Origin: Gammaproteobacteria bacterium
Lineage (GTDB): Bacteria > Pseudomonadota > Gammaproteobacteria > CAJXQU01
Assembly: GCA_965238175.1 (NCBI GenBank)
Contig: CBDEGZ010000003.1
Location: 2,240,001 to 2,304,000, forward strand
Direction of reading: 5' to 3'
DNA length: 64,000 bases
Under the pieces are notes generated by a model. The model worked only from the letters and a program-made list of their open reading frames with translations, was not told the DNA's origin and searched no databases. Shown in pieces: positions 1 to 64,000 of the stretch (positions within the stretch are counted from its first letter, which is position 1; every line of letters begins with the position of its first letter). Position numbers and translations under genes: made by a program.

Positions 1-1
1 T

Positions 2-253
2 GATCGCGTTGAAGAAAAAATTGACACGATAAAAGTTGACGCTGACAGGCGTTTAGACAGTCATTCCGACAGAATTTTGATGATTGAGAAAAATTTTGAA
101 AAATTACCCCAGATTAGTGATATTTCTCACATACAAGATACGTTGGGAGTGATAAACCGCGAGGTCGGTGAGCTTAGTTCAAAACTAACTGCCACCTACA
201 ATATGTTATCTATTCATCAAGAATTTTTGATGAACCAAAATAAAAAGGGATAA
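2..253 (+). CDS. 3' part of Mu gp25-like (DUF2730-like) coiled-coil protein, truncated by window edge
   Basis: Open frame DRVEEKIDTIKVDADRRLDSHSDRILMIEKNFEKLP...QEFLMNQNKKG* ending TAA 251-253; position directly before gp26-like gene. Confidence 0.6.
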   Translation, partial: DRVEEKIDTIKVDADRRLDSHSDRILMIEKNFEKLPQISDISHIQDTLGVINREVGELSSKLTATYNMLSIHQEFLMNQNKKG

Positions 254-268
254 AGGAGCGGGTTTATT

Positions 269-565
269 ATGGAAATTTATAGGCAACTAATACGCCAACA
301 CCGGCGCTTATTGATTTTACAACTTCTAGAAGAGTCTAACGACTACAAAATCAACGAAACAATTCTCAACGAAATGATTGAGATTAGATTATCTCCGACG
401 CCTCAAGACGTGGTTCGATCTGATCTGCAATGGTTGGATGAACAGGGGTTGGTAGAGATCGACATTCTGGGCGACTTATGGGTACCAAAGTTAGCTGTAC
501 GAGGCCTTGACGCTGCCAAAGGTATTGCAAGAGTACCGGGTGTTTCCAGACCAAGGCCGAAATAA
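269..565 (+). CDS. Mu gp26-like winged-helix protein
   Basis: RRLLILQLL...DLQWLDEQGLV...RGLDAAKG..RVPGVSRPRP pattern typical of gp26; synteny. Confidence 0.85.
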   Translation: MEIYRQLIRQHRRLLILQLLEESNDYKINETILNEMIEIRLSPTPQDVVRSDLQWLDEQGLVEIDILGDLWVPKLAVRGLDAAKGIARVPGVSRPRPK

Positions 566-1128
566 TGGCAAAACGGTCTACAATCGAATTGCTGGATGTC
601 TCAATCAAATCAGAAGTTGATCTTCTTATTCGTGACGGTAAGACACTTGATCAGATAATTGATCATCTGCGAAATTTAGGCGATGAAGACACCAGCCGTT
701 CAGCTGTTGGTCGATATGCGAAACGCTCTCGTGAACAAATGAAGCGGTACCAGGAAGCTCAGCAAGTTGCGAAAGTTTGGATCGGTAGATTAGAAGAAGA
801 TCCAACGGGCGACGTTGGGCGATTGTTATCTGAAATGTTGCGCGTTGTTGCTTTTGAACAAATAGGAACCATGAGCAGTGATAAAGATATTGTGATTGAT
901 CCGAAAGATATTATGTTCTTATCTAACGCGATTAAAAACCTTGCAGGGGCTGATAAGACCAGTGCTGATCGTGAATTAAAAATTCGTGATCAGGTGGCAA
1001 AAGAGACCGCCAAAAAAGCCGCCACAGAAGCGGTTAAGGTTGCTAAAAAAGGTGGTGCGTCTGAAGAGACATTAGAAGCAATTCGAGCTGGTATTTTGGG
1101 TATTACTCTACAAGGTTCGGCAGCATAA
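565..1128 (+). CDS. Mu gp27-like (DUF3486) putative small terminase
   Basis: MAKRSTIELL...SRSAVGRY motif; immediately upstream of large terminase. Confidence 0.85.
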   Translation: MAKRSTIELLDVSIKSEVDLLIRDGKTLDQIIDHLRNLGDEDTSRSAVGRYAKRSREQMKRYQEAQQVAKVWIGRLEEDPTGDVGRLLSEMLRVVAFEQIGTMSSDKDIVIDPKDIMFLSNAIKNLAGADKTSADRELKIRDQVAKETAKKAATEAVKVAKKGGASEETLEAIRAGILGITLQGSAA

Positions 1129-2678
1129 TGAGTGCCGCAGAAAAAATTCCACATGCGGTACTGCTGGAATATCAACAAGACTGGGTAGCGGATAAATCAC
1201 CAATAAAACTTTGTGAAAAATCACGCCGAATTGGTCTTAGTTGGTGTGATGCTTCTGATTCTGTTTTAACGTCTTCAGGTACAAAAGAAGCCGGTGGTAT
1301 GGATTGCTGGTATGTTGGTTACAACAAAGACATGGCGATGGAATACATCCGTGACTGTGCTTTTTGGGCTAAACACTTCGACATTGCTGCGGGCGAAATG
1401 CAGGAAGAAATTCTGGTCGATGAAGATAAAGATATTCTCACGTATGTGATCCATTTTGCATCTGGTTTCAGAATCACCGCGTTATCGTCTCGGCCTTCAA
1501 ACCTTCGTGGTAAGCAAGGTAAAGTTATTCTCGACGAAGCCGCATTCCATGATGATTTATCGGGATTAGTCAAAGCCGCTGTTGCACTTTTAATTTGGGG
1601 TGGTCGTGTTGTTATTGTCAGCACACACAATGGTGACACCAATAAATTTAATGAATTAATTCAAGATACGCTGGCAGGTAAGCTAGATTATAGCCTGCAT
1701 AAAATCACCTTTAAAGATGCCATTAAACAGGGTTTGTTCAAACGTATATGCCTTGTCACAAAACAAGAATGGACGCAGGAAAAACAAGATGAATGGGTTG
1801 CGGGGATGTACACAACCTACGGTGATGATTCTCAAGAAGAGCTTGATGTCATTCCATCCAGTGGGTCAGGAACCTATCTAAGCCGAGCAATTATTGAAGG
1901 TGTAATGAAAGAAGGAATTCCCGTTCTTCGTTACGACATGCCTGACAGTTTCACCCATCAGCCAGAACATATTCGAGAAGCGGAAACTAGAGATTGGTGT
2001 GAACAAAATCTTTTACCACTTCTGAAAAATCTTGATCCAAATCTACGTCATTTTTTCGGATCTGATTTTGCGCGTTCTGGTGACGTAAGTGTTTTACGAA
2101 TTTTGGAAGAGTTACGAACAATGCATTTGACCGAACCGTTTTTGGTTGAAATGCGCAATATTCCATTTGACCAGCAGCGTCAAATTTTATTCTACATACT
2201 TGATCGTCTTCCACGTTTTGTTGGTGGCGCAATGGATGCCAGAGGTAACGGACAATACATGGCGGAAGTTGCACAGCAAAAATATGGCGTGAATCGAATT
2301 GAAGGTGTGATGGCATCACCGACCTGGTACATCACCAATATGCCACGTTTCAAAGCTCATTTTGAAGACCAGACATTTACCATTGCAAAACATCCAGATG
2401 TACTAGCGGATTTACGTTTGATCAAAAAAGAAAAAGGTGTGGCGAAAGTACCAGAAGGAGCAAAAACACGAGGTACTGATGGAAAGGATCGACATGGTGA
2501 TAGTGCCATAGCTTTAGTGCTTGCAAGTTATGCGGCAGCCAACATCGAAGGTGGTGAGTTTGACTACACGCCAGCAAACGACAAGAAGGAACGCTGGGAT
2601 GGTAAAGCGGAAGAAGATAGCTGGAATAAATCAACAATGGCAGATGATTTACCGAGTTCTGAAGCGGGGTGTCTTTGA
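1128..2678 (+). CDS. Terminase large subunit (Mu gp28-like)
   Basis: LLEYQQDW, EKSRRIGLSW (Walker A), VILDEAAFH (Walker B), GSDFARSGD and RHGDSAIA nuclease motifs. Confidence 0.95.
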   Translation: MSAAEKIPHAVLLEYQQDWVADKSPIKLCEKSRRIGLSWCDASDSVLTSSGTKEAGGMDCWYVGYNKDMAMEYIRDCAFWAKHFDIAAGEMQEEILVDEDKDILTYVIHFASGFRITALSSRPSNLRGKQGKVILDEAAFHDDLSGLVKAAVALLIWGGRVVIVSTHNGDTNKFNELIQDTLAGKLDYSLHKITFKDAIKQGLFKRICLVTKQEWTQEKQDEWVAGMYTTYGDDSQEELDVIPSSGSGTYLSRAIIEGVMKEGIPVLRYDMPDSFTHQPEHIREAETRDWCEQNLLPLLKNLDPNLRHFFGSDFARSGDVSVLRILEELRTMHLTEPFLVEMRNIPFDQQRQILFYILDRLPRFVGGAMDARGNGQYMAEVAQQKYGVNRIEGVMASPTWYITNMPRFKAHFEDQTFTIAKHPDVLADLRLIKKEKGVAKVPEGAKTRGTDGKDRHGDSAIALVLASYAAANIEGGEFDYTPANDKKERWDGKAEEDSWNKSTMADDLPSSEAGCL

Positions 2679-2857
2679 TGGGTAACGACGTAGTGTTATT
2701 GATAAAAGGTGCAATAACTGAGTGTACCGAAGAAGAGCAGGCAAGCATTTATGAATGTAAAAGTATTCTTGATCAAGTGGTCACGCATTATGGGAGTGCT
2801 GCAATATTTGCGTTGGCTTTAGTGGGTGCCGAACAGCAGGAGAAGGTAAATACATGA
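2669..2857 (+). CDS. Small hypothetical phage protein
   Basis: 62-aa ORF overlapping terminase stop and portal start. Confidence 0.55.
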   Translation: MSLMGNDVVLLIKGAITECTEEEQASIYECKSILDQVVTHYGSAAIFALALVGAEQQEKVNT

Positions 2858-4542
2858 TAGTCGACATACACGGTAATCCAATTAAAAAACCTGATCTGAA
2901 GGACAATCAGTCAGCTAAACTCAGTTCACTTCAACATGAATTTGCAGGACATCCTTCTCGCGGATTAACGCCTGCAAAAGCGGCGAGTATAGTCGACATA
3001 CACGATAATCCAATTAAAAAACCTGATCTGAAGGACAATCAGTCAGCTAAACTCAGTTCACTTCAACATGAATTTGCAGGACATCCTTCTCGCGGATTAA
3101 CGCCTGCAAAAGCGGCGAGTATTTTGCAATCAGCTGAGCAAGGTGATCTGATCGCACAATTTGATCTGTTCGAAGACATGGAAGAAAAAGACACTCAGAT
3201 CTTATCGGAAATGTCGAAACGTAAACGGGCATTAATGAAGCTGGGTTGGTCAATTAAACCACCAAGAAACGCAACTGCTCAAGAAATGAAAGCCACAGAA
3301 CAAGTGGCCGAATTGGTAGCCTCAATCAATGATGTTGAAGATATCATCTTTGATTTGGCTGATGGCATAGGCAAAGGTTTTTCATGTCTTGAATACGAAG
3401 GTGGCTGGCAACAATACGATAACGAATGGCTACCAAAAAGAATTACCTACCGTCCACAACGTTGGTTTACTACACCGCAAAATAAACAGAATGAAATACG
3501 ACTACGCGGTAATGGTGGTGATGGTGATCCACTCTGGCATTTTGGTTGGATTTGTCATCATCACAAATCACGATCAGGTTACATCGGGCGATCAGGATTA
3601 TTCCGCACACTCGTTTGGCCCTACATATTTAAAAACTATTCAGTTCGAGATTTAGCCGAATTTCTGGAAATTTACGGCTTGCCTTTACGACTTGGAAAAT
3701 ATCCATCGGGTGCATCGAATACAGAAAAAATGACCTTGCTTAAAGCGGTCGTCAACATCGGACATGATGCAGCAGGGATCATTCCCCAGGGAATGGAGAT
3801 TGATTTCAAAGAAGCAGCCAAAGGAGATAAAGATCCATTCGAATATATGATCGGCTGGTGTGAGCGTTCAATATCAAAAGTAATCACCGGCACAACTGCA
3901 CCAACCGATGGCGCAAGCTCTGGCGGCAACCGTGCGCTGGGTGATTATTCGAAAGAAGTACTTTGGGATATCACCGTCAGTGATGCACGACAAATTGATT
4001 CGACGTTGACCAAAGATTTAGTCTGGCCAATAACCGCCCTTAATACTGGCATAACCGATCCGCGTCGTTCACCACGCTGGGTGTCTGACACAAATGAATA
4101 TGAAGATATTAAATTGTTTTCTGCGTCACTACCGAACCTGGTCGATATCGGCATGGAAATTCCAGAACAGTGGGCTAAACAAAAAATCGGTGTTCCGGAA
4201 GTTGAAGAAGGTAAAAAAATATTACAACGTTCGGCCAGCGTAACTGTTCCAGTAGAAGCAGCAAGTGCAGCCGCTAGAGCAGCATTAAAAGCTGAAGTTG
4301 TTGAACGTGATTTGGCCGATGCTCTGGCCGACCAGATAGAAAAACAAACCAATGCAGCTACCACGGAAATGATTGAAAAAATACGAAAGATTGCGCTCAA
4401 GGCAGACAGCCTGCAACAACTCAGTGATGAATTAATAGCTGCCTTTAAATATTTGGATGAAACCAAACTAGCAGAAATCATGCGCATGGGTTTTGCCGTC
4501 GCAGAGCTTGGCGGTCGTTATGAAGCTCAGGAGAGTATTTGA
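2854..4542 (+). CDS. Portal protein (Mu gp29, DUF935) with duplicated N-terminal 44 aa
   Basis: HPSRGLTP, LFEDMEEKD, FLEIYGLPLRLGKYP motifs; synteny. Confidence 0.93.
   Translation: MIVDIHGNPIKKPDLKDNQSAKLSSLQHEFAGHPSRGLTPAKAASIVDIHDNPIKKPDLKDNQSAKLSSLQHEFAGHPSRGLTPAKAASILQSAEQGDLIAQFDLFEDMEEKDTQILSEMSKRKRALMKLGWSIKPPRNATAQEMKATEQVAELVASINDVEDIIFDLADGIGKGFSCLEYEGGWQQYDNEWLPKRITYRPQRWFTTPQNKQNEIRLRGNGGDGDPLWHFGWICHHHKSRSGYIGRSGLFRTLVWPYIFKNYSVRDLAEFLEIYGLPLRLGKYPSGASNTEKMTLLKAVVNIGHDAAGIIPQGMEIDFKEAAKGDKDPFEYMIGWCERSISKVITGTTAPTDGASSGGNRALGDYSKEVLWDITVSDARQIDSTLTKDLVWPITALNTGITDPRRSPRWVSDTNEYEDIKLFSASLPNLVDIGMEIPEQWAKQKIGVPEVEEGKKILQRSASVTVPVEAASAAARAALKAEVVERDLADALADQIEKQTNAATTEMIEKIRKIALKADSLQQLSDELIAAFKYLDETKLAEIMRMGFAVAELGGRYEAQESI
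2857..3120 (+). repeat. 132-bp in-frame tandem duplication in portal gene
   Basis: 2857-2988 and 2989-3120 identical except one base (GGT/GAT). Confidence 0.95.
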
Positions 4543-4688
4543 TGCTTTTTGAATTTCACATGCCGCCGCCGCAACCTTATAAATTTTGGCATGAAGAACT
4601 TGCTTACCAAGATAGGCAATCGCGTAGAGCCGGTGCCGCAACAAAAAAGAAAAGAAAAAACCGACGCTTGAATAAACGAAAAAAATAG
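4542..4688 (+). CDS. Small basic hypothetical protein (48 aa), not in ORF track
   Basis: ATG overlaps portal TGA; MLFEFHMPPPQPYKFWHEE...KKKRKNRRLNKRKK*; stop abuts next ATG. Confidence 0.5.
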   Translation: MLFEFHMPPPQPYKFWHEELAYQDRQSRRAGAATKKKRKNRRLNKRKK

Positions 4689-4937
4689 ATGGGTCTAATT
4701 ATTATGCAACGCAAAAAAACTATCGGTAAAAAAGCAAATTCGACACAGGTCGGCGGCCAGCATTACAAATCAAAAAACATTCAGCCGTGGGATTACATCG
4801 CCGTAAATGGCCTGGGTTTTTTCGAAGGGAATATTGTCAAGTATGTGACTCGTCACAATGATAAAAATGGTGTCGAGGATTTGAAAAAGGCGCGGCACTA
4901 TCTGGATAAATTGATCGAGTTGCAAAGCGCTAAATAG
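4689..4937 (+). CDS. DUF3310-family protein (T7 gp1.7/SaV-related)
   Basis: QVGGQHYK...IQPWDYI...FFEGNIVKYVTR..DKNGVEDLKKARHYLDKLIE signature. Confidence 0.88.
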   Translation: MGLIIMQRKKTIGKKANSTQVGGQHYKSKNIQPWDYIAVNGLGFFEGNIVKYVTRHNDKNGVEDLKKARHYLDKLIELQSAK

Positions 4938-4964
4938 CTTCATACGTGTTCTTGAAAAACAAGT

Positions 4965-5156
4965 ATGAAATGGGAAAAGAAAACAGAATATTACCTGTTA
5001 TCAGATAAAGGCTGGAAGATATCTAGAGCCTTTGTAAAGGGCAAACAAAAATTCACACTCTGGCAGCCTGATAAAAAAGAACATTCATATTTTAGAAATG
5101 CTGGAACGTTTAGAACAACTAAGGATGCAAAGAGCAAAGCAGAATGTCTAAAGTAA
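4965..5156 (+). CDS. Hypothetical phage protein
   Basis: 63-aa ORF within tightly packed cassette. Confidence 0.55.
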   Translation: MKWEKKTEYYLLSDKGWKISRAFVKGKQKFTLWQPDKKEHSYFRNAGTFRTTKDAKSKAECLK

Positions 5157-5347
5157 CTAAAGAAGAAAAGGACTTTGTTGAACAATTTAAAGATCAAAAA
5201 TACCCAAATCTAGGAACGTTTAAAAATAGAAAAAAACATAAGCCAACATGGAACGATAATGATGCAATTAGTGCGGGTATGGATGCTGCTAAAGATGTGA
5301 ATTTGCATCATGGCGTTGATGGTGCTGAGCGGAATTTGTTGATGTGA
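5144..5347 (+). CDS. Hypothetical protein, possibly C-terminal remnant of a Mu-type DUF2786 protein
   Basis: C-terminus DAISAGMDAAKDVNLHHGVDG resembles such termini from memory; unverified. Confidence 0.4.
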   Translation: MSKVTKEEKDFVEQFKDQKYPNLGTFKNRKKHKPTWNDNDAISAGMDAAKDVNLHHGVDGAERNLLM

Positions 5348-5598
5348 GTCTGGCAACGCTGAAGCTTATAATTCGGAAAAATAACAAACCAACAATATGG
5401 GAATTAAAGGGTGAAAAAATAAAGCCTTGTCCGTTTTGCGGAAGTTCAGATATTCATCTAGCTGAAGACGAAGGACTTGTTATTGGAGATCATACCTTGC
5501 ATTGGTGTTCATGCAGTGATTGTGGTTGCGAAGGTCCTTATAGAGATTGTAGGTTGAATGCTATTGCTGTTTGGCAAAGAAGGAATGATCCTAAGTGA
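5344..5598 (+). CDS. Lar-family restriction-alleviation / Zn-ribbon protein
   Basis: IKPCPFCGS...CSDCGCEGP...AIAVWQRR pattern. Confidence 0.8.
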   Translation: MSLATLKLIIRKNNKPTIWELKGEKIKPCPFCGSSDIHLAEDEGLVIGDHTLHWCSCSDCGCEGPYRDCRLNAIAVWQRRNDPK

Positions 5599-5641
5599 AA
5601 AATTTGAATGTTGATGTTAGTTGTGAATTTCGAGGTTTACT

Positions 5642-5926
5642 ATGAATAAAACAGAAATGTTGTTAGTGATTTTAATGGAAGAATGCAACGAATTAGCACA
5701 GCAAGCATCAAAAGCTATACGGTTTGGTATTGATCAACAACGTGACTTACCAACAAGCAACAGGCAAAGATTGATAGCAGAATGGAATGACTTAATTGCA
5801 GTTGTTGAAATGTTAGAACGTGAGGGTATTGATTTACAGCCTGACCCTGCCGCGATACTCTCAAAAAAGAAAAAAGTTGATCGATATATGTCTTACTCTT
5901 CGGAGCTAGGTACTTTAAAAGTATAG
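5642..5926 (+). CDS. MazG-like nucleotide pyrophosphohydrolase fold protein
   Basis: LMEECNELAQQASKAIRFG...EWNDL (EExxE...ExxD acidic motif). Confidence 0.7.
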   Translation: MNKTEMLLVILMEECNELAQQASKAIRFGIDQQRDLPTSNRQRLIAEWNDLIAVVEMLEREGIDLQPDPAAILSKKKKVDRYMSYSSELGTLKV

Positions 5927-5938
5927 CTGAATATTTTC

Positions 5939-6730
5939 ATGCCAACAGACTACACCGCCCTTCCCTTCATAGAACAAATAACCTTCTTCCGGAACAAGGT
6001 AAACACTCCTACCGCCACATGGCGTGATGTCTGGAAGTCAGGACACGACAAAGGCTTTATGGTTGCGGGTGCGGCGAAAGCTGATCTGCTTGAAGATTTC
6101 CGACAAACGATCGATAAGATGATCGCTCAAGGAATGACGATTAAAGACTTTCGTGATGATTTTGATCGGATCGTCAAAACACATGGCTGGGAATACAACG
6201 GTGGTCGAGGCTGGCGAACTCGCGTGATTTACGAAACCAATCTGCGTACGAGTTATCAAGCAGGTCGCTTTGCACAATTGACCAATCCTAAGCTACTCAA
6301 GTCACGCCCATTCTGGCGTTATCATCATTCTGATTCAGTGCAACACCCTCGGCCTTTACATTTGAAATGGCATAACACCATTTTGCACTCGACTAACAGG
6401 TGGTGGTTAACACATTTTGCACCAAATGGCTGGGGCTGCAAATGTAAAATATTTGCAGAATCACAGCGCACCCTGGAAAAACGCTACGGTAAAACAAAAA
6501 CTGATCCAACGCCGAATGATGGGATTGTCGATGGCCGTCCAGCGGGCATTGATGAGGGCTGGGATTATGCACCGGGTGCATCAGTGGCAGAAGTGACTCG
6601 TAAACAAGTCCTGAAGAAAGCTAGAAAGCTACCGAAGGTATTAAAAGATTCATTGATTGATCGCATCAAAAATATTCCAGCGGTCGGTTTGCTGCCAGAT
6701 GAAGATATTGACACGGATACGGAACAATGA
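5939..6730 (+). CDS. Mu gpF (gp30)-like head morphogenesis protein
   Basis: FMVAGA, VIYETNLRTSYQAGR, PRPLH, PNGWGCKC, GIDEGWDYAPG motifs. Confidence 0.92.
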   Translation: MPTDYTALPFIEQITFFRNKVNTPTATWRDVWKSGHDKGFMVAGAAKADLLEDFRQTIDKMIAQGMTIKDFRDDFDRIVKTHGWEYNGGRGWRTRVIYETNLRTSYQAGRFAQLTNPKLLKSRPFWRYHHSDSVQHPRPLHLKWHNTILHSTNRWWLTHFAPNGWGCKCKIFAESQRTLEKRYGKTKTDPTPNDGIVDGRPAGIDEGWDYAPGASVAEVTRKQVLKKARKLPKVLKDSLIDRIKNIPAVGLLPDEDIDTDTEQ

Positions 6731-7188
6731 CAGGCGCAACTATAACTGTTGATATAGATGACGATTCTGTTCAAGCGTCATTCCGGCGTCTACTTGAGTT
6801 GGGTGGCGATGCATCAGATGTGACAGAAGAAATCCGTGAAGCATTATTGATCAGCCATCAAGACAGGTTTGACCAACAAGTTGACCCGGACGGTGAACCC
6901 TGGGCACCATTATCACCAGCCTACAAAAAACAAAAAGAAAAAAAGCGACCCGGCAAAGGCATACTTGTTTATGATGAAATAATGTCATTGCTGGTGTCTG
7001 AAGCCACAGATGATGAAGTACGTATCGGGACAGGCCCACAATCAAAAGATTATGCCGCTGCACAAAATTTTGGTTATGCACCTAATAACTTAACATCACG
7101 AACCTTTCTTGGCTTCTCAGAACAAGATCAGGAAGAAGCTGTGGAGATATTACAGGAGCACATTAATAGATTATTAAGTGGCATTTAA
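6727..7188 (+). CDS. Mu gpG-like virion morphogenesis protein
   Basis: RFDQQVDPDGEPWAPLSP, YAAAQNFG, RTFLGFS motifs. Confidence 0.9.
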   Translation: MTGATITVDIDDDSVQASFRRLLELGGDASDVTEEIREALLISHQDRFDQQVDPDGEPWAPLSPAYKKQKEKKRPGKGILVYDEIMSLLVSEATDDEVRIGTGPQSKDYAAAQNFGYAPNNLTSRTFLGFSEQDQEEAVEILQEHINRLLSGI

Positions 7189-7218
7189 AAAAGCCCGACC
7201 ATCCAATGGCCGGGCTTT
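7187..7218. terminator. Probable intrinsic terminator after gpG
   Basis: AAAGCCCG(7190-7197)...CGGGCTTT(7211-7218) hairpin flanked by A/T tracts. Confidence 0.65.
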
Positions 7219-7357
7219 AACATGGAGGTTATTAAGAGCCATGCTTTAACTCTGAATAATAACCAGTCCAATAATATTAAATAACTATCACTCAGATCAA
7301 CCTCAAAGCTGCAAACTATTGTTATCTATCACCCTACAAATTAATTTCAAAAAGTAC

Positions 7358-7385
7358 TTGCATTAAACGTCATGACGTGTATAAT
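7358..7385 (+). promoter_or_regulatory. Sigma70-type promoter with palindromic operator in spacer
   Basis: TTGCAT(7358-63)-16 bp-TATAAT(7380-85); perfect palindrome ACGTCATGACGT at 7367-7378. Confidence 0.7.
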
Positions 7386-7453
7386 TAGTTACAAGAGTTA
7401 AGCAAAGTGTTTAACTCCTCGCGCCTCGGAGCAACAGGGGCAGGAGAAAGAAA

Positions 7454-7735
7454 ATGAACGAATTAAAAGCTTTTGAACCAGAATACACAGCAACAGTAGA
7501 CAACGAAATAATGAATTGCTACCACAATAATAACCTTGACACGGTGATCAAGCTGACCATTGAAGATGATGCTCAAGAGATTCTTGATGATTGGGCTAGA
7601 TTAGATATCTGGGTCACAGACGTCCAGCTTTTTCAAAAGATGGCCAAAAAGCATAATGTCGAGGTTGATGACATTCATTACGATGAAAATTGCGAATATT
7701 TAATTGCTGATGGCGTGATTTTGGAAGCCGTTTAA
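7454..7735 (+). CDS. Acidic hypothetical protein (moron gene 1)
   Basis: AGGAG RBS; D/E-rich 93 aa. Confidence 0.75.
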   Translation: MNELKAFEPEYTATVDNEIMNCYHNNNLDTVIKLTIEDDAQEILDDWARLDIWVTDVQLFQKMAKKHNVEVDDIHYDENCEYLIADGVILEAV

Positions 7736-7981
7736 TTGACGAATCACCCTAACAGAAATTGGCGTAAACGGTGGACAGTAGATCTGTCCACCTGCACCGC
7801 AACTCACGAGAGTGGCTTTGTAATGACTTACAAGAAAACCAGCGATGAACACATTGACGGTACCTTTGATAATGCAAACGACTGGTTAAAAACACAAAAA
7901 GATAAGACTTCAAAGAAAGTGGAAAAGCTGGTTAGCGAAGCCGGAGTTATTTATAAAGAGGCATTAGATGCAAGACAATAA
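7736..7981 (+). CDS. Hypothetical protein (moron gene 2)
   Basis: TTG start adjacent to previous stop; MTNHPNRNWRKRWTVD... Confidence 0.65.
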   Translation: MTNHPNRNWRKRWTVDLSTCTATHESGFVMTYKKTSDEHIDGTFDNANDWLKTQKDKTSKKVEKLVSEAGVIYKEALDARQ

Positions 7982-8135
7982 AAAACACAACAACTCGCAC
8001 CGCACAAATAAAAAGACCGTGCAATTAGTCTTCACAAAAAAAGAATTTGATCGATTCCAGTTGGCTAAACAAGATTTAAATGCGCGATCCGCAAAAGATC
8101 TAGTTTTAAAGCTGCTAGATAAAGTAAAAAGCTAA
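7968..8135 (+). CDS. Small basic, possibly ribbon-helix-helix DNA-binding protein (55 aa; moron gene 3), not in ORF track
   Basis: MQDNKKHNNSHRTNKKTVQLVFTKKEFDRFQLAKQDLNARSAKDLVLKLLDKVKS*; GAGG upstream; strand-helix-helix pattern. Confidence 0.5.
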   Translation: MQDNKKHNNSHRTNKKTVQLVFTKKEFDRFQLAKQDLNARSAKDLVLKLLDKVKS

Positions 8136-8358
8136 ACACCTCAGTTGCGCTCTAAGCAACGATCTCCCTATTCAGGCTACGATGACAATCTAAAAAATAC
8201 TTAAACGATTTCTCAAAAAATTAAAGGGTAACCAGAGTAGGTTGTGATCTTGATTATGGATGATGATCGCACTGTTACCGTAAAAAGGGCGAAAAACTCT
8301 ATATCGACATTTTATTTGATCTGGTTTAATCTGATCCTTCTGCACCATTCAACTATCC

Positions 8359-8374
8359 GCTGAAGCCCTTCAGC
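8359..8374. promoter_or_regulatory. Dyad upstream of protease gene; candidate late-activator (Mor/C-type) site
   Basis: GCTGAAG-CC-CTTCAGC about 40 bp upstream of gene I, where Mu has late promoter PI. Confidence 0.45.
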
Positions 8375-8412
8375 TTCCGGCAGATCCAACCCTTCGAGAA
8401 AATAGCGGCTCA

Positions 8413-9492
8413 ATGAAGAAGCCGCAAAAAGTCAAAAACAAAAACACATCATTCGTTGCTCTGGCGTTTGAGATTTCTGGTACTCAGTCAGAAGTCCAAC
8501 TATTGCCAGATGGCGTCACCACGACAGATGATGCTCGTGCTATCAAACTCAAAATTGATGCTGATATTGCTGCTGGTGTAATTGCTAAGACTGATTCACG
8601 CAAACGCGACACAGTGATTGATTATGAGCACCACACACTATTGTCTGAATATACGGATGTTAAAGCAATTGCTGCTGGCTGGTTTAGCAAACTTGAATAT
8701 CGTCCAGGTGAAGGATTGTTCATCACCGATGCACGATGGACAGATACAGCCGCCACTCATATCGATGCGAAAGAATATAAATATATTTCTGGTGTTTTCA
8801 CATACAACAACAAAAATGGCGCAATCACCCGGATCCTTCATGCGGGTTTAACAAACGATCCTGCAATTGATGGTCTCAACGAGCTTGAACTTCAAGCGGC
8901 TGCAAAATTCAACAATCAACCTGAAGAGGAATCTCTAATGAACGAAGAACAATTAGCACTGTTGGGCCTTAAAAAAGACGCGACAGAAGAAGAAATTACC
9001 GCCGCACTGAAAGCGCAGCAAACAAAAGCTGATGACAGCACACAAGAAGTTGCTGCACTAAAAGCTAGTTTAAAAGAAGCCCAGGCAAACGCTGATGGCG
9101 ACTCTGGCAAGCCTGATCCATCTAAGTATGTTCCTGTCGAAGCACTGGAAGAAATTAAAACTGAATTTGCCGCATTGAAAGCAAGTCAAGGTGAAAAAGA
9201 AGTTGAAGAAATCGTCGCCTTAGCGATGCAAGAAGGAAAGATCCTCCCTGCTCAAGAACAATGGGCGCGTGATTTAGGTGCAAAAGATGTGGCTGATCTA
9301 AAAGCCTACGTTGAAGCATCGCCAGCAATCGCGGCATTGAAAGGTTCTCAAACTGAAGAAGGTGATCAGCAGTTTGATGCGGATGGTAAAGCGGTGTTGT
9401 CTGAAGACCAAGTGGCCATCTGTAAAGCAATGGGCATGTCTGTAGAAGACTATGCGAAGACTCTGGCTGAAGAAAAGAATCAAGCGTCTTAA
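8413..9492 (+). CDS. Mu gpI-like prohead protease with C-terminal scaffold (Z)
   Basis: VIDYEHHT, AAGW, EYKYISGVF, AGLTNDPAIDGL motifs; internal RBS+ATG at 8938. Confidence 0.93.
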   Translation: MKKPQKVKNKNTSFVALAFEISGTQSEVQLLPDGVTTTDDARAIKLKIDADIAAGVIAKTDSRKRDTVIDYEHHTLLSEYTDVKAIAAGWFSKLEYRPGEGLFITDARWTDTAATHIDAKEYKYISGVFTYNNKNGAITRILHAGLTNDPAIDGLNELELQAAAKFNNQPEEESLMNEEQLALLGLKKDATEEEITAALKAQQTKADDSTQEVAALKASLKEAQANADGDSGKPDPSKYVPVEALEEIKTEFAALKASQGEKEVEEIVALAMQEGKILPAQEQWARDLGAKDVADLKAYVEASPAIAALKGSQTEEGDQQFDADGKAVLSEDQVAICKAMGMSVEDYAKTLAEEKNQAS

Positions 9493-9561
9493 TCACCGAT
9501 TAATTCATCAATAAACACGTAATAAATAGCTAATAAAGAACTTTATCAGAGGGATAAAACA

Positions 9562-9960
9562 ATGGCTCTAACTACAGACAAAGACACATTGTACCGTGAA
9601 GGCGACATAGTCAGCCACGGCGCAGCAGGAAGTACAAAATCTTTCGCAGGCGGAATTGGCGTTTTAAATGCCGCTGGATTTCTTCAACCAGGTGCTGTTG
9701 GTACTGGCTTAAAAGTGGTTGGCCGAATTTCAGCACAAGTTGACAACACCGATGGTGCGGATGGCGATGTGCTAGTGCAATGTCGCAAAGGTGTTTTCAA
9801 ATATAAAAACTCTGTTACCAACACTGTTGATATCACGCACCTTGAAACTGATTGCTATATCGAAGATGACGAAACCGTTGGCTCACTGGCAACAGGAATG
9901 TCAGTCGCAGGCAAAGTGTTCGCCGTCGATTCTGATGGTGTTTGGGTAGACCACAGGTAA
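9562..9960 (+). CDS. Putative capsid cement/decoration protein
   Basis: 132-aa Gly-rich beta protein between protease and capsid; CYIEDDETV...AGKVFAVDSDGVWV. Confidence 0.7.
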   Translation: MALTTDKDTLYREGDIVSHGAAGSTKSFAGGIGVLNAAGFLQPGAVGTGLKVVGRISAQVDNTDGADGDVLVQCRKGVFKYKNSVTNTVDITHLETDCYIEDDETVGSLATGMSVAGKVFAVDSDGVWVDHR

Positions 9961-10018
9961 ACCATTTTTGATCTAACTATAGAACAACGACAGAACAAAC
10001 TTTTAAGAGGAAATAATT

Positions 10019-10912
10019 ATGTTACTCAACGCAGCAAACTTGGCCGGACTTAATACAGGTTTTAGAGCCAACTACAATCAAGGCTTAGGTACTGTTGAAT
10101 CTATGTATCTAATGATCGCCACCGTTATCGCCAGTGTTACCGGTGAGAACTCATATCCTATCCTGGGCGACATGCCAGGCATTCGTGAATTTGTTGATGA
10201 GCGCCATGTTCATAAACTTGGTCAGCACGATTACACCTTAAAAAACAAAGAGTTTGAACTGACATTAGGGGTTAAGCGCAAGGATATTGAAGATGATCAA
10301 TATGGTATCTATGCGCCGCTGTTTTCGATGATGGGTTATGAAGCTGCCTCGCATGCAGATTCGATGGTCTTCGATCTGCTTGCCGCCGGTTTCGTTAATA
10401 AGTGTTATGACGGCCAAAACTTCTTTGATCCGGATCATCCTGGTTATGACAAAGATGGTGGGGAGATCAGCGTTTCAAACATGCAGGCTGGTAGTTCAAA
10501 CCCTTGGTTCTTAATGGACACTCGCCGACCACTTAAACCGCTGATACACCAGAATCGTAAAGAGTTTGAATTTACGGCTAAGGACAAACTCACGGATGAC
10601 AATGTGTTTGATAAAAATGAATTCAAATACGGTGTCTACGGCAGATCAAACGCAGGCTACGCATTCTGGCAAACAGCCTTTGGATCAAAAGCCGCGCTCT
10701 CTACGAGCAATTTTAACGATGCCATTGCATCAATGATGGGCATTAAAAAGCTTTCAGGTAAGCCAGCAGGCATCAATCCTAACCTCCTAATCTGCGGCCC
10801 ATCAAACCGAGCTACTGCACTGGAAGTGGTTAAAGCAGAACGAAATGCTGCTGGTGCAACCAACATCAACCGCGACGCAGTAGAAGTCAAAGTTGTTGAG
10901 TGGCTAGCGTAA
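10019..10912 (+). CDS. Major capsid protein (Mu gpT-like)
   Basis: LGDMPGIREF, NKEFELT..VKRKDIEDD..GIYAP, CYDGQNFFDPDH, PLKPLIHQ motifs. Confidence 0.95.
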   Translation: MLLNAANLAGLNTGFRANYNQGLGTVESMYLMIATVIASVTGENSYPILGDMPGIREFVDERHVHKLGQHDYTLKNKEFELTLGVKRKDIEDDQYGIYAPLFSMMGYEAASHADSMVFDLLAAGFVNKCYDGQNFFDPDHPGYDKDGGEISVSNMQAGSSNPWFLMDTRRPLKPLIHQNRKEFEFTAKDKLTDDNVFDKNEFKYGVYGRSNAGYAFWQTAFGSKAALSTSNFNDAIASMMGIKKLSGKPAGINPNLLICGPSNRATALEVVKAERNAAGATNINRDAVEVKVVEWLA

Positions 10913-10993
10913 AAAACTCTTCCCTCCTTAGATGAGTCGTTTCTCGGGATAGTCTGCATAACCTGTCCAGGGAAGCGTTAAGGGAAAAACAAT

Positions 10994-11068
10994 TGCGGTG
11001 TAGAGCAGTGGCAGCTCGTCTGGCTCATAACCAGAAGGTCGCCGGTTCGAATCCGGCCACCGCTACCA
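10994..11068 (+). tRNA. Phage tRNA-Met(CAT), initiator-like
   Basis: Cloverleaf: GCGGTG/CACCGC acceptor with U1.U72 mismatch, GAGC/GCTC D stem, TCTGG-CTCATAA-CCAGA, GCCGG-TTCGAAT-CCGGC, encoded CCA. Confidence 0.92.
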
Positions 11069-11120
11069 CTAGATATCAGCAGGTTCGCCCCCTGCTAATT
11101 ACGTAACAGAGGATAGAAAA

Positions 11121-11438
11121 ATGTTTCTTGAAATCGTATCTAAAAAAGATGGTTTCCGCCGAGCAGGTCAAGCATGGACAGTCGAGCCGATCACTATTGA
11201 TACCAATGAAAAAATTTGGACAGATCAGCGTATCAAAATGCTAAAAAATGAATCTACGTTAACGGTTACCGAAGTAGAAGAGACCGACGAGTTGAAGCAA
11301 CGGCGCGAAGCTAAAGAAGCTGCAAAGAAAGCTGCTGACGATAAGAAAGCCGCGGCTAAAAAAGCTGATGCAGATAAGAAAGCTCTGGCTAAAAAAGCTG
11401 ATGCAGATGCAAATAAAAATGGTAACGGTGGCAAGTAA
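11121..11438 (+). CDS. Mu gp35/HI1506-like protein with Lys/Ala-rich tail
   Basis: IVSKKDGFRRAG...LKNESTLTV motif; 33-bp tandem repeat 11340-11405. Confidence 0.75.
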   Translation: MFLEIVSKKDGFRRAGQAWTVEPITIDTNEKIWTDQRIKMLKNESTLTVTEVEETDELKQRREAKEAAKKAADDKKAAAKKADADKKALAKKADADANKNGNGGK

Positions 11439-11440
11439 CA

Positions 11441-11767
11441 ATGGCCACTCAAACCATGAAAACAGACGGTGCTCAGAATTATCATTCTGAAACCGTCCTT
11501 AGCGGTCAAACATCTGACCCGGTAATGATCCCGGATGTGCCAAACCATCGACACATCGCCTTCTTTGTATCGCCAACAGCCAGCGCAAATGTGATGGTGA
11601 CAATTTCGCCACGCAAAGACGTCGAAAATGATACTGCAAATGTTCATTGGCAAGAATGGTCGCCATCAACAGTTTCAGCGGATACAAACGATGGTTCGGA
11701 ATATCCATTAACCGCGGCTAAGTTAATCGCTACCGGCGGTGATGCTTTCTGGGAGATCCGCGCTTAA
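11441..11767 (+). CDS. Hypothetical small beta-sandwich virion protein (candidate head-spike base)
   Basis: 108 aa beta-rich; translationally coupled to the giant Ig gene in the head region. Confidence 0.5.
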   Translation: MATQTMKTDGAQNYHSETVLSGQTSDPVMIPDVPNHRHIAFFVSPTASANVMVTISPRKDVENDTANVHWQEWSPSTVSADTNDGSEYPLTAAKLIATGGDAFWEIRA

Positions 11768-14700
11768 ATGTCTGTCACTGGCCGAATCTTTAATGACACC
11801 ATGTTCAAGGGTCGAGAAGGGATTTTCGCTTCTGATCGTATGGTGTCTGAGATTTTCAAAGCCAACCCAAGCTCGGCCGTAGTTGATGAAGGCCAGCCTG
11901 TTGTAATTGATGTTGCCGGAAATGACACCGCACCCGTTCACGGACTCAATCTAAACAGCATCGTCATAGTTAATGATGTCAGTTACGGCACAACCACCGT
12001 CAATGGTGATGGTACCGTGACTTATACGCACGATGGTTTGACTGAGGAATTTAGCGACTCATTCACCTATAAAATTCAGAACAATAATGGTGAAATATCA
12101 AACACAGCAACCGTTGTGATCAGCATCAATCCTGTCAACGATACTGCACCTGTATTCACCAGCCCAATTGCCGCAAATGTGGCAGAACGAACAACACTGG
12201 TTCACACCGTGACCGCGACAGATGCAGACGGAAGCCTATTAACTTACTCAATTAATGGTACTGGGCCTGACGACGCCAAATTCCAAATCACCATTAGTGG
12301 TGTGATGAGTTTTGTTCAAGCACCGAATTTTGAAGCGCCAACAGATGTAGGTGCTGACGGAGTTTATAACGTCGACGTGCTCGTGAACGATGGCGTATTT
12401 AATGTAGTTCAATCCATCGCCGTGACCGTCACCGATGCAGCCGAAAACCCAATTGCTGCAAACGATGCTTTCACAGTCGGCGAAGGTGCGACCAGCTCAT
12501 TAAATGTTCTACCAAATGACACTGATCCACAAAATGACATTGACGCATCGACCGTCACCGTCATCGGCCAGCCTGCTAATGGATCAGCATCTGTGCAGAC
12601 AGATGGCCGAATAATTTACATACATAATGGCAGCGAAACGACGTCAGATACATTAACGTATCTCGTCCAGGATACCGAAGGTAACCTGTCAAACACAGCC
12701 ACCATCAGCCTAACAATAACACCAGCGAATGACGCACCAATTGCCGTCAATGATGTCTTCACCGTCACACAAGGCACTACCACAAATATCAACCTGGCAA
12801 CCAATGATACCGACATCGACAACGCATTAGATCTAACATCCATCACGATCATAAGCGCACCGTCTGAAGGCGCACTGGTTGATAACAACGATGGAACGGT
12901 TGCGTACACAAACACCAGCACCGGCGCAAGTTCAGACAGTTTCACTTATACGATAGATGATGTGTCGGGGAGTACTTCCAATATTGCAACGGCGACTATT
13001 ACAGTTAATGCAGCCATTTTGTTGAGCCTATGGAACTCTGACGGTTCAGTAGATAGCGTCGCACCAACTTACCCACCCGCCAACACTCAACATTACGTAG
13101 AAGTTAATAATGGTGGTGCAAACACGATTTTGTGGAAGGCACCTGCTGGGGCGGTGTTGCGGCAGGGTGAGCGGCCTGTTGTTAATTTAGCATCGGGTTT
13201 GGTCTCAGAGACAGTCACTGTTATTTCTGGGCGCGAGTATCAAGTTTATGGAAAAGGTGGTAACGGCGACACGATAGCATTGTCAGGTGCAGCGACAGCG
13301 ACATTAACAATGGATGGTGTTAACGAGATTGGGTTTAACAACGGCAATCCTATTGCCGCATCTAGTACATCTCTGACGTTAACAGTTACAGGTCTATTGA
13401 CTGAATTATCTGTTGTTGATGTGACAGGCTTCACCAATCAAAAACCGCCGGAGTATGTGAGCGTTGGAGTTGGCGTAGGGGATTTCTTACCAATCTATTT
13501 AAATAAAGGCGAAATTTCAGGCGTTGGAAATATACCTTACGCCTGGCTTTTATATAATCCCGCTAACGTAGTTAGTTCGGATGTTACGAACGGCGTATTT
13601 TCTTTCAGCTCCAACGCTCACTTAGCCGGTCTTGTGACAAACGGAGCATTCTTATTAAATGCTCAAAATACAGGGGATTATGAATACACTATTAGAGCAA
13701 GGCGTGTAGGATCACAACAATCTAGCGAGACGTTGCAAGTTTATAACGGACAGGCTTGGCAGCTTTTAGTACCTCCGACAGCAAACTCAAACGAGTGGGT
13801 AGAGTATAAAATAAAAGCCAACGGAGGCGATGGGCAGTTTATCATACTTTCTCGATTCTCAGGTGATTCTAATGTAGTCACTTACGAAATAGACTACATT
13901 AGAATTAAATCTACGAAAGACCCGCGCTCAAACATCGACGGCATGACATGGAGCCGTCACCAGAACGATGGTACCTCTGTTGATCCAGTTACAGGCCGAG
14001 TCAATCGAGGCACAAATACGTTGATTCCTGAGTTACGAAGGAAGGGGGTGTTGTTTGAGGGGGCTGGAGGATATGTCGGAGGTAATTACAATCCCGGAAG
14101 TTTAGATCAATGGCTTAAACCAGGCGGTGGCATATCCGTAGCCACTGACGGCACAATGTCGCCTTTAGGGCTTCCGGCTGAACTGATTGCTGCGTTAAAT
14201 CCTAAGCCATTCTACAGGCAAGCGCATGCCATTTTAAATACGATAGATGGTAATGATTACGCGGTAAAAATATATGTAAAAAAAGGAAATTGGCCATATG
14301 TGGCAATACAACCCGACAATGGAGTGTCCGCGTTTTACTATGATTTTGACACGGACACTTACGTAGACGCAGATTCCACTTATGTGAGGCACCAACTTTT
14401 ACCCGATGGTTGGGTGGAGATAACGCTAAGTATCACGGCGGCCAATAATAATATGTTTTTCTTTTTGGCCCAAGATCTAAACGGTAGCGCCTATAACAAT
14501 ACGCCTGAGAATAGCTCCGTTTACTTTGGAGGCCTGATTTATAACGAAGGTGCGGTGCCTAAATCTTTTACCGACCTTTCTTCTGTTGCAGCCACAAACG
14601 ACGTACAAGTCACTCTTGCAGACTTCGGTTTTGATGGAGCCTCAAGCGGCTCCTTTAAAGTTGATTTAACTTTCAATCATGATGGTGATCAAACACCAGC

Positions 14701-15007
14701 TCAAGATTACTCCTTAATTACTCTTAATGGATCAGATACCACAGGCTTGCTCTATCTAAATTCAGCAGGCCAATTAGCGTCACACGACGGTACTAACTCT
14801 GTTAATACGGGCGTTATCGTTTCAAAAGACACACTTTATGAAGCTGAAGTTGCTTATACAGTTGGTGGTAATTTAACTATCTTTGTAGGTGGCGTACAAC
14901 TTGGTAGTTTAGCTTGGAATGATGACTGGAATATCGGCACTTTAATTCAGTTTGCCAAAGGCTATCCATACGGCGTTTATATGAAAAATGTTGAGGCATT
15001 GCTATGA
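11768..15007 (+). CDS. 1079-aa virion protein with N-terminal Ig/cadherin-like repeats and beta-rich C-terminus (candidate head fibre)
   Basis: Three Big_9-type repeats (e.g. P.A.ND.FTV...ND.D...DGTV.Y...SDSFTY...SN.AT) and one cadherin-like unit (NDTAPVF...VTATDADG...APNFEAPTD) in first ~415 aa. Confidence 0.8.
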   Translation: MSVTGRIFNDTMFKGREGIFASDRMVSEIFKANPSSAVVDEGQPVVIDVAGNDTAPVHGLNLNSIVIVNDVSYGTTTVNGDGTVTYTHDGLTEEFSDSFTYKIQNNNGEISNTATVVISINPVNDTAPVFTSPIAANVAERTTLVHTVTATDADGSLLTYSINGTGPDDAKFQITISGVMSFVQAPNFEAPTDVGADGVYNVDVLVNDGVFNVVQSIAVTVTDAAENPIAANDAFTVGEGATSSLNVLPNDTDPQNDIDASTVTVIGQPANGSASVQTDGRIIYIHNGSETTSDTLTYLVQDTEGNLSNTATISLTITPANDAPIAVNDVFTVTQGTTTNINLATNDTDIDNALDLTSITIISAPSEGALVDNNDGTVAYTNTSTGASSDSFTYTIDDVSGSTSNIATATITVNAAILLSLWNSDGSVDSVAPTYPPANTQHYVEVNNGGANTILWKAPAGAVLRQGERPVVNLASGLVSETVTVISGREYQVYGKGGNGDTIALSGAATATLTMDGVNEIGFNNGNPIAASSTSLTLTVTGLLTELSVVDVTGFTNQKPPEYVSVGVGVGDFLPIYLNKGEISGVGNIPYAWLLYNPANVVSSDVTNGVFSFSSNAHLAGLVTNGAFLLNAQNTGDYEYTIRARRVGSQQSSETLQVYNGQAWQLLVPPTANSNEWVEYKIKANGGDGQFIILSRFSGDSNVVTYEIDYIRIKSTKDPRSNIDGMTWSRHQNDGTSVDPVTGRVNRGTNTLIPELRRKGVLFEGAGGYVGGNYNPGSLDQWLKPGGGISVATDGTMSPLGLPAELIAALNPKPFYRQAHAILNTIDGNDYAVKIYVKKGNWPYVAIQPDNGVSAFYYDFDTDTYVDADSTYVRHQLLPDGWVEITLSITAANNNMFFFLAQDLNGSAYNNTPENSSVYFGGLIYNEGAVPKSFTDLSSVAATNDVQVTLADFGFDGASSGSFKVDLTFNHDGDQTPAQDYSLITLNGSDTTGLLYLNSAGQLASHDGTNSVNTGVIVSKDTLYEAEVAYTVGGNLTIFVGGVQLGSLAWNDDWNIGTLIQFAKGYPYGVYMKNVEALL

Positions 15008-15558
15008 GCTATGTAATGGACGTTTTGTATGAATTTGAAAGTGAAGTGGCGAAGAACATGGCGATATTCACTGTGTTTTCAACCATCGATCAAGACGCGC
15101 ACCTACTAAATACACAAATTGATCCGCAAACTGGAACTATCACTCGCCTCGATAACTGGAACGAATACTGGCGGGTGTCAACCCAATGTCCGGGCGCTGA
15201 AATGTTCCTGACCCGTTTTAATTATGCTGACTATCTACTACTCAAAAATGCAAGCATTCCGGGGCTAAATATCCTTGCTGCGGGATATCCATCCGATGAA
15301 ATTGAATCAATGGTTGCTGATGGCGAGGTTGAGTTCGTCACTCATTCACATGATGCAGATGGTAACCAAATAGTCACACCAGTTGACCTGGCATTAACTG
15401 ATGATGATGGCAATCTAATTGATGAGCGAATAGCCCCGACAATTGAATCAATTGCATTGTACAGACAGCTTTGGCCTAAAGAAGTTATCCAGGTAATTGA
15501 TGGTCAAGAAGTGCTAATTGAACGTGGTAATTTTGCGCGGCTGGGGATGGCGGCATGA
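15004..15558 (+). CDS. Hypothetical acidic protein (possible fibre chaperone)
   Basis: ATGA overlap with both neighbours. Confidence 0.6.
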   Translation: MSYVMDVLYEFESEVAKNMAIFTVFSTIDQDAHLLNTQIDPQTGTITRLDNWNEYWRVSTQCPGAEMFLTRFNYADYLLLKNASIPGLNILAAGYPSDEIESMVADGEVEFVTHSHDADGNQIVTPVDLALTDDDGNLIDERIAPTIESIALYRQLWPKEVIQVIDGQEVLIERGNFARLGMAA

Positions 15559-15974
15559 GTTACACATCCAAAGCAGAAATGATCCGTCGGTATGGCAATA
15601 CAGAATTGATCGAACTCACTGACCGCGACCAGCTGGACGCGATTGATGATGACGTTCTGAACATTGCTATAAGTGATGCAGATTCAACTATTAATGCTTC
15701 ATTACAAGGCCGTTATGACGTGCCTTTATCACCTATTCCTGATGTTTTACTGCTCTGCGCATCTGTTCTGGCTCGCGCCAATTTATACAAAGACGAACAG
15801 ACCGATCTGATTATCAATGACAAAAAAGAACAGTTGGACTTTTTGCAAAAGGTGCGTGATGGCGAAATTAATTTAGGTACCGCAAACGGTGCAGAAGTCG
15901 AGGCAGAAGATAACGCGGTGATGTTTGAAGGCGGCGGTAATGTTTTTGATCGAAATGATGATTCGTTTATCTGA
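15555..15974 (+). CDS. Mu gp36-like (DUF1320) head-tail adaptor
   Basis: MSY...MIRRYG..ELIELTDR...AISDA...I...L.GRY.VPL motif. Confidence 0.9.
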   Translation: MSYTSKAEMIRRYGNTELIELTDRDQLDAIDDDVLNIAISDADSTINASLQGRYDVPLSPIPDVLLLCASVLARANLYKDEQTDLIINDKKEQLDFLQKVRDGEINLGTANGAEVEAEDNAVMFEGGGNVFDRNDDSFI

Positions 15975-16417
15975 TGGCCGCTTCACCGATAGAAGATTTT
16001 TTAGCATTAGAAAATTTATACATTGCACAAATTAATGATGCAAATATTGAAGGGCTGAGGAAAGTTTACGGCTCCAAAAATTTAGCAACAGTGACAAAAA
16101 AGAACCAGGTTACACCATCAGTAGCAGTGGTTTATTACAGCTATCGAGTTAAAGACACTGATGGACGAGGTTGCCGAGCCATGTTGGTGCAAAAGTGGTT
16201 CACCATTCTGTCGGTAAAAAGTGCCGATGACACCAAAAATGGTAAAGGCGTTAGAGAAATAGCCGGCCCGATGATTATGGATTTAATCAATGCTCTAAAA
16301 GGATGGAAGCCCGGCGCAGGTTATGGCACCACAAGAATTGTGACCGCTCCAAGAGCAATCGTCACAGCAACAACTGGGGATTTCCCCATTGGTTGGGAAA
16401 CAGAACTTTATATTTAA
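15974..16417 (+). CDS. Putative tail terminator/completion protein (gp37 position)
   Basis: TPSVAVVY...AGPMIMDLINALKGWKP; position between adaptor and tube. Confidence 0.7.
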   Translation: MAASPIEDFLALENLYIAQINDANIEGLRKVYGSKNLATVTKKNQVTPSVAVVYYSYRVKDTDGRGCRAMLVQKWFTILSVKSADDTKNGKGVREIAGPMIMDLINALKGWKPGAGYGTTRIVTAPRAIVTATTGDFPIGWETELYI

Positions 16418-16435
16418 CAAGTTAGGAGAATAAAA

Positions 16436-16963
16436 ATGGCAGGCGAAGATTTTAGTTTTATAGGCGATGCAATTGCACAGGTTGCACCATATGGCAGCTC
16501 AACATTTCGCGACATGGGAAATTGTTCTGCCGCTGACATTTCACAAGCGTTGGAAAAGAAAACACTTCCAAATTATCGAGACGGCGCTGGTGGTTCAAGA
16601 AACTCAAGAGCACGTATTAGTGATGTAACTTTAAACCTGACCATGAATGACTACTACCCGGATAATCTGGCGTTATGGATGTCGGGCACAGTTAGCGACT
16701 CCGGCAGCGATAAAGTTATTGATGCACTAACAAATATTGGGTCGTTCTTCATATTGAAACTTGTAGGGCTTAACTCAGCACAAAATGAAAATTTCGAGTC
16801 TGAATTTTTCAAATGCACAATTGATCCGAGTGACAGTATCCCTTTGATTACAGCGGGTGAATATGCTGCGCCTAATATGGTGGTAAATGTGCTGTCAGAC
16901 GACTCAATTGTGTCTGGCTCTAAATTTCACAAAACAACATTGCAAGCATATACAGGCCCATAG
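16436..16963 (+). CDS. Major tail tube protein (non-contractile type)
   Basis: AGGAG RBS; DMGNCS...LPNYR..GG...NLAL pattern; no sheath gene present. Confidence 0.75.
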   Translation: MAGEDFSFIGDAIAQVAPYGSSTFRDMGNCSAADISQALEKKTLPNYRDGAGGSRNSRARISDVTLNLTMNDYYPDNLALWMSGTVSDSGSDKVIDALTNIGSFFILKLVGLNSAQNENFESEFFKCTIDPSDSIPLITAGEYAAPNMVVNVLSDDSIVSGSKFHKTTLQAYTGP

Positions 16964-16966
16964 CAA

Positions 16967-17305
16967 ATGAGTGAATATGAAAACAGCATGGAAACAAAAG
17001 TGGCGGATAAAACCGTCACTATTTTTGAGATTAACGTTAAGCAGATCCGCCAGTGGTTTAAAGATGTTGAAGAAAGAGATTTGAATCAAAGTGATTATGT
17101 TGATGAAATGTTATTCGATGATTTTTCCATTTCTGATCTAACCCGTATGAGTACGATGAAGCTGGAAGATTTATCTGAGTTGTCTCCATCAAAGATCAGG
17201 CATCTTGCAGAATTGTGTAAGGAGAAAAACGAGGATTTTTTCGCAATGATCGGGAAAAGAAGCAAACTTCTCGATCAAGCCCTCGGACTGCTCGACAAAG
17301 TTTAG
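16967..17305 (+). CDS. Tail assembly chaperone; -1 frameshift extension to 17427
   Basis: Between tube and tape measure; slippery T TTT TTC at 17236-17242; -1 frame open to TAG 17425-17427. Confidence 0.8.
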   Translation: MSEYENSMETKVADKTVTIFEINVKQIRQWFKDVEERDLNQSDYVDEMLFDDFSISDLTRMSTMKLEDLSELSPSKIRHLAELCKEKNEDFFAMIGKRSKLLDQALGLLDKV

Positions 17306-17429
17306 AAGCAAATTGTTTTTCGTTAATTGAGATCGGCCACGTAAATGTATGGTCGTATCCTTACTCTTTATATGTAGCAGCACTTGAACATTACTCAAAG
17401 AAAGCGGCAAAAGGGAAATCTAAATAGTC

Positions 17430-20165
17430 ATGGCCAATAAGGTTGAAATCGCATTAAAGCTGTTAAAGGATCAGTTCGTTCAGGATTCCAAAACAGCTGC
17501 GAGCGCCTATACCAAAGACATAAATCAAATTCGTAAAGCCGGTGACCAATTAGTTGCTGCGCAAAAAAAAGGCAAATCAGAAACCGATAAGCTCAATGCC
17601 GCAAGAAGTAACCTGGGTGTAACATCCTTGCGTCAACAGCAACGCGAAGTTTCCAAACTCACCGCTAGTTACAACCGCCTGGCAAATTCAGGCAAGGCTG
17701 GCAGTCGTGAATTGCTACAGGCACAAGAAGCACTACGCCGAAAAGTGGCTGAGGTTCGTGGTGAAGTTATTCGAGAAGGTAACGCGCTTAAATCTGTCGG
17801 CAAATCATTAGCCCCTTTTATTGGTGTTGGTGCGGCAACTTTATTCGCTAAACGATTGGGCGGCTCAGCTATTGCCGCATCTGATGATTATAAACGCTTA
17901 AATAGTCAGATAAGATTAGTCACCAACAGCCAGGAAGAGCTGGCTTCAACGAATGAAAAATTGTTCCGGCTAGCGCAAGAAACACGATCAGAATTTGCGC
18001 CGGTTGTCACGCTATACACTCGTGCCGCGAGAGCCACAAAAAGTCTCGGATTAAGTCAGAACACTTTACTAGACATCACTAGAGCGGTGAATCAGGCAAC
18101 GCAAATATCCGGTGCCACACAACAGGAAAGTACTTCATCGGTGATCCAGTTTACGCAAGCATTGCAATCGGGCGTATTGCGCGGCGAAGAGTTCAATAGC
18201 GTCTCAGAAAATGGTGCCAGATTGATTACCGCATTGGCGGATGGCCTCGGTGTTCCGATTGAGAAAATGCGCGAACTGGCTGAGGCTGGAGAGCTAACCA
18301 GGGATAAACTAATTGCAGCACTAACCTCACAGTCAAGCGTCATTAATGCCGAGTTTGAACAGCTTGATCTTACTGTTGAACAATCGCTGACGAGACTTAG
18401 TAACTCATTCCAACGAGCGGTAGCGCAATCCGATACAAGCGGTCTTATTGATGCAATTAAGGATCTGGAAAGAGTCGTTTCTGATCCAGCGACGATTGAG
18501 GGTCTGGCCAATCTCACCGGAGCTATTGTTAGTCTTGTCAATGTGGCCATAAATGCCGGAACTGAATTCGCGCAATTTTCAAAAAACTTAGGTGAAGATA
18601 TTGCTGCACTAATTCACGGGCCTCTCGGTGAAATTGGTGAACTGGACAAACGCATCGAACGACTGAAAGAATCTCTGGGAGATACCTTCACATTAGGTTT
18701 TGGTGTTGATCTTGGTGCTGGATTTGTTGATGATGCAGAAGTCCTTGCTAAAATTTCAGAACTTGAAAAGCTCCGGGATTTAGCTTTAGAAAGACAAGGT
18801 TTCCAAACCGAGCCACAAAAAAAAGCAGCAGCAGAAGCGGTTCAAATCGAGCAAACCAAGTCAGATCAGATCACCGGCATTGAGCGACAAATTGCGGAAA
18901 CAAAAAACAGCCTCTCCGAACTGCATTTAGAACGTTCAAAAAAAGTCGCTGATGCAGAATTAAAGATTGCAAAAGCTAAAGGTGCGGAAGTAATCCAACA
19001 AATTAAGCAAGATTTAAATGCTCAAAAAACAGCGATTAATGATCGTTTAAATCTGATTCGTGAGGCTGGTCAAAAGATTCTCGACGTTGAACGAAAAATA
19101 GCCGATGAACGCCGCAATATTGCCGACATTGAAAAAGGTGTGGAAGACAAACTGTTCGAACGATCACTGACTGGAAAATCTGACGATACACAACAAAAAG
19201 AAATCGAACAACGCGCTACCGAAAGGCTTATTGATGCAGAACAGGCATTGCGTGATGGCCGGCTTGAAGAAGCGCTGCAAAACTCACAGCAAGTCCAGGT
19301 GTTATCAGACCGACTGACGAATATTGATCGGGCAAATGCCTTATTAGTTGAAGGTTCGAACATAGAGAAAAAAGTCAGCGAAGAAAATATTAAATTTCGA
19401 GAGTCACAAGGAAAAGCTCTCAAAGAATATCAAGAGATACAACAAAGTATTGTCGCGTTGCAGCGCGAAGAACTAGAAACACAACAAACCAGCCTCAGCC
19501 AATTAACAGAGCAGCTGCAATCACTAGGGCAAGTTTCGCCGACGATTAAAATTGAAAGCAACATAGATCAAGTTCTAGCACAACTTGGCAAGCTCGAAGC
19601 CAAGTTAGCCAACTTACAAAACTCAGGCTTTTCAGTCGGCGGAAGTATTCCCGGTTTCAACACAGGCGGTGCCATAGATCGCAGAATGATCTTAGCTGAA
19701 GATGGCGAATGGTATTTGCCTCCATCGGTGGTCAATCACTATGGCAGTAACTCCATTTCCGCAATCAATAAAATGCAGCTACCGAAGTTTGCTGAAGGCG
19801 GAAAATTACCCGGCTACGGCGGTGGTGATCGTCGTCTGATGGCACCTCAAGTCGGTGGCTACATTATTCGTAAAGAAGCTGCTCGAAAGTATGGTGATGG
19901 CCTCATGTCTTCACTGCTAGCAAAACGTTTACCTAAGTTTCAGCTAGGTGGAGGGATAGGCCAAGGGATAAGAATAAATCCCGGACTTATGAACCTGCCA
20001 CAAATGGCAGTGGGTGGTTCGGTACCCGCCGCCGCAAATTCAAGCCCAGGAACAACACAGCGACATGAAATAGTTCTCGGTGAAAAGCAATTCAATATTT
20101 TTGGTGAAGATGATCAGGTGCGTGGATTAGTCACTGCACTTACAGAAGTTGCAAGGGGTGGGTGA
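17430..20165 (+). CDS. Tape measure protein
   Basis: QFTQALQSGVLRGEEFNSVSEN tape-measure domain, long coiled coil, C-terminal F..GG repeats. Confidence 0.95.
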   Translation: MANKVEIALKLLKDQFVQDSKTAASAYTKDINQIRKAGDQLVAAQKKGKSETDKLNAARSNLGVTSLRQQQREVSKLTASYNRLANSGKAGSRELLQAQEALRRKVAEVRGEVIREGNALKSVGKSLAPFIGVGAATLFAKRLGGSAIAASDDYKRLNSQIRLVTNSQEELASTNEKLFRLAQETRSEFAPVVTLYTRAARATKSLGLSQNTLLDITRAVNQATQISGATQQESTSSVIQFTQALQSGVLRGEEFNSVSENGARLITALADGLGVPIEKMRELAEAGELTRDKLIAALTSQSSVINAEFEQLDLTVEQSLTRLSNSFQRAVAQSDTSGLIDAIKDLERVVSDPATIEGLANLTGAIVSLVNVAINAGTEFAQFSKNLGEDIAALIHGPLGEIGELDKRIERLKESLGDTFTLGFGVDLGAGFVDDAEVLAKISELEKLRDLALERQGFQTEPQKKAAAEAVQIEQTKSDQITGIERQIAETKNSLSELHLERSKKVADAELKIAKAKGAEVIQQIKQDLNAQKTAINDRLNLIREAGQKILDVERKIADERRNIADIEKGVEDKLFERSLTGKSDDTQQKEIEQRATERLIDAEQALRDGRLEEALQNSQQVQVLSDRLTNIDRANALLVEGSNIEKKVSEENIKFRESQGKALKEYQEIQQSIVALQREELETQQTSLSQLTEQLQSLGQVSPTIKIESNIDQVLAQLGKLEAKLANLQNSGFSVGGSIPGFNTGGAIDRRMILAEDGEWYLPPSVVNHYGSNSISAINKMQLPKFAEGGKLPGYGGGDRRLMAPQVGGYIIRKEAARKYGDGLMSSLLAKRLPKFQLGGGIGQGIRINPGLMNLPQMAVGGSVPAAANSSPGTTQRHEIVLGEKQFNIFGEDDQVRGLVTALTEVARGG

Positions 20166-20446
20166 TGATTCATGACATTCTAATGAATCTTGATATGTTC
20201 AAAGCTGTCGATGATGGGTTTAAGAAGTCTGTCATTCTCGACAACACTAAAAGAGGCGTTCAAAAAGGCGATCTTTTAAGACTTCAAGAAGCCAAACAGA
20301 AATGGCGAAATGAGCAACAGTATGCATATCGTACAGGGTTTGAAATACTCGCAGGCGTTACTTACGTCGACACTGCAAAGCAACGAGAAGGCTTCGCAGT
20401 TATTTCAATCAACATTATTCAATCAAAGTGCGATAAAGAACAATGA
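20162..20446 (+). CDS. DUF3850/ASCH-like protein
   Basis: FKAVDDGFK...RGVQKGDLLRLQE...YRTG.EI...VTYV pattern. Confidence 0.65.
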   Translation: MMIHDILMNLDMFKAVDDGFKKSVILDNTKRGVQKGDLLRLQEAKQKWRNEQQYAYRTGFEILAGVTYVDTAKQREGFAVISINIIQSKCDKEQ

Positions 20447-20664
20447 GCCGACACCTTTGCCACTATCCAGATTGCAAAAAGCAAGTCCCTCCCAGAATGT
20501 GGGGATGCCAGATCCACTGGTTTAGATTGCCACTGTATTTGCGCAATAAAGTCTGGCGAGCTTATAAGCCAGGGCAAGAAATTAGAAAAGATCCGTCACC
20601 GCAATATATGGAAGTAATGCAAGAAGTAAAGCAATGGATTAATGAAAAAAAAATACTTTATTAA
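20443..20664 (+). CDS. Small Cys/His (putative Zn-binding) phage protein
   Basis: HLCHYPDC...WGCQIHWFRLP. Confidence 0.65.
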   Translation: MSRHLCHYPDCKKQVPPRMWGCQIHWFRLPLYLRNKVWRAYKPGQEIRKDPSPQYMEVMQEVKQWINEKKILY

Positions 20665-20683
20665 CCAAAGGAGAATAAAAAAT

Positions 20684-20854
20684 ATGACCACGACTGTAAC
20701 GATAGACGCACATTTGTCGTCAGAAAAAGAAGTGAAAGTAACAATTGTCGATGAGGGTGAAAATCTAGAAGAATTCTCTTTGCAGGATGGAGATTCAGAA
20801 CAGCGCCACGTTTACGATGGCAGGGAAATCCGTATTAAAGAAGTTGCTAAGTAA
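20684..20854 (+). CDS. Hypothetical protein (start revised to MTTTVTID)
   Basis: AGGAG RBS upstream of ATG 20684. Confidence 0.6.
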   Translation: MTTTVTIDAHLSSEKEVKVTIVDEGENLEEFSLQDGDSEQRHVYDGREIRIKEVAK

Positions 20855-20894
20855 CCAACTTTAAATATCGTTAATAACAAATAGGAGAAGAAAA

Positions 20895-21200
20895 ATGATC
20901 CACGTACTAATCAAACAAAGTGAAGATTCTAAATATCCAGTTTTGGCACATTTCGGTTCGGTTAACGAACTTAATAGCTTCTACCGTGACAAAATTCCTG
21001 GTGAGGTTATCGCCAACAAAAAAGATCTGGAAAAAGCTCTTAAAGATAACAAGGCCAACAACATGGTAACAACAATGTTAGAGCGAGTTAATCAAGATGA
21101 ACTGGCTGATGTTGAATGTGATATAGAAAGTGGTATTTGCATTGTGAAACCCGCCAAACCTGAATCTAAATCAGAAGTTTCAAAAGCAACAACGGCTTAG
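20895..21200 (+). CDS. Hypothetical protein
   Basis: AGGAG RBS; 101 aa. Confidence 0.65.
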   Translation: MIHVLIKQSEDSKYPVLAHFGSVNELNSFYRDKIPGEVIANKKDLEKALKDNKANNMVTTMLERVNQDELADVECDIESGICIVKPAKPESKSEVSKATTA

Positions 21201-21209
21201 CACAGCATT

Positions 21210-21461
21210 ATGAGTCAAGCTGAAATCCTTAGGCGAGTCATTCTTAATATAGCGAAGCCTGATAATGATAATACTGCTGAAGCAATTGAAATTCTTGAGG
21301 GCATAATCGCTGATGCAAAACGTTATCAATATATTCGTGAGCATCAGGCGTGGCTCAGGTTTGAGACGAATTGCTTTGTGGGCGTTGAATTGAAATACAA
21401 GGATGATCATACGCCTGCTGGCTCGTTGGATTCCTGTATTGATGGAAGGATGAAATCATAA
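21210..21461 (+). CDS. Hypothetical protein
   Basis: 83 aa; contains ADAKRYQYIR motif common in small phage proteins. Confidence 0.55.
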   Translation: MSQAEILRRVILNIAKPDNDNTAEAIEILEGIIADAKRYQYIREHQAWLRFETNCFVGVELKYKDDHTPAGSLDSCIDGRMKS

Positions 21462-21463
21462 CA

Positions 21464-21832
21464 ATGCCTAATTTTCTTGACAGCATTCAACTACCCGATC
21501 AAGTCATATGGGTTGAGCAACACCAGTCACAAGGTGTTGCTCAATCTGTCACACCATTGCTGGGCGGTAATATCCACATCAGCACAGCAGCGGTACTGTC
21601 TGGAAAGTCTATGACATTAGTATTTGCTGAAGAAGTTGAGTGGGCCGAACAAGCACATGTCGACGCTATTTTGTTACTCGCAGAAACACCAGGTGCAACA
21701 TTCATCGTGCAGTGGGAAGGCAAAAGTTACAACGTTGCCTTTCGTCATCATGAAGCGCCGGCCGTATCATTCGATCCAATCTGGCCGTTTTATGCCGACT
21801 ATGTTGGCGTCATTAAGTTGATAACCGTATGA
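21464..21832 (+). CDS. Putative distal tail protein
   Basis: L..IQLPDQVIW.E....VAQSV...LGG...G..MTL pattern; first structural-looking gene after the cassette following TMP. Confidence 0.6.
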   Translation: MPNFLDSIQLPDQVIWVEQHQSQGVAQSVTPLLGGNIHISTAAVLSGKSMTLVFAEEVEWAEQAHVDAILLLAETPGATFIVQWEGKSYNVAFRHHEAPAVSFDPIWPFYADYVGVIKLITV

Positions 21833-22770
21833 CGACCATAACCGCCGACTTACAATTTTCCGTTCGTGCATCTGCCAGCGCTAATGCCAGTGATGCCTTC
21901 GATCTGGTCGAACTACCAGAAGATCAAACTTACTTGCGCAGTGCGTTATACCAGCCCTTCATGAGCTGGCAACAACTTCAAGCGCAAGGCAACGGCAAAT
22001 ACGGCGAAGCATTACCACTGGCGCGATACGGCGTTATTAATCTACGTGTTTATTGTCCAGAAACAGTCACGCCAGAATTAATACCACTTGATCCAATTGA
22101 CCAGGAAGAAAAGTTATTTTTCTTTATCGGGCTATCGTTTCTTAACATCAGCTCATCCGGTTACAAAGGCAAACAAGTTGAAGCCACTGGCAGAACCCGA
22201 ACAGACAAAATCGAAAATATCCGCTTCGATGGCCAGAACCGCGCATCATTAAAATACAATTATGACCCAGGCGAAATCACCATACTTTATCAAACCAATT
22301 TCCTCGATAAAGATGGCAATATTGTTGATCCGCCAACACTCAATAATCAAAGCGAATTCGTTTCAGATAAAGAAATTTATGGCGCATTAACCGTCCGTTA
22401 TCAACCCAGTTATGCCCGTTTCAAAGTCTATTATGATCTAACCGGATTCGGTGTCGATATCGAAGTTCGCGGCTTCTACTCATCACTAAAAAACAAACGA
22501 CAACCATCGCTGGCAATCATGGCCAGGTACGGCACTCAATCGGACTTACAAGAATTCAGCCGCGATGTAGAAGATTGGGACTTCAGCCAAATAAACACCG
22601 GCTCTGAAGATTTCGACGGCACCGAACAAAGTACCGAAACTGTCAATGAAACCAAACGAATTACCAACCCGAATGATCCGGAAGATTATGTAGATGTACA
22701 GCGACCAAGAGTACTGAAGTTTACCGACAAGAATGGCCGGTTTATCTACTTACGAATGGTGTCGCAATAA
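21829..22770 (+). CDS. Hypothetical tail-tip protein
   Basis: Coupled ORF in tail block. Confidence 0.6.
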   Translation: MTTITADLQFSVRASASANASDAFDLVELPEDQTYLRSALYQPFMSWQQLQAQGNGKYGEALPLARYGVINLRVYCPETVTPELIPLDPIDQEEKLFFFIGLSFLNISSSGYKGKQVEATGRTRTDKIENIRFDGQNRASLKYNYDPGEITILYQTNFLDKDGNIVDPPTLNNQSEFVSDKEIYGALTVRYQPSYARFKVYYDLTGFGVDIEVRGFYSSLKNKRQPSLAIMARYGTQSDLQEFSRDVEDWDFSQINTGSEDFDGTEQSTETVNETKRITNPNDPEDYVDVQRPRVLKFTDKNGRFIYLRMVSQ

Positions 22771-23219
22771 TGGACTACGCAGAGACAATATTTGATCGGG
22801 TTGTTGGGGTTGCATGGTCTGATATGGAAGGTGAAGAAGGACAGCCAACAGTTGTGTCATCTACCTGTGAGTGGGTTCTTGTTTCTTCTCAATCAACCAG
22901 TTCCCGCAGTATACCTCCCGATAATTCGTTTTCCTCAACAGGTAGTATCTTGACTTATGGAAAACAAGTGTTAACGACCTATTCGGATGGCCATTCAGTA
23001 GGGGGTATTGCTCAGACCGCTAAAGTTCATGTCGGTGTTGGTCATTATGACTTTACAAATGAACAGGGGTATGGAACCAAAGGAACCAAAACGGTGACTT
23101 TTAACCCCTCAACAGGTTTGGCAACAGCTGAAATAACCACCAGTACTTTCAATCAGGACGGTAGCGGCGATTCCAGTTCAGGGAAACTGCATTATTACCA
23201 ATTCACACCATGCAACTAG
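22770..23219 (+). CDS. Hypothetical Ser/Thr/Gly-rich tail protein
   Basis: Coupled ORF in tail block. Confidence 0.55.
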   Translation: MDYAETIFDRVVGVAWSDMEGEEGQPTVVSSTCEWVLVSSQSTSSRSIPPDNSFSSTGSILTYGKQVLTTYSDGHSVGGIAQTAKVHVGVGHYDFTNEQGYGTKGTKTVTFNPSTGLATAEITTSTFNQDGSGDSSSGKLHYYQFTPCN

Positions 23220-23229
23220 GAGAAATATT

Positions 23230-24240
23230 ATGACAATAACACCCAATGATATGGGCTTTTATAAACCTAAAACTATCAACAATACTGACACTAACGGTGG
23301 AAGAATGAGTAAAAATTTATTTACGGATGCTTCTAACGAAAACATCTTCCCTGCAATCTATTTAGATGCTCTTGGCTCAGATATTGTTCGCTACCGAAAG
23401 ATGTTCCTGAAGATTGCTACTGATGATGATGCGGTTGCTGCTAGTGCGAAAATCGCTATGCTAAGACCTGCCAGCGCCGATGACGAGGTGACGTTTTTCT
23501 CAGGCACCCACACTGACACGCAAGCTGATATCACAGGCTCAGAACAACAGTTTGGTTGTGGTCAATTGACAACAGATATTAGCGCTGGTGCAACCGAAAT
23601 GACTGTTACTTCCGAAGCTGGGGCCGTCAGGCCGGTATTCGATGATGGTATGTTGATCATGATCAGTGATAAAACTAGCGTGTCGTCCGGCACAGGTAAT
23701 CGGGAGTATCTAACACTGGCCGCATCAAACGCAGTCAGTTGGAACGGTAGCGATGCAACGTTGACATTAGAAGCCGGAAGCTTGCCGCAAAATGATTATC
23801 TGGCAGCTGATACTTACGTTTCATCAGCAATTGATGTACCTGGTGGCATAGGAGGTGTTTCCAGCGCATACAGCACCTTGTCGAGCGGTGGTACATTCGA
23901 TAATTCCGGTAACCCTGTTATGGTTGATGCTATTGGCGGAGTTTACGAAAATTGGACGTTAACCTTTGATAGTTCAATCAACTATACTCTGTTTGGCGAT
24001 ACGGTGGGTGCGTTAACTGGCGGTAATATCAGCATAGATTTCTCACCAAACAATCCTGATTTTTCAAAACCTTTTCTAACGATTCCCTCAGCGGCATTTT
24101 TTGGTACTTTCGTAGCAGGTGATCAGATTACATTCAAAACCTCTCCATTCTCTCAAGCAATATGGCTAAAAAACTTCACACTGGCCAGCGCCAGTAGCAG
24201 TGCTCAATCAAAATTCATTCTTTTTTATGACGTGAGTTAA
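23230..24240 (+). CDS. Putative tail-tip/baseplate structural protein
   Basis: GGAG RBS; NGGRMS..., NIFP, YRKMFLK; beta-rich. Confidence 0.65.
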   Translation: MTITPNDMGFYKPKTINNTDTNGGRMSKNLFTDASNENIFPAIYLDALGSDIVRYRKMFLKIATDDDAVAASAKIAMLRPASADDEVTFFSGTHTDTQADITGSEQQFGCGQLTTDISAGATEMTVTSEAGAVRPVFDDGMLIMISDKTSVSSGTGNREYLTLAASNAVSWNGSDATLTLEAGSLPQNDYLAADTYVSSAIDVPGGIGGVSSAYSTLSSGGTFDNSGNPVMVDAIGGVYENWTLTFDSSINYTLFGDTVGALTGGNISIDFSPNNPDFSKPFLTIPSAAFFGTFVAGDQITFKTSPFSQAIWLKNFTLASASSSAQSKFILFYDVS

Positions 24241-24244
24241 TGCT

Positions 24245-25117
24245 ATGACTACTAATTTTCATCCCACAAACTTCACCAAAGTTTTGCATGATATATTCAC
24301 AGGCAATCCTCAAAACTACCCGAATGATTTCAACAGTAATTATTCACGAGTAAATTTCTACTCAGGACAACAACCAAACGCTGTTGCCGATGCATTCGAT
24401 TCTCAAGGCGGGGTGTTTTTAGGATCAACTAATTCACTGAAAGACTATTTTGGCCCTCCTTCAGGAGGTGTTTCCAGATTGCTTTTTCCAAGCATGATCA
24501 ACGTTACAATTTCTGGAACCGTGGAATGGGCACGTTTTTATTCTGGATATTACTCCAGCTCTACGCGAGCAGTCATTGACACACCAGTCTCGTTAACAGG
24601 TAACGGCGGCGGAATGATTGTTGATGATTTGGCCTTCGTTGCAAGTGATGTGAGTACGCTAGAAAAGCTTGCTTTTTTCTTGCCAGAAACATTAGGTACC
24701 GTCAGCTTGTCGCTTGCACTTCGTAACCAAATACTTGACAGCTTTATTAACGGGCAATCGCAGTTTCCAAATGTTGGTCAACAATCAATATTATCTATCT
24801 ACACAGGCTCGTTGCCGAGTTCTATTTATGACACTGCGACAGGAACGAAGTTGGCCGATTTTGAAAGTGCCTCATCAAGTACAGGAATGTGGTCAGTAGC
24901 GCTTTCTAGCGGCGAATCTGTAATTAGTTCTGAAGGTAGCTGGAATACGGTAACGACTGTTGGTGCGGGTGTGCCAGGTTACTTTCGCTTAGTTAAAGGA
25001 GATCTTGTTATGCAAGGCACTTGTAGCACAGGTGGCGCTGACATGAGTGTAGATAAAGCATCGGTTATTATGGGTGATTCACTAACAATAAGTGAAGGAA
25101 CCTTGATTGCCGCGTGA
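24245..25117 (+). CDS. Putative tail protein with internal two-fold domain duplication
   Basis: FYSGQQP...GTVEWARF...GGGMIVD and IYTGSLP...GVPGYFRL...GGADMSVD halves. Confidence 0.65.
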   Translation: MTTNFHPTNFTKVLHDIFTGNPQNYPNDFNSNYSRVNFYSGQQPNAVADAFDSQGGVFLGSTNSLKDYFGPPSGGVSRLLFPSMINVTISGTVEWARFYSGYYSSSTRAVIDTPVSLTGNGGGMIVDDLAFVASDVSTLEKLAFFLPETLGTVSLSLALRNQILDSFINGQSQFPNVGQQSILSIYTGSLPSSIYDTATGTKLADFESASSSTGMWSVALSSGESVISSEGSWNTVTTVGAGVPGYFRLVKGDLVMQGTCSTGGADMSVDKASVIMGDSLTISEGTLIAA

Positions 25118-25806
25118 GTATTTCATTATTCATTCAGGTTGGTGATTTTGAGCCGGGTTCAGGGATTAAACTACCTACCGTTTCGTTAGGTGATTACGAA
25201 ACTGATTCCGGTATTACACTGCCGGTTGTAGACTTAAGTGAACTACCTGCTGCCGGTGCGATTAAATTGCCTGTTATGGGGTTAGGTGAACGCGCACCGT
25301 GGGATCCCATATGGGTACAAATTACCGGCCAAAACAGCATCGGTACTGCACGTCCGATCGTACAATTTGATGCGACGCACCGTGTTGGTGTAGACCGTCC
25401 TTTGTTACAAATCAAAGGTCAAAATTTAACCCTTGTGTCGAAACAGATCGATGGCCAGGCTGCTCTTTATTCAGGCAAACAGATCACCAGTAGAACGCCA
25501 ATATATAACGCCAAGCAGATTACAGGTCAAAGCCGCGTTTCATCGATAATTTCATTTACTGTAGTAACTTCGTTAGTGGTAGCAAAGCAGCTGGTAGGGG
25601 CGCACCGCATTGGTATTGCAACTGCGATTAAACAACTGAGTGGAACACATCGTATCGGCCTGACGCAAGTGGCCAAACAAATCACCGGAACACATCAAAT
25701 TGGTGTCGCAAAAAGAGCAGCACTGCAAATCACTGGACGTAACCGAATTATTGATAATACAACGACCGTTCAAACAGCCATTAAACCCGTCATAATCAGA
25801 CAATAA
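25114..25806 (+). CDS. Repeat-rich putative fibre/shaft protein
   Basis: About 10 copies of (K)QI.G..RI(G) and three 17-aa N-terminal repeats. Confidence 0.6.
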   Translation: MSISLFIQVGDFEPGSGIKLPTVSLGDYETDSGITLPVVDLSELPAAGAIKLPVMGLGERAPWDPIWVQITGQNSIGTARPIVQFDATHRVGVDRPLLQIKGQNLTLVSKQIDGQAALYSGKQITSRTPIYNAKQITGQSRVSSIISFTVVTSLVVAKQLVGAHRIGIATAIKQLSGTHRIGLTQVAKQITGTHQIGVAKRAALQITGRNRIIDNTTTVQTAIKPVIIRQ

Positions 25807-25811
25807 ACGCC

Positions 25812-27188
25812 ATGCCAGCAGAGATAAAAATAGCTCAATTCACACTGTCGCAGAATTCCAGTTCACATTCTTGGAAAGCACAAATTGCGCTGGCCGATAA
25901 AGCCGAGTGGCAGCGTTTCGAATTGCGTGATCCATTCGTTATTCAATTAGGCAATGTGACCTATAATTTAGTGGTCGACAACAAACAGTTACAACGCCTA
26001 TCATCGGTCAATAACGTCCCTGTAATCACTGCGCTTAGTCCACTCTCATTGCACGGCTCCTCACGCGCATCACGCATCACTAAAAGCTGGAATACGGCTG
26101 TCACAGCACAGGTCGCCGTCGAAGAAGTGTTAGAACAAAGTATCGACTGGAAAATAGTTAATTGGACAATTGAGGCAGGCAAGCTGGCCTTTACTGATGC
26201 TTATCCACTCGACATAGCACGAACAATTATTAATGCCGCTGGTGGCATTCTACGCTCGAATCCGGACGGCACAGTCAAGGCCGAAAAAGCCTTTCCAGTC
26301 AGCGTGAAAGATTGGCAAACTGCCAGCATTGATCACACGCTCACCGACTTAAACGACAACGTTAATATCATCGAATTAAATCAACATAAAGAGTTGGTAA
26401 ACAAGGTCACAATTTCAAGTGATTCCAGTGATAGTTCACAGCTACAAATGCAGATTGATCCACGTCCGGAAGGACTCAATAATGGCAAGTTTTCATTCGC
26501 ACCAGGCGACACAGTGGGAGTGCTGGCATTTGCCTCTGAAGGCGTGACAATCGGCCAGCCAGAAAGTTCAAGCGGCACCGTCACAACAGAAGCCGATCAG
26601 ACCTTCCAGCAAACACAAGACCTATCATTTTCTGATACAGATTCAGCAACACTAAGCTACCCAGCAAACAGCATCGAAAGTATCCTCTGGATAGGAAATG
26701 ATCTAGGCGCAATTGCATTAGATACTGATCGGAGAACAGCGCTAATAACAACACCAGGAACAGGCGTTTGTAGAGTCACATACAGTGTCACTGCGAAGGC
26801 TTACAAAGTGACCACAGAACAGAGTGTAAGCGGCCTGACAGAATACCCGGTTCAACTACACCTCGAAGGTGAAACAGGTACCGCCAGCAGCCAACGATCA
26901 ATCATCGGTCAGCGTGGTGATGGTGACAAACAAGGCGTCGATATCAGCGACCCAATCCTGACCGACATACAAGCTTTACTGGCAAGAGCAACAACCGAAT
27001 TAGACAAAGGCGAACCACTACAACCAGTCGCTCTGGAATGCGTTCATCGAGAAGGGTTAGAACAGGGTCAAATAGCACTAATCGTTGACTCTCAACAAGC
27101 CCCAAATTGGCGCGGAATGATCAATGGAATAAACCACCAATATGATGGTATAAAGACCCTAACAAAACTCGACATTCTGAGGCCGTAA
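25812..27188 (+). CDS. Putative baseplate hub/central tail protein
   Basis: 458 aa; PLDIARTIINAAGGIL.S.PDG, NKVTI, C-terminal GQIA.I.D...G.I.GI.H pattern of hub proteins. Confidence 0.55.
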   Translation: MPAEIKIAQFTLSQNSSSHSWKAQIALADKAEWQRFELRDPFVIQLGNVTYNLVVDNKQLQRLSSVNNVPVITALSPLSLHGSSRASRITKSWNTAVTAQVAVEEVLEQSIDWKIVNWTIEAGKLAFTDAYPLDIARTIINAAGGILRSNPDGTVKAEKAFPVSVKDWQTASIDHTLTDLNDNVNIIELNQHKELVNKVTISSDSSDSSQLQMQIDPRPEGLNNGKFSFAPGDTVGVLAFASEGVTIGQPESSSGTVTTEADQTFQQTQDLSFSDTDSATLSYPANSIESILWIGNDLGAIALDTDRRTALITTPGTGVCRVTYSVTAKAYKVTTEQSVSGLTEYPVQLHLEGETGTASSQRSIIGQRGDGDKQGVDISDPILTDIQALLARATTELDKGEPLQPVALECVHREGLEQGQIALIVDSQQAPNWRGMINGINHQYDGIKTLTKLDILRP

Positions 27189-27407
27189 ATGAGCGATATA
27201 GACACCATCAAAAACGCCCTAGTAGGCGACCAGAATCAAACAGGAACAGTGGTTAAAGTAACAAGCACCACAATGGAAGTGTCAACAGCCAAAGGAATAG
27301 TCACCACAACACCGCAAGCAGGCGTCATAAAAGGCCAGCGAGTAACCATCAAACAGGGCATTATTACCCCATTAAACACCCATAAAGCAGCGACTTTTTA
27401 CTTATAG
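27189..27407 (+). CDS. Small OB-fold-like terminal tail protein
   Basis: GTVVKV...V.T.KG...GQRVTIKQGII; last phage gene. Confidence 0.55.
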   Translation: MSDIDTIKNALVGDQNQTGTVVKVTSTTMEVSTAKGIVTTTPQAGVIKGQRVTIKQGIITPLNTHKAATFYL

Positions 27408-27420
27408 AAGGGATATCAAC

Positions 27421-27512
27421 TAGATCAAACCATCTGACGTGATCGATCAAACCAAGTGGCGCGTTACATATAGAGAGTGCATACGATAGATCAAACCATG
27501 TGGCGCGTTACA
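27421..27512 (+). repeat. Prophage right end: three transposase-binding-type repeats
   Basis: GATCAAACCA at 27423, 27445, 27489; the last two continue (A/T)GTGGCGCGTTACA ending 27468 and 27512. Confidence 0.85.
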
Positions 27513-27529
27513 GGTGCTGGATATTAAAA

Positions 27530-27616
27530 TGGTGCCCGGGGCCGGAGTCGAACCGGCACGGTGTTGCCACCGAGGGATTTTAAGTCCCTTGCGTCTACCA
27601 ATTTCGCCACCCGGGC
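27530..27616 (-). tRNA. leuZ: tRNA-Leu(TAA)
   Basis: GCCCGGG acceptor, AGGGA-CTTAAAA-TCCCT, long variable arm, CCA; glyW-cysT-leuZ synteny. Confidence 0.97.
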
Positions 27617-27628
27617 ATTGGGTGGTCT

Positions 27629-27935
27629 TACAAGTCTGCCACTTTACGAAGCTGATTTCGGTAGTGTCTCACACTACTGTCACCACAACGCCACCTGGAA
27701 CAAAGGTGATTATACAAGCCTGCCACTTTACGAAGCTGATTTCGGTAGTTGTCTCACACTACTGTCACCACAACGCCACCTGGAACAAAGGTGATTATAC
27801 AAGTCTGCCACTTTACGAAGCTGATTTCGGTAGTGTCTCACACTACTGTCGCCACAATGCCACCTGGGACAAAGGTGGTTATACAGTCGCTGTTTTACGA
27901 AGTTCGTACTGTGCACTACTGCCACAACTAGCCAC
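27629..27935. repeat. Tandem array of 84/85-bp structured units (3 full + 1 degenerate) between cysT and leuZ
   Basis: Units start 27629, 27713, 27798, 27882; internal hairpins CGAAG-CTGA-TTTCG and GTAGTGT-CTC-ACACTAC. Confidence 0.93.
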
Positions 27936-28018
27936 TAATTTTTGATCCATATAATTAGTGTTATTCTATTTCAATCGACACCTTTTTTATACAAACATAT
28001 ATCTGCAACGAAGAAGAA

Positions 28019-28092
28019 TGGAGGCTGAACCCGGAATCGAACCGGGGTACACGGCTTTGCAGGCCGCTACATCACCACTCTGCCATTCAGCC
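28019..28092 (-). tRNA. cysT: tRNA-Cys(GCA)
   Basis: GGCTGAA acceptor, GCGGC-CTGCAAA-GCCGT, GGTTCGATTCC, CCA. Confidence 0.95.
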
Positions 28093-28138
28093 TTTAGGTG
28101 TTTGTTAACAATCTTGTTCTTATTCTTACTTCACAAAC

Positions 28139-28165
28139 TAAAAACCCCGGTTGTCCGGGGATTTT
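28139..28165 (-). terminator. Terminator-like hairpin between glyW and cysT
   Basis: Minus strand CCCCGG-ACAA-CCGGGG followed by T-run. Confidence 0.55.
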
Positions 28166-28175
28166 AAGAATATTC

Positions 28176-28250
28176 TGGAGCGGGAAACGAGATTCGAACT
28201 CGCGACCCCAACCTTGGCAAGGTTGTGCTCTACCACTGAGCTATTCCCGC
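28176..28250 (-). tRNA. glyW: tRNA-Gly(GCC)
   Basis: GCGGGAATAGCTCAGTGGTAGAGCACAACCTTGCCAAGGTTG...CCA. Confidence 0.97.
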
Positions 28251-28346
28251 TTAAATTAAGACGCGCCATTTTAACTGTTGTTACAGTTCTGTCAAGACGA
28301 GAACCTTGTGTTTGTGGCGTTTCGCTAACAACTTCTGTTTCATTAT

Positions 28347-28904
28347 TCAGACCTTTTCATCCGACAGACTTGGCCATGCTGCTATTAAATATAAACACAT
28401 AGACCAAACTGTTAGAACTGCGGCTATATAAAGTAGAACATACCCAATCGTAAAAGTGGCTATAGCTCCAATGGGGTCTCGATATATTAGGCAAAAAATA
28501 GCAATCATCTGTGCCGTTGTTTTCACTTTCCCTAATGTCGAGACTGCCACCTGACTACGAGCACCGACTTCAGCCATCCATTCTCTTAAAGCTGAGATCG
28601 TGATTTCACGCCCGATTATGATGGCAGTCGGAATAGCTAACCAAACCGTTGGGTGTTGTTGCAATAACACAATCAAAACCGTCGAGACCATTAATTTATC
28701 AGCGACTGGATCAAGAAAAGCACCGAGTGATGACTCCTGGTTTAATTTTCTTGCCAGGTACCCATCAAGTAAATCGGTAAATGCCGCAACGGCAAAGATG
28801 GTTGCAGAAACTTCGTAGACCCACTCATAAGGAAGATAAAAGACCACCACAAAAACTGGGATCAAAATTATTCTTAGTAGTGTCAGTATATTAGGTATAT
28901 TCAT
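28347..28904 (-). CDS. pgsA: CDP-diacylglycerol--glycerol-3-phosphate 3-phosphatidyltransferase
   Basis: MNIPNILTLLR, TDLLDGYLAR...GAFLDPVADK; uvrC-pgsA-glyW synteny. Confidence 0.97.
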   Translation of the reverse strand: MNIPNILTLLRIILIPVFVVVFYLPYEWVYEVSATIFAVAAFTDLLDGYLARKLNQESSLGAFLDPVADKLMVSTVLIVLLQQHPTVWLAIPTAIIIGREITISALREWMAEVGARSQVAVSTLGKVKTTAQMIAIFCLIYRDPIGAIATFTIGYVLLYIAAVLTVWSMCLYLIAAWPSLSDEKV

Positions 28905-30739
28905 TCGTGAAATATTTGATAGATTTTTTCGGCCAGTTGCTTACTAATACCTGGTACTTGTTGTAAGTCATCAACCCCGGCATTCGTAATACCCTGTAGC
29001 CCACCGAAATGCCTGATCAAACTTTGTCGTCGTTTGTTTCCAACACCTTCAATCTTTTCAAGTGGTGAAACTCCTCTTTTTTTATCCCGCTGTTTGCGAT
29101 GTCCAGTTATCGCAAATCGATGCGCTTCATCTCTAATTTGTTGGATCAGATGTAATGCTGGAGCATCTGCAGCCAGTGACATGGTAGCGCGCCCATCTGA
29201 AAGTACAAGGGTTTCCTCGCCAGGTTTTCGTGCTGGGCCTTTCGCAACCCCAACAATCGTAATTTCAGTGATTTGTAAATTTTCTAACACATCTACCGCT
29301 TGAGTAACCTGCCCTTTTCCACCATCTATCAATAACAATTCAGGCATTTTGCCTTCTTCTTTTTTTATGCGTGAATAGCGCCGTTCAAGTGCTTGATGCA
29401 TAGCTGCATAATCATCACCAGGAATTATATTTTTAATATTAAAACGCCGATATTGGGCTTTCAGTGCACCTTCTTTTCCAAACACAACACACGAGGCGAC
29501 TGTTGATTCTCCACTCGTGTGACTTATATCGAAACACTCAATCCGTTCGATTACTTCATCCATTCCTAATGCTTCTGTTAGCGCTTCATTGCGCTTCCTT
29601 TGACTACTTGTTGTCGAAAATTTTTGTGCTAAAGCAAGGCTGGCATTCTCTTTTGCCATTTTTACCCAACGTGCCCGATCACCTCGTAATTCATTTTTGA
29701 TCTTCACTTTATGGCCACATTGACCTTCCATCACCTCCGCAACTAAGTCACTACCTTCAATCTTGTGGCTCAATAGTATCGTTGGTGGTATTTCACGATC
29801 AGTACGATCTGTCAGGTAATATTGCGAGATGAAAGCGGTCAGGATCTCACTTTGCTCAGATTCTTTTGAATGTGCTGGAAAAAACACCTTATTACCCAAA
29901 TTGTGACCACCCCGTATAATAAACAATGTGACACAACTCATCCCCTTTTGAACTTCACACGCAATAATGTCAATATTGTTACTGCCCGAGCTGATGTATT
30001 GTTTTTGCTGTACAACATTAAGTACATTTATTTGATCTCGATAACGCGCAGCCGTTTCAAATTCAAGCTTGTTCGAAGCTTGCTCCATTCTATCAGCCAG
30101 TAAATCACTTACTTCTTGGTTCCTTCCTTGTAAAAATAATTCTGCATGATGCACATCCTGTTGATAGTCTTTACTTTCAATGAAGTTGACGCATGGCGCG
30201 GTACATCGATCAATTTGAAACTGTAAACAAGGACGAGAGCGGTTATTAAAATAACTGTCTTCACATTGGCGGATCTGGAAAAGTTTCTGCAATAAAGTCA
30301 ACGTCTTACGAACGGATCCTGCACCAGGATATGGGCCAAAGTATTTACCCTTTCCTTTTCTCGCACCTCTATGAAAGCTTAGCCGAGGAAACTTTTGATC
30401 ACTGGAAAGATAAATATAGGGATACGCTTTGTCATCTCTTAACAGTACGTTGTAACGTGGCTTCAGTTCTTTGATCAGATTATTTTCGAGGATCAACGCC
30501 TCCTTTTCAGTATGCGTTACCGTGATCTCAACACCGGCAACATTAGCCACCATAGAACGAGTTTTAGGTGCATGTTGTTTTGAGCTCTGAAAATAACTAG
30601 TGACTCTATTTTTTAGATTTTTAGCCTTACCTACATAAATAACCGTTTGCTTGTTATCTAACATACGATAGACGCCAGGTTTACCGGTTAAGTTCTTGCA
30701 GTATTCTTTCCCATCAAAATCTTTCATATCGCCTGTCAT
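28901..30739 (-). CDS. uvrC: Excinuclease ABC subunit C
   Basis: PGVYRM..YVGKAKNLKNRV GIY-YIG, IECFDISH, LIDGGKGQ, IRDEAHRFAI, HhH. Confidence 0.98.
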   Translation of the reverse strand: MTGDMKDFDGKEYCKNLTGKPGVYRMLDNKQTVIYVGKAKNLKNRVTSYFQSSKQHAPKTRSMVANVAGVEITVTHTEKEALILENNLIKELKPRYNVLLRDDKAYPYIYLSSDQKFPRLSFHRGARKGKGKYFGPYPGAGSVRKTLTLLQKLFQIRQCEDSYFNNRSRPCLQFQIDRCTAPCVNFIESKDYQQDVHHAELFLQGRNQEVSDLLADRMEQASNKLEFETAARYRDQINVLNVVQQKQYISSGSNNIDIIACEVQKGMSCVTLFIIRGGHNLGNKVFFPAHSKESEQSEILTAFISQYYLTDRTDREIPPTILLSHKIEGSDLVAEVMEGQCGHKVKIKNELRGDRARWVKMAKENASLALAQKFSTTSSQRKRNEALTEALGMDEVIERIECFDISHTSGESTVASCVVFGKEGALKAQYRRFNIKNIIPGDDYAAMHQALERRYSRIKKEEGKMPELLLIDGGKGQVTQAVDVLENLQITEITIVGVAKGPARKPGEETLVLSDGRATMSLAADAPALHLIQQIRDEAHRFAITGHRKQRDKKRGVSPLEKIEGVGNKRRQSLIRHFGGLQGITNAGVDDLQQVPGISKQLAEKIYQIFHE

Positions 30740-30893
30740 AGGTAAATTATATCTGGATCAAAAATTCCTTTCTGGATTTATCTTTCCGGATCCATTATTG
30801 ACTACTTTTGTCACATTCAGACACCATTAAAAGCTAAAATATCGTGCTATAGTTTTATCTCAATAAATTTGGTCGCTGCAGGATATTATTAAC

Positions 30894-31319
30894 ATGTCAT
30901 TTCAAAAGAAACGTTTAAGTGGATTTTCACTGATCGAATTACTGGTCGTCTTAGTTATTCTCGGTTTATTAGCCGCCGTCGTCGGACCCAATGTAATGAA
31001 TAAACTTGGTGGGGCAAAATCAAAAACCGCCCGTTTGCAAATTGAAGATTTAAGTGCTGCGCTTGACATTTTTTCACTTGAAATTGGACGCTATCCCAAC
31101 ACAAATGAAGGCTTAAAAGCACTCGTCACTAACCCTGGTGATGCTTCAAACTGGAATGGTCCTTATCTCAAGAAAAAAACGATTCCTGATGACCCTTGGG
31201 GAAATGCTTATCACTATAAATCACCCGGTGATAATGGCTCCTATGATCTATATTCATTAGGCGCGGATAATGCTCAAGGTGGTGATAAAGATAGCGCTGA
31301 TATTAACAGTTGGGAATAA
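30894..31319 (+). CDS. gspG: Type II secretion major pseudopilin
   Basis: GFSLIELLVV prepilin motif, GRYP..EGL.AL, WNGPYL, DPWGNAY. Confidence 0.95.
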   Translation: MSFQKKRLSGFSLIELLVVLVILGLLAAVVGPNVMNKLGGAKSKTARLQIEDLSAALDIFSLEIGRYPNTNEGLKALVTNPGDASNWNGPYLKKKTIPDDPWGNAYHYKSPGDNGSYDLYSLGADNAQGGDKDSADINSWE

Positions 31320-31349
31320 CAACCCAGTATCTCTCTAAGAAATATAGCC

Positions 31350-31862
31350 ATGCTCCTTTTCTCATCTTCAGTTAGAAAAAACCAGGCGGATCAAAAAGGT
31401 TTTTCACTACTAGAAATATTAGTTGTGCTAGTCATTATTGGATTTATGGTAGTCCTAGTTCCGCCACGTTTATCAGGTGTAATAGCTAGCACACAAGCTA
31501 AAGCATCTGCCAGAGATATGGTTTCAGCTTTACGACAATCACGTAGTCATGCTATTGGTCGTCAAAAAGAACAAACTTTTAAACTTGATCTAAAGAAAAA
31601 AACGTTCACATTTGATCAAAAAAAGATCAAAAAACTACCAGAAAATTTAAAAATCAGTCTGTATACTGCACGATCGGAGCAATTTTCGGATCAAACCGGC
31701 GCAATCCGTTTTTTCCCAGATGGTTCTTCTACAGGTGGAAGAATCAAACTAACAATGAATAATTTACATCTTTTCATTGATATAAATTGGCTAACAGGGA
31801 AAGTGGCTTTACTTGAGAATCTCGATCCTGAACAATGGAAACTGGGTCAAAATAATCACTAA
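31350..31862 (+). CDS. gspH: GspH/FimT-family minor pseudopilin
   Basis: GFSLLEILVV, IRFFPDGSSTGGRI, INWLTG. Confidence 0.85.
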   Translation: MLLFSSSVRKNQADQKGFSLLEILVVLVIIGFMVVLVPPRLSGVIASTQAKASARDMVSALRQSRSHAIGRQKEQTFKLDLKKKTFTFDQKKIKKLPENLKISLYTARSEQFSDQTGAIRFFPDGSSTGGRIKLTMNNLHLFIDINWLTGKVALLENLDPEQWKLGQNNH

Positions 31863-31951
31863 CACTATAATCAATCATGGTATAAACATTGCCCGGCAAA
31901 TGGAAACCAAATCAAAAATAATCACTAACGTTACAGGTTTTATAGTCATTT

Positions 31952-34156
31952 ATGAATCAGCCATCTAAAAAACAAACATTTTTTTCTTTTTCTCGTTCTC
32001 TAACCACGTCACTTTTATTCAGTAGTCTATTGATACTTTCTTCGTGTGAAAGTCTTGTGAATCATAAACCTGTGGCGCCTGAAATAGATGATTTGCTCGA
32101 ATCTGCCGATCAACCTGAATCGAGAACGATTATTAAGGAAATAGAATCGGAACAATCCACAAGTACAGCTACAAAAGTTGCAAAAGAACCTGAATTCTTT
32201 CCTGGCAATGGCGTTTTCGTGGGTCACTCACACTATGCGGACAACTCCGGATCCGGTTCACAAAAATCAAAAGGTGATGTCACACTAAACTTTCAAGACA
32301 CCGACATTCATGAAGTTGTAAAAGTCGTACTCGGTGATTTATTAAAAAGAAACTACTTAATTGATCCTGCAGTTGCCGGTACCGTCAATATCCAAACCAG
32401 CAAACCTCTTACGAGAGAAGATCTTTTGCCGATATTAGAAAACCTATTACAAATGTCTGGCGCGACCATGCTTGAATCCGACGGTTTGATCAAAGTTGTG
32501 CCTGCATCCAGCGCTGTTTTGTCATCATTGCCTCCAGGCATAGGAAATAGCATTTCTTCAAGCTCCGGTGGATTTCACACACAAATAGTTCCCCTGCGTT
32601 ATGTTGGTGTTGACGAGATCAATAAAATTCTCCAACCCTTTTTAAAAGACACAATCGTGCAACTTTATCCGCAACGCAACCTGATGATTCTGTCAGGCGC
32701 TCAGTCAGATCTAAAACGCCTGGTTGAAACCATTCATATATTTGATGTGGACTGGTTGAAGGGAATGTCGCTTGCGATGGTGCCTATCAACTACGCAAAT
32801 TCAAATGATATCGTTAATGAGCTAGATGACCTGTTCGGCAAAGCTTCTGGCAGCCCATTAGCGGATATAGTCCGGTTTATAGGTCTGGAACGTTTGAATT
32901 CAGTTATCGTCGTCACCCAACAACCTCGTTATCTGAAAGAAATGACCACCTGGATACAACGACTGGATCGCTCCGATGGTGCTGGCGGTCAACGACTGTA
33001 TGTATATCAAGTACAAAACACGCGTGCTGCTGAACTGGCAGAAGTACTGAATAATGTTTTTTCAGATCAAAATAGTAATTCCTCTCAATTTCCAGATGCT
33101 GAACTTGCGCCAGGACTTGAGCCGGTTGTGATAGAAAGCGAAACGGTTGATGGTCAACAAACCGGTACTGCTGATCAGCAATCAAGTGATTCATCAAGAC
33201 CTTCCCTTATTGTCGGTGAAGGGGTGGCTTTACCCGGTGCAGATGCCGTTAAGATCATTGCGGATGAAAGCAATAACTCTTTAGTTATACTGGCCTCACC
33301 TACTGATTATCAAATGGTCGAAAGTGCCTTACAAAAACTGGATATCACACCACTACAAGTGTTGATAGAAGCCAGTATTATTGAGGTCTCTTTAACGGAC
33401 GATCTCACATATGGCCTTGAGTGGTTCTTCAAAAATAGTACAGGGTTCGGAGAAGGTCAAGGCACGCTCGATTTAAATGGTGCAGGCGGACTCAATGCAC
33501 TAGTACCTGGTTTTTCCTATGGAGTAGTTGCTGCGGGCGGTGATGTACGTGCGGTGTTTAATGCTTTGGCAAGTGAATCGAAAGCAAATGTTTTATCTGC
33601 ACCCTCTCTAATGGTATTAGACAATCACACAGCCAGTATAAGTATAGGTAATCAAGTACCTGTTCTAACCAGCCAATCTACAAGTAACATTGGAACAAAT
33701 TCACCTACAGTCAATCAAATAGAGTACCGTGACACGGGTGTGTTAATGACAGTAACCCCACGAGTGAATGCTAGTGGATTGATTATCATGGAAATTAAAC
33801 AAGAAGTAACTAACGTGACCGAAGCAAATAATTTAGGGCCAACGTTTAATCAAAGAACAATAGAGAGCACAATATCCGTTAATACGGGTAACACGATTGT
33901 CTTAGGCGGTCTGATCAGCGATGAGCGAGAAAAAAGTAAAAGCGGTATTCCAGGCTTACATAAAGCACCGATCATCGGCCCACTCTTTGGTCAGACAGGT
34001 AATACGCTAGATCGTACAGAATTGGTTTTGCTTCTAACACCAAGAGTAATTCGTAATGACTTAGATACTTGGGAAGTAACAAACGAATTTAAAAACAAAC
34101 TACAAGATCTTCGCGACCAGTTGGAAGACGATGATTTTATAATTTCAGAAGATTGA
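31952..34156 (+). CDS. gspD: Type II secretion secretin (lipoprotein-type signal)
   Basis: LILSSC lipobox, TLNFQDTDI N0 domain, QVLIEASIIEV, TGV.M.VTPRVN, RTELVLLLTPRVI. Confidence 0.95.
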   Translation: MNQPSKKQTFFSFSRSLTTSLLFSSLLILSSCESLVNHKPVAPEIDDLLESADQPESRTIIKEIESEQSTSTATKVAKEPEFFPGNGVFVGHSHYADNSGSGSQKSKGDVTLNFQDTDIHEVVKVVLGDLLKRNYLIDPAVAGTVNIQTSKPLTREDLLPILENLLQMSGATMLESDGLIKVVPASSAVLSSLPPGIGNSISSSSGGFHTQIVPLRYVGVDEINKILQPFLKDTIVQLYPQRNLMILSGAQSDLKRLVETIHIFDVDWLKGMSLAMVPINYANSNDIVNELDDLFGKASGSPLADIVRFIGLERLNSVIVVTQQPRYLKEMTTWIQRLDRSDGAGGQRLYVYQVQNTRAAELAEVLNNVFSDQNSNSSQFPDAELAPGLEPVVIESETVDGQQTGTADQQSSDSSRPSLIVGEGVALPGADAVKIIADESNNSLVILASPTDYQMVESALQKLDITPLQVLIEASIIEVSLTDDLTYGLEWFFKNSTGFGEGQGTLDLNGAGGLNALVPGFSYGVVAAGGDVRAVFNALASESKANVLSAPSLMVLDNHTASISIGNQVPVLTSQSTSNIGTNSPTVNQIEYRDTGVLMTVTPRVNASGLIIMEIKQEVTNVTEANNLGPTFNQRTIESTISVNTGNTIVLGGLISDEREKSKSGIPGLHKAPIIGPLFGQTGNTLDRTELVLLLTPRVIRNDLDTWEVTNEFKNKLQDLRDQLEDDDFIISED

Positions 34157-34184
34157 TCTTCTAATTTAAATTACTAGTGTTAGA

Positions 34185-34952
34185 TCAAAATTTATCTTTT
34201 AATTTTCTGATCCGGGCGAATACTAACTCGTCTGGTTCAGAAAACATTCCTAAATAGTCTCGAATTTCTAAATTATCTGGCCGCAAAAAAGGATTGGTTT
34301 GTTTTTCAATAACAAGTGTCGTTGGAATCGTTGGTTTTGCTGCTTTACGTAAAACACGAACTTCTGTCATACGATGTAGCAACTGCTCATTTTCTGGATC
34401 TATAGATAAAGCGAAGTTTCCATTATTTTCGGTGTATTCGTGAGCACAGTAGATCATCGTTTGGTCGGGCCACTGTAATAATTTTTGCAATGACTCCCAC
34501 ATTTGTTTGGCCGAGCCTTCAAACAAACGTCCACACCCCATTGAAAATAAAGTATCTCCGACAAATGCCATATTTTGATCGGCCAAATAGTAAGCAATAT
34601 GGCCTGATGTATGACCGGGAGTTTCCGCGATCATTATTTCATGCTGGCCAAACGAAAATATTTCCTCATCACGTACACAAATGTCTATACCGGGAATTCT
34701 ATCTTTATCAATCTCTGCACCAACAATCGTGCAGCCAGTCATTTCTTTGAGTTGTAGATTTCCACCGACATGATCGAAGTGATGATGAGTATTAAACACA
34801 TGCGTCAATTTCCAGTGGTTTTCATTTAACACAGTCATGATTGCGTCAACTTCTGGCGTATCGACAGTAGCGGTTAAACCGGTATCATGATCATGCAACA
34901 GATAACCGTAATTATCTTCTAGACAAGGAATTTGAACGATTTCTATGCTCAT
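34185..34952 (-). CDS. gloB: Hydroxyacylglutathione hydrolase (glyoxalase II)
   Basis: THHHFDHVGG, TPGHTSGH, GDTLFSMGCGRLFEG, CAHEYT, NPFLR. Confidence 0.95.
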   Translation of the reverse strand: MSIEIVQIPCLEDNYGYLLHDHDTGLTATVDTPEVDAIMTVLNENHWKLTHVFNTHHHFDHVGGNLQLKEMTGCTIVGAEIDKDRIPGIDICVRDEEIFSFGQHEIMIAETPGHTSGHIAYYLADQNMAFVGDTLFSMGCGRLFEGSAKQMWESLQKLLQWPDQTMIYCAHEYTENNGNFALSIDPENEQLLHRMTEVRVLRKAAKPTIPTTLVIEKQTNPFLRPDNLEIRDYLGMFSEPDELVFARIRKLKDKF

Positions 34953-35067
34953 TTATTCTCCATCAAAAATATTATATAAATGATGATGTTAATCATGCAT
35001 CATGATATTCTTTCAAGCAAATCTTTTGTTGTTATAACTACAACTGAAAACAAAGAATATTTTACCG

Positions 35068-37227
35068 TTGATGACTAAAAAATTAACCCTACTGATCGTA
35101 GATGATGATCAAGACACTCGCAAATTAATAGAACGTTCTTTATCAATAGAACAGTTTAATTTTCTGCATGCGGGCAGTGGCGAATTAGCGCTGGAAATAA
35201 TCGAACAATCATCGCCAGATCTGATCATGCTAGATGTCATTATGCCAGGCATTGATGGTTTCGAGGTCTGTCAATTAATCCGCGAACAAAAAAATGGTGA
35301 TTTTATTCCCATTCTGATCATGTCATCTCTTGATGATATGGATTCGATTAACAAGGCATACAATGCAGGTGCAACTGATTTTGTAATTAAGCCCTTTAAT
35401 CCAACATTACTCCACTATCAAATCAAGTTTTTGCTAAAAGCTAAACTTACTGATGATAAATTAAGAAGTACACAACAAAGACTAGTTACGACTCAACGAA
35501 TTGCAAAATTAGGCCATTGGGCATGGTCCTTTAATGACAATATTATTACCTGGTCTGACGAAGTATGTCAGATCATGGGCTTTCCCACTTCCACCAAGTC
35601 CGCTGGACATTATGAGATAGCTAATAAAATCCATTTAGATGACGTTGTACGTGTTAAAGATTTGATCAAAAGTGCTATTCAACAGAAAACAGCCTATCAA
35701 GTCGAGCACAAAATTATCTTACCAAACAATCAGGTAAGAACGGTGTTACAAGAAGCGGAAATATTCTTAGATAAAAATGGAAATGCTGAAAAGGTGGTTG
35801 GTACCTTGCAAGATATTACCAATAAGAAAATATCAGAAGACAAAATCAAAAGCCTTTCTTATTACGATAAAGTTACAGGCCTCCCTAATCGCAAACTACT
35901 AAAACGCTTATTAAAAAAATATATTCAAAGAGCACATGCAAAACAATCGATACCTGTTCTTACCATTACATTAGACCGGTTCAAGCTAATTACAGATTCT
36001 TATGGGCACGCGTTTGGTGAAAATTTGATTAGAAAAATAGCCATAAGATTAATTCGTAGTGTTAAAGACTCAGCATATTTTGTTCGCAATGACTACGAAA
36101 ATATCTTTCAAAAACCAGATCTTAAAAAGAACATAACCATTGCTCATTGTGGTGGTGATGAGTTTGTTGTTCTGTTGCCAGAAATTCCGGAGATTGATGA
36201 TACAGCCCTGGTTGCTAAAAATATAACCGATGGCCTATCCAAGCCTTATCTTGTTTCCGGACAAGAGATCCGGGCTACTGCCAGTGTTGGAATTAGTGTT
36301 TATCCAGTCGATGGAAAAGATCCCGATACGCTGCTCAAAAGTAGTGCAATTGCTCTATACCATGCAAAAAGACAAGGTGGGGATGACTACAAATTTTATA
36401 CTGCCAAAATGAATGCTCGTGCATTTAAACGTTTGACGCTTGAAACTCACATTCGAAAAGCTATTGATGAAAAACAATTTGTACTTTTTTATCAACCAAA
36501 AATATCTCTGTCGACAAATCAACTAGTCGGAATGGAAACCCTATTACGTTGGAAACATCCGGAACTAGGAATAATCTCACCAGATGAATTTATAAACATT
36601 ATTGAAAAAACAGGTCTTGTAGTTGCCCTCGGTGAACGGATAATCAAAGCGGTTTGCGAACAAATCAAACAATGGGAAATTGAAGGGTATCAGCTGGTTC
36701 CAGTTGCAATTAACCTTTCACCAGTTCAGTTAAGACAAAAAGATCTGCATTTACGTATTGGTAAGATACTAAAGAAAACAAAAGTAAAAGCTCACATGAT
36801 CGAACTTGAGATTACCGAGAGTTCGTTGATGAACAATATTGATAAAGCTATAGCCATGTTAAAAAAATTGCGCTTACTGGGTACTCAGATCTCTTTGGAT
36901 GATTTTGGAACAGGCTACTCTTCCTTAACTTATCTAAAACACTTCCCTGTAAACAGTTTGAAAATTGATCGAAGCTTTGTTGAAAACGTCACAAACGATC
37001 AAGATGATGCTGCCATTATTAAAGGTGTAACCGCTATGGCGCACAATATGCAACTCGAAGTCATTGCCGAGGGAATAGAAAATCAACAACAACTCACCTT
37101 TTTGAAAAATATTGGTTGTGATTATGGTCAAGGATATTTATTTGGTGAGCCTGTTGATGCCGGAATATTCACAAAAAAATTCATGCATAGAATAGATCAA
37201 GATGATGTCATGACACTTGGTGAATAA
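35068..37227 (+). CDS. REC-PAS-GGDEF-EAL c-di-GMP signalling protein
   Basis: LIVDDD/LDVIMP receiver, LGHWAW PAS, GGDEF, ETLLRW and DDFGTGYSSL. Confidence 0.93.
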   Translation: MMTKKLTLLIVDDDQDTRKLIERSLSIEQFNFLHAGSGELALEIIEQSSPDLIMLDVIMPGIDGFEVCQLIREQKNGDFIPILIMSSLDDMDSINKAYNAGATDFVIKPFNPTLLHYQIKFLLKAKLTDDKLRSTQQRLVTTQRIAKLGHWAWSFNDNIITWSDEVCQIMGFPTSTKSAGHYEIANKIHLDDVVRVKDLIKSAIQQKTAYQVEHKIILPNNQVRTVLQEAEIFLDKNGNAEKVVGTLQDITNKKISEDKIKSLSYYDKVTGLPNRKLLKRLLKKYIQRAHAKQSIPVLTITLDRFKLITDSYGHAFGENLIRKIAIRLIRSVKDSAYFVRNDYENIFQKPDLKKNITIAHCGGDEFVVLLPEIPEIDDTALVAKNITDGLSKPYLVSGQEIRATASVGISVYPVDGKDPDTLLKSSAIALYHAKRQGGDDYKFYTAKMNARAFKRLTLETHIRKAIDEKQFVLFYQPKISLSTNQLVGMETLLRWKHPELGIISPDEFINIIEKTGLVVALGERIIKAVCEQIKQWEIEGYQLVPVAINLSPVQLRQKDLHLRIGKILKKTKVKAHMIELEITESSLMNNIDKAIAMLKKLRLLGTQISLDDFGTGYSSLTYLKHFPVNSLKIDRSFVENVTNDQDDAAIIKGVTAMAHNMQLEVIAEGIENQQQLTFLKNIGCDYGQGYLFGEPVDAGIFTKKFMHRIDQDDVMTLGE

Positions 37228-37246
37228 ACTAATCTATAAACCCTTT

Positions 37247-37537
37247 ATGTCGAAAGAAAATAATACAGAAATAGATAATCAAGAAACTCTACTCGAATTT
37301 CCTTGTGAATTTAGTGTTAAAGCATTTGGAATTCATGAAAATGAATTTGATCTTGTCGTTGTAGAAATTGTTTCGAATCATCTCAACAAATATTCAGATT
37401 ATTCAGTTGCTACACGTGAAAGCAGTAACGGAAAATATTTATCTGTCAGTGTAACTATCACTGCTGAAAGCAAAACACAACTCGATGCTATTTATAACGA
37501 GTTAAGTAACCACGAACGAGTCACAATGGCTTTGTGA
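37247..37537 (+). CDS. ybeD: YbeD/DUF493 family protein
   Basis: LLEFPCEFSVKAFG, SSNGKYLSV; upstream of lipB. Confidence 0.88.
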   Translation: MSKENNTEIDNQETLLEFPCEFSVKAFGIHENEFDLVVVEIVSNHLNKYSDYSVATRESSNGKYLSVSVTITAESKTQLDAIYNELSNHERVTMAL

Positions 37538-38193
37538 AAATACACATCCGGCAACTTGGTCAAACCGAATATATGCCTGTATGGGAGGCGATGCGAGAAT
37601 TCACTCAACAACGAGATGAAGATACCAATGATGAAATCTGGTTATTAGAACATCCGGCGATTTTCACACAAGGTCAAGCTGGGAAAAAAGAACACATCTT
37701 AGATCAAGGTTCCATTCCAGTTATTCACATTGATCGTGGTGGTCAAGTAACATATCACGGTCCAGGACAATTAATTTGCTATGTAATGCTTAATCTTCGA
37801 CGACTTGATTTAACTATCAAAAAATTAGTTAATTTATTAGAACAATCTATTATAGAATTACTCAAAATGTACAACATAAATTCCGATCGCCGTAATAAAT
37901 CCCCAGGTATTTATGTTGGCCAAAAAAAAATTGCTGCGCTAGGATTACGTGTACGTAAAGGCTGTACTTATCATGGCCTGTCTTTGAATATAAAAATGGA
38001 TCTGAAACCCTTTCAAAGAATTAATCCTTGTGGCTTTGCTGGAATGTCGGTAACACAACTTTCAGATCTTAGTGTTGAACAAACCTTCTCAAAAATTAAT
38101 AGTCAATTGGTTGGCATATTATGTGCTCATTTAAATTATCAATCCGAAAATATTGACTGGAAAACTGCATTGCCGGAATTCTTAAACTTATGA
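37534..38193 (+). CDS. lipB: Lipoyl(octanoyl) transferase
   Basis: [36 protein letters not shown]. Confidence 0.97.
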
Positions 38194-39176
38194 AAATTGA
38201 TCCCCATAAAGCCCAACGTGGCGCTGATAAAGTTGCACGCATTCCAGTAAAGATTATACCAACGGAAGGCAAACTTCCCCGTAAACCAGCATGGATTAGA
38301 GCAAAAGCGCCTACTGATCCAAATGTTTTAAGAATAAAAAAATTAATCAAAGAAAAAAAATTAAATACTGTTTGCGAAGAAGCCTCTTGCCCTAATCTTG
38401 GTGAGTGCTTTGCACATGGTACTGCGACCTTTATGATCATGGGAGAGTTGTGTACCCGGCGCTGCCCTTTCTGCGATGTCGCTCATGGACGCCCTCAAGC
38501 ATTGGATGAAAACGAACCGCAAAATTTAGCCGATGCAATTCAAACAATGGGATTAAGCTATGTTGTTGTCACTTCAGTGGATCGTGATGATCTACGTGAC
38601 GGCGGCGGCGAACATTTTGCAAATTGCATTAATAAAATTCGCAAATATAATTCAACTATTAAGATCGAAATTCTAGTGCCCGATTTTCGTGGAAGAATGA
38701 AAAAAGCACTGGATAATTTAGAACAAGGTTTGCCCGATGTTTTTAATCATAATCTTGAAACCATTCCGCGTTTATATAAACAAGTTCGTCCCGGTGCAGA
38801 TTATCAATGGTCACTTGATCTGATCAAAGAATTTAAAAATCGTCATCCAACAATACCAACAAAATCAGGTCTGATGTTAGGTTTAGGTGAGACGTTAGAC
38901 GAAGTGAAGAATGTGTTACAAGATCTAAAAGATCATGGCTGCAATATGATCACATTAGGACAATATTTACAACCGACACGCCACCACCTCCCCGTAGAAC
39001 GTTTTGTCCCTCCTGAAGAATTTGGTCAGTTAAAAGATTTTGGAATCGAGCTTGGCTTTGACAATATTGCAAGTGCGCCAATGGTGAGATCTTCTTACCA
39101 TGCAGATCTTCAAGCAGGCCAGCAATCAAATCAAAGTTCTCGTCAAGGTTTTAGCCAAAATTCTGTTCAACCATAA
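38190..39176 (+). CDS. lipA: Lipoyl synthase
   Basis: [12 protein letters not shown] and CTRRCPFC motifs, RSSYHA. Confidence 0.98.
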
Positions 39177-39956
39177 TTGGAAACCTCTCTGCTTTACATC
39201 ATCAAAGCTTTTATTCTTCCTCCCGGAATAAATATTTTATTACTAACATTTGGGTTTGTGTTTTTAAATAAATATAAAAAGTTCTGTCGTTTTCTTGTTC
39301 TCCTTTCGATAGCTTCTTTATTCCTTTTAAGTACCAATATGGTCAGTCGTCAATTGGCAGCTACGCTTGAAACAATAGCGCCACTTCACCCCGATCTTTC
39401 TTCATTATCTGATCAAACTGGCACCAAACCACAAGCGATTGTTATACTCAGTGGAGGTCATTATGATGTTATGCCTGAATATGGTATCTCTGTTCCACAA
39501 GCCGCTGTGCTTGAACGGATAAGGTATGCAATGCACATCCAACGCCAAACCAATTTACCTATTTTAATCACAGGTGGAAAGGTATCTTCTACCAATCAAT
39601 CCGAAGCATGGATTATAAATCAAGTTTTGCTTAATGACTTTCAAATTGGAGCAAAATGGTTAGAAGAAGAAAGTCACAATACCGCAGAAAATGCCGAGTA
39701 TAGTTTTAATATTCTTAATCAAGAAAAGATCCAACACATCTATCTTGTGACCCATACTTCACACATGAGTAGAGCTGCAAATATTTTCCAGAAAAATGGG
39801 TTCACTGTAACACCAGCACCAACAATATTTTTATCTAAAGAAGGTGATCTAACAGATTTAATGCAATGGCTACCAACGTCATATTTTTTAGCCTCTAGTC
39901 GTAATAGTTTGCATGAAATACTCGGCCATTGGTGGTACAAACTACGCCATCATTAA
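39177..39956 (+). CDS. YdcF/ElyC (DUF218) family protein
   Basis: AIVILSGG, ILITGG, EEESHNTAENA, LVTHTSHMSRA, HEILG. Confidence 0.88.
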   Translation: METSLLYIIKAFILPPGINILLLTFGFVFLNKYKKFCRFLVLLSIASLFLLSTNMVSRQLAATLETIAPLHPDLSSLSDQTGTKPQAIVILSGGHYDVMPEYGISVPQAAVLERIRYAMHIQRQTNLPILITGGKVSSTNQSEAWIINQVLLNDFQIGAKWLEEESHNTAENAEYSFNILNQEKIQHIYLVTHTSHMSRAANIFQKNGFTVTPAPTIFLSKEGDLTDLMQWLPTSYFLASSRNSLHEILGHWWYKLRHH

Positions 39957-40043
39957 CTAAGAGGCTGAGATCAATAAATCAAAAAATGATCTGTCTAATT
40001 CACCTCAAATATTTCCAAGTAAAAACAACTCCATTTCCAACTC

Positions 40044-41180
40044 TTAAATTATAATCAACTCAGCTCTCAAAGCTCCTGATTGTTTTAAAGCTTCCAGAAT
40101 AGCAACCAGATCGCCCGGCGCTGCACCGACACTGTTTACGGCATTGACGATATCTTTTAAAGATACACCGGGATCAAAAAGGAACATTTTCGCATCCTCT
40201 TGTTCAACCAAAATATCTTGATTATCTATCACCACAGTTTCTCCATTAGACAAAGGTTCTGGTTGACTGACAATAGGATTATTACTGATCGTTACTGTCA
40301 AACTTCCATGTGTTACAGCCGCAGCAGAAACCATTGCATTTCGACCAATAACAATTGTTCCCGTTCGTGCATTGACAATAATTTTTGCAGCACCTTCCCC
40401 TGGTACAAAGGTGAGATTCTCTACCATAGAAACAAAGCTAACACGCTGTGTATTATCTTTTGGTGCAATGACACTGATCGAGGAACCGTCAATAGTGACG
40501 GCGCTACCCGAGCCCAAGTTTTCATTAATCACTTCTGCCATTCTTGTTGCTGTCGTAAAGTCTGGTTCATGTAAGTTAAAAACAATATGATTTCCATGCC
40601 CAAAAGAATTTGGTACAACTCTTTCAACGGTTGCACCATTAGGTATTCGACCAACACTGGGTACATTCACCGAGATCCTCGATCCATCCGAAGACTCTGC
40701 ACCAAATCCACTAACGACTAAACTACCTTGAGAGATCGCATAAACTTGACCGTCAGCTCCTTTCAAAGGTGCCATTATTAAATTACCGCCACGTAAGCTC
40801 TCTGCATCACCTAAAGAAGAAGCCGTAACATCAATTTTTTGCCCGGGTTTTGAAAAAGGCGGCAAGGTAGCATGCAAGATAACGGCTGCAACATTATCCA
40901 AACTTGGATCTACTTCAATCGGAATAGTAACACCCAATTGATTGAGCATGCTTTTTACACTTTGTACTGTAAAAGGCGCTGAACTAGAACTATCACCGGT
41001 TCCATCAAGCCCCACTACGAGCCCATAACCTACTAATTGATTATCGCGAACACCGGAAACAGAAGTAAGATCTTTAATTCTATCTGCCGCAGAATTCTGG
41101 GAAAATAGGGTGAAAAAAGCACAGAACAAAAATTTAATATGCCATTGTGATTTCATAGGTAAATTCATAGTTGATCTCAT
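40044..41180 (-). CDS. flgI: Flagellar P-ring protein
   Basis: RIKDL..V.GVRDNQLVGYGLVVGLDGTGD; ILEALKQSGALRAEL. Confidence 0.97.
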   Translation of the reverse strand: MRSTMNLPMKSQWHIKFLFCAFFTLFSQNSAADRIKDLTSVSGVRDNQLVGYGLVVGLDGTGDSSSSAPFTVQSVKSMLNQLGVTIPIEVDPSLDNVAAVILHATLPPFSKPGQKIDVTASSLGDAESLRGGNLIMAPLKGADGQVYAISQGSLVVSGFGAESSDGSRISVNVPSVGRIPNGATVERVVPNSFGHGNHIVFNLHEPDFTTATRMAEVINENLGSGSAVTIDGSSISVIAPKDNTQRVSFVSMVENLTFVPGEGAAKIIVNARTGTIVIGRNAMVSAAAVTHGSLTVTISNNPIVSQPEPLSNGETVVIDNQDILVEQEDAKMFLFDPGVSLKDIVNAVNSVGAAPGDLVAILEALKQSGALRAELIII

Positions 41181-41207
41181 TGATTTAGAGGTCTTAAATT
41201 TAAAAAT

Positions 41208-41954
41208 CTAAAATAGGCTCCATTTGCCAATAAAGAAACGCGCTAACCAACCCATTCTATTTGAGTCAGCAATAGTGCCATCACCGCTATAGATAATGGT
41301 CGCGTCGGCAAGTTTAGTTGATGCAAGTGTGTTATCCGGCCCAATGTCATAACGACGGACAATGCCAGCAATTTTGATATATTCATTACCTTCATTAAAA
41401 TTCAAACGTTTTTCCCCGCGAACGACCAGATTACCATTCGCTAAAACATCTGAAACTGTGACCGTAATATCACCTGTTAAGCTATTACTTTGATTACTAG
41501 TACCAGATCCACTAAAGCTATGATCAGAACTGAAATCGGTACTTAGAGTATTATCAGTATTGCTGACCAGTGGTAAAAATCCTGGTGCATTAAATAGAGG
41601 TGATGATCCCAGTAACGTAGGATTTTCTATAGTTGTTTCCTGAGTTCGTGCAGAATCGGTATTCGCCGATTTTGTTGCATTTGTTCTTTCTTGCAGAGTG
41701 ATCGTAATCGTATCGCCGATCCGTCGCGCTTTTAGATCTTCAAATAAGATAATTTCTTGGCCAGCCTTATAAATCCCACCGGTCACCAATTCCTCATCTT
41801 GTTCTTGACGATAGTTTACAATCGGTAAACTCGGTGCAAATTCCGGATCATGTTTGGGTGCAGAGCTGCATCCAGTCAACATACTCAGTATGAAAAAAAG
41901 CACCGTGCCATAATAAATAAGAGGCAGTTTTTTTTCGTTCATAATTAATCTCAA
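41208..41954 (-). CDS. flgH: Flagellar L-ring protein
   Basis: LTGC lipobox, LFED.KA.RIGD, NGNLVVRGEK, GWLARFF. Confidence 0.96.
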   Translation of the reverse strand: MRLIMNEKKLPLIYYGTVLFFILSMLTGCSSAPKHDPEFAPSLPIVNYRQEQDEELVTGGIYKAGQEIILFEDLKARRIGDTITITLQERTNATKSANTDSARTQETTIENPTLLGSSPLFNAPGFLPLVSNTDNTLSTDFSSDHSFSGSGTSNQSNSLTGDITVTVSDVLANGNLVVRGEKRLNFNEGNEYIKIAGIVRRYDIGPDNTLASTKLADATIIYSGDGTIADSNRMGWLARFFIGKWSLF

Positions 41955-41998
41955 TTGATTCTTAATGCTGGGCTATAAAGATACTCGGCTATCAAAAC

Positions 41999-42787
41999 CT
42001 ATAAGTTCTGACCTACGTACTGCAACATTTGATCCACTGTTGAAATTGCCTTGGAGTTTATTTCATAAGCACGCTGGGTTTCGATCATATTGACCAGTTC
42101 TTCAACAACATTGACGTTAGAACTTTCTAATGCACCTTGGGCTAATAAGCCTAATCCATTCGTTCCAGGAATAGCCGATGTAGGCGCTCCACTGGCGAGT
42201 GTTTCTCTAAAGGCATTTTCTCCAATGGGTTGCAAACCGGCGGGATTAACAAAATCGGTCAGATTGATCGTGCCAACAGTTTGTGGTTGAGCTTGGCCAA
42301 GAACTTGAACCGTCACTGTACCATCTGATCCGATAGTTACACTTTGTGCTTGATCATCTATATCAATTTGATCGTTCAATAATTCGTATCCAGAAGAGTT
42401 CACCATGATGCCTTCATCACTCAACTCAAACGAGCCATCACGGGTGTATCCTGAGCTTCCATCAGGTAGTTCAATTTCAAAAAAGCCCCTACCCTGAATC
42501 GCCAGATCCAAAGAATTTCCAGTTTGCACCATATTGCCTTGTGCGTGAATTTTTTCAGTCGACACAACTCGAACACCTGTGCCCAGCATAAGTCCTGAAG
42601 GCAACTCTGAGTTCTGTGATGAAGAAGCTCCCGGTTGGCGGACGGTTTGATACATCAAATCTTCAAATGAAGCTCGTCCACGTTTAAAACCTGTTGTACT
42701 AACATTGGCCAGATTATTGGAGATTACGCCTATTCTTGTTTGTTGAGCATCCAACCCTGTTTTTGCAATCCATAAAGCAGGTACCAT
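41999..42787 (-). CDS. flgG: Flagellar distal rod protein
   Basis: [44 protein letters not shown]. Confidence 0.97.
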
Positions 42788-42882
42788 CTTAAATCTCCTT
42801 TTACTTTGCTGATTTTTTTAAAATAAAAATCTTTAAAATCTAACTTAAAAACTATCTCCAGTTCTGCTGTGGCCAATCTTTC

Positions 42883-43623
42883 TTATGAAAGTCTCATCGT
42901 TTGAGCAGCGGCAGCGTCAACCTCTTCGACTGTTTCCATTGCCTTAATCTGCATTTCAAACTGACGTTGTAAATTGATCATATTCACCATTTCTCCAACC
43001 GCACTAACGTTACTGGCCTCCAATGAACCGGGAGCGACTCTGACAACCGCATCAACTTCAGCCTCACTGCCATTCTTCATCCGAAAAAGACCATCAACGC
43101 CTTTTTGCAATTCAGAAAGTTGCGGATTAACTAATTTAATCCTATCAACCTGTACGGCGGTATTCACCGCCTGACCTAATGGTCGAATTGAAATAGTACC
43201 TGAGACACCAATCTCCAGTGATTCAGCTTGCGGTAAAGCAATTGGACCACCATTACCAAGAATCAATTGTCCAGCCCCATTTTCCAGCAAGCCATTAGCA
43301 TTCAGTTGCATATCCCCTCGACGGGTATAGGCTTCCGATCCATCTGCTGCTTGAACTGCAATAAAACCATCGCCATTAATGGCAATATCGAGTCTATTCC
43401 CTGTGTATTGAGCTGAACCCTGCGCATAATTAATTCCAGGGCGTTCTGTCAGCGCATATACCCGTGATGCATGTCCGTCGCCAAACACCGGCATACTTCG
43501 TGCGGCAGCCAGATCCGCCTTAAAACCGGTGGTACTCACATTCGCAAGATTATGTACCGAGATCGCCTGTGCATTCATGGTTTGTTTAGCACCCGACATT
43601 GCGAGATAGAGCATTCGATCCAT
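42883..43623 (-). CDS. flgF: Flagellar proximal rod protein
   Basis: [25 protein letters not shown]. Confidence 0.96.
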   Translation of the reverse strand: MDRMLYLAMSGAKQTMNAQAISVHNLANVSTTGFKADLAAARSMPVFGDGHASRVYALTERPGINYAQGSAQYTGNRLDIAINGDGFIAVQAADGSEAYTRRGDMQLNANGLLENGAGQLILGNGGPIALPQAESLEIGVSGTISIRPLGQAVNTAVQVDRIKLVNPQLSELQKGVDGLFRMKNGSEAEVDAVVRVAPGSLEASNVSAVGEMVNMINLQRQFEMQIKAMETVEEVDAAAAQTMRLS

Positions 43624-43672
43624 GACTATTTCCTATTCTTGCCTATTAATAAATTAATCAATGAACTATTAA

Positions 43673-44890
43673 TTAAATATTAATCACAGTTTGTGTAATC
43701 GTATCAGCCGTCGTTATTGCTTGTGCATTGGCCTGGAAATTACGTTGCGCCACAATCAATGCTACTAGTTGCTCAGTTAAATCGACATTCGACTCTTCTA
43801 ACGCACCCGATCTTAATGTTCCAACACCAGAAGAGCCTGGTGCTGATGCTTGTCCTGGCCTTCCTGAATCGTTTGTTTCTGCAAAAGCATTACCACCTAA
43901 TTGCAAAAGCCCTTGAGGATTCTGAAATCTGGTCATAACTATCTGCCCCTGAACGATGGGATCACCAGTGTTATAATTCGCTGATATAATTCCTTCATCA
44001 TCAATACTCAAACCATTAAAAAGCCCAGCAGCATTCCCATTCTGGTTCACTGCGTTAGAAGTGAAACCATTTCCGAACTGTGTTGTGCCGGTATAATCGA
44101 ATGCCAAATTCAATGGAGCTGCACCAGAACCGGGAATTGTATATGCAGGCAAGGCCGCTGTATTACTGGCTCCCACGTCCAATGCTCCCGAGGTATCAAA
44201 TACAAGAGTATGATTTCCCGGTATTAAGTTGCCATCAATCGAAACTTGGCTATTCCAGGTGTTTGCACCTGTTTTTTGATAATAAAGTGAAGTCGGGTGA
44301 GAATTCCCTAAAGAATCGAAAATTGTAAGCGACGTCGAATGATTAAAGCTGGTTGTGTCATCTACATCTATCGGAGGAACTGGTGCGAAAGTCGTCGCAC
44401 CTACATCAAGATTCAAACTAAGATCCAGGTTTGTTGTTGCTACCGGATCAGAAGCACTTGTATTTATCTGTAATGGACCAGTTACATTAGTTATATTCCC
44501 TGAAGCATCAACTTGATTAGTCACTAAACGTTGTTGTTGTGCATTGACAATAAACCCATCTCTATCTAATCCAAATTCACCAGCACGAGAATAAACACGT
44601 GAATCCTGATCTTCTAAGATAAAAAACCCCTCACCATCGATCGCTAAATCTAACACCTTCTCCGTTGTGGTAATATTTCCCTGACTAAACTGTTGCGAAA
44701 TTCGCGAAATGGTAACACCGTTTCCTGTTGCATTTTCTGATACACCTGTCTGGCTAACCGCAAAAATATCTGCAAACTCTGCACGACCTTGTTTAAAACC
44801 AGTTGTACTTGAATTTGCAATATTATTTCCTATTGTTTCTAAATGTGCTTGTGAGGCTCTTAAACCACTAATTGATGTTTGAAAAGTCAT
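43673..44890 (-). CDS. flgE: Flagellar hook protein
   Basis: IGNNIANSSTTGFK, LEESNVDLTEQLV..IVAQRNFQANA. Confidence 0.96.
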   Translation of the reverse strand: MTFQTSISGLRASQAHLETIGNNIANSSTTGFKQGRAEFADIFAVSQTGVSENATGNGVTISRISQQFSQGNITTTEKVLDLAIDGEGFFILEDQDSRVYSRAGEFGLDRDGFIVNAQQQRLVTNQVDASGNITNVTGPLQINTSASDPVATTNLDLSLNLDVGATTFAPVPPIDVDDTTSFNHSTSLTIFDSLGNSHPTSLYYQKTGANTWNSQVSIDGNLIPGNHTLVFDTSGALDVGASNTAALPAYTIPGSGAAPLNLAFDYTGTTQFGNGFTSNAVNQNGNAAGLFNGLSIDDEGIISANYNTGDPIVQGQIVMTRFQNPQGLLQLGGNAFAETNDSGRPGQASAPGSSGVGTLRSGALEESNVDLTEQLVALIVAQRNFQANAQAITTADTITQTVINI

Positions 44891-44916
44891 TATATATTCC
44901 TTCTAAGTGTTTAATA

Positions 44917-45591
44917 TTACTGTACTTGTTTGACCTTATCTATCCCAATAGAACCTATTCCTGCCAGATTCAACAAAGGACCACTTGCGCCTGATAAGGT
45001 GACGCTATCAACTTTAGCTTTTAGCTGCGTAGTCACTAGTTTATTTTCACCATCAATTGAAGCTTCTGCACTAATTGAATATTTCCCTGCAGGAACTGCC
45101 TTATCACTTTCATCTAATCCACTCCACTTAAAATTAACACTACCTTCTGATTGGGTACCAAGTTTCAATTCTTTCACTACCTGCCCCGATGAGTTTTTGA
45201 TCAATAGGTTAAGTTCACTGGTAGAACTGCTCAGCTCAACCGCACCTTCAACCGCACCACCCGCCTTAATATCAATGGTATTGGCCGGCACTAAAACTTC
45301 GCGTCCAACTAAAGTAGATGCTTGCAATGCTTGGTTGGATTGTAGGGAACTAGACAATGTGCTGAACGAATTCTGTAACTCAGTTATTCCATTAACCGTA
45401 CCAAATTGGGCTAACTGACTAAGAAAATCAGCATTATCTACTGGCTTGGTTGGATCTTGGTTATTGAGTTGAGCAACCATTAGTTCCAAAAACTCATTTT
45501 GGCCAAGGTTATTATTGCCTGCACTTTCTTTCGATTTATTGATCGAAAGTGCTTCAGCACCTTGTCCAATACTTTTAACTGGACTTTCCAT
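44917..45591 (-). CDS. flgD: Flagellar hook cap protein
   Basis: FLELMVAQLNNQDPTKP.DN..F.SQLAQF. Confidence 0.96.
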   Translation of the reverse strand: MESPVKSIGQGAEALSINKSKESAGNNNLGQNEFLELMVAQLNNQDPTKPVDNADFLSQLAQFGTVNGITELQNSFSTLSSSLQSNQALQASTLVGREVLVPANTIDIKAGGAVEGAVELSSSTSELNLLIKNSSGQVVKELKLGTQSEGSVNFKWSGLDESDKAVPAGKYSISAEASIDGENKLVTTQLKAKVDSVTLSGASGPLLNLAGIGSIGIDKVKQVQ

Positions 45592-45608
45592 TTTAATTAC
45601 CTCTCACT

Positions 45609-46031
45609 TTAACCACGACCAATACGCAGTGTTTCACTCAACATTTGTTTGGATGTGTTAATCATTTCGACATTTGTTTGATAATTTCTTGAGGCAGCGA
45701 TCATATTTGCCATCTCTTCAATGATGTTGACGTTAGGACGGTAGATATAACCTTCTTCATCAGCAAGTGGATTGCCTGGTTGGAATTCACGACTTGCAGG
45801 GACTTGACTCTCAACAATACCCTCGACTCGAACACCACCGACAGCACCCGACTCTCCAAAGTTAAAATCATCCATAATAGTGGCAAAAACCGGATGTCTT
45901 GCCTGATATGTTTTATCAATACTGCTACTGATCGCATCGGCATTTGCCATGTTGCTTGCCGTCACGTTTAACCGTATAGACTGAGCACTCATTGCCGTAC
46001 CTGAAATATTAAAAACGTTCATCAATGACAT
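45609..46031 (-). CDS. flgC: Flagellar basal-body rod protein
   Basis: SAQSIRLNVTASNMANA, PNVNIIEEMANMI.ASR.YQ.N. Confidence 0.97.
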   Translation of the reverse strand: MSLMNVFNISGTAMSAQSIRLNVTASNMANADAISSSIDKTYQARHPVFATIMDDFNFGESGAVGGVRVEGIVESQVPASREFQPGNPLADEEGYIYRPNVNIIEEMANMIAASRNYQTNVEMINTSKQMLSETLRIGRG

Positions 46032-46033
46032 GA

Positions 46034-46423
46034 TTATTCTCCTTTAATTGCACTAAGCAATCCGGATACTTTCCCATTTAAAAATCTGACACTGGCCTGA
46101 TATTGCAGCGCATTTCGAGTAAATTCCGCCCGCTCTGTTTGTATATCTACCGTATTACCATCAATAGAAAGCTGCTCTGTTTGACGATACATTAGATCAT
46201 GCCCCATCAATTCTGCTTCTCCTGCATATATATGATTTTCTTGCGTCATTTTCATTTCTGATTTCCCTGACACAGCACTTTGTAGCGCTTCCTGGAAATC
46301 AAAATCACGGGCTAGGTAATTCGGCGTCTCAGCATTGGCAATATTTGTTGCTAACACTTCTGCGCGATGAGTTCGCAAACTCATTGCTTTTGCATGTAGT
46401 CCGAGTGCACTGTCTAAATTCAT
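46034..46423 (-). CDS. flgB: Flagellar basal-body rod protein
   Basis: RAEVLATNIANAETPNYLARD, DGNTVD. Confidence 0.97.
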   Translation of the reverse strand: MNLDSALGLHAKAMSLRTHRAEVLATNIANAETPNYLARDFDFQEALQSAVSGKSEMKMTQENHIYAGEAELMGHDLMYRQTEQLSIDGNTVDIQTERAEFTRNALQYQASVRFLNGKVSGLLSAIKGE

Positions 46424-46460
46424 TTGTTGCTCCAGAATATTTTCTATCTTGGCAGATACA

Positions 46461-46478
46461 TAGCATAGGCCGTGCCAG
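46461..46478 (-). promoter_or_regulatory. Sigma54 (-24/-12) promoter of flgB operon
   Basis: Minus strand CTGGCACGGCCTATGCTA; (C/T)GGCAA repeats at 46534, 46541, 46563 upstream. Confidence 0.8.
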
Positions 46479-46605
46479 AAACAATTAAGCTATAGTTTTC
46501 AAATAGATAGTCCATGTATTGCTGAATCCAGAATGGCAAGCGGCAAGGAGTCGCCGAGTAAACGGCAAAGGGTGGTCATATCAAGATCACAGTGACTTTA
46601 TAACC

Positions 46606-46633
46606 TCAAGGAATAAGTGGTGGTTGCCGATAC
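46606..46633 (+). promoter_or_regulatory. Candidate sigma28 (FliA) promoter of the diguanylate cyclase gene
   Basis: TCAAG-15 bp-GCCGATA about 40 bp upstream of ATG 46674. Confidence 0.6.
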
Positions 46634-47043
46634 GCGTAGATAACATTATTAAAAATTGTGATCGGTAAACATTATGGACTATTCTCAAACGATATCGTTG
46701 AGATTAACTAAACAGTCTTCCACATTAAATTTAACAACTACACTCAAGAACGAATTTGAAAATTTGCCTTTTGTAAACCACGTCAAGGTATATCGGGTAT
46801 TCAGCCTTGAAAAGAACTTGTATGACAAAAACACAATAGAAATTTATGATCACACGAATAAGGTTCTCGATCCTTACTGGTTAGCATATTGGCCCAAGAA
46901 TGAATATGAATTCACCAATCCTATTAGAATTAAATCTGCAGATAATTTGGATAATGAACAAATTGATCTTTATTTACTAAAAGAGTCTGGACAAACATTA
47001 AAGCTGGTTGAATTACATTCACAACAAGCTACTGAAGCTGATA

Positions 47044-48269
47044 TGTAGAAATTCAGACTTGATCTGACAGTTACCCCTTTTTCTGTAACTGACTGTCAGG
47101 TTAAGTTTAGTTCAAAAACTTTTCCTTCCAGATAGCTTGTCCGTCGATGAGTGTTTCCATCGGCGTCCTCCCGCAGCACATTTTGCCTTGGTGAGTTCGT
47201 TGAGTATTGTATTTGAGCAACCATTCGTCAAGGTCGAGTTGCAGTTCATCAATCGATTGGTAAATTTTCTTACGCAAAGCGACTTGATAAAACTCATTGA
47301 GGATCGTCTTATGGAATCGCTCACAAATACCATTCGTCTGAGGTGATTTGACCTTGGTTTTGGTGTGTTCGATATTGTTCAACGCCATATAAAGCTGATA
47401 ATCATGCTGGTCAGCTCGCCCACAATACTCCGTCCCTCTATCTGTCAAAATGCGCAACATAGGCAAACGTTGTTGTTCGTAGAATGGGAGGACGCGGTCA
47501 TTGAGCATGTCAGCTGCCGTAATCGGTGTTTTAGTCGGGTACAGTTTCGCGTGAGCGACCTTGCTGTAAGTATCAACAAACGTTTGTTGATAAACCCGAC
47601 CAATGCCTTTGAAAGTACCGACATAGTAAGTATCTTGCGAGCCAAGATAACCAGGGTGTGCCGTCTCTATCTCGCCACAAGCCTCATCGTCGTCTTTCTT
47701 GCGTTCCATCGCCGCGACTTGAGACTCAGTGAGGATCAAGCCTTCACCAGCTACCTTATCAGACAATGCCTTCAGGCGATCTTTAAAGCAAGCAAGACCA
47801 TGACGAAGCCAGATACAACGAACGCCACTGGGTGAGACAAATGTTCCCCGTTTGCGCAGCTCGTTACTGGTGCGCGTTTGACCATGTGCGGGCTCTTCCA
47901 GTGCATACTCGAGCACAACGGTTTCAATAGCCGGGTCGATTCTGTTTTTAAGATTTGGGGTACGCCGATTACGATCAAACAAGGCTTCTACACCGCCTTC
48001 ATCAGCCGCTTCTTTGTAGCGATAAAATGTATCTCTGGACAAACCCATCATCTTGCAGGCTTTTGAGACATTGCCGAGTTCTTCAGCGAGATTGAGTAGA
48101 CCAACTTTATGTTTTATAACTTTGTCATTAGTATGAATCATGAGAGTTACCTCTTTGTGTTTTGATGTTTACGTTGCAGTTACATCAAAGCGGGTAACTC
48201 TCACTAAATCAAGCGTCGCTACGCTCCGCTTGATTTAGTGATGTGTCAGATTGGGTCTAAACTTCTACA
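47044..48269 (-). mobile_element. IS481-family insertion sequence (1226 bp)
   Basis: 26-bp imperfect IRs starting TGTAGAA (21/26 match); flanking 7-bp direct repeat GCTGATA (47037-43, 48270-76). Confidence 0.95.
47107..48141 (-). CDS. IS481-family DDE transposase
   Basis: LAEELGNVSKAC HTH, GSQDTYYVG, LTDRGTEYCG, PQTNGICERFHKT. Confidence 0.95.
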   Translation of the reverse strand: MIHTNDKVIKHKVGLLNLAEELGNVSKACKMMGLSRDTFYRYKEAADEGGVEALFDRNRRTPNLKNRIDPAIETVVLEYALEEPAHGQTRTSNELRKRGTFVSPSGVRCIWLRHGLACFKDRLKALSDKVAGEGLILTESQVAAMERKKDDDEACGEIETAHPGYLGSQDTYYVGTFKGIGRVYQQTFVDTYSKVAHAKLYPTKTPITAADMLNDRVLPFYEQQRLPMLRILTDRGTEYCGRADQHDYQLYMALNNIEHTKTKVKSPQTNGICERFHKTILNEFYQVALRKKIYQSIDELQLDLDEWLLKYNTQRTHQGKMCCGRTPMETLIDGQAIWKEKFLN

Positions 48270-48884
48270 GCTGATACGAAAAGTATTCAGTACCTTCTTG
48301 ATATATTTAAGAATCAAATAGAATTATTCAATATATTTGAAAAGGATCACTTAACAGGTCTTTATAACCGGCTAACTTTCGATGAAAAAATGATGCAACT
48401 CATTCAGTTAAATCATGTTGACGAAAGTCGTGAAATTAAAGATGATTCCTGTAATTGGCTAGCTATTCTTGATATCGATCATTTTAAGAAAATAAATGAT
48501 CAATACGGTCACATGTATGGTGATGAAGTTTTATTACTCTTCTCTGAGATCATGCAAGACACTTTTCGTTTTAATGATTTACTGTTCCGATACGGCGGCG
48601 AGGAATTTGTAGTCTGTCTCTTCAATGTCAACAAGGAAGGTGCAATCACCGCGCTTGAACGTTTCCGAAGAGCCATCGAGGATTATGCCCTTCCTTCCAA
48701 CAGAGGGATCACTGTCAGTATTGGTTTGGCAAAAGTATTGGACAAAGAGCTCCCGTCAAATCTTCTTGATCGTGCCGACATCGCTTTATATGAGGCTAAA
48801 GAAACCGGGCGTAATAAATTATGTGTCTCCAGACTTGAAGAAAGTACAATCTCAGAATCTGATGATATGGTTGAGCTTTTTTGA

Positions 48885-49277
48885 TCAATCGTACTTAATA
48901 TATTTAAACCGTGGATCGTCTGGCGTTCCTTCTAATCCACTTTCTTCATCAAGCCCAGGTTGCCACATGATCACTTCTTCAATTTTTTTCGCCAATCCAA
49001 AATCTTTATTAGTAATTCCTTTCGCAGCATGATTGATTAGCTTCACGGTAACAAAAGCGTATGACACTGTTAGATCCGGGTGGTGAAATCCTGCCTCAGC
49101 CAAATGACCCACCGTATTCACTACCATTAAGGTTCCCTTCCAACCTGATGTCTTATATTTACGACGGATCCAACCATTCTCATAACTCCATTCAGGCAGT
49201 TGATCTTCAAGATAAGCGACAATTTCTTCATCCGCATAAGTTTCGTCTTTTTCTTTTTTACGCCACTGCTGCGCCAT
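48885..49277 (-). CDS. Pterin-4a-carbinolamine dehydratase family protein (PcbD-like)
   Basis: LAEAGFHHPDLTVSY..V.VKL..H..KGIT.KDF.LA. Confidence 0.88.
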   Translation of the reverse strand: MAQQWRKKEKDETYADEEIVAYLEDQLPEWSYENGWIRRKYKTSGWKGTLMVVNTVGHLAEAGFHHPDLTVSYAFVTVKLINHAAKGITNKDFGLAKKIEEVIMWQPGLDEESGLEGTPDDPRFKYIKYD

Positions 49278-49965
49278 AGCCCTCTTCCTCTTTATGAATA
49301 CTGGTGCGGATCTCTTTTAAAAGCGACTCATCCAGATCAGTTTTTCGTTTATGTCCGACACAGAGTGCACCTCTAAAACCCAGGTAATCTGGCTGATATT
49401 GAACTAAAGGTACAATATCTTCTTTTCTCAGAGAACCGGCTAAACCTGTGATCAACTTTTGCTGTTTTGCTTTCACAATAAACTGACCGATTTGATGAAC
49501 ATCCATTACCTCTCGTAATGATCCTTTAGTTTTATTTGCGGTATCCAACATAATTCCTGCAAGTCCAGCATCAACGACAGAATCGATGATATGTTCGCCA
49601 GGATACTGATCTGCAAACACTACAATAATAATGCCTTTAGTAGCTTGCCGACTTATAGTCCAGAGTAAGTCATCAACATTTTCACTTAAAGGATCAAAAA
49701 GGCCGACCTTAACTAAATCGACACCTGTATCCGCAACTCTTCTGACCATATCTGCTACGCGTAAAGGTTCGCATGGAAGATCACCCACTGTTGCACTCAC
49801 CAAACGTTCACCATTTATCTTACCGACAACTTCTCGCATGACTTTAAAAGAAACAGCCCCTAATGCCCCTTGCTCTGGTTCTTTCAAATCGATAATGTCA
49901 ACACCACCCTGCATCGCGACCATCGCTTCATCAGCAGATCGCACACTGGCTAGAAATCCTGTCAT
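49258..49965 (-). CDS. mfnB: (5-formylfuran-3-yl)methyl phosphate synthase (MfnB/DUF556)
   Basis: LASV.S..EA, DIIDLKEP..GALGA, SATVGD, VKVGLF, MLDTANK, GLAGSL, LGFRGALC. Confidence 0.88.
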   Translation of the reverse strand: MTGFLASVRSADEAMVAMQGGVDIIDLKEPEQGALGAVSFKVMREVVGKINGERLVSATVGDLPCEPLRVADMVRRVADTGVDLVKVGLFDPLSENVDDLLWTISRQATKGIIIVVFADQYPGEHIIDSVVDAGLAGIMLDTANKTKGSLREVMDVHQIGQFIVKAKQQKLITGLAGSLRKEDIVPLVQYQPDYLGFRGALCVGHKRKTDLDESLLKEIRTSIHKEEEGYGAAVA

Positions 49966-50549
49966 GTAGTTTGCTCCTCTCCATCATTTTTGTTTTGTTC
50001 TTGGCGAAAATGGTCAACCTTATCCATTAACCAACCCCAAGCCTCTAATTCCTGTTCACCGGCGGTTTTATCGATCGCAATTTTAAGGTATTCAATCTCA
50101 GTAGCCACCTTTTCAGTTGATAACATGTGTAAACGACTAGTGAGTATGGCAGCTTCAAGTACGGCCGATTTTGCTCGATTAAAGCCTTTAAACGGTTTAT
50201 GGTTTTCATGGTTGTTAATTTTGCAGAAAAAACGAGGTCTTACATCATCTTTCTCGATATGATCTACCTCAAGCTCCATATGCGATAAGGTATCTTCAAG
50301 TCTGGCGCCGTTAATTTCTTTAGCTTCAACGGTTGGCCAGTTATAGTGACCTGTCAAACAGCCTGCAATCACAGCAACATTATCAGTAAGATTAATCACG
50401 GCTTGATTAGTTCGTTCCAAATTTGCCAACGTCGTCGAAGGGCGAAAAGGCGATAAGACAATAAACCCATCGATTTCCTGATATCCGAGCGGTGCGATTT
50501 GATTTGACCCATCCTCATTCCGAGTAATAATAACGGCTTCGTAGATCAT
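49962..50549 (-). CDS. DUF447 family protein (methanopterin cluster)
   Basis: IYEAVIIT, APLG, PFRPSTTL.NL, GFNRAK.AVLEAAIL.SRL. Confidence 0.85.
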   Translation of the reverse strand: MIYEAVIITRNEDGSNQIAPLGYQEIDGFIVLSPFRPSTTLANLERTNQAVINLTDNVAVIAGCLTGHYNWPTVEAKEINGARLEDTLSHMELEVDHIEKDDVRPRFFCKINNHENHKPFKGFNRAKSAVLEAAILTSRLHMLSTEKVATEIEYLKIAIDKTAGEQELEAWGWLMDKVDHFRQEQNKNDGEEQTT

Positions 50550-50579
50550 CTTTTTCTCTTTGTACTGAGCTTTGTTTAG

Positions 50580-52025
50580 TTAACGTGCTTTTTTGTTTTT
50601 TTGTGCTTTTTTACGGCGCTCTTTTCGCGCTTTCATCGTTGCGCCTCCAGCTTTATGCAACATATGTGGGTCTGCTTTACCATTATCAAGAGGCGATTTA
50701 TAGGCTACCCCCCAGTCCAACTCTTCATCCTGCACATAACGCTTCCCTAACTGCCAGGCTATTTGTGCACGGGCAAGTTCAACACCAATGTAATAAGCGT
50801 GTGGAGCATCTTCTTCCAGCGTTTTCAAATGTTCGAATAACGCAAAGGGATCGGTGTCGGTTTTCAAGCCATCACGATTGTAAATATGAATACCCTCCTC
50901 TGTCACCTGGATCCGATAATTAGCATCTTTAATCTGTGATGCAGTTTCGTTAATTTCTTCCAGATCATATGGGAATGGCTTGCGCTCATGAAGCCCTGTC
51001 AAACCTGCACTATAACCCTTCGGCAAACTCGTATCTTCACGTGCACGGAACATAATCCGACGCCCCAAATCGAGTTCTGCAACACTCTTATTTGCATGCT
51101 CACTGACCTCCGTCGTCAATAAGTTTGTGATGCGCATTTCAGACATCATGCCTAACATCATCGTATTCAGGCCAACCGTGTCTGCTTCAGTCAATTCTGA
51201 AAGATTTCCGGTACCCATCATGATTTCGATATCGGGGTATTTATCTCGCAGTTGCTGATATCTAACAATTGATCGGGTAAATCCAAAATGAACAGGATCA
51301 AGAATGCTATCAGCAATAAAATCTTTACCCTTTTTCTGCATCGTGTCGATAGCTCGGTATAAGGATTTCGGATCGTCCGGAGATTCCGGGATCAAAACCG
51401 GTATGGATCCGACTTCATCAGCAACCCAAAGTGTGCTCTCCTTTAAACTCAATAGATAGTGCGCACCTGCCTGACCACCTCGAACTAATTGATCGGGATC
51501 AACCGAATCTAAACTGACGGTATAACCTTCACTTACAAGCGTCTTAATGATCTCTTCCATTTGCGGAAAATCACGTCCAGGTAAACACCCAACGTCAATT
51601 ACATCCGCACCATCTGCTTTATAAGACACTGCTTGCGCGAGAACATTTTCAATACTGACATCTGGTGCATCAACAATTTCTGCAAAGATCCGTACATCAT
51701 ATTGGCTTAAATCCGGTGGTTCTGCTCCCTTTCCAAAATACACAGGTAGATCTTTTAGATCCTTAGGGCCACGCACCACAGGCACGCCGAGCTTATTGCT
51801 AAGCTCTTCGACATCACCTGCACAAAGACCTGGCACAATAATTCGATCTGCATTCCTGGAATCATCCAAACGACGTTGGATCATCTCAGTTGTCATTAAG
51901 GCCGCAACGCTAACCCCAAGGTTATGGATCTCATAGGTAAAATCCTCACCCTCTATTGAGGCCATGACTTTTCCGAGACTTTTCTTGGCAAGTTTGCCAG
52001 TCAACATAAGAAGATGTTCAGACAT
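50580..52025 (-). CDS. Dihydropteroate-synthase-like (DUF6513; Orf20-type) methanopterin biosynthesis protein
   Basis: LTGKLA, VAALMT, GPKDLKDLP, IFAEIVDAP, GADVIDVGC, HAYYIGVELARA. Confidence 0.85.
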   Translation of the reverse strand: MSEHLLMLTGKLAKKSLGKVMASIEGEDFTYEIHNLGVSVAALMTTEMIQRRLDDSRNADRIIVPGLCAGDVEELSNKLGVPVVRGPKDLKDLPVYFGKGAEPPDLSQYDVRIFAEIVDAPDVSIENVLAQAVSYKADGADVIDVGCLPGRDFPQMEEIIKTLVSEGYTVSLDSVDPDQLVRGGQAGAHYLLSLKESTLWVADEVGSIPVLIPESPDDPKSLYRAIDTMQKKGKDFIADSILDPVHFGFTRSIVRYQQLRDKYPDIEIMMGTGNLSELTEADTVGLNTMMLGMMSEMRITNLLTTEVSEHANKSVAELDLGRRIMFRAREDTSLPKGYSAGLTGLHERKPFPYDLEEINETASQIKDANYRIQVTEEGIHIYNRDGLKTDTDPFALFEHLKTLEEDAPHAYYIGVELARAQIAWQLGKRYVQDEELDWGVAYKSPLDNGKADPHMLHKAGGATMKARKERRKKAQKNKKAR

Positions 52026-52040
52026 TTTTGACCGAGTTAT

Positions 52041-52868
52041 CTAACTCTCATTGATCGCAAAAGTCACATCTGCCGTTTGTCGATTCGGTTTTACATCATG
52101 TACGCGAAATATCTGCACTCCAGCTGTTACCCCAAGACTGGTAGTTGCACAGGTCGCACCAATCAACTCTTTTGGCTCAGCACCTTTACAAATTGATCCC
52201 ATAAAACGTTTACGGCTGGTGCCTAAAAGTACCGGATAATCTGATTTCACAAATCGGTCAAGATTCGCCATCAGCATTAAGTTATGTTCCTGAGTTTTTC
52301 CGAAACCAATACCTGGATCAATAACGATATTCTCCTTCTTAACACCGGCTTTGATCGCCACGTCACATCTTTCTTTAAGAAACGATTCAATGTCGGTAAC
52401 TACGTCATCATAAGTGGGATTTTTTTGCATGGTCTGCGGCATACCTTGCATATGCATCAAAATGATCGGTAGATCACGTTCTGCTGCTAGTTTAAACATA
52501 TCTTCATCATCTCGTCCGGCACGCACATCGTTGAGAATATTTGCGCCCGCATCGACCGCGGCAATAGCCACCTCAGATAGTGTTGTATCAATACTGATCA
52601 AAATATTTTCGGGTAATGTTCTTCGTAGTGCCTCAATCGTGCCGGCTACGCGACGGATCTGCTCTTCAGAGCTAACCCTTTCAGAATCCGGACGTGTCGA
52701 CTCACCACCAACATCGATAATATCTGCACCTTCTTCAACCATTTGCAAAGCCGAGGCAACGGCTTTACCTCGTTTGGTATGGCTGCCACCGTCCGAAAAA
52801 CTATCCGGCGTGACATTCAAAATCCCCATAATCAGAGGTCTTTGTTGTTTTAATAGCTCAGTAAGCAC
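52041..52868 (-). CDS. folP: Dihydropteroate synthase
   Basis: MGILNVTPDSFSDGG, DVGGESTRP, DPGIGFGK, GTSRKRF, RVHDV. Confidence 0.95.
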   Translation of the reverse strand: MLTELLKQQRPLIMGILNVTPDSFSDGGSHTKRGKAVASALQMVEEGADIIDVGGESTRPDSERVSSEEQIRRVAGTIEALRRTLPENILISIDTTLSEVAIAAVDAGANILNDVRAGRDDEDMFKLAAERDLPIILMHMQGMPQTMQKNPTYDDVVTDIESFLKERCDVAIKAGVKKENIVIDPGIGFGKTQEHNLMLMANLDRFVKSDYPVLLGTSRKRFMGSICKGAEPKELIGATCATTSLGVTAGVQIFRVHDVKPNRQTADVTFAINES

Positions 52869-52891
52869 TTGTTTGTTCCTACGATATACAC

Positions 52892-53962
52892 TTAATTTTT
52901 AAAGATAAAGTAGCGCTGAAGTATAAAACTAAAAACAAAAAGATGTATATCAATAAATATTTTGATCCAAACCACATTCCACACACTATGCGAAGAAACA
53001 TAGCCAACAAGCCCTCCCGATAAAGATGCTATCAATATCACAAGCCCAAAATATAAAACACCTTGTTTTCTTATAGTACTACTGTCCGTTGATTTAAATA
53101 CCATTTTTTTATTCAAGAAAAAATTCATAATGGATGAAAAGAATCTCGCAAGATAGGTACAAAAAATTATATTTGAAAACAAAGAATAGAAAATACTGAA
53201 AGCAACTATATCCACTAGAAAGGAAAACACAGAAACAGATAGGTACCGAAAAAACACAAAATATATTCGCATCGAATCTATCACTGGTCGAAAATGTGAC
53301 AACTTATTATCGTCAATGTAAATTGTTTGAATAGGGGCCTGGATAATTGGTGATCCCGAACGTTTCACTTGTATAATGCAATCAAGCTCATATTCATATC
53401 TATTGGAATTCAATTTCAATAGTTCTGGAAGCAGATCTAAAGAAATTGCGCGCAAGCCTGTCTGACTGTCCTCAAGATCAATTTTGTTCAAATACTTTAA
53501 AACCTTTCTTGTTAACAAATTCCCAAAACGACTACGAAAAGGGACAGAATCAGAAAAGTCACGCACTCCCATAATCAGGCCACTTGAAAACTGTTGACTT
53601 TCCAGGGCAATTTTAATGATGTCTTCTGTTTTATGTTGGCCGTCGGCATCAAGTGTAATCACCTTATCATCAGCTGAATTTGAAAGTGATAAAACTTCCT
53701 TAAAAGCACTTTTCAAGGCAGCGCCTTTCCCGAGGTTTTTTACATGTGTAATTAACTTTAGATCTTTTACTTCTTCTAGTTGTTTAAATATATAAGTAGA
53801 TTCTTCTTTTGATCCATCATCTACGACAATAATTTTCTGGAATTGTTCTTTAGAAAGCTCACTAACAATGTCGATCAAACATTCGTCAGGATTATAGGCT
53901 GGAATAATAAGAAAGATATTATGAAATTTATCTAATTTTTTATCAGATTTACTCATGGACAT
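52892..53962 (-). CDS. GT2 glycosyltransferase fused to GtrA-like flippase domain
   Basis: IPAYN, VVDDGS, GKGAALK, LDADGQH, DSQTGLR; four C-terminal TM helices. Confidence 0.9.
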   Translation of the reverse strand: MSMSKSDKKLDKFHNIFLIIPAYNPDECLIDIVSELSKEQFQKIIVVDDGSKEESTYIFKQLEEVKDLKLITHVKNLGKGAALKSAFKEVLSLSNSADDKVITLDADGQHKTEDIIKIALESQQFSSGLIMGVRDFSDSVPFRSRFGNLLTRKVLKYLNKIDLEDSQTGLRAISLDLLPELLKLNSNRYEYELDCIIQVKRSGSPIIQAPIQTIYIDDNKLSHFRPVIDSMRIYFVFFRYLSVSVFSFLVDIVAFSIFYSLFSNIIFCTYLARFFSSIMNFFLNKKMVFKSTDSSTIRKQGVLYFGLVILIASLSGGLVGYVSSHSVWNVVWIKIFIDIHLFVFSFILQRYFIFKN

Positions 53963-55824
53963 TGTCTCGTCACCAAAGCAACTTTATCCAACTGATATAC
54001 TGAATACCCATAGAGATTAGGTTCGCCAGCGACTTTTTTAAAAAGAAATGGACATGCCTGCTCTGCCAGCTCTAACAGATAGTCACTCCCTGAACCATAA
54101 GGAATTTTACCAGCATAGAACAAATAGTCAGGCTCTTTTTCCTTTATTTCTGCAAGAAGCTGCTTTACCGAATAGTCAGAAGAAGGTGTCTCTGCATTCC
54201 ATTTATACTGCGGCCTTATCACTTCATTATGCCCATAAAATATCCCATAGATATAGTTACTAGGGATCCACAAAAGTAATTCTTTGTGATCATAAATTTC
54301 CTCATATACAAACTCCGCATCAGAGCCAAAATATTTAAAAATCGTATTTTTTCCTCCAGCCAGTGTATTAAACTGCCCATCATATTTGTTAGAGGTTTTA
54401 TTGATTGAAATATAAACCTGAGCACTAAATAAAATGACTAAAACGCTCAAAATAATTCGTTGCTTTGTTTGAATAAAAACCGAGAATTTATCAAATAATA
54501 TATTGTTGAAAGGCAATTTCAGATCATAATCTCCCAATGCTAACAGTAGTGCCATCAAAAAAACTACGTGCATACCCAACCGTAATGAGTAGCTTCCATA
54601 TAAAAACCAAAGAACTAATGCAGGTGCTAGAAATAATACCGCTACTGTCACTCCTGTTTTTGCCACCATTAGATTTCTTATACAGAGAATTAATAGTAGT
54701 AAAATAAAAGGTTTCTCAATTAGATAAATCTCAGTGAAATATATTAACTGCTCCCAAAATGATCTACCTTGAAATGAAGCACTGATCACTCCTTGGTTTT
54801 GGTGGAAATCACTTCCGCCACCAAATATCCAAAACAAACCCGATGCCAGAAGTATCGCCATAGGTAATACTGAATTTACTGGCATCTTCTTTTTGAAAAT
54901 AGAGTACAAAACGATAATTGGGACAGAAAAAAGAGCCCATATGAGTGCGGGTTGTTTGGTATTTACAGCAACAATCCCACACATCACTGACAACCATAAA
55001 TACTGGTTGTTTTTGGGATCCTCAATATATTTTATCAACAAATAAATCGAAACAATTAAAGCTGAAACCATCATCGGGTCCGCTAGTGCTTGATATAGAT
55101 GTTTTTTCACACCAATACCAAACAATAAAATTACCGCTAGAAGAAAATACTTGGCGACATTTTCATAACTGACCTTTTTCGGTGCCAAACCAACAGTGGT
55201 TAATATACTAAAACTAAAGATTGCAAAAAGAGCCTTTACAGGGAGCTGTAATTCAATTGTCCCTAATAACTTATAGCAATACGCGATCAATATCGAAAAA
55301 AGCTGCGGGTAAGGGGAGTTTGTATAATAAAAATCAATGTCTTCTCCCAAATAATGTTGTACAGCCCACATATTCCAACTGTAAATTTCATCATTCGAAT
55401 CAAATGAACCACTTCCCAGTTTTAATGCAATAAATACTGCAAGAAAGACGTTAAGTATAAGAATGCACAGATGTTCTTTGGGCCAGTCAAAAAAATCATA
55501 TCCTTTAGTTTTAATTAGTAAGGCGCTTCGATAAGTACCCACAAAAACAAAGAAACAAGAGACAACGACTACACTAAATTGGCTAAACAAACTGGTAATT
55601 GTTAGCAAAAATTCCACAACTCCAACAACAAACATACTAATAATAGGAATGGCCGCTATCGTACGAGTTGATTTTATTAACTGCGGAAAAACAGTAACAG
55701 CGGGACAAATGTAAACAGCAACTAATAACAAAAAGCAATAAATGAAAAACACGTAGGATGTGGCCCAACTTAAGAATCCGACATTATAACCGATATTGTT
55801 TATATCATCCTTACCGTTACCCAC
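53953..55824 (-). CDS. Multi-pass membrane protein, probable GT-C-type transferase
   Basis: Many TM segments, acidic DE in an early loop (FDSNDEIYSW), YP.L, TKQ motif, soluble C-terminus; coupled to GT2-GtrA. Confidence 0.6.
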   Translation of the reverse strand: MGNGKDDINNIGYNVGFLSWATSYVFFIYCFLLLVAVYICPAVTVFPQLIKSTRTIAAIPIISMFVVGVVEFLLTITSLFSQFSVVVVSCFFVFVGTYRSALLIKTKGYDFFDWPKEHLCILILNVFLAVFIALKLGSGSFDSNDEIYSWNMWAVQHYLGEDIDFYYTNSPYPQLFSILIAYCYKLLGTIELQLPVKALFAIFSFSILTTVGLAPKKVSYENVAKYFLLAVILLFGIGVKKHLYQALADPMMVSALIVSIYLLIKYIEDPKNNQYLWLSVMCGIVAVNTKQPALIWALFSVPIIVLYSIFKKKMPVNSVLPMAILLASGLFWIFGGGSDFHQNQGVISASFQGRSFWEQLIYFTEIYLIEKPFILLLLILCIRNLMVAKTGVTVAVLFLAPALVLWFLYGSYSLRLGMHVVFLMALLLALGDYDLKLPFNNILFDKFSVFIQTKQRIILSVLVILFSAQVYISINKTSNKYDGQFNTLAGGKNTIFKYFGSDAEFVYEEIYDHKELLLWIPSNYIYGIFYGHNEVIRPQYKWNAETPSSDYSVKQLLAEIKEKEPDYLFYAGKIPYGSGSDYLLELAEQACPFLFKKVAGEPNLYGYSVYQLDKVALVTRQCP

Positions 55825-55855
55825 TACCCTTTGTTAATTAATTGGTCTAGTCTTT

Positions 55856-56494
55856 ATGCGTCAATTTATTATTTGTTTGCTTCTATTCCAGTTCAATAGT
55901 GTTTATGCGATTGAAAATGTCATTGTCCAAGGCTTATTCAAGAACACGGCAATTGTTATGCTCGATGATAAACGCCGCGTTCTTAAAGTTGGCATAACTA
56001 GTTCAGAAGGTGCTTTGTTAATAAAATCAACTAGCGAAAGTGCGATCATTGAAATTAGTGGTGAGCGCAAAACCTATCGGTTAGGTCGACATATTTCGAA
56101 TAAATTCAAAACCGCACCTGGCTCCAGAGCCGTTGTTATTACTCCCACTCGTTCGGGGATGTATCTAGTAAATGGCAGCATTAACAGTTTTGCCGTGAAA
56201 TTCCTCGTGGATACAGGGGCCACTTTGATCGCCATGAGTGAAACTCAAGCCAAACGCTTGGGCATAGACTATAAATTAGATGGTGAAATTGGCCATTCCA
56301 GCACAGCCTCTGGCACTGTCAAGTCTTGGTATATCACTTTAAAAAAAGTCAAAGTCGGATCCATTATGCTACGTAATGTGAAGGCTGCTGTATTGAAAGG
56401 CGATTATCCGACTGAGATTCTGCTCGGAAACTCCTTTCTAAATAAAATCCAGATGAATCGAGATGGGAAGTTAATGAAATTGCGCATCAATTAA
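55856..56494 (+). CDS. Clan AA aspartic protease (TIGR02281 type)
   Basis: FLVDTGATLIAM and ILLGNSFL motifs. Confidence 0.9.
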   Translation: MRQFIICLLLFQFNSVYAIENVIVQGLFKNTAIVMLDDKRRVLKVGITSSEGALLIKSTSESAIIEISGERKTYRLGRHISNKFKTAPGSRAVVITPTRSGMYLVNGSINSFAVKFLVDTGATLIAMSETQAKRLGIDYKLDGEIGHSSTASGTVKSWYITLKKVKVGSIMLRNVKAAVLKGDYPTEILLGNSFLNKIQMNRDGKLMKLRIN

Positions 56495-56679
56495 GCAGAG
56501 CTAAAGTTACAATACTAAGTCACAACTGCAATAGAACAGTTTTAATTTCTTTCGAAAACAAATAGATAAAAGGTTTACTTTATACTTTCTGTTCCCATAG
56601 CCAACATAGAAAACGCCCTCTCGATTCGAAACGAAAATTCAATTGTTAAATTCTAAAGATTATATCAAGACTCAAAAAA

Positions 56680-57109
56680 ATGAACTCTTTCACAACCCTT
56701 TCTGATACCGCTCACATTATCGAACTCGCGATTACGCCCGTTTTCTTACTGGCAACGTTGGATTTTTGAGTGTTATGTCAGATCGATTAGGGCGAATTGT
56801 TGATCGTTCTCACGCCTTGTGACAGATCGAAGCCAGTTCCTCTCATGAAGAATCCATCATCTTATAGCGACGTGTTGAAATCATTAACCTTTCTATTGGT
56901 TTTTGTACTACGGCAGGCCTATTAGTTTGCTTACTGATTATCAGTCCATTTCTTGGAAGTCTTTAATAACTATCAACGTCGGTAGCATTATTGCCAGCTT
57001 ATTTGTTTTAGCCATGCTTGCATTAGTTGTGGCCTTGATTTTGTTTTTGAAAGAAGTACAGCTGACTACTCGTACTATTAAGATTGTTAAGAAAGTTCCT
57101 CGGATCTAA
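56680..57109 (+). pseudogene. Degraded DUF2721-like membrane protein gene
   Basis: AHIIELAITPVFLLA / frameshift / FLSVMSDRLGRIVDRS followed by stops; C-terminal LILFLKEV. Confidence 0.65.
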
Positions 57110-57153
57110 ACCCTTCAGATAGGAACTAAGATAAGAACTTTACCTGTTCATCT

Positions 57154-57873
57154 TTATTCCTCATTTATCATCCGACTAATTTCATCTTCACCTAATGGCC
57201 TATTGATTTTCACCCGTAAACTTTCATTCCACTCGTCAGCAAAATCACGTTGCAAACTAATATTTATGCCAGCAGTACATGTCATAGTGATCAAAGCCCC
57301 AAGGCTAGCTAAGCCCATATCTTTGTGTGCATCCCAGATATCACCTTGCGTACCAAGATAAGCCATTCCCAGATCGCCACCAAAAACACCAACAACGGCC
57401 CATTCGATAAGCTCATACAACATGGAGGTGGACATCGTAAGATCAAGTGGCAAAAAATAACCCCAAAAACCACGAACCCCAACGACGCGTAAAAAAACTT
57501 CTCGGATTGGATAAGCGAGTAATAAGCCATAATTAAAGTGAACCAGACGATCAAAATGATTCCGTTCCCAACCCATTGCATCGTTCAATGAAAAACCGAA
57601 CTTGGATTGCAACCATTGATCATAAGGCACATCGGCATAAGTGAAATGAGCACCGATTGCATGTAGCGCTAGGAAGATGAAAAGTAAGGTATATGAGACT
57701 CGTGATAATGGGAATTTTTTATGTGTCAGAAGTAATAACGTAACCCCTATCATCACCAAAATATTTTCTAGCAACCAGTCATTAAAATGCCAGGGGTTGA
57801 TTGCAAGATATATCCACTCAATCGAAAATAAACCGAGTAAATAATAAAGGTAACGATGGTGCGACAGTTGCAT
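57154..57873 (-). CDS. DUF2238 (YjdF-like) inner membrane protein
   Basis: DWLLEN, GAHFTYADVP, RNHFDRLVHF, YELIEW, LGTQGDIWDAHKDM. Confidence 0.9.
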   Translation of the reverse strand: MQLSHHRYLYYLLGLFSIEWIYLAINPWHFNDWLLENILVMIGVTLLLLTHKKFPLSRVSYTLLFIFLALHAIGAHFTYADVPYDQWLQSKFGFSLNDAMGWERNHFDRLVHFNYGLLLAYPIREVFLRVVGVRGFWGYFLPLDLTMSTSMLYELIEWAVVGVFGGDLGMAYLGTQGDIWDAHKDMGLASLGALITMTCTAGINISLQRDFADEWNESLRVKINRPLGEDEISRMINEE

Positions 57874-58048
57874 AAATTTATTTATTACTTTTCATACTTA
57901 ATCGTAAGTGAACATCATTTTCTCGGAGCAATCTTAAACAGTGATTACGATGATACCATTTACGGAAGACTAATCCTTACATTGATAATCCATTATTTCC
58001 AACGACGAATTCTGATCACATTCTCCCCTTTATCGTTTTTTTATCGTC

Positions 58049-58067
58049 ATGCGACAATTGGTCGCAT
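58049..58067. promoter_or_regulatory. RegA/PrrA-like palindromic site
   Basis: ATGCGAC-AATTG-GTCGCAT between divergent genes. Confidence 0.55.
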
Positions 58068-58135
58068 TTTGATCTAACGGCTACTTTGCTAGTATCCCTT
58101 GTAAACCTAATCTGAAATATCCAAAAGGAACAATA

Positions 58136-59116
58136 ATGAAAAAGTATTTAATTGCTAGCCTGGTACTTCTCAATTCATCTTTCGCTTTTTCTCATGACTA
58201 TGAGAGCGTCCGCCCAGATTCACACGCACCCTATGGCGTCATGGGTGATCATACGCATAAATTGGGTGAGGTGATGTTGTCGTATCGATTTATGCGTATG
58301 GAAATGAATGATAACCGCGATGGAACGGATCGACTCAGTGATTCTGAGGTTTTAGCTGATTTCCCTGTTGCTCCAAGAAAGATGACAATGGATATGCATA
58401 TGTTTGGCGCTATGTATGCACCCAATAACAAGTTAACACTGATGGTAATGGTTCCTCTGCTTAATATATCGATGGATCATGTTACACGTACGGGGGGGGA
58501 ATTCACGACCAAAACTGATGGCTTTGGAGATGTAAAACTGTCAGGTCTGTATTCGCTATACGAGCATGGCAACCATAGAGTTCACCTGAATGCTGGGATC
58601 AGTTTACCGACTGGCTCCGTTGACGAACGTGATGATACTCCCATCATGGCAAATGCTATCCTTCCCTACCCAATGCAACTTGGTTCAGGAACTTATGATC
58701 TACTACCTGGTATTACCTACAATGGGCAAACAGTAGCATGGTCCTGGGGCGCTCAATTATCAGGTGTTGTTCGGCTTGGTGAAAACGATGAAGATTATAC
58801 ACTCGGTAATAAGATTGAATTAACCGGCTGGGTCGCGCATAAATGGAATGATCATATTAGCACCTCATTCCGACTTGCGGGTCAAAACTGGGGAAATATA
58901 GATGGTAGTGATGATCGTCTAAACCCAAATATGGTCCCAACTGCAGATACTGATCGCCGTGGAGGGGATCGCGTTGATGCACTTGTGGGCATCAATTATA
59001 AAATGGCCGGTTTTAGAATCTCAGCTGAAGTAGGTGCACCGGTATACCAACATCTTGACGGCCCACAATTAGAAACAGACTGGATAGGCACAATTGGTAT
59101 GCAGTACGCTTTCTAG
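58136..59116 (+). CDS. His/Met-rich outer-membrane beta-barrel (transporter family), possibly metal related
   Basis: Signal peptide, HAPYGVMGDHTH, MTMDMHM, GFGD, LPTG, YPMQLGSG, C-terminal YAF. Confidence 0.75.
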   Translation: MKKYLIASLVLLNSSFAFSHDYESVRPDSHAPYGVMGDHTHKLGEVMLSYRFMRMEMNDNRDGTDRLSDSEVLADFPVAPRKMTMDMHMFGAMYAPNNKLTLMVMVPLLNISMDHVTRTGGEFTTKTDGFGDVKLSGLYSLYEHGNHRVHLNAGISLPTGSVDERDDTPIMANAILPYPMQLGSGTYDLLPGITYNGQTVAWSWGAQLSGVVRLGENDEDYTLGNKIELTGWVAHKWNDHISTSFRLAGQNWGNIDGSDDRLNPNMVPTADTDRRGGDRVDALVGINYKMAGFRISAEVGAPVYQHLDGPQLETDWIGTIGMQYAF

Positions 59117-59211
59117 TTATTTAACCTGATGTGATGGTCTCCTCCCCCTAACGGCATCTAGGTGCCATGATTGAACTGACATACACACAATCAAAAGAGG
59201 AGAAGACCAAA

Positions 59212-60225
59212 ATGAAGACTACAACAATCGGGTTAGACATAGCAAAAAACGTATTTCATGCTGTCTGCTGTAATCAACAAGGGCGTATAATCAAAAAGAA
59301 AATGTTAAAGCGAGCGCAGGTACTCTCCTTTTTTCAATCTCAACCTCCTTGTTTAGTCGCAATAGAATCTTGTGCAACGTCACAGTATTGGGCCCGAGCG
59401 ATACAACAACAGGGACATCAGGTGAAATTACTACCACCTCAGCATGTTAACGCATTTCTAATCGGCAATAAGAATGATTATAACGATGCCTTGGCCATCG
59501 CCGTTGCTGCGAAACAACCTCATTTAAAAAGTGTGGGCATTAAATCAGTTGAGCAACAAGACAACCAGGCACAACATAAAGCAAGAGACTTAGCGGTCAG
59601 ACAAAGAACCGCATTATGTAACCAAATGAGAGCGCTTGTTGCAGAATATGGCATTAGCCTTCGTCCCGGCCTAAATACCCTACGTCAATCTATCCCGTTG
59701 CTATTAAGTGATGAGAACGAACGGTTGTCCGTTACTTTCAAAAGGATACTGCGCCAGCTAAAGGAACAATGGCAATCACTTGATGCCTGTATTGCGACAT
59801 TTGACCAATTGATCATTCAATCGGCAAAAAACAATGCGATTTGCCAACGCTTACAAACTATTCCAGGGTTTGGGCCGATGGTCTCGAGCGCGTATTTTAA
59901 TGAAGTGGGAAACGGCGCTCATTATCACAAAGGGCGCGATGTGTCCGCCTCATTAGGACTTGTTCCACGACAGTACAGTAGTGGTGGTAAAGAGGTGCTA
60001 CTGGGGATCAGTAAACGCGGCAATAAATACCTTCGTTGTTTGTTAATTCTAGGCGCGAAGGCCGTGGTATCAAGAGCCAAAACGAAAGGCGATAAACTGA
60101 GTCAATGGATTAATCGTTTAGTTGAGACGCGGGGGCATAATCGAGCGTGTGTGGCGTATGCCAACAAAATGGCAAGAATGGCCTGGGCTATAACGGTTTC
60201 TGGTGATGACTACTCACCGGCCTAA
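59212..60225 (+). CDS. IS110/IS1111 DEDD recombinase (start revised to MKTTTIG)
   Basis: IGLDIAKNVF, AIES, KNDYNDALAIA, TIPGFGP, LGLVPRQYSSGGK, ANKMARMAWA; GAGGAG RBS. Confidence 0.96.
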   Translation: MKTTTIGLDIAKNVFHAVCCNQQGRIIKKKMLKRAQVLSFFQSQPPCLVAIESCATSQYWARAIQQQGHQVKLLPPQHVNAFLIGNKNDYNDALAIAVAAKQPHLKSVGIKSVEQQDNQAQHKARDLAVRQRTALCNQMRALVAEYGISLRPGLNTLRQSIPLLLSDENERLSVTFKRILRQLKEQWQSLDACIATFDQLIIQSAKNNAICQRLQTIPGFGPMVSSAYFNEVGNGAHYHKGRDVSASLGLVPRQYSSGGKEVLLGISKRGNKYLRCLLILGAKAVVSRAKTKGDKLSQWINRLVETRGHNRACVAYANKMARMAWAITVSGDDYSPA

Positions 60226-60455
60226 ATAGAGAGAACAAATCATTTCAACGAATTGCGAAGGTAAAACTAAAGATGGCATAACAGGTCAAACCAGCCTATT
60301 GAAAACCTGTCGAGCTCAGGGGTAACTAATACCGATAACCTGATAAGGAAAATAGGCGCGTAATACATCCAGGTCAGAAGTTGAAAACTTCATTGAAGGC
60401 CGTATATATGACAGCAATCCTGTCCCTGTTATCTGAATGTTTTATCTTGCAATAC
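60226..60455 (+). ncRNA. Predicted bridge/seek RNA of the IS1111 element (limits approximate)
   Basis: Segments matching target (60311-20, 60336-43) and donor junction (60365-69, 60404-11) flank small hairpins, with outer stem GCCTATT/AATAGGC. Confidence 0.8.
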
Positions 60456-60882
60456 GGGAGGAGACCATATATGAACTCGGGATAAGGGTGACCCTAAAAA
60501 CATTAAAAGACAATGGGCTAGATGAAAACACTGTGACTGTTTTGTCCGGTGGATTTCTTTTAATGGCTATTAAGGCGGAGTTGCGTAGCAATAGCGAGCT
60601 ATATTGGAGACAACTCTAACGCACTGAGGCGCTAAAAAAGTCTGCTGGATAGGTATTTCTTATCCCAAGTTCAGATTATTTAGCATATTAGTGCTGTAAT
60701 ATACTATTTCTTAAGGAGCTTTCAACTCCCTTTATAACCCAAGTTAAATTTTGTCTCAAATCAGCGACAGTTTAATTCTCCCCTGTTAACCAGTTCGAAC
60801 TGTCCCTATAATACTGGCTCTTATTGGGGAATGGGAGTCATTGTTGTTCTGTGTATCGGCAGAATAACATAATCAAATCAAA

Positions 60883-62229
60883 ATGCTTTTTTCTATAAAG
60901 AAAGGCTTGGATCTGCCTATTTCTGGACAACCAGACCAAAAAATTGACAACGCAGCTGCGATTAAAACTGTCGCTATTTTGGGCAATGATTATATTGGAA
61001 TGAAACCTAGGCTACAGGTTCAAGAAGGCGATAATGTCAGGCTGGGTCAAACTCTTTTCATTGACAAGAAGAACACTGGTGTCAAATTTACCTCTCCCGG
61101 CGCAGGAACAGTCAAAGCGATAAATCGTGGTGCTAAACGCGTTCTACAATCTGTAGTTATTGAATTAGAGGGTGATGATGCAGAGACATTTGAAAAATTT
61201 GATCAAAATACGTTGTCTAACCTCGAACGATGTGTCGTAAAGGAAAATCTGATCAATTCCGGACTTTGGACAGCGTTAAGAACCCGTCCTTACAGTAAAT
61301 CACCAAAACCAGACTCAGTACCAAGCTCAATTTTTATCACCGCAATAGATACCAACCCACTTGCTTGCGACCCTGAGACTGTTATCAAAGAACAGGCCGA
61401 GTCATTTAATGATGGTGTTATTGTTCTATCTCGTCTAACCGACGGTAAAATATTTGTTTGTAAGTCTGACCAAACAGATATAAACATTACTCAAACCGAG
61501 CAAATTGAACTTCATAATTTTGCCGGCCCACACCCTGCTGGACTGGTTGGCACCCATATCCATCATCTTGATCCGGTTAATAGTGAAAAAATGGTCTGGC
61601 ATATCAATTATCAAGAGGTCATTGCTATAGGAAAATTATTCACCACCGGCCAATTATGGGTTGAACGAATTATTTCTATCGCAGGCCCAATGGTTAAACG
61701 ACCAAGATTACTACGCACAAGACTTGGAGCAAACACTGAACAACTGCTCCATGAAGAAACGGAACATAAACCTTCTCGTGTTATTTCCGGATCAGTTCTA
61801 TCTGGTCATCAAGCATCTAACTGGGCGGCGTATTTAGGTAGGTTCCATCAACAAATTTCTGTTATTGAAGAAAAAACTGATCGAGAATTCTTTGGCTGGA
61901 TAAAACCGGGACGTAATAAATTTTCAGTATTGAATGTATTCATATCGAAGTTCCTTGGCGTTAAGAAATTTAATCTAAACACATCACAAAATGGTAGTCC
62001 TAGAGCCATGGTACCAATAGGTGCCTTCGAGGGCTTGATGCCGCTTGATATTTTACCAACCCAATTACTCAGAGCGCTTGTTGTAAAAGATACTGATGCC
62101 GCTCAACAGCTGGGTTGTCTTGAATTGGATGAGGAGGATTTATCCCTTTGTTCATTCGTTTGCTCGGGAAAATATGACTATGGCCCCGTGTTACGAACTA
62201 ACCTGAACCAGATAGAGAAAGAAGGATAA
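60883..62229 (+). CDS. nqrA: Na+-translocating NADH:quinone reductase subunit A
   Basis: [49 protein letters not shown]. Confidence 0.97.
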
Positions 62230-62231
62230 AT

Positions 62232-63443
62232 ATGGCGAGTTTGCGGAAATTCCTCGACAAAATAGAACCCTCTTTTCATAAAGGTGGACCTTATGAAAGG
62301 TATTTTGCCGTCTTTGAAATGATCGATACTTTCCTATATACACCGTCTGATGTGACCCGTAATGCACCACACGTGCGTGATGGAATCGATCTGAAACGGG
62401 TCATGAGTTACGTCGTTGTAGCAACGTTACCCGTTATTTTAATGATGCTGTGGAACACAGGTTATCAAGCCAATAGTATTATGACTGAGCAGGGAATGAC
62501 CGAGCTCGAAGGTTGGCGTGGAAGTTTGATTTCCACGTTTAACGTTGGTTTTAATCCCGATAATATGTTTGCAAACATGTTCCATGGCTTGTTGTATTTT
62601 CTACCAATTTATATCACCACGCTCGTAGCAGGTGGCATCTGGGAAGTCTGGTTTGCAGCAGTACGAAACCATGAGGTCAACGAAGGTTTCCTTGTAACTT
62701 CAATGCTTTACACATTAATATTACCTGCTTCAACTCCACTCTGGCAGGTTGCACTAGGCATTTCCTTTGGTGTCGTTATAGGAAAAGAAGTTTTTGGCGG
62801 TACGGGTAAAAACTTTCTCAACCCAGCCCTGACCGGTCGTGCATTTTTATTTTTTGCTTATCCTGCACAACTTTCGGGAGATGCGGTTTGGAACACAATT
62901 GATGGCTATAGTAGCGCCACACCTTTAGCACTTGGTGCGCAAGGTGGCTTGGATGCAATCATGAATGCCGGCTTCACTTGGACACAAACGTTTATCGGCA
63001 ATATGCAAGGCTCTATAGGCGAAACATCAACTTTTGCCTGCCTACTTGGCGCGCTTTTCCTGATTTATACCCGGGTTGCCTCTTACCGAATTATGACTGG
63101 CGTCTTTTTAGGTATGGTTTTTACTACCTACTTATTTAACTTTATCGGCAGCGATACAAATCCAATGTTTTCCTTACCCTGGCATTGGCATCTAACTTTA
63201 GGCGGTTTTGCCTTTGGGATGATCTTCATGGCGACGGATCCTGTTACCGCATCTATGACAGATGCAGGTCGATGGATATACGGTGGGCTAATCGGTTTTA
63301 TGGTGGTGATGATCAGGGTGGTGAACCCTGCCTTCCCAGAGGGCATGATGCTTGCAATACTTTTCGCCAATATATTCGCACCGCTCATCGACTATTTTGT
63401 CGTACGCGCTAATGTTCGACGAAGGTTAAAACGCAATGTCTGA
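62232..63443 (+). CDS. nqrB: Na+-translocating NADH:quinone reductase subunit B
   Basis: PHVRDGIDLKR, GKEVFGGTGKNFLNPAL, SSATPL FMN site, FMATDPV. Confidence 0.97.
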   Translation: MASLRKFLDKIEPSFHKGGPYERYFAVFEMIDTFLYTPSDVTRNAPHVRDGIDLKRVMSYVVVATLPVILMMLWNTGYQANSIMTEQGMTELEGWRGSLISTFNVGFNPDNMFANMFHGLLYFLPIYITTLVAGGIWEVWFAAVRNHEVNEGFLVTSMLYTLILPASTPLWQVALGISFGVVIGKEVFGGTGKNFLNPALTGRAFLFFAYPAQLSGDAVWNTIDGYSSATPLALGAQGGLDAIMNAGFTWTQTFIGNMQGSIGETSTFACLLGALFLIYTRVASYRIMTGVFLGMVFTTYLFNFIGSDTNPMFSLPWHWHLTLGGFAFGMIFMATDPVTASMTDAGRWIYGGLIGFMVVMIRVVNPAFPEGMMLAILFANIFAPLIDYFVVRANVRRRLKRNV

Positions 63444-64000
63444 TCAAAATCCTATACCTGATCAAAACCAAACTACTCAAAACTCTGGCTTCTTCGATCA
63501 GATCTTAAATTTACCGAACGACAGTACAAAGAAAACGATCATCGTTGCCCTCCTACTATGTTTTGTATGCTCTATTTTAGTCTCCGGTGCAGCAGTCTTA
63601 CTAAAGCCTCTTCAAATTGCTAATAAAAAAGTCGATATAAAAAGTAATATTTTAGCTGTTGCGGATCTAAAAACTGACGATCAAAGCATTGACGAACTGT
63701 TCAAACAGTTTGAGATGAAAGTGGTTGATCTGGAAACGGGTGGCTATGTAGAAGATATTGATGTGGCAAATTTTGATCAAAATAAAGCCTCAAATGATCC
63801 TGAGCAGAGTATTCAATTATCGGGCGATCAAGATATTGCGGGTATTGGTCGTCGAGCCAAATATGCCAAGGTCTACTTGCTGAAAGAAGGTGATGTAACA
63901 AAACAAATTGTATTACCCGTCCATGGCTATGGTCTATGGTCAACTATGTATGGTTTCTTAGCCTTGGAAAGTGATGCAAACACAATTAAGGGCCTTAAAT
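63436..64000 (+). CDS. nqrC: Na+-translocating NADH:quinone reductase subunit C (truncated by window end)
   Basis: NDSTKKTIIVALLLCFVCSILVSGAAVLLKPLQ...LPVHGYGLWSTMYGFLAL. Confidence 0.93.
   Translation, partial: MSDQNPIPDQNQTTQNSGFFDQILNLPNDSTKKTIIVALLLCFVCSILVSGAAVLLKPLQIANKKVDIKSNILAVADLKTDDQSIDELFKQFEMKVVDLETGGYVEDIDVANFDQNKASNDPEQSIQLSGDQDIAGIGRRAKYAKVYLLKEGDVTKQIVLPVHGYGLWSTMYGFLALESDANTIKGLK

Follow-up and report, generated by a model that had tools for sequence, protein, structure and literature searches.

Some insertion sequences of the IS1111 family, IS4321 and IS5075 among them, reportedly sit in Tn21's terminal inverted repeats. For ISEc11, ISKpn4, ISPst6 and ISPa11, the accessible text of Siddiquee et al. 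2024 (PMC11187229) reports a seekRNA that has been shown experimentally. The same text defines the family by a transposase of 330-350 aa with a DEDD N-terminal domain and a PF02371 domain and by perfect or near-perfect subterminal repeats of 11-13 bp, gives the length of the terminal extensions as 7 (or 6) bp for the left and 3 bp for the right one, and describes a junction promoter in the circles of the family. In Coxiella burnetii, the part of Wachter et al. 2018 that is accessible (PMC5896051) places 20 of 21 IS1111 copies in the MITE QMITE2. Finally, IS621 (Durrant et al. 2024, PMC11208160; 8wt6) has, as far as the accessible text goes, four guides that read both strands of target and donor, a short shared core, and a recombinase with RuvC-like and Ser-Gly domains.

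Here we analyze an element from a 64,000-nucleotide stretch of a gammaproteobacterial genome (the window). Our reading, to which we give a probability of about 90%, is that it is an intact, recently active, RNA-guided IS1111 element that is steered into the ends of IS982-type elements. The features that define the element are these.

59127-60471, + strand: IS1111-family insertion sequence (IS), 1345 bp; 25 genomic copies with identical ends
59127-59133, + strand: left terminal extension TGATGTG, 7 bp; it opens with TG(A), the core in common with the target
59134-59146, + strand: left subterminal inverted repeat ATGGTCTCCTCCC, with a perfect 13-bp complement at 60456-60468
59212-60225, + strand: transposase gene, 337 aa, with DEDD_Tnp_IS110 and Transposase_20 domains
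60447-60452, + strand: candidate -35 box TTGCAA, followed by a 17-nt spacer and a -10-like TATGAT that is formed only across joined IS ends
60456-60468, + strand: right subterminal inverted repeat, 13 bp, complement of ATGGTCTCCTCCC
60469-60471, + strand: right terminal extension ATA, 3 bp, as read on the sequence

By every sequence-level criterion, this is an ordinary member of the IS1111 family. The transposase, whose homologs are also 337 aa long, matches PF01548 (E = 3.6e-16) and PF02371 (E = 6.4e-20), and it scores 302.9 bits against NCBIfam NF033542, 'IS110 family RNA-guided transposase' (cut-off 140). Its segment GLVPRQYSSG fits the family motif GL-P----S(t)G and aligns to GLTPRRYESG, the Ser-Gly loop of the IS621 transposase in 8wt6, to which the C-terminal domain aligns at E = 2.3e-4. 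The reading frame is also open from 59167, and a GAGGAG lies 9 nt ahead of the ATG at 59212. There are 246 nt of non-coding DNA downstream of the gene (60226-60471) versus 85 nt upstream of the 59212 start. The 13-bp subterminal repeats and the 7-bp and 3-bp extensions are found in the window element and in 51 non-redundant relatives, which together form our comparison set of 52 elements, and the boundaries of the IS are fixed by the 25 copies with their differing flanks. Beyond domains, protein length, C-terminal motif, repeats, asymmetric extensions and the long downstream non-coding region, the element has the insertion habit of the family: one specific target, one orientation with respect to the target motif, no target duplication, and a single TG(A) common to the IS end. 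The initial annotation had placed an IS1111 element at 59127-60471, and all of its coordinates and strings were verified on the sequence.

With the four IS1111 members for which a seekRNA has been shown, the element has in common, on the accessible text of PMC11187229, the DEDD transposase of 330-350 aa, the 11-13-bp repeats, the 7/3-bp extensions, the long downstream non-coding region in which the complement of the top strand comes first, the oriented and duplication-free insertion, and natural retargeting via changes in the guides. It differs from them in its target, the tip of IS982-family terminal repeats, and in being known from sequence alone. It has in common with IS621 the four guides for both strands of target and donor, the short shared core, and the RuvC-like and Ser-Gly domains of the recombinase. 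In contrast, the IS621 RNA lies in the left end, its core is CT, its subterminal repeats are 2-3 bp long and its guides line a simple internal loop, again on the accessible text; the window element has its predicted RNA in the right end, TG(A) as its core and repeats of 13 bp, and its guide pairs flank a hairpin.

Where the element goes can be read from its copies. Of the 25 copies in the genome, 22 are identical, two carry one substitution, and one is cut by the start of a contig; they are 99.9-100% identical to one another. The left flank ends in AACC in all 25, and the right flank starts with TGA in all 24 in which it is readable, just as had been predicted for the flanks of further copies. 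A T is present at position -5 in 23 of 24 insertions. Removing the IS from the window restores the site ...TTTAACC-TGA-ACTCGGGATAAG, and joining the ends of the IS gives ...CCATATA-TGA-TGTGATGG, so that the target AACC-TGA and the donor CCATATA-TGA, both proposed by the initial annotation, hold.

The insertion preference was quantified on the chromosome after in silico removal of all IS copies. AACCTGA occurs 853 times in the restored chromosome, and 24 of these sites are occupied. For sites with T at -5, occupancy depends on how many of the positions +1 to +5 match the guide: 1 of 107 sites is occupied with no match, 1 of 61 with one, 5 of 23 with two, 7 of 16 with three, and 9 of 12 with four. 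For AACCTGA sites without T at -5, occupancy is 1 in 633. A point against the reading is that the only site in the genome that is perfect for both guides is empty; the copy at C3:395307 is about 10 bp away.

The site in the window belongs to another mobile element, a MITE, which the IS has split.

59117-59123, + strand: TTATTTA, left copy of the 7-bp duplication that the MITE made at its target site, repeated at 60676-60682
59124-59126, + strand: ACC, the outermost 3 bp of the terminal repeat of the MITE, severed from the remainder by the IS
60472-60675, + strand: remaining 204 bp of the IS982-type MITE, starting with TGAACTCGGGATAAG and ending with the inverted repeat copy
60676-60682, + strand: right copy of the 7-bp target-site duplication of the MITE, same as 59117-59123

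At the orthologous site, a sister genome (G002) has a single CTATTTA and neither MITE nor IS. The MITE is about 207 bp long; its inverted repeat pairs lie 187-199 bp apart with 7-bp duplications, and nine longer copies, including that of the window, are 79-89% identical in pairwise comparison. Elements of the IS982 family are about 1 kb long, make target duplications of 3-9 bp, and have 'AC' ends (ISfinder). A full element bearing the end ACC-TGAGATCGG is present in the genome as well; it is about 1007 bp long, has imperfect repeats that start with ACC and 7-bp duplications (TTAGTTA, TAACTTA), and encodes a 299-aa IS982-type DDE transposase (PF13612, E = 5.2e-78; NF033520 (IS982), 279.6 bits vs. 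a cut-off of 130). The MITEs and this element have the same terminal repeat and the same length of duplication. The targeted sequence comprises the junction together with the opening bases of the terminal repeat, in IS982-family elements and in their approximately 207-bp MITEs, and the proposal that the guide specifies a MITE or IS terminal repeat is borne out by the NF033520 match, the repeats and duplications of the MITEs, and the empty site in the sister genome. A count made by hand from the restored sites puts 16 of 24 insertions in an IS982-type repeat. The other eight, a point against, are outside any recognizable repeat of this type: three are 5 bp outside an IS481-family element, a fourth is within one, and the remaining four are at other places. 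For the three next to IS481-type elements, a search of the flanks of 47 IS481-type copies for the other half of an interrupted terminal repeat gave no matching partner flank.

The guide would be an RNA made from the downstream non-coding region, with the following predicted parts.

60281-60423, + strand: predicted bridge/seek RNA scaffold, closed by P1 (ACAGG 60281-85 with CCTGT 60419-23)
60294-300 with 60351-57, + strand: stem GCCTATT/AATAGGC, which encloses the target guide pair
60310-60320, + strand: target guide 1, complementary to target top strand CC-TGA-GCTCG; 9/10 to the window site, with CGAGCTCAGG at 60311-20
60321-60333, + strand: hairpin P4, GGTA-ACTAA-TACC, between the target guides; 4/4 pairs with compensatory changes
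60334-60343, + strand: target guide 2, equal to target top strand TAACC-TGA, which would pair with the bottom strand; 8/8, with TAACCTGA at 60336-43
60361-60371, + strand: donor guide 1, complementary to the left IS end GATGT, with ACATC at 60365-69
60372-75 with 60398-401, + strand: helix P5, GGTC with GGCC, which contains P6 and lies between the donor guides
60377-60391, + strand: hairpin P6, GAAGTT-GAA-AACTTC; 5/5 pairs with compensatory changes
60402-60411, + strand: donor guide 2, equal to joined ends ATATA-TGA; 8/8, with ATATATGA at 60404-11

The structure is conserved. The consensus fold of the 52 elements has 35 pairs, 20 of them with compensatory changes; 97.7% of its cells are paired, versus 36-45% when the partners are slid, and it has 194 cells with double changes against a mean of 50.6 in shuffled alignments, a number that none of 500 shuffles reached. 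On the other side, folding of the single sequence stands out only weakly, with z = -2.6 when all of the non-coding region is folded and z = -1.1 for 60290-60420. A scan of 58000-62000 with Rfam 15 at E <= 1 found no matching family. The two hairpins and the stem described in the initial annotation, and the four guide segments in their order, are all present at the positions given above.

How much do the guide matches tell us by themselves? On the single sequence, they exceed chance only to a moderate degree. When the non-coding region was shuffled 3000 times, 8 nt matching the target top strand came up 141 times and 8 nt matching the donor 188 times, with both present together in 5 shuffles; exact 5-nt runs to the reverse complements were without significance when taken alone. 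Two individual guides have blemishes that count against the reading: a C of target guide 1 faces an A at +1 of the commonest target, which leaves 9 of 10 matches, and donor guide 1 has only 5 Watson-Crick pairs plus a possible G-U wobble. The observation nevertheless exceeds chance because the 25 copies have their flanks in common and because guides and targets covary across 48 elements.

That covariation was evaluated by a permutation test on the 48 elements with both flanks, leaving out the core and using 5000 permutations. Target guide 1 agrees with the target of its own element at 296 of 432 positions (permuted mean 139, maximum 177), and target guide 2 at 245 of 384 (permuted mean 106, maximum 138). 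Donor guide 1 was compared separately with positions 5-7 of the left extension and agrees at 117 of 153 (permuted mean 97.9, maximum 109). These margins, though very large, are overstated, because the permutations ignore relatedness among the elements. The two variable loop segments track the target of their own element, as the initial annotation had expected of homologs, and another two segments fit the joined ends of the IS; in donor guide 2, the T or C preceding G tracks the core of the target of each element. The order of the guides, with the top-strand complement 5' of the bottom-strand complement, fits that of IS1111 seekRNAs.

Retargeting can be seen among close relatives. Four of them (L031, L034, L035, L036), with proteins 68-78% identical in amino acids, have other targets and correspondingly different guides in an RNA that is otherwise near-identical, and many relatives target REP-like GTAGG-YGG sequences. 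An element in a genome of the same genus (G003) has a guide that fits its own flank, TGAATTCGG. Guides for TAACC-TGA are found in six elements from five genera (the window element, G003, L032, L033, L037 and L057), all of which sit at IS982-repeat-like sequence; that of Pseudoalteromonas (L057) has inserted into the end of an IS982-family element whose own transposase is 62% identical. When the non-coding region was used as a query on a 400-genome sample of the class, 10 further genomes were found, in which the readable loci belong to a distant group. Some loci from that sample matched elements that had already been collected, with no gain in independent data.

The core had been thought to be possibly novel for its three nucleotides. 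Across the family the core is YG, and the A that follows it is part of the donor end (YGATG) and happens to be present in the target of the window element as well. We reject a 3-nt core as a special feature, because at the third position 33 of 52 relatives have only YG or less in common with their target; what we have is the usual YG dinucleotide plus one shared A.

By analogy with the published mechanism of the family, the RNA would be made, bound by the protein, and used to direct recombination, by way of a circle with a junction promoter. The recombinase would be the DEDD (RuvC-like) protein with its C-terminal Ser-Gly domain, and its partner the RNA from the 246-nt downstream region, whose helical scaffold would present four short single-stranded segments. 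Those flanking P4 would read both strands of the target ...TAACC-TGA(G/A)(C/A/T)TCG, and those flanking P5 and P6 both strands of the joined ends ...CCATATA-TGATGTG. The excised circle would then recombine with the target at TG(A), the core that both have in common, without duplication and in a fixed orientation. The guides would specify the junction plus the first bases of the repeat, and therefore the IS would land 3 bp inside the repeat and split it. The RNA-guided recombinase that the initial annotation had proposed is in this way supported by the family criteria, the guide order, the copies and the covariation, all of which are read from sequence. A putative junction promoter, TTGCAA-17 nt-TATGAT, may form across the abutted IS ends; all 52 elements have the TTGC, and CTTGCAA is conserved in at least 90% of them. 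In the contigs of four sequencing runs on 58300-61300, the IS appears as a collapsed 1353-nt contig in X1, and X4, X5 and X6 are almost without it; no empty-site contig or circle junction was found in these contigs, which is uninformative about expression and absence.

Could the protein alone choose the target, the 3' region being a terminator or regulatory UTR and the guide matches coincidental? The matches on one sequence are, as we have seen, only moderately unlikely, and no RNA run was listed among the sequencing runs that contain the element. However, 48 elements with very different targets show guides that covary with those targets while the scaffold stays fixed; close proteins with near-identical scaffolds and different guides have different targets; and in published experiments on the family the RNA is required and reprogrammable, according to the accessible texts of PMC11187229 and PMC11208160. 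We consider this reading very improbable. Slightly more improbable still is that the conserved right flank is no target at all and was brought along by the IS, either as part of a longer composite element or by transduction. About 10 copies do have a similar right flank over at least 40 bp. Yet the flanking MITE copies are far more diverged than the IS copies (79-89% vs. 99.9-100% identity), uninterrupted MITE ends of the same sequence are present, the IS occurs at either end of the MITE, and there are at least four unrelated families of right flanks plus singletons. In 51 relatives whose flanks are unrelated, moreover, the right end given by subterminal repeat plus 3-bp extension is the same.

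A different kind of doubt concerns only whether the element hunts other elements, and it leaves the mechanism unchanged. The guides may specify just a short motif of about 13 nt, TAACC-TGA-N2-TCG, with the placement in IS982 repeats incidental or a safe landing place. The eight insertions outside such repeats and an occupancy that tracks the guide match regardless of context speak for it, as do the REP-like targets of many relatives, which are likewise repeated and harmless. We find it less likely than not: 16 of the 24 insertions are in the IS982-type repeat, the six TAACC-TGA elements of five genera are all at such sequence with one of them in a full IS982-family element, and the guides of those relatives track the local repeat variant at positions +1 and +2. 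Guided insertion into IS982-type ends is the reading that we retain.

What is new here is narrow. The initial annotation suggested that the specificity may be new, and this stands in part. Among the papers found on IS1111 with IS982, and on IS1111 with MITEs and inverted repeats, there is no report on IS982 ends; insertion into MITEs and transposon ends, on the other hand, is already in print. With Coxiella, the accessible text of PMC5896051 gives IS copies in MITE copies, the MITEs being older and more diverged than the IS; the site there is a GTAG REP palindrome inside the MITE, whereas the window IS takes the outermost bases of the terminal repeat, and of full-length IS982-family elements too. 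With the window element, IS982-family terminal repeats join the targets of IS1111 elements. Like IS4321 and IS5075, it belongs to the IS1111 family and inserts into a terminal inverted repeat of some other transposable element; family and sequence of the victim differ, Tn3/Tn21 for those and IS982 here. Given the precedents in QMITE2 and in Tn21 ends, only the target is new and the kind of element was already known.

The understanding of the mechanism is unaltered by the window element. Its interest is that RNA-guided transposition would be readable from one genome, where there are 25 copies, 853 candidate sites, and an occupancy that is graded by guide match, and that its close relatives appear to have been retargeted by changes in the guide segments alone. 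Natural pairs of guide and target with tolerated mismatches next to the core could inform design rules for bridge/seek RNA tools.

We can go one step further, tentatively and at well under even odds, and regard this IS1111 sub-clade as a specialized parasite of IS982-family elements that disables one end by severing its first 3 bp. If so, guide positions 3' of the core would drift after the local variants of the repeat, IS982 ends without TGA would be escape variants, and the two IS families would be engaged in an RNA-guided arms race. The sub-clade is seen in the window genome, Colwellia, Shewanella, Paraglaciecola and Pseudoalteromonas. Its guide variants 3' of the core are GCTC, GTTC, GATC and GAATTC, and the IS982 ends without TGA in the window genome are ACCTCAG, ACCCCAG and ACTCCAA.

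By each sequence-level test of membership, the IS at window 59127-60471 comes out as an IS1111-family element and as one guided by a seekRNA or bridge RNA. All the strings and coordinates that the initial annotation read from it are present in the window. The left end is TGATGTG followed by ATGGTCTCCTCCC, and the right end is the perfect complement of ATGGTCTCCTCCC followed by ATA. The transposase scores 302.9 bits against NCBIfam NF033542, "IS110 family RNA-guided transposase" (cut-off 140), and its GLVPRQYSSG aligns with the Ser-Gly loop region of the IS621 transposase (8wt6). Judged by similarity, it is a member of a large, well-populated family: among 8000 scored, 7463 match at E <= 1e-60, the nearest has 83% identity, and several already carry the NF033542 name.

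Features of the IS and of the MITE that it interrupts (window positions; helices and guides are predicted, helices from the consensus fold)
59124-26 and 60472-60675: MITE, with TTATTTA on both sides
59167/59212-60225, + strand: transposase ORF, DEDD_Tnp_IS110 and Transposase_20 domains
60281-85 with 60419-23: helix P1
60294-300 with 60351-57: helix P2
60306-08 with 60346-48: helix P3
60310-20: target guide 1
60321-33: hairpin P4
60334-43: target guide 2
60361-71: donor guide 1
60372-75 with 60398-401: helix P5
60377-91: hairpin P6
60402-11: donor guide 2

The evidence for the RNA comes from comparison. Searching a single genome of each species gave 386 stretches that encode relatives, and among the best 80 of these are 51 non-redundant elements that share the window element's subterminal repeat and its extensions of 7 and 3 bp. 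When their last 215 nt are aligned with those of the window element (52 sequences), the consensus fold has 35 pairs, and 20 of these show compensatory changes. Paired cells make up 97.7% in this structure versus 36-45% when the partners are slid by 1-3 columns, and there are 194 cells with double-sided change versus a shuffled mean of 50.6, the observed value being reached in none of 500 shuffles. Folding of the single sequence gives a weak signal (z = -2.6 and -1.1). The variable parts of the aligned region are the blocks between the helices.

Those blocks are where the four proposed guide segments lie (60311-20, 60336-43, 60365-69 and 60404-11 as originally read). On one sequence, the co-occurrence of the two 8-nt identities, to target and donor, is moderately unlikely (5 of 3000 shuffles), and the 5-nt runs to reverse complements have, alone, no significance in shuffles. 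Covariation of guide columns with targets in homologues had been put forward as a check, and it is found. In 48 elements with both flanks, with the two core positions excluded, 296/432 positions of the block 5′ of P4 are complementary to the element's own target (permuted mean 139, maximum 177), and 245/384 positions of the block 3′ of P4 are identical to it (mean 106, maximum 138), the targets having been shuffled between elements in 5000 permutations. Relatedness among the elements inflates these tests, but the margin is very wide and the pattern can be seen in individual elements. The closest relatives (68-78% amino acid identity) have a near-identical scaffold. Loci L032, L033, L037 and L057 retain TAACC↓TGA targets (the arrow marks the insertion site) with TAACCTGA guides, while L031, L034, L035 and L036 differ in target and, correspondingly, in guide blocks. 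L057, from Pseudoalteromonas, lies inside the end of an element of the IS982 family; the transposase of that element and the IS982 transposase here share 62% identity. IS DNA occurs in one of six other genomes of the genus searched, as a fragment; the guide of the fragment in the same-genus relative G003 exactly matches its own flank, TGAATTCGGGATAAG.

Where the IS ends are conserved, so are the donor blocks, which change where the ends change. Block 60361-71 tracks positions 5-7 of the left extension (117/153 versus a permuted maximum of 109), and in block 60402-11 the T/C ahead of G tracks the core. As a separate observation, many of the more distant relatives (50-58% amino acid identity; L048, L050, L079, L093, L094, L096, L097, L100, L102, L108 and others) occupy GTAGG(T/G)↓YGG(A/G)TTAGC-like sites, which resemble REP-type palindromes and which the guides of those relatives match.

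The genome itself (3.35 Mb, 40% G+C, of which the window's contig is 3.33 Mb) holds 25 copies of the IS: 22 exact, two with one substitution each, and one truncated by the contig start. The identical copies argue for recent activity. As anticipated for the flanks of all genomic copies, the left flank ends in AACC in 25/25 and the right flank begins with TGA in all 24 that are readable; position -5 is T in 23 of 24 insertions, and left flanks are unrelated past ~9 bp. With all copies excised in silico, the chromosome has 853 AACCTGA sites, 24 of them occupied. Those with T at -5 were scored by how many of +1 to +5 match the sequence pairing perfectly with target guide 1, and occupancy goes up with this number. 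Sites without T at -5 are occupied in 1/633 cases.

Occupancy of AACCTGA sites with T at -5, by matches at +1 to +5 to target guide 1
0/5 matches: 1/107 occupied
1/5 matches: 1/61 occupied
2/5 matches: 5/23 occupied
3/5 matches: 7/16 occupied
4/5 matches: 9/12 occupied
5/5 matches: 0/1 occupied

The sole genomic site that matches both target guides perfectly holds no IS. It lies ~10 bp to the right of, and inverted to, the IS copy at C3:393963-395307 (L024; C3 is the chromosome contig), which occupies a weaker site. This empty site sits within a short palindrome of two repeat tips.

What, then, is the target? The right flank seen most often, TGAACTCGGGATAAG..., forms the terminal inverted repeat of a MITE of ~207 bp; inverted pairs of this repeat are spaced 187-199 bp apart. 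Longer MITE copies are 79-89% identical to the one in the window, which makes them far older than the copies of the IS. In G002, the closest sister genome (~84% nucleotide identity in the flanking genes), the two genes are adjacent, and the orthologous site has a single CTATTTA with neither MITE nor IS. This empty site fixes the MITE boundaries and the 7-bp duplication, and so places the IS 3 bp inside the MITE end. Target guide 2 covers the final two bases of the MITE duplication, ACC and TGA. Beside the MITE, a 326-aa ORF (58136-59116) with a weak Phenol_MetA_deg (PF13557) match, probably encoding an outer-membrane protein, ends in a TAG that directly abuts the target duplication.

The full-length relative of the MITE is a ~1007-bp element with imperfect repeats beginning ACC, 7-bp duplications and a 299-aa ORF that scores 279.6 bits against NF033520 (IS982 family, cut-off 130). 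Both of its identical copies hold the IS in the ACC↓TGAGATCGG end; a diverged copy holds it in the opposite end, one with the MITE-type repeat. IS982-type ends in this genome reading ACCTCAG, ACCCCAG or ACTCCAA have no IS in them. By hand count, allowing up to 2 mismatches to TCGGGATAAG at +3 to +12, 16 of 24 insertions are in an IS982-type repeat, which bears out the claim that the target is the terminal repeat of another mobile element. Of the other eight, three lie 5 bp beyond the left end of an IS481-family element of 1231 bp, one is inside such an element, 52 bp from its end, and four are elsewhere.

The IS481-family element (NF033577, 279.1 bits) has ~60 near-identical copies on C3 with 7-bp target duplications, one of them (L018) to the right of the IS copy at C3:945276-946620. 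The non-matching flanks of many copies suggest rearrangements between them. At C3:1050196-1054153 (L016, L017) two inverted IS copies surround one such element in a composite-transposon-like arrangement, with 37 bp of MITE on one side and 5 bp on the other.

The 3-nt TGA core proposed at the outset holds only in part. The window element's target does have A after TG, but the core shared among the 52 elements is a dinucleotide, TG or CG; the A is part of the IS end (YGATG) and equals the target base in only 19/52. In 12 of the 52 (L056, L058, L059, L065, L077, L083, L086, L088, L093, L094, L100, L108) the left core copy is TG, with CG in the right flank and at every core position of the guides. 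Either a crossover 5′ of the first core base or a tolerated T/C mismatch at that base would be consistent with this pattern.

The layout of the RNA region and guides agrees with that of published IS1111-type elements. PMC11187229 describes a seekRNA specified by DNA downstream of tnp, in which the complement of the top strand lies 5′ of that of the bottom strand; in ISEc11 this RNA is required and reprogrammable. PMC11208160 predicts a right-end bridge RNA for 93% of IS1111 elements, and its donor-binding bases often lie in a multiloop. Because of this agreement, we infer that the element would excise as a circle, that its RNA would direct the circle to TAACC↓TGA(R)(N)TCG, and that circle and target would recombine at the common TG(A); transcription and RNA-protein binding would likewise be expected.

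We consider the observation confirmed and the interpretation in the initial annotation supported at the level of sequence. Its suggestion of novelty survives for the specificity; for landing in other mobile elements there are precedents. IS4321/IS5075 reportedly target Tn21-family terminal repeats. In Coxiella burnetii RSA 493, 20 of 21 IS1111 copies are in the MITE QMITE2 (PMC5896051). In the full texts searched we found no report of IS982 ends as an IS1111-type target. The target specificity is new and the kind of element already known, a finding of modest interest.

At 60447-52 there is a -35-like TTGCAA, with TTGC invariant and CTTGCAA in at least 90% of the 52 elements. TTGCAA, 17 nt and TATGAT, formed only across the joined ends, make a candidate junction promoter, a feature described for the IS1111 family (PMC11187229). 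In the inserted state, TTGCAA, 17 nt and TATGAA (60447-60475) bridge the IS end and the MITE and face nqrA (start 60883), a possible outward-reading promoter. The host, whose adjoining NqrA is ~70% identical to Methylophaga-type proteins, is apparently an uncultured marine gammaproteobacterium. Contig C1 of this genome (10,967 bp, 55.8% G+C versus 40.4% for the chromosome) is possibly foreign DNA, a plasmid or a contaminant.

Some remnants are also present. Solo left-end fragments of 75-83 bp (L027, C3:1154716-1154798; L028, C3:2897431-2897503) and a 390-bp piece just 79% identical to the IS (L026, C3:2357911-2358291) lie at TAAYC↓TGA-type sites and are older or decayed relatives of this IS. 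A 66-bp perfect palindrome (L029:1501-1566, C3:1393274-1393339) consists of two IS left ends head to head, lies between TAACC and GGTTA, and looks like what was left by an aberrant event involving two inverted insertions.
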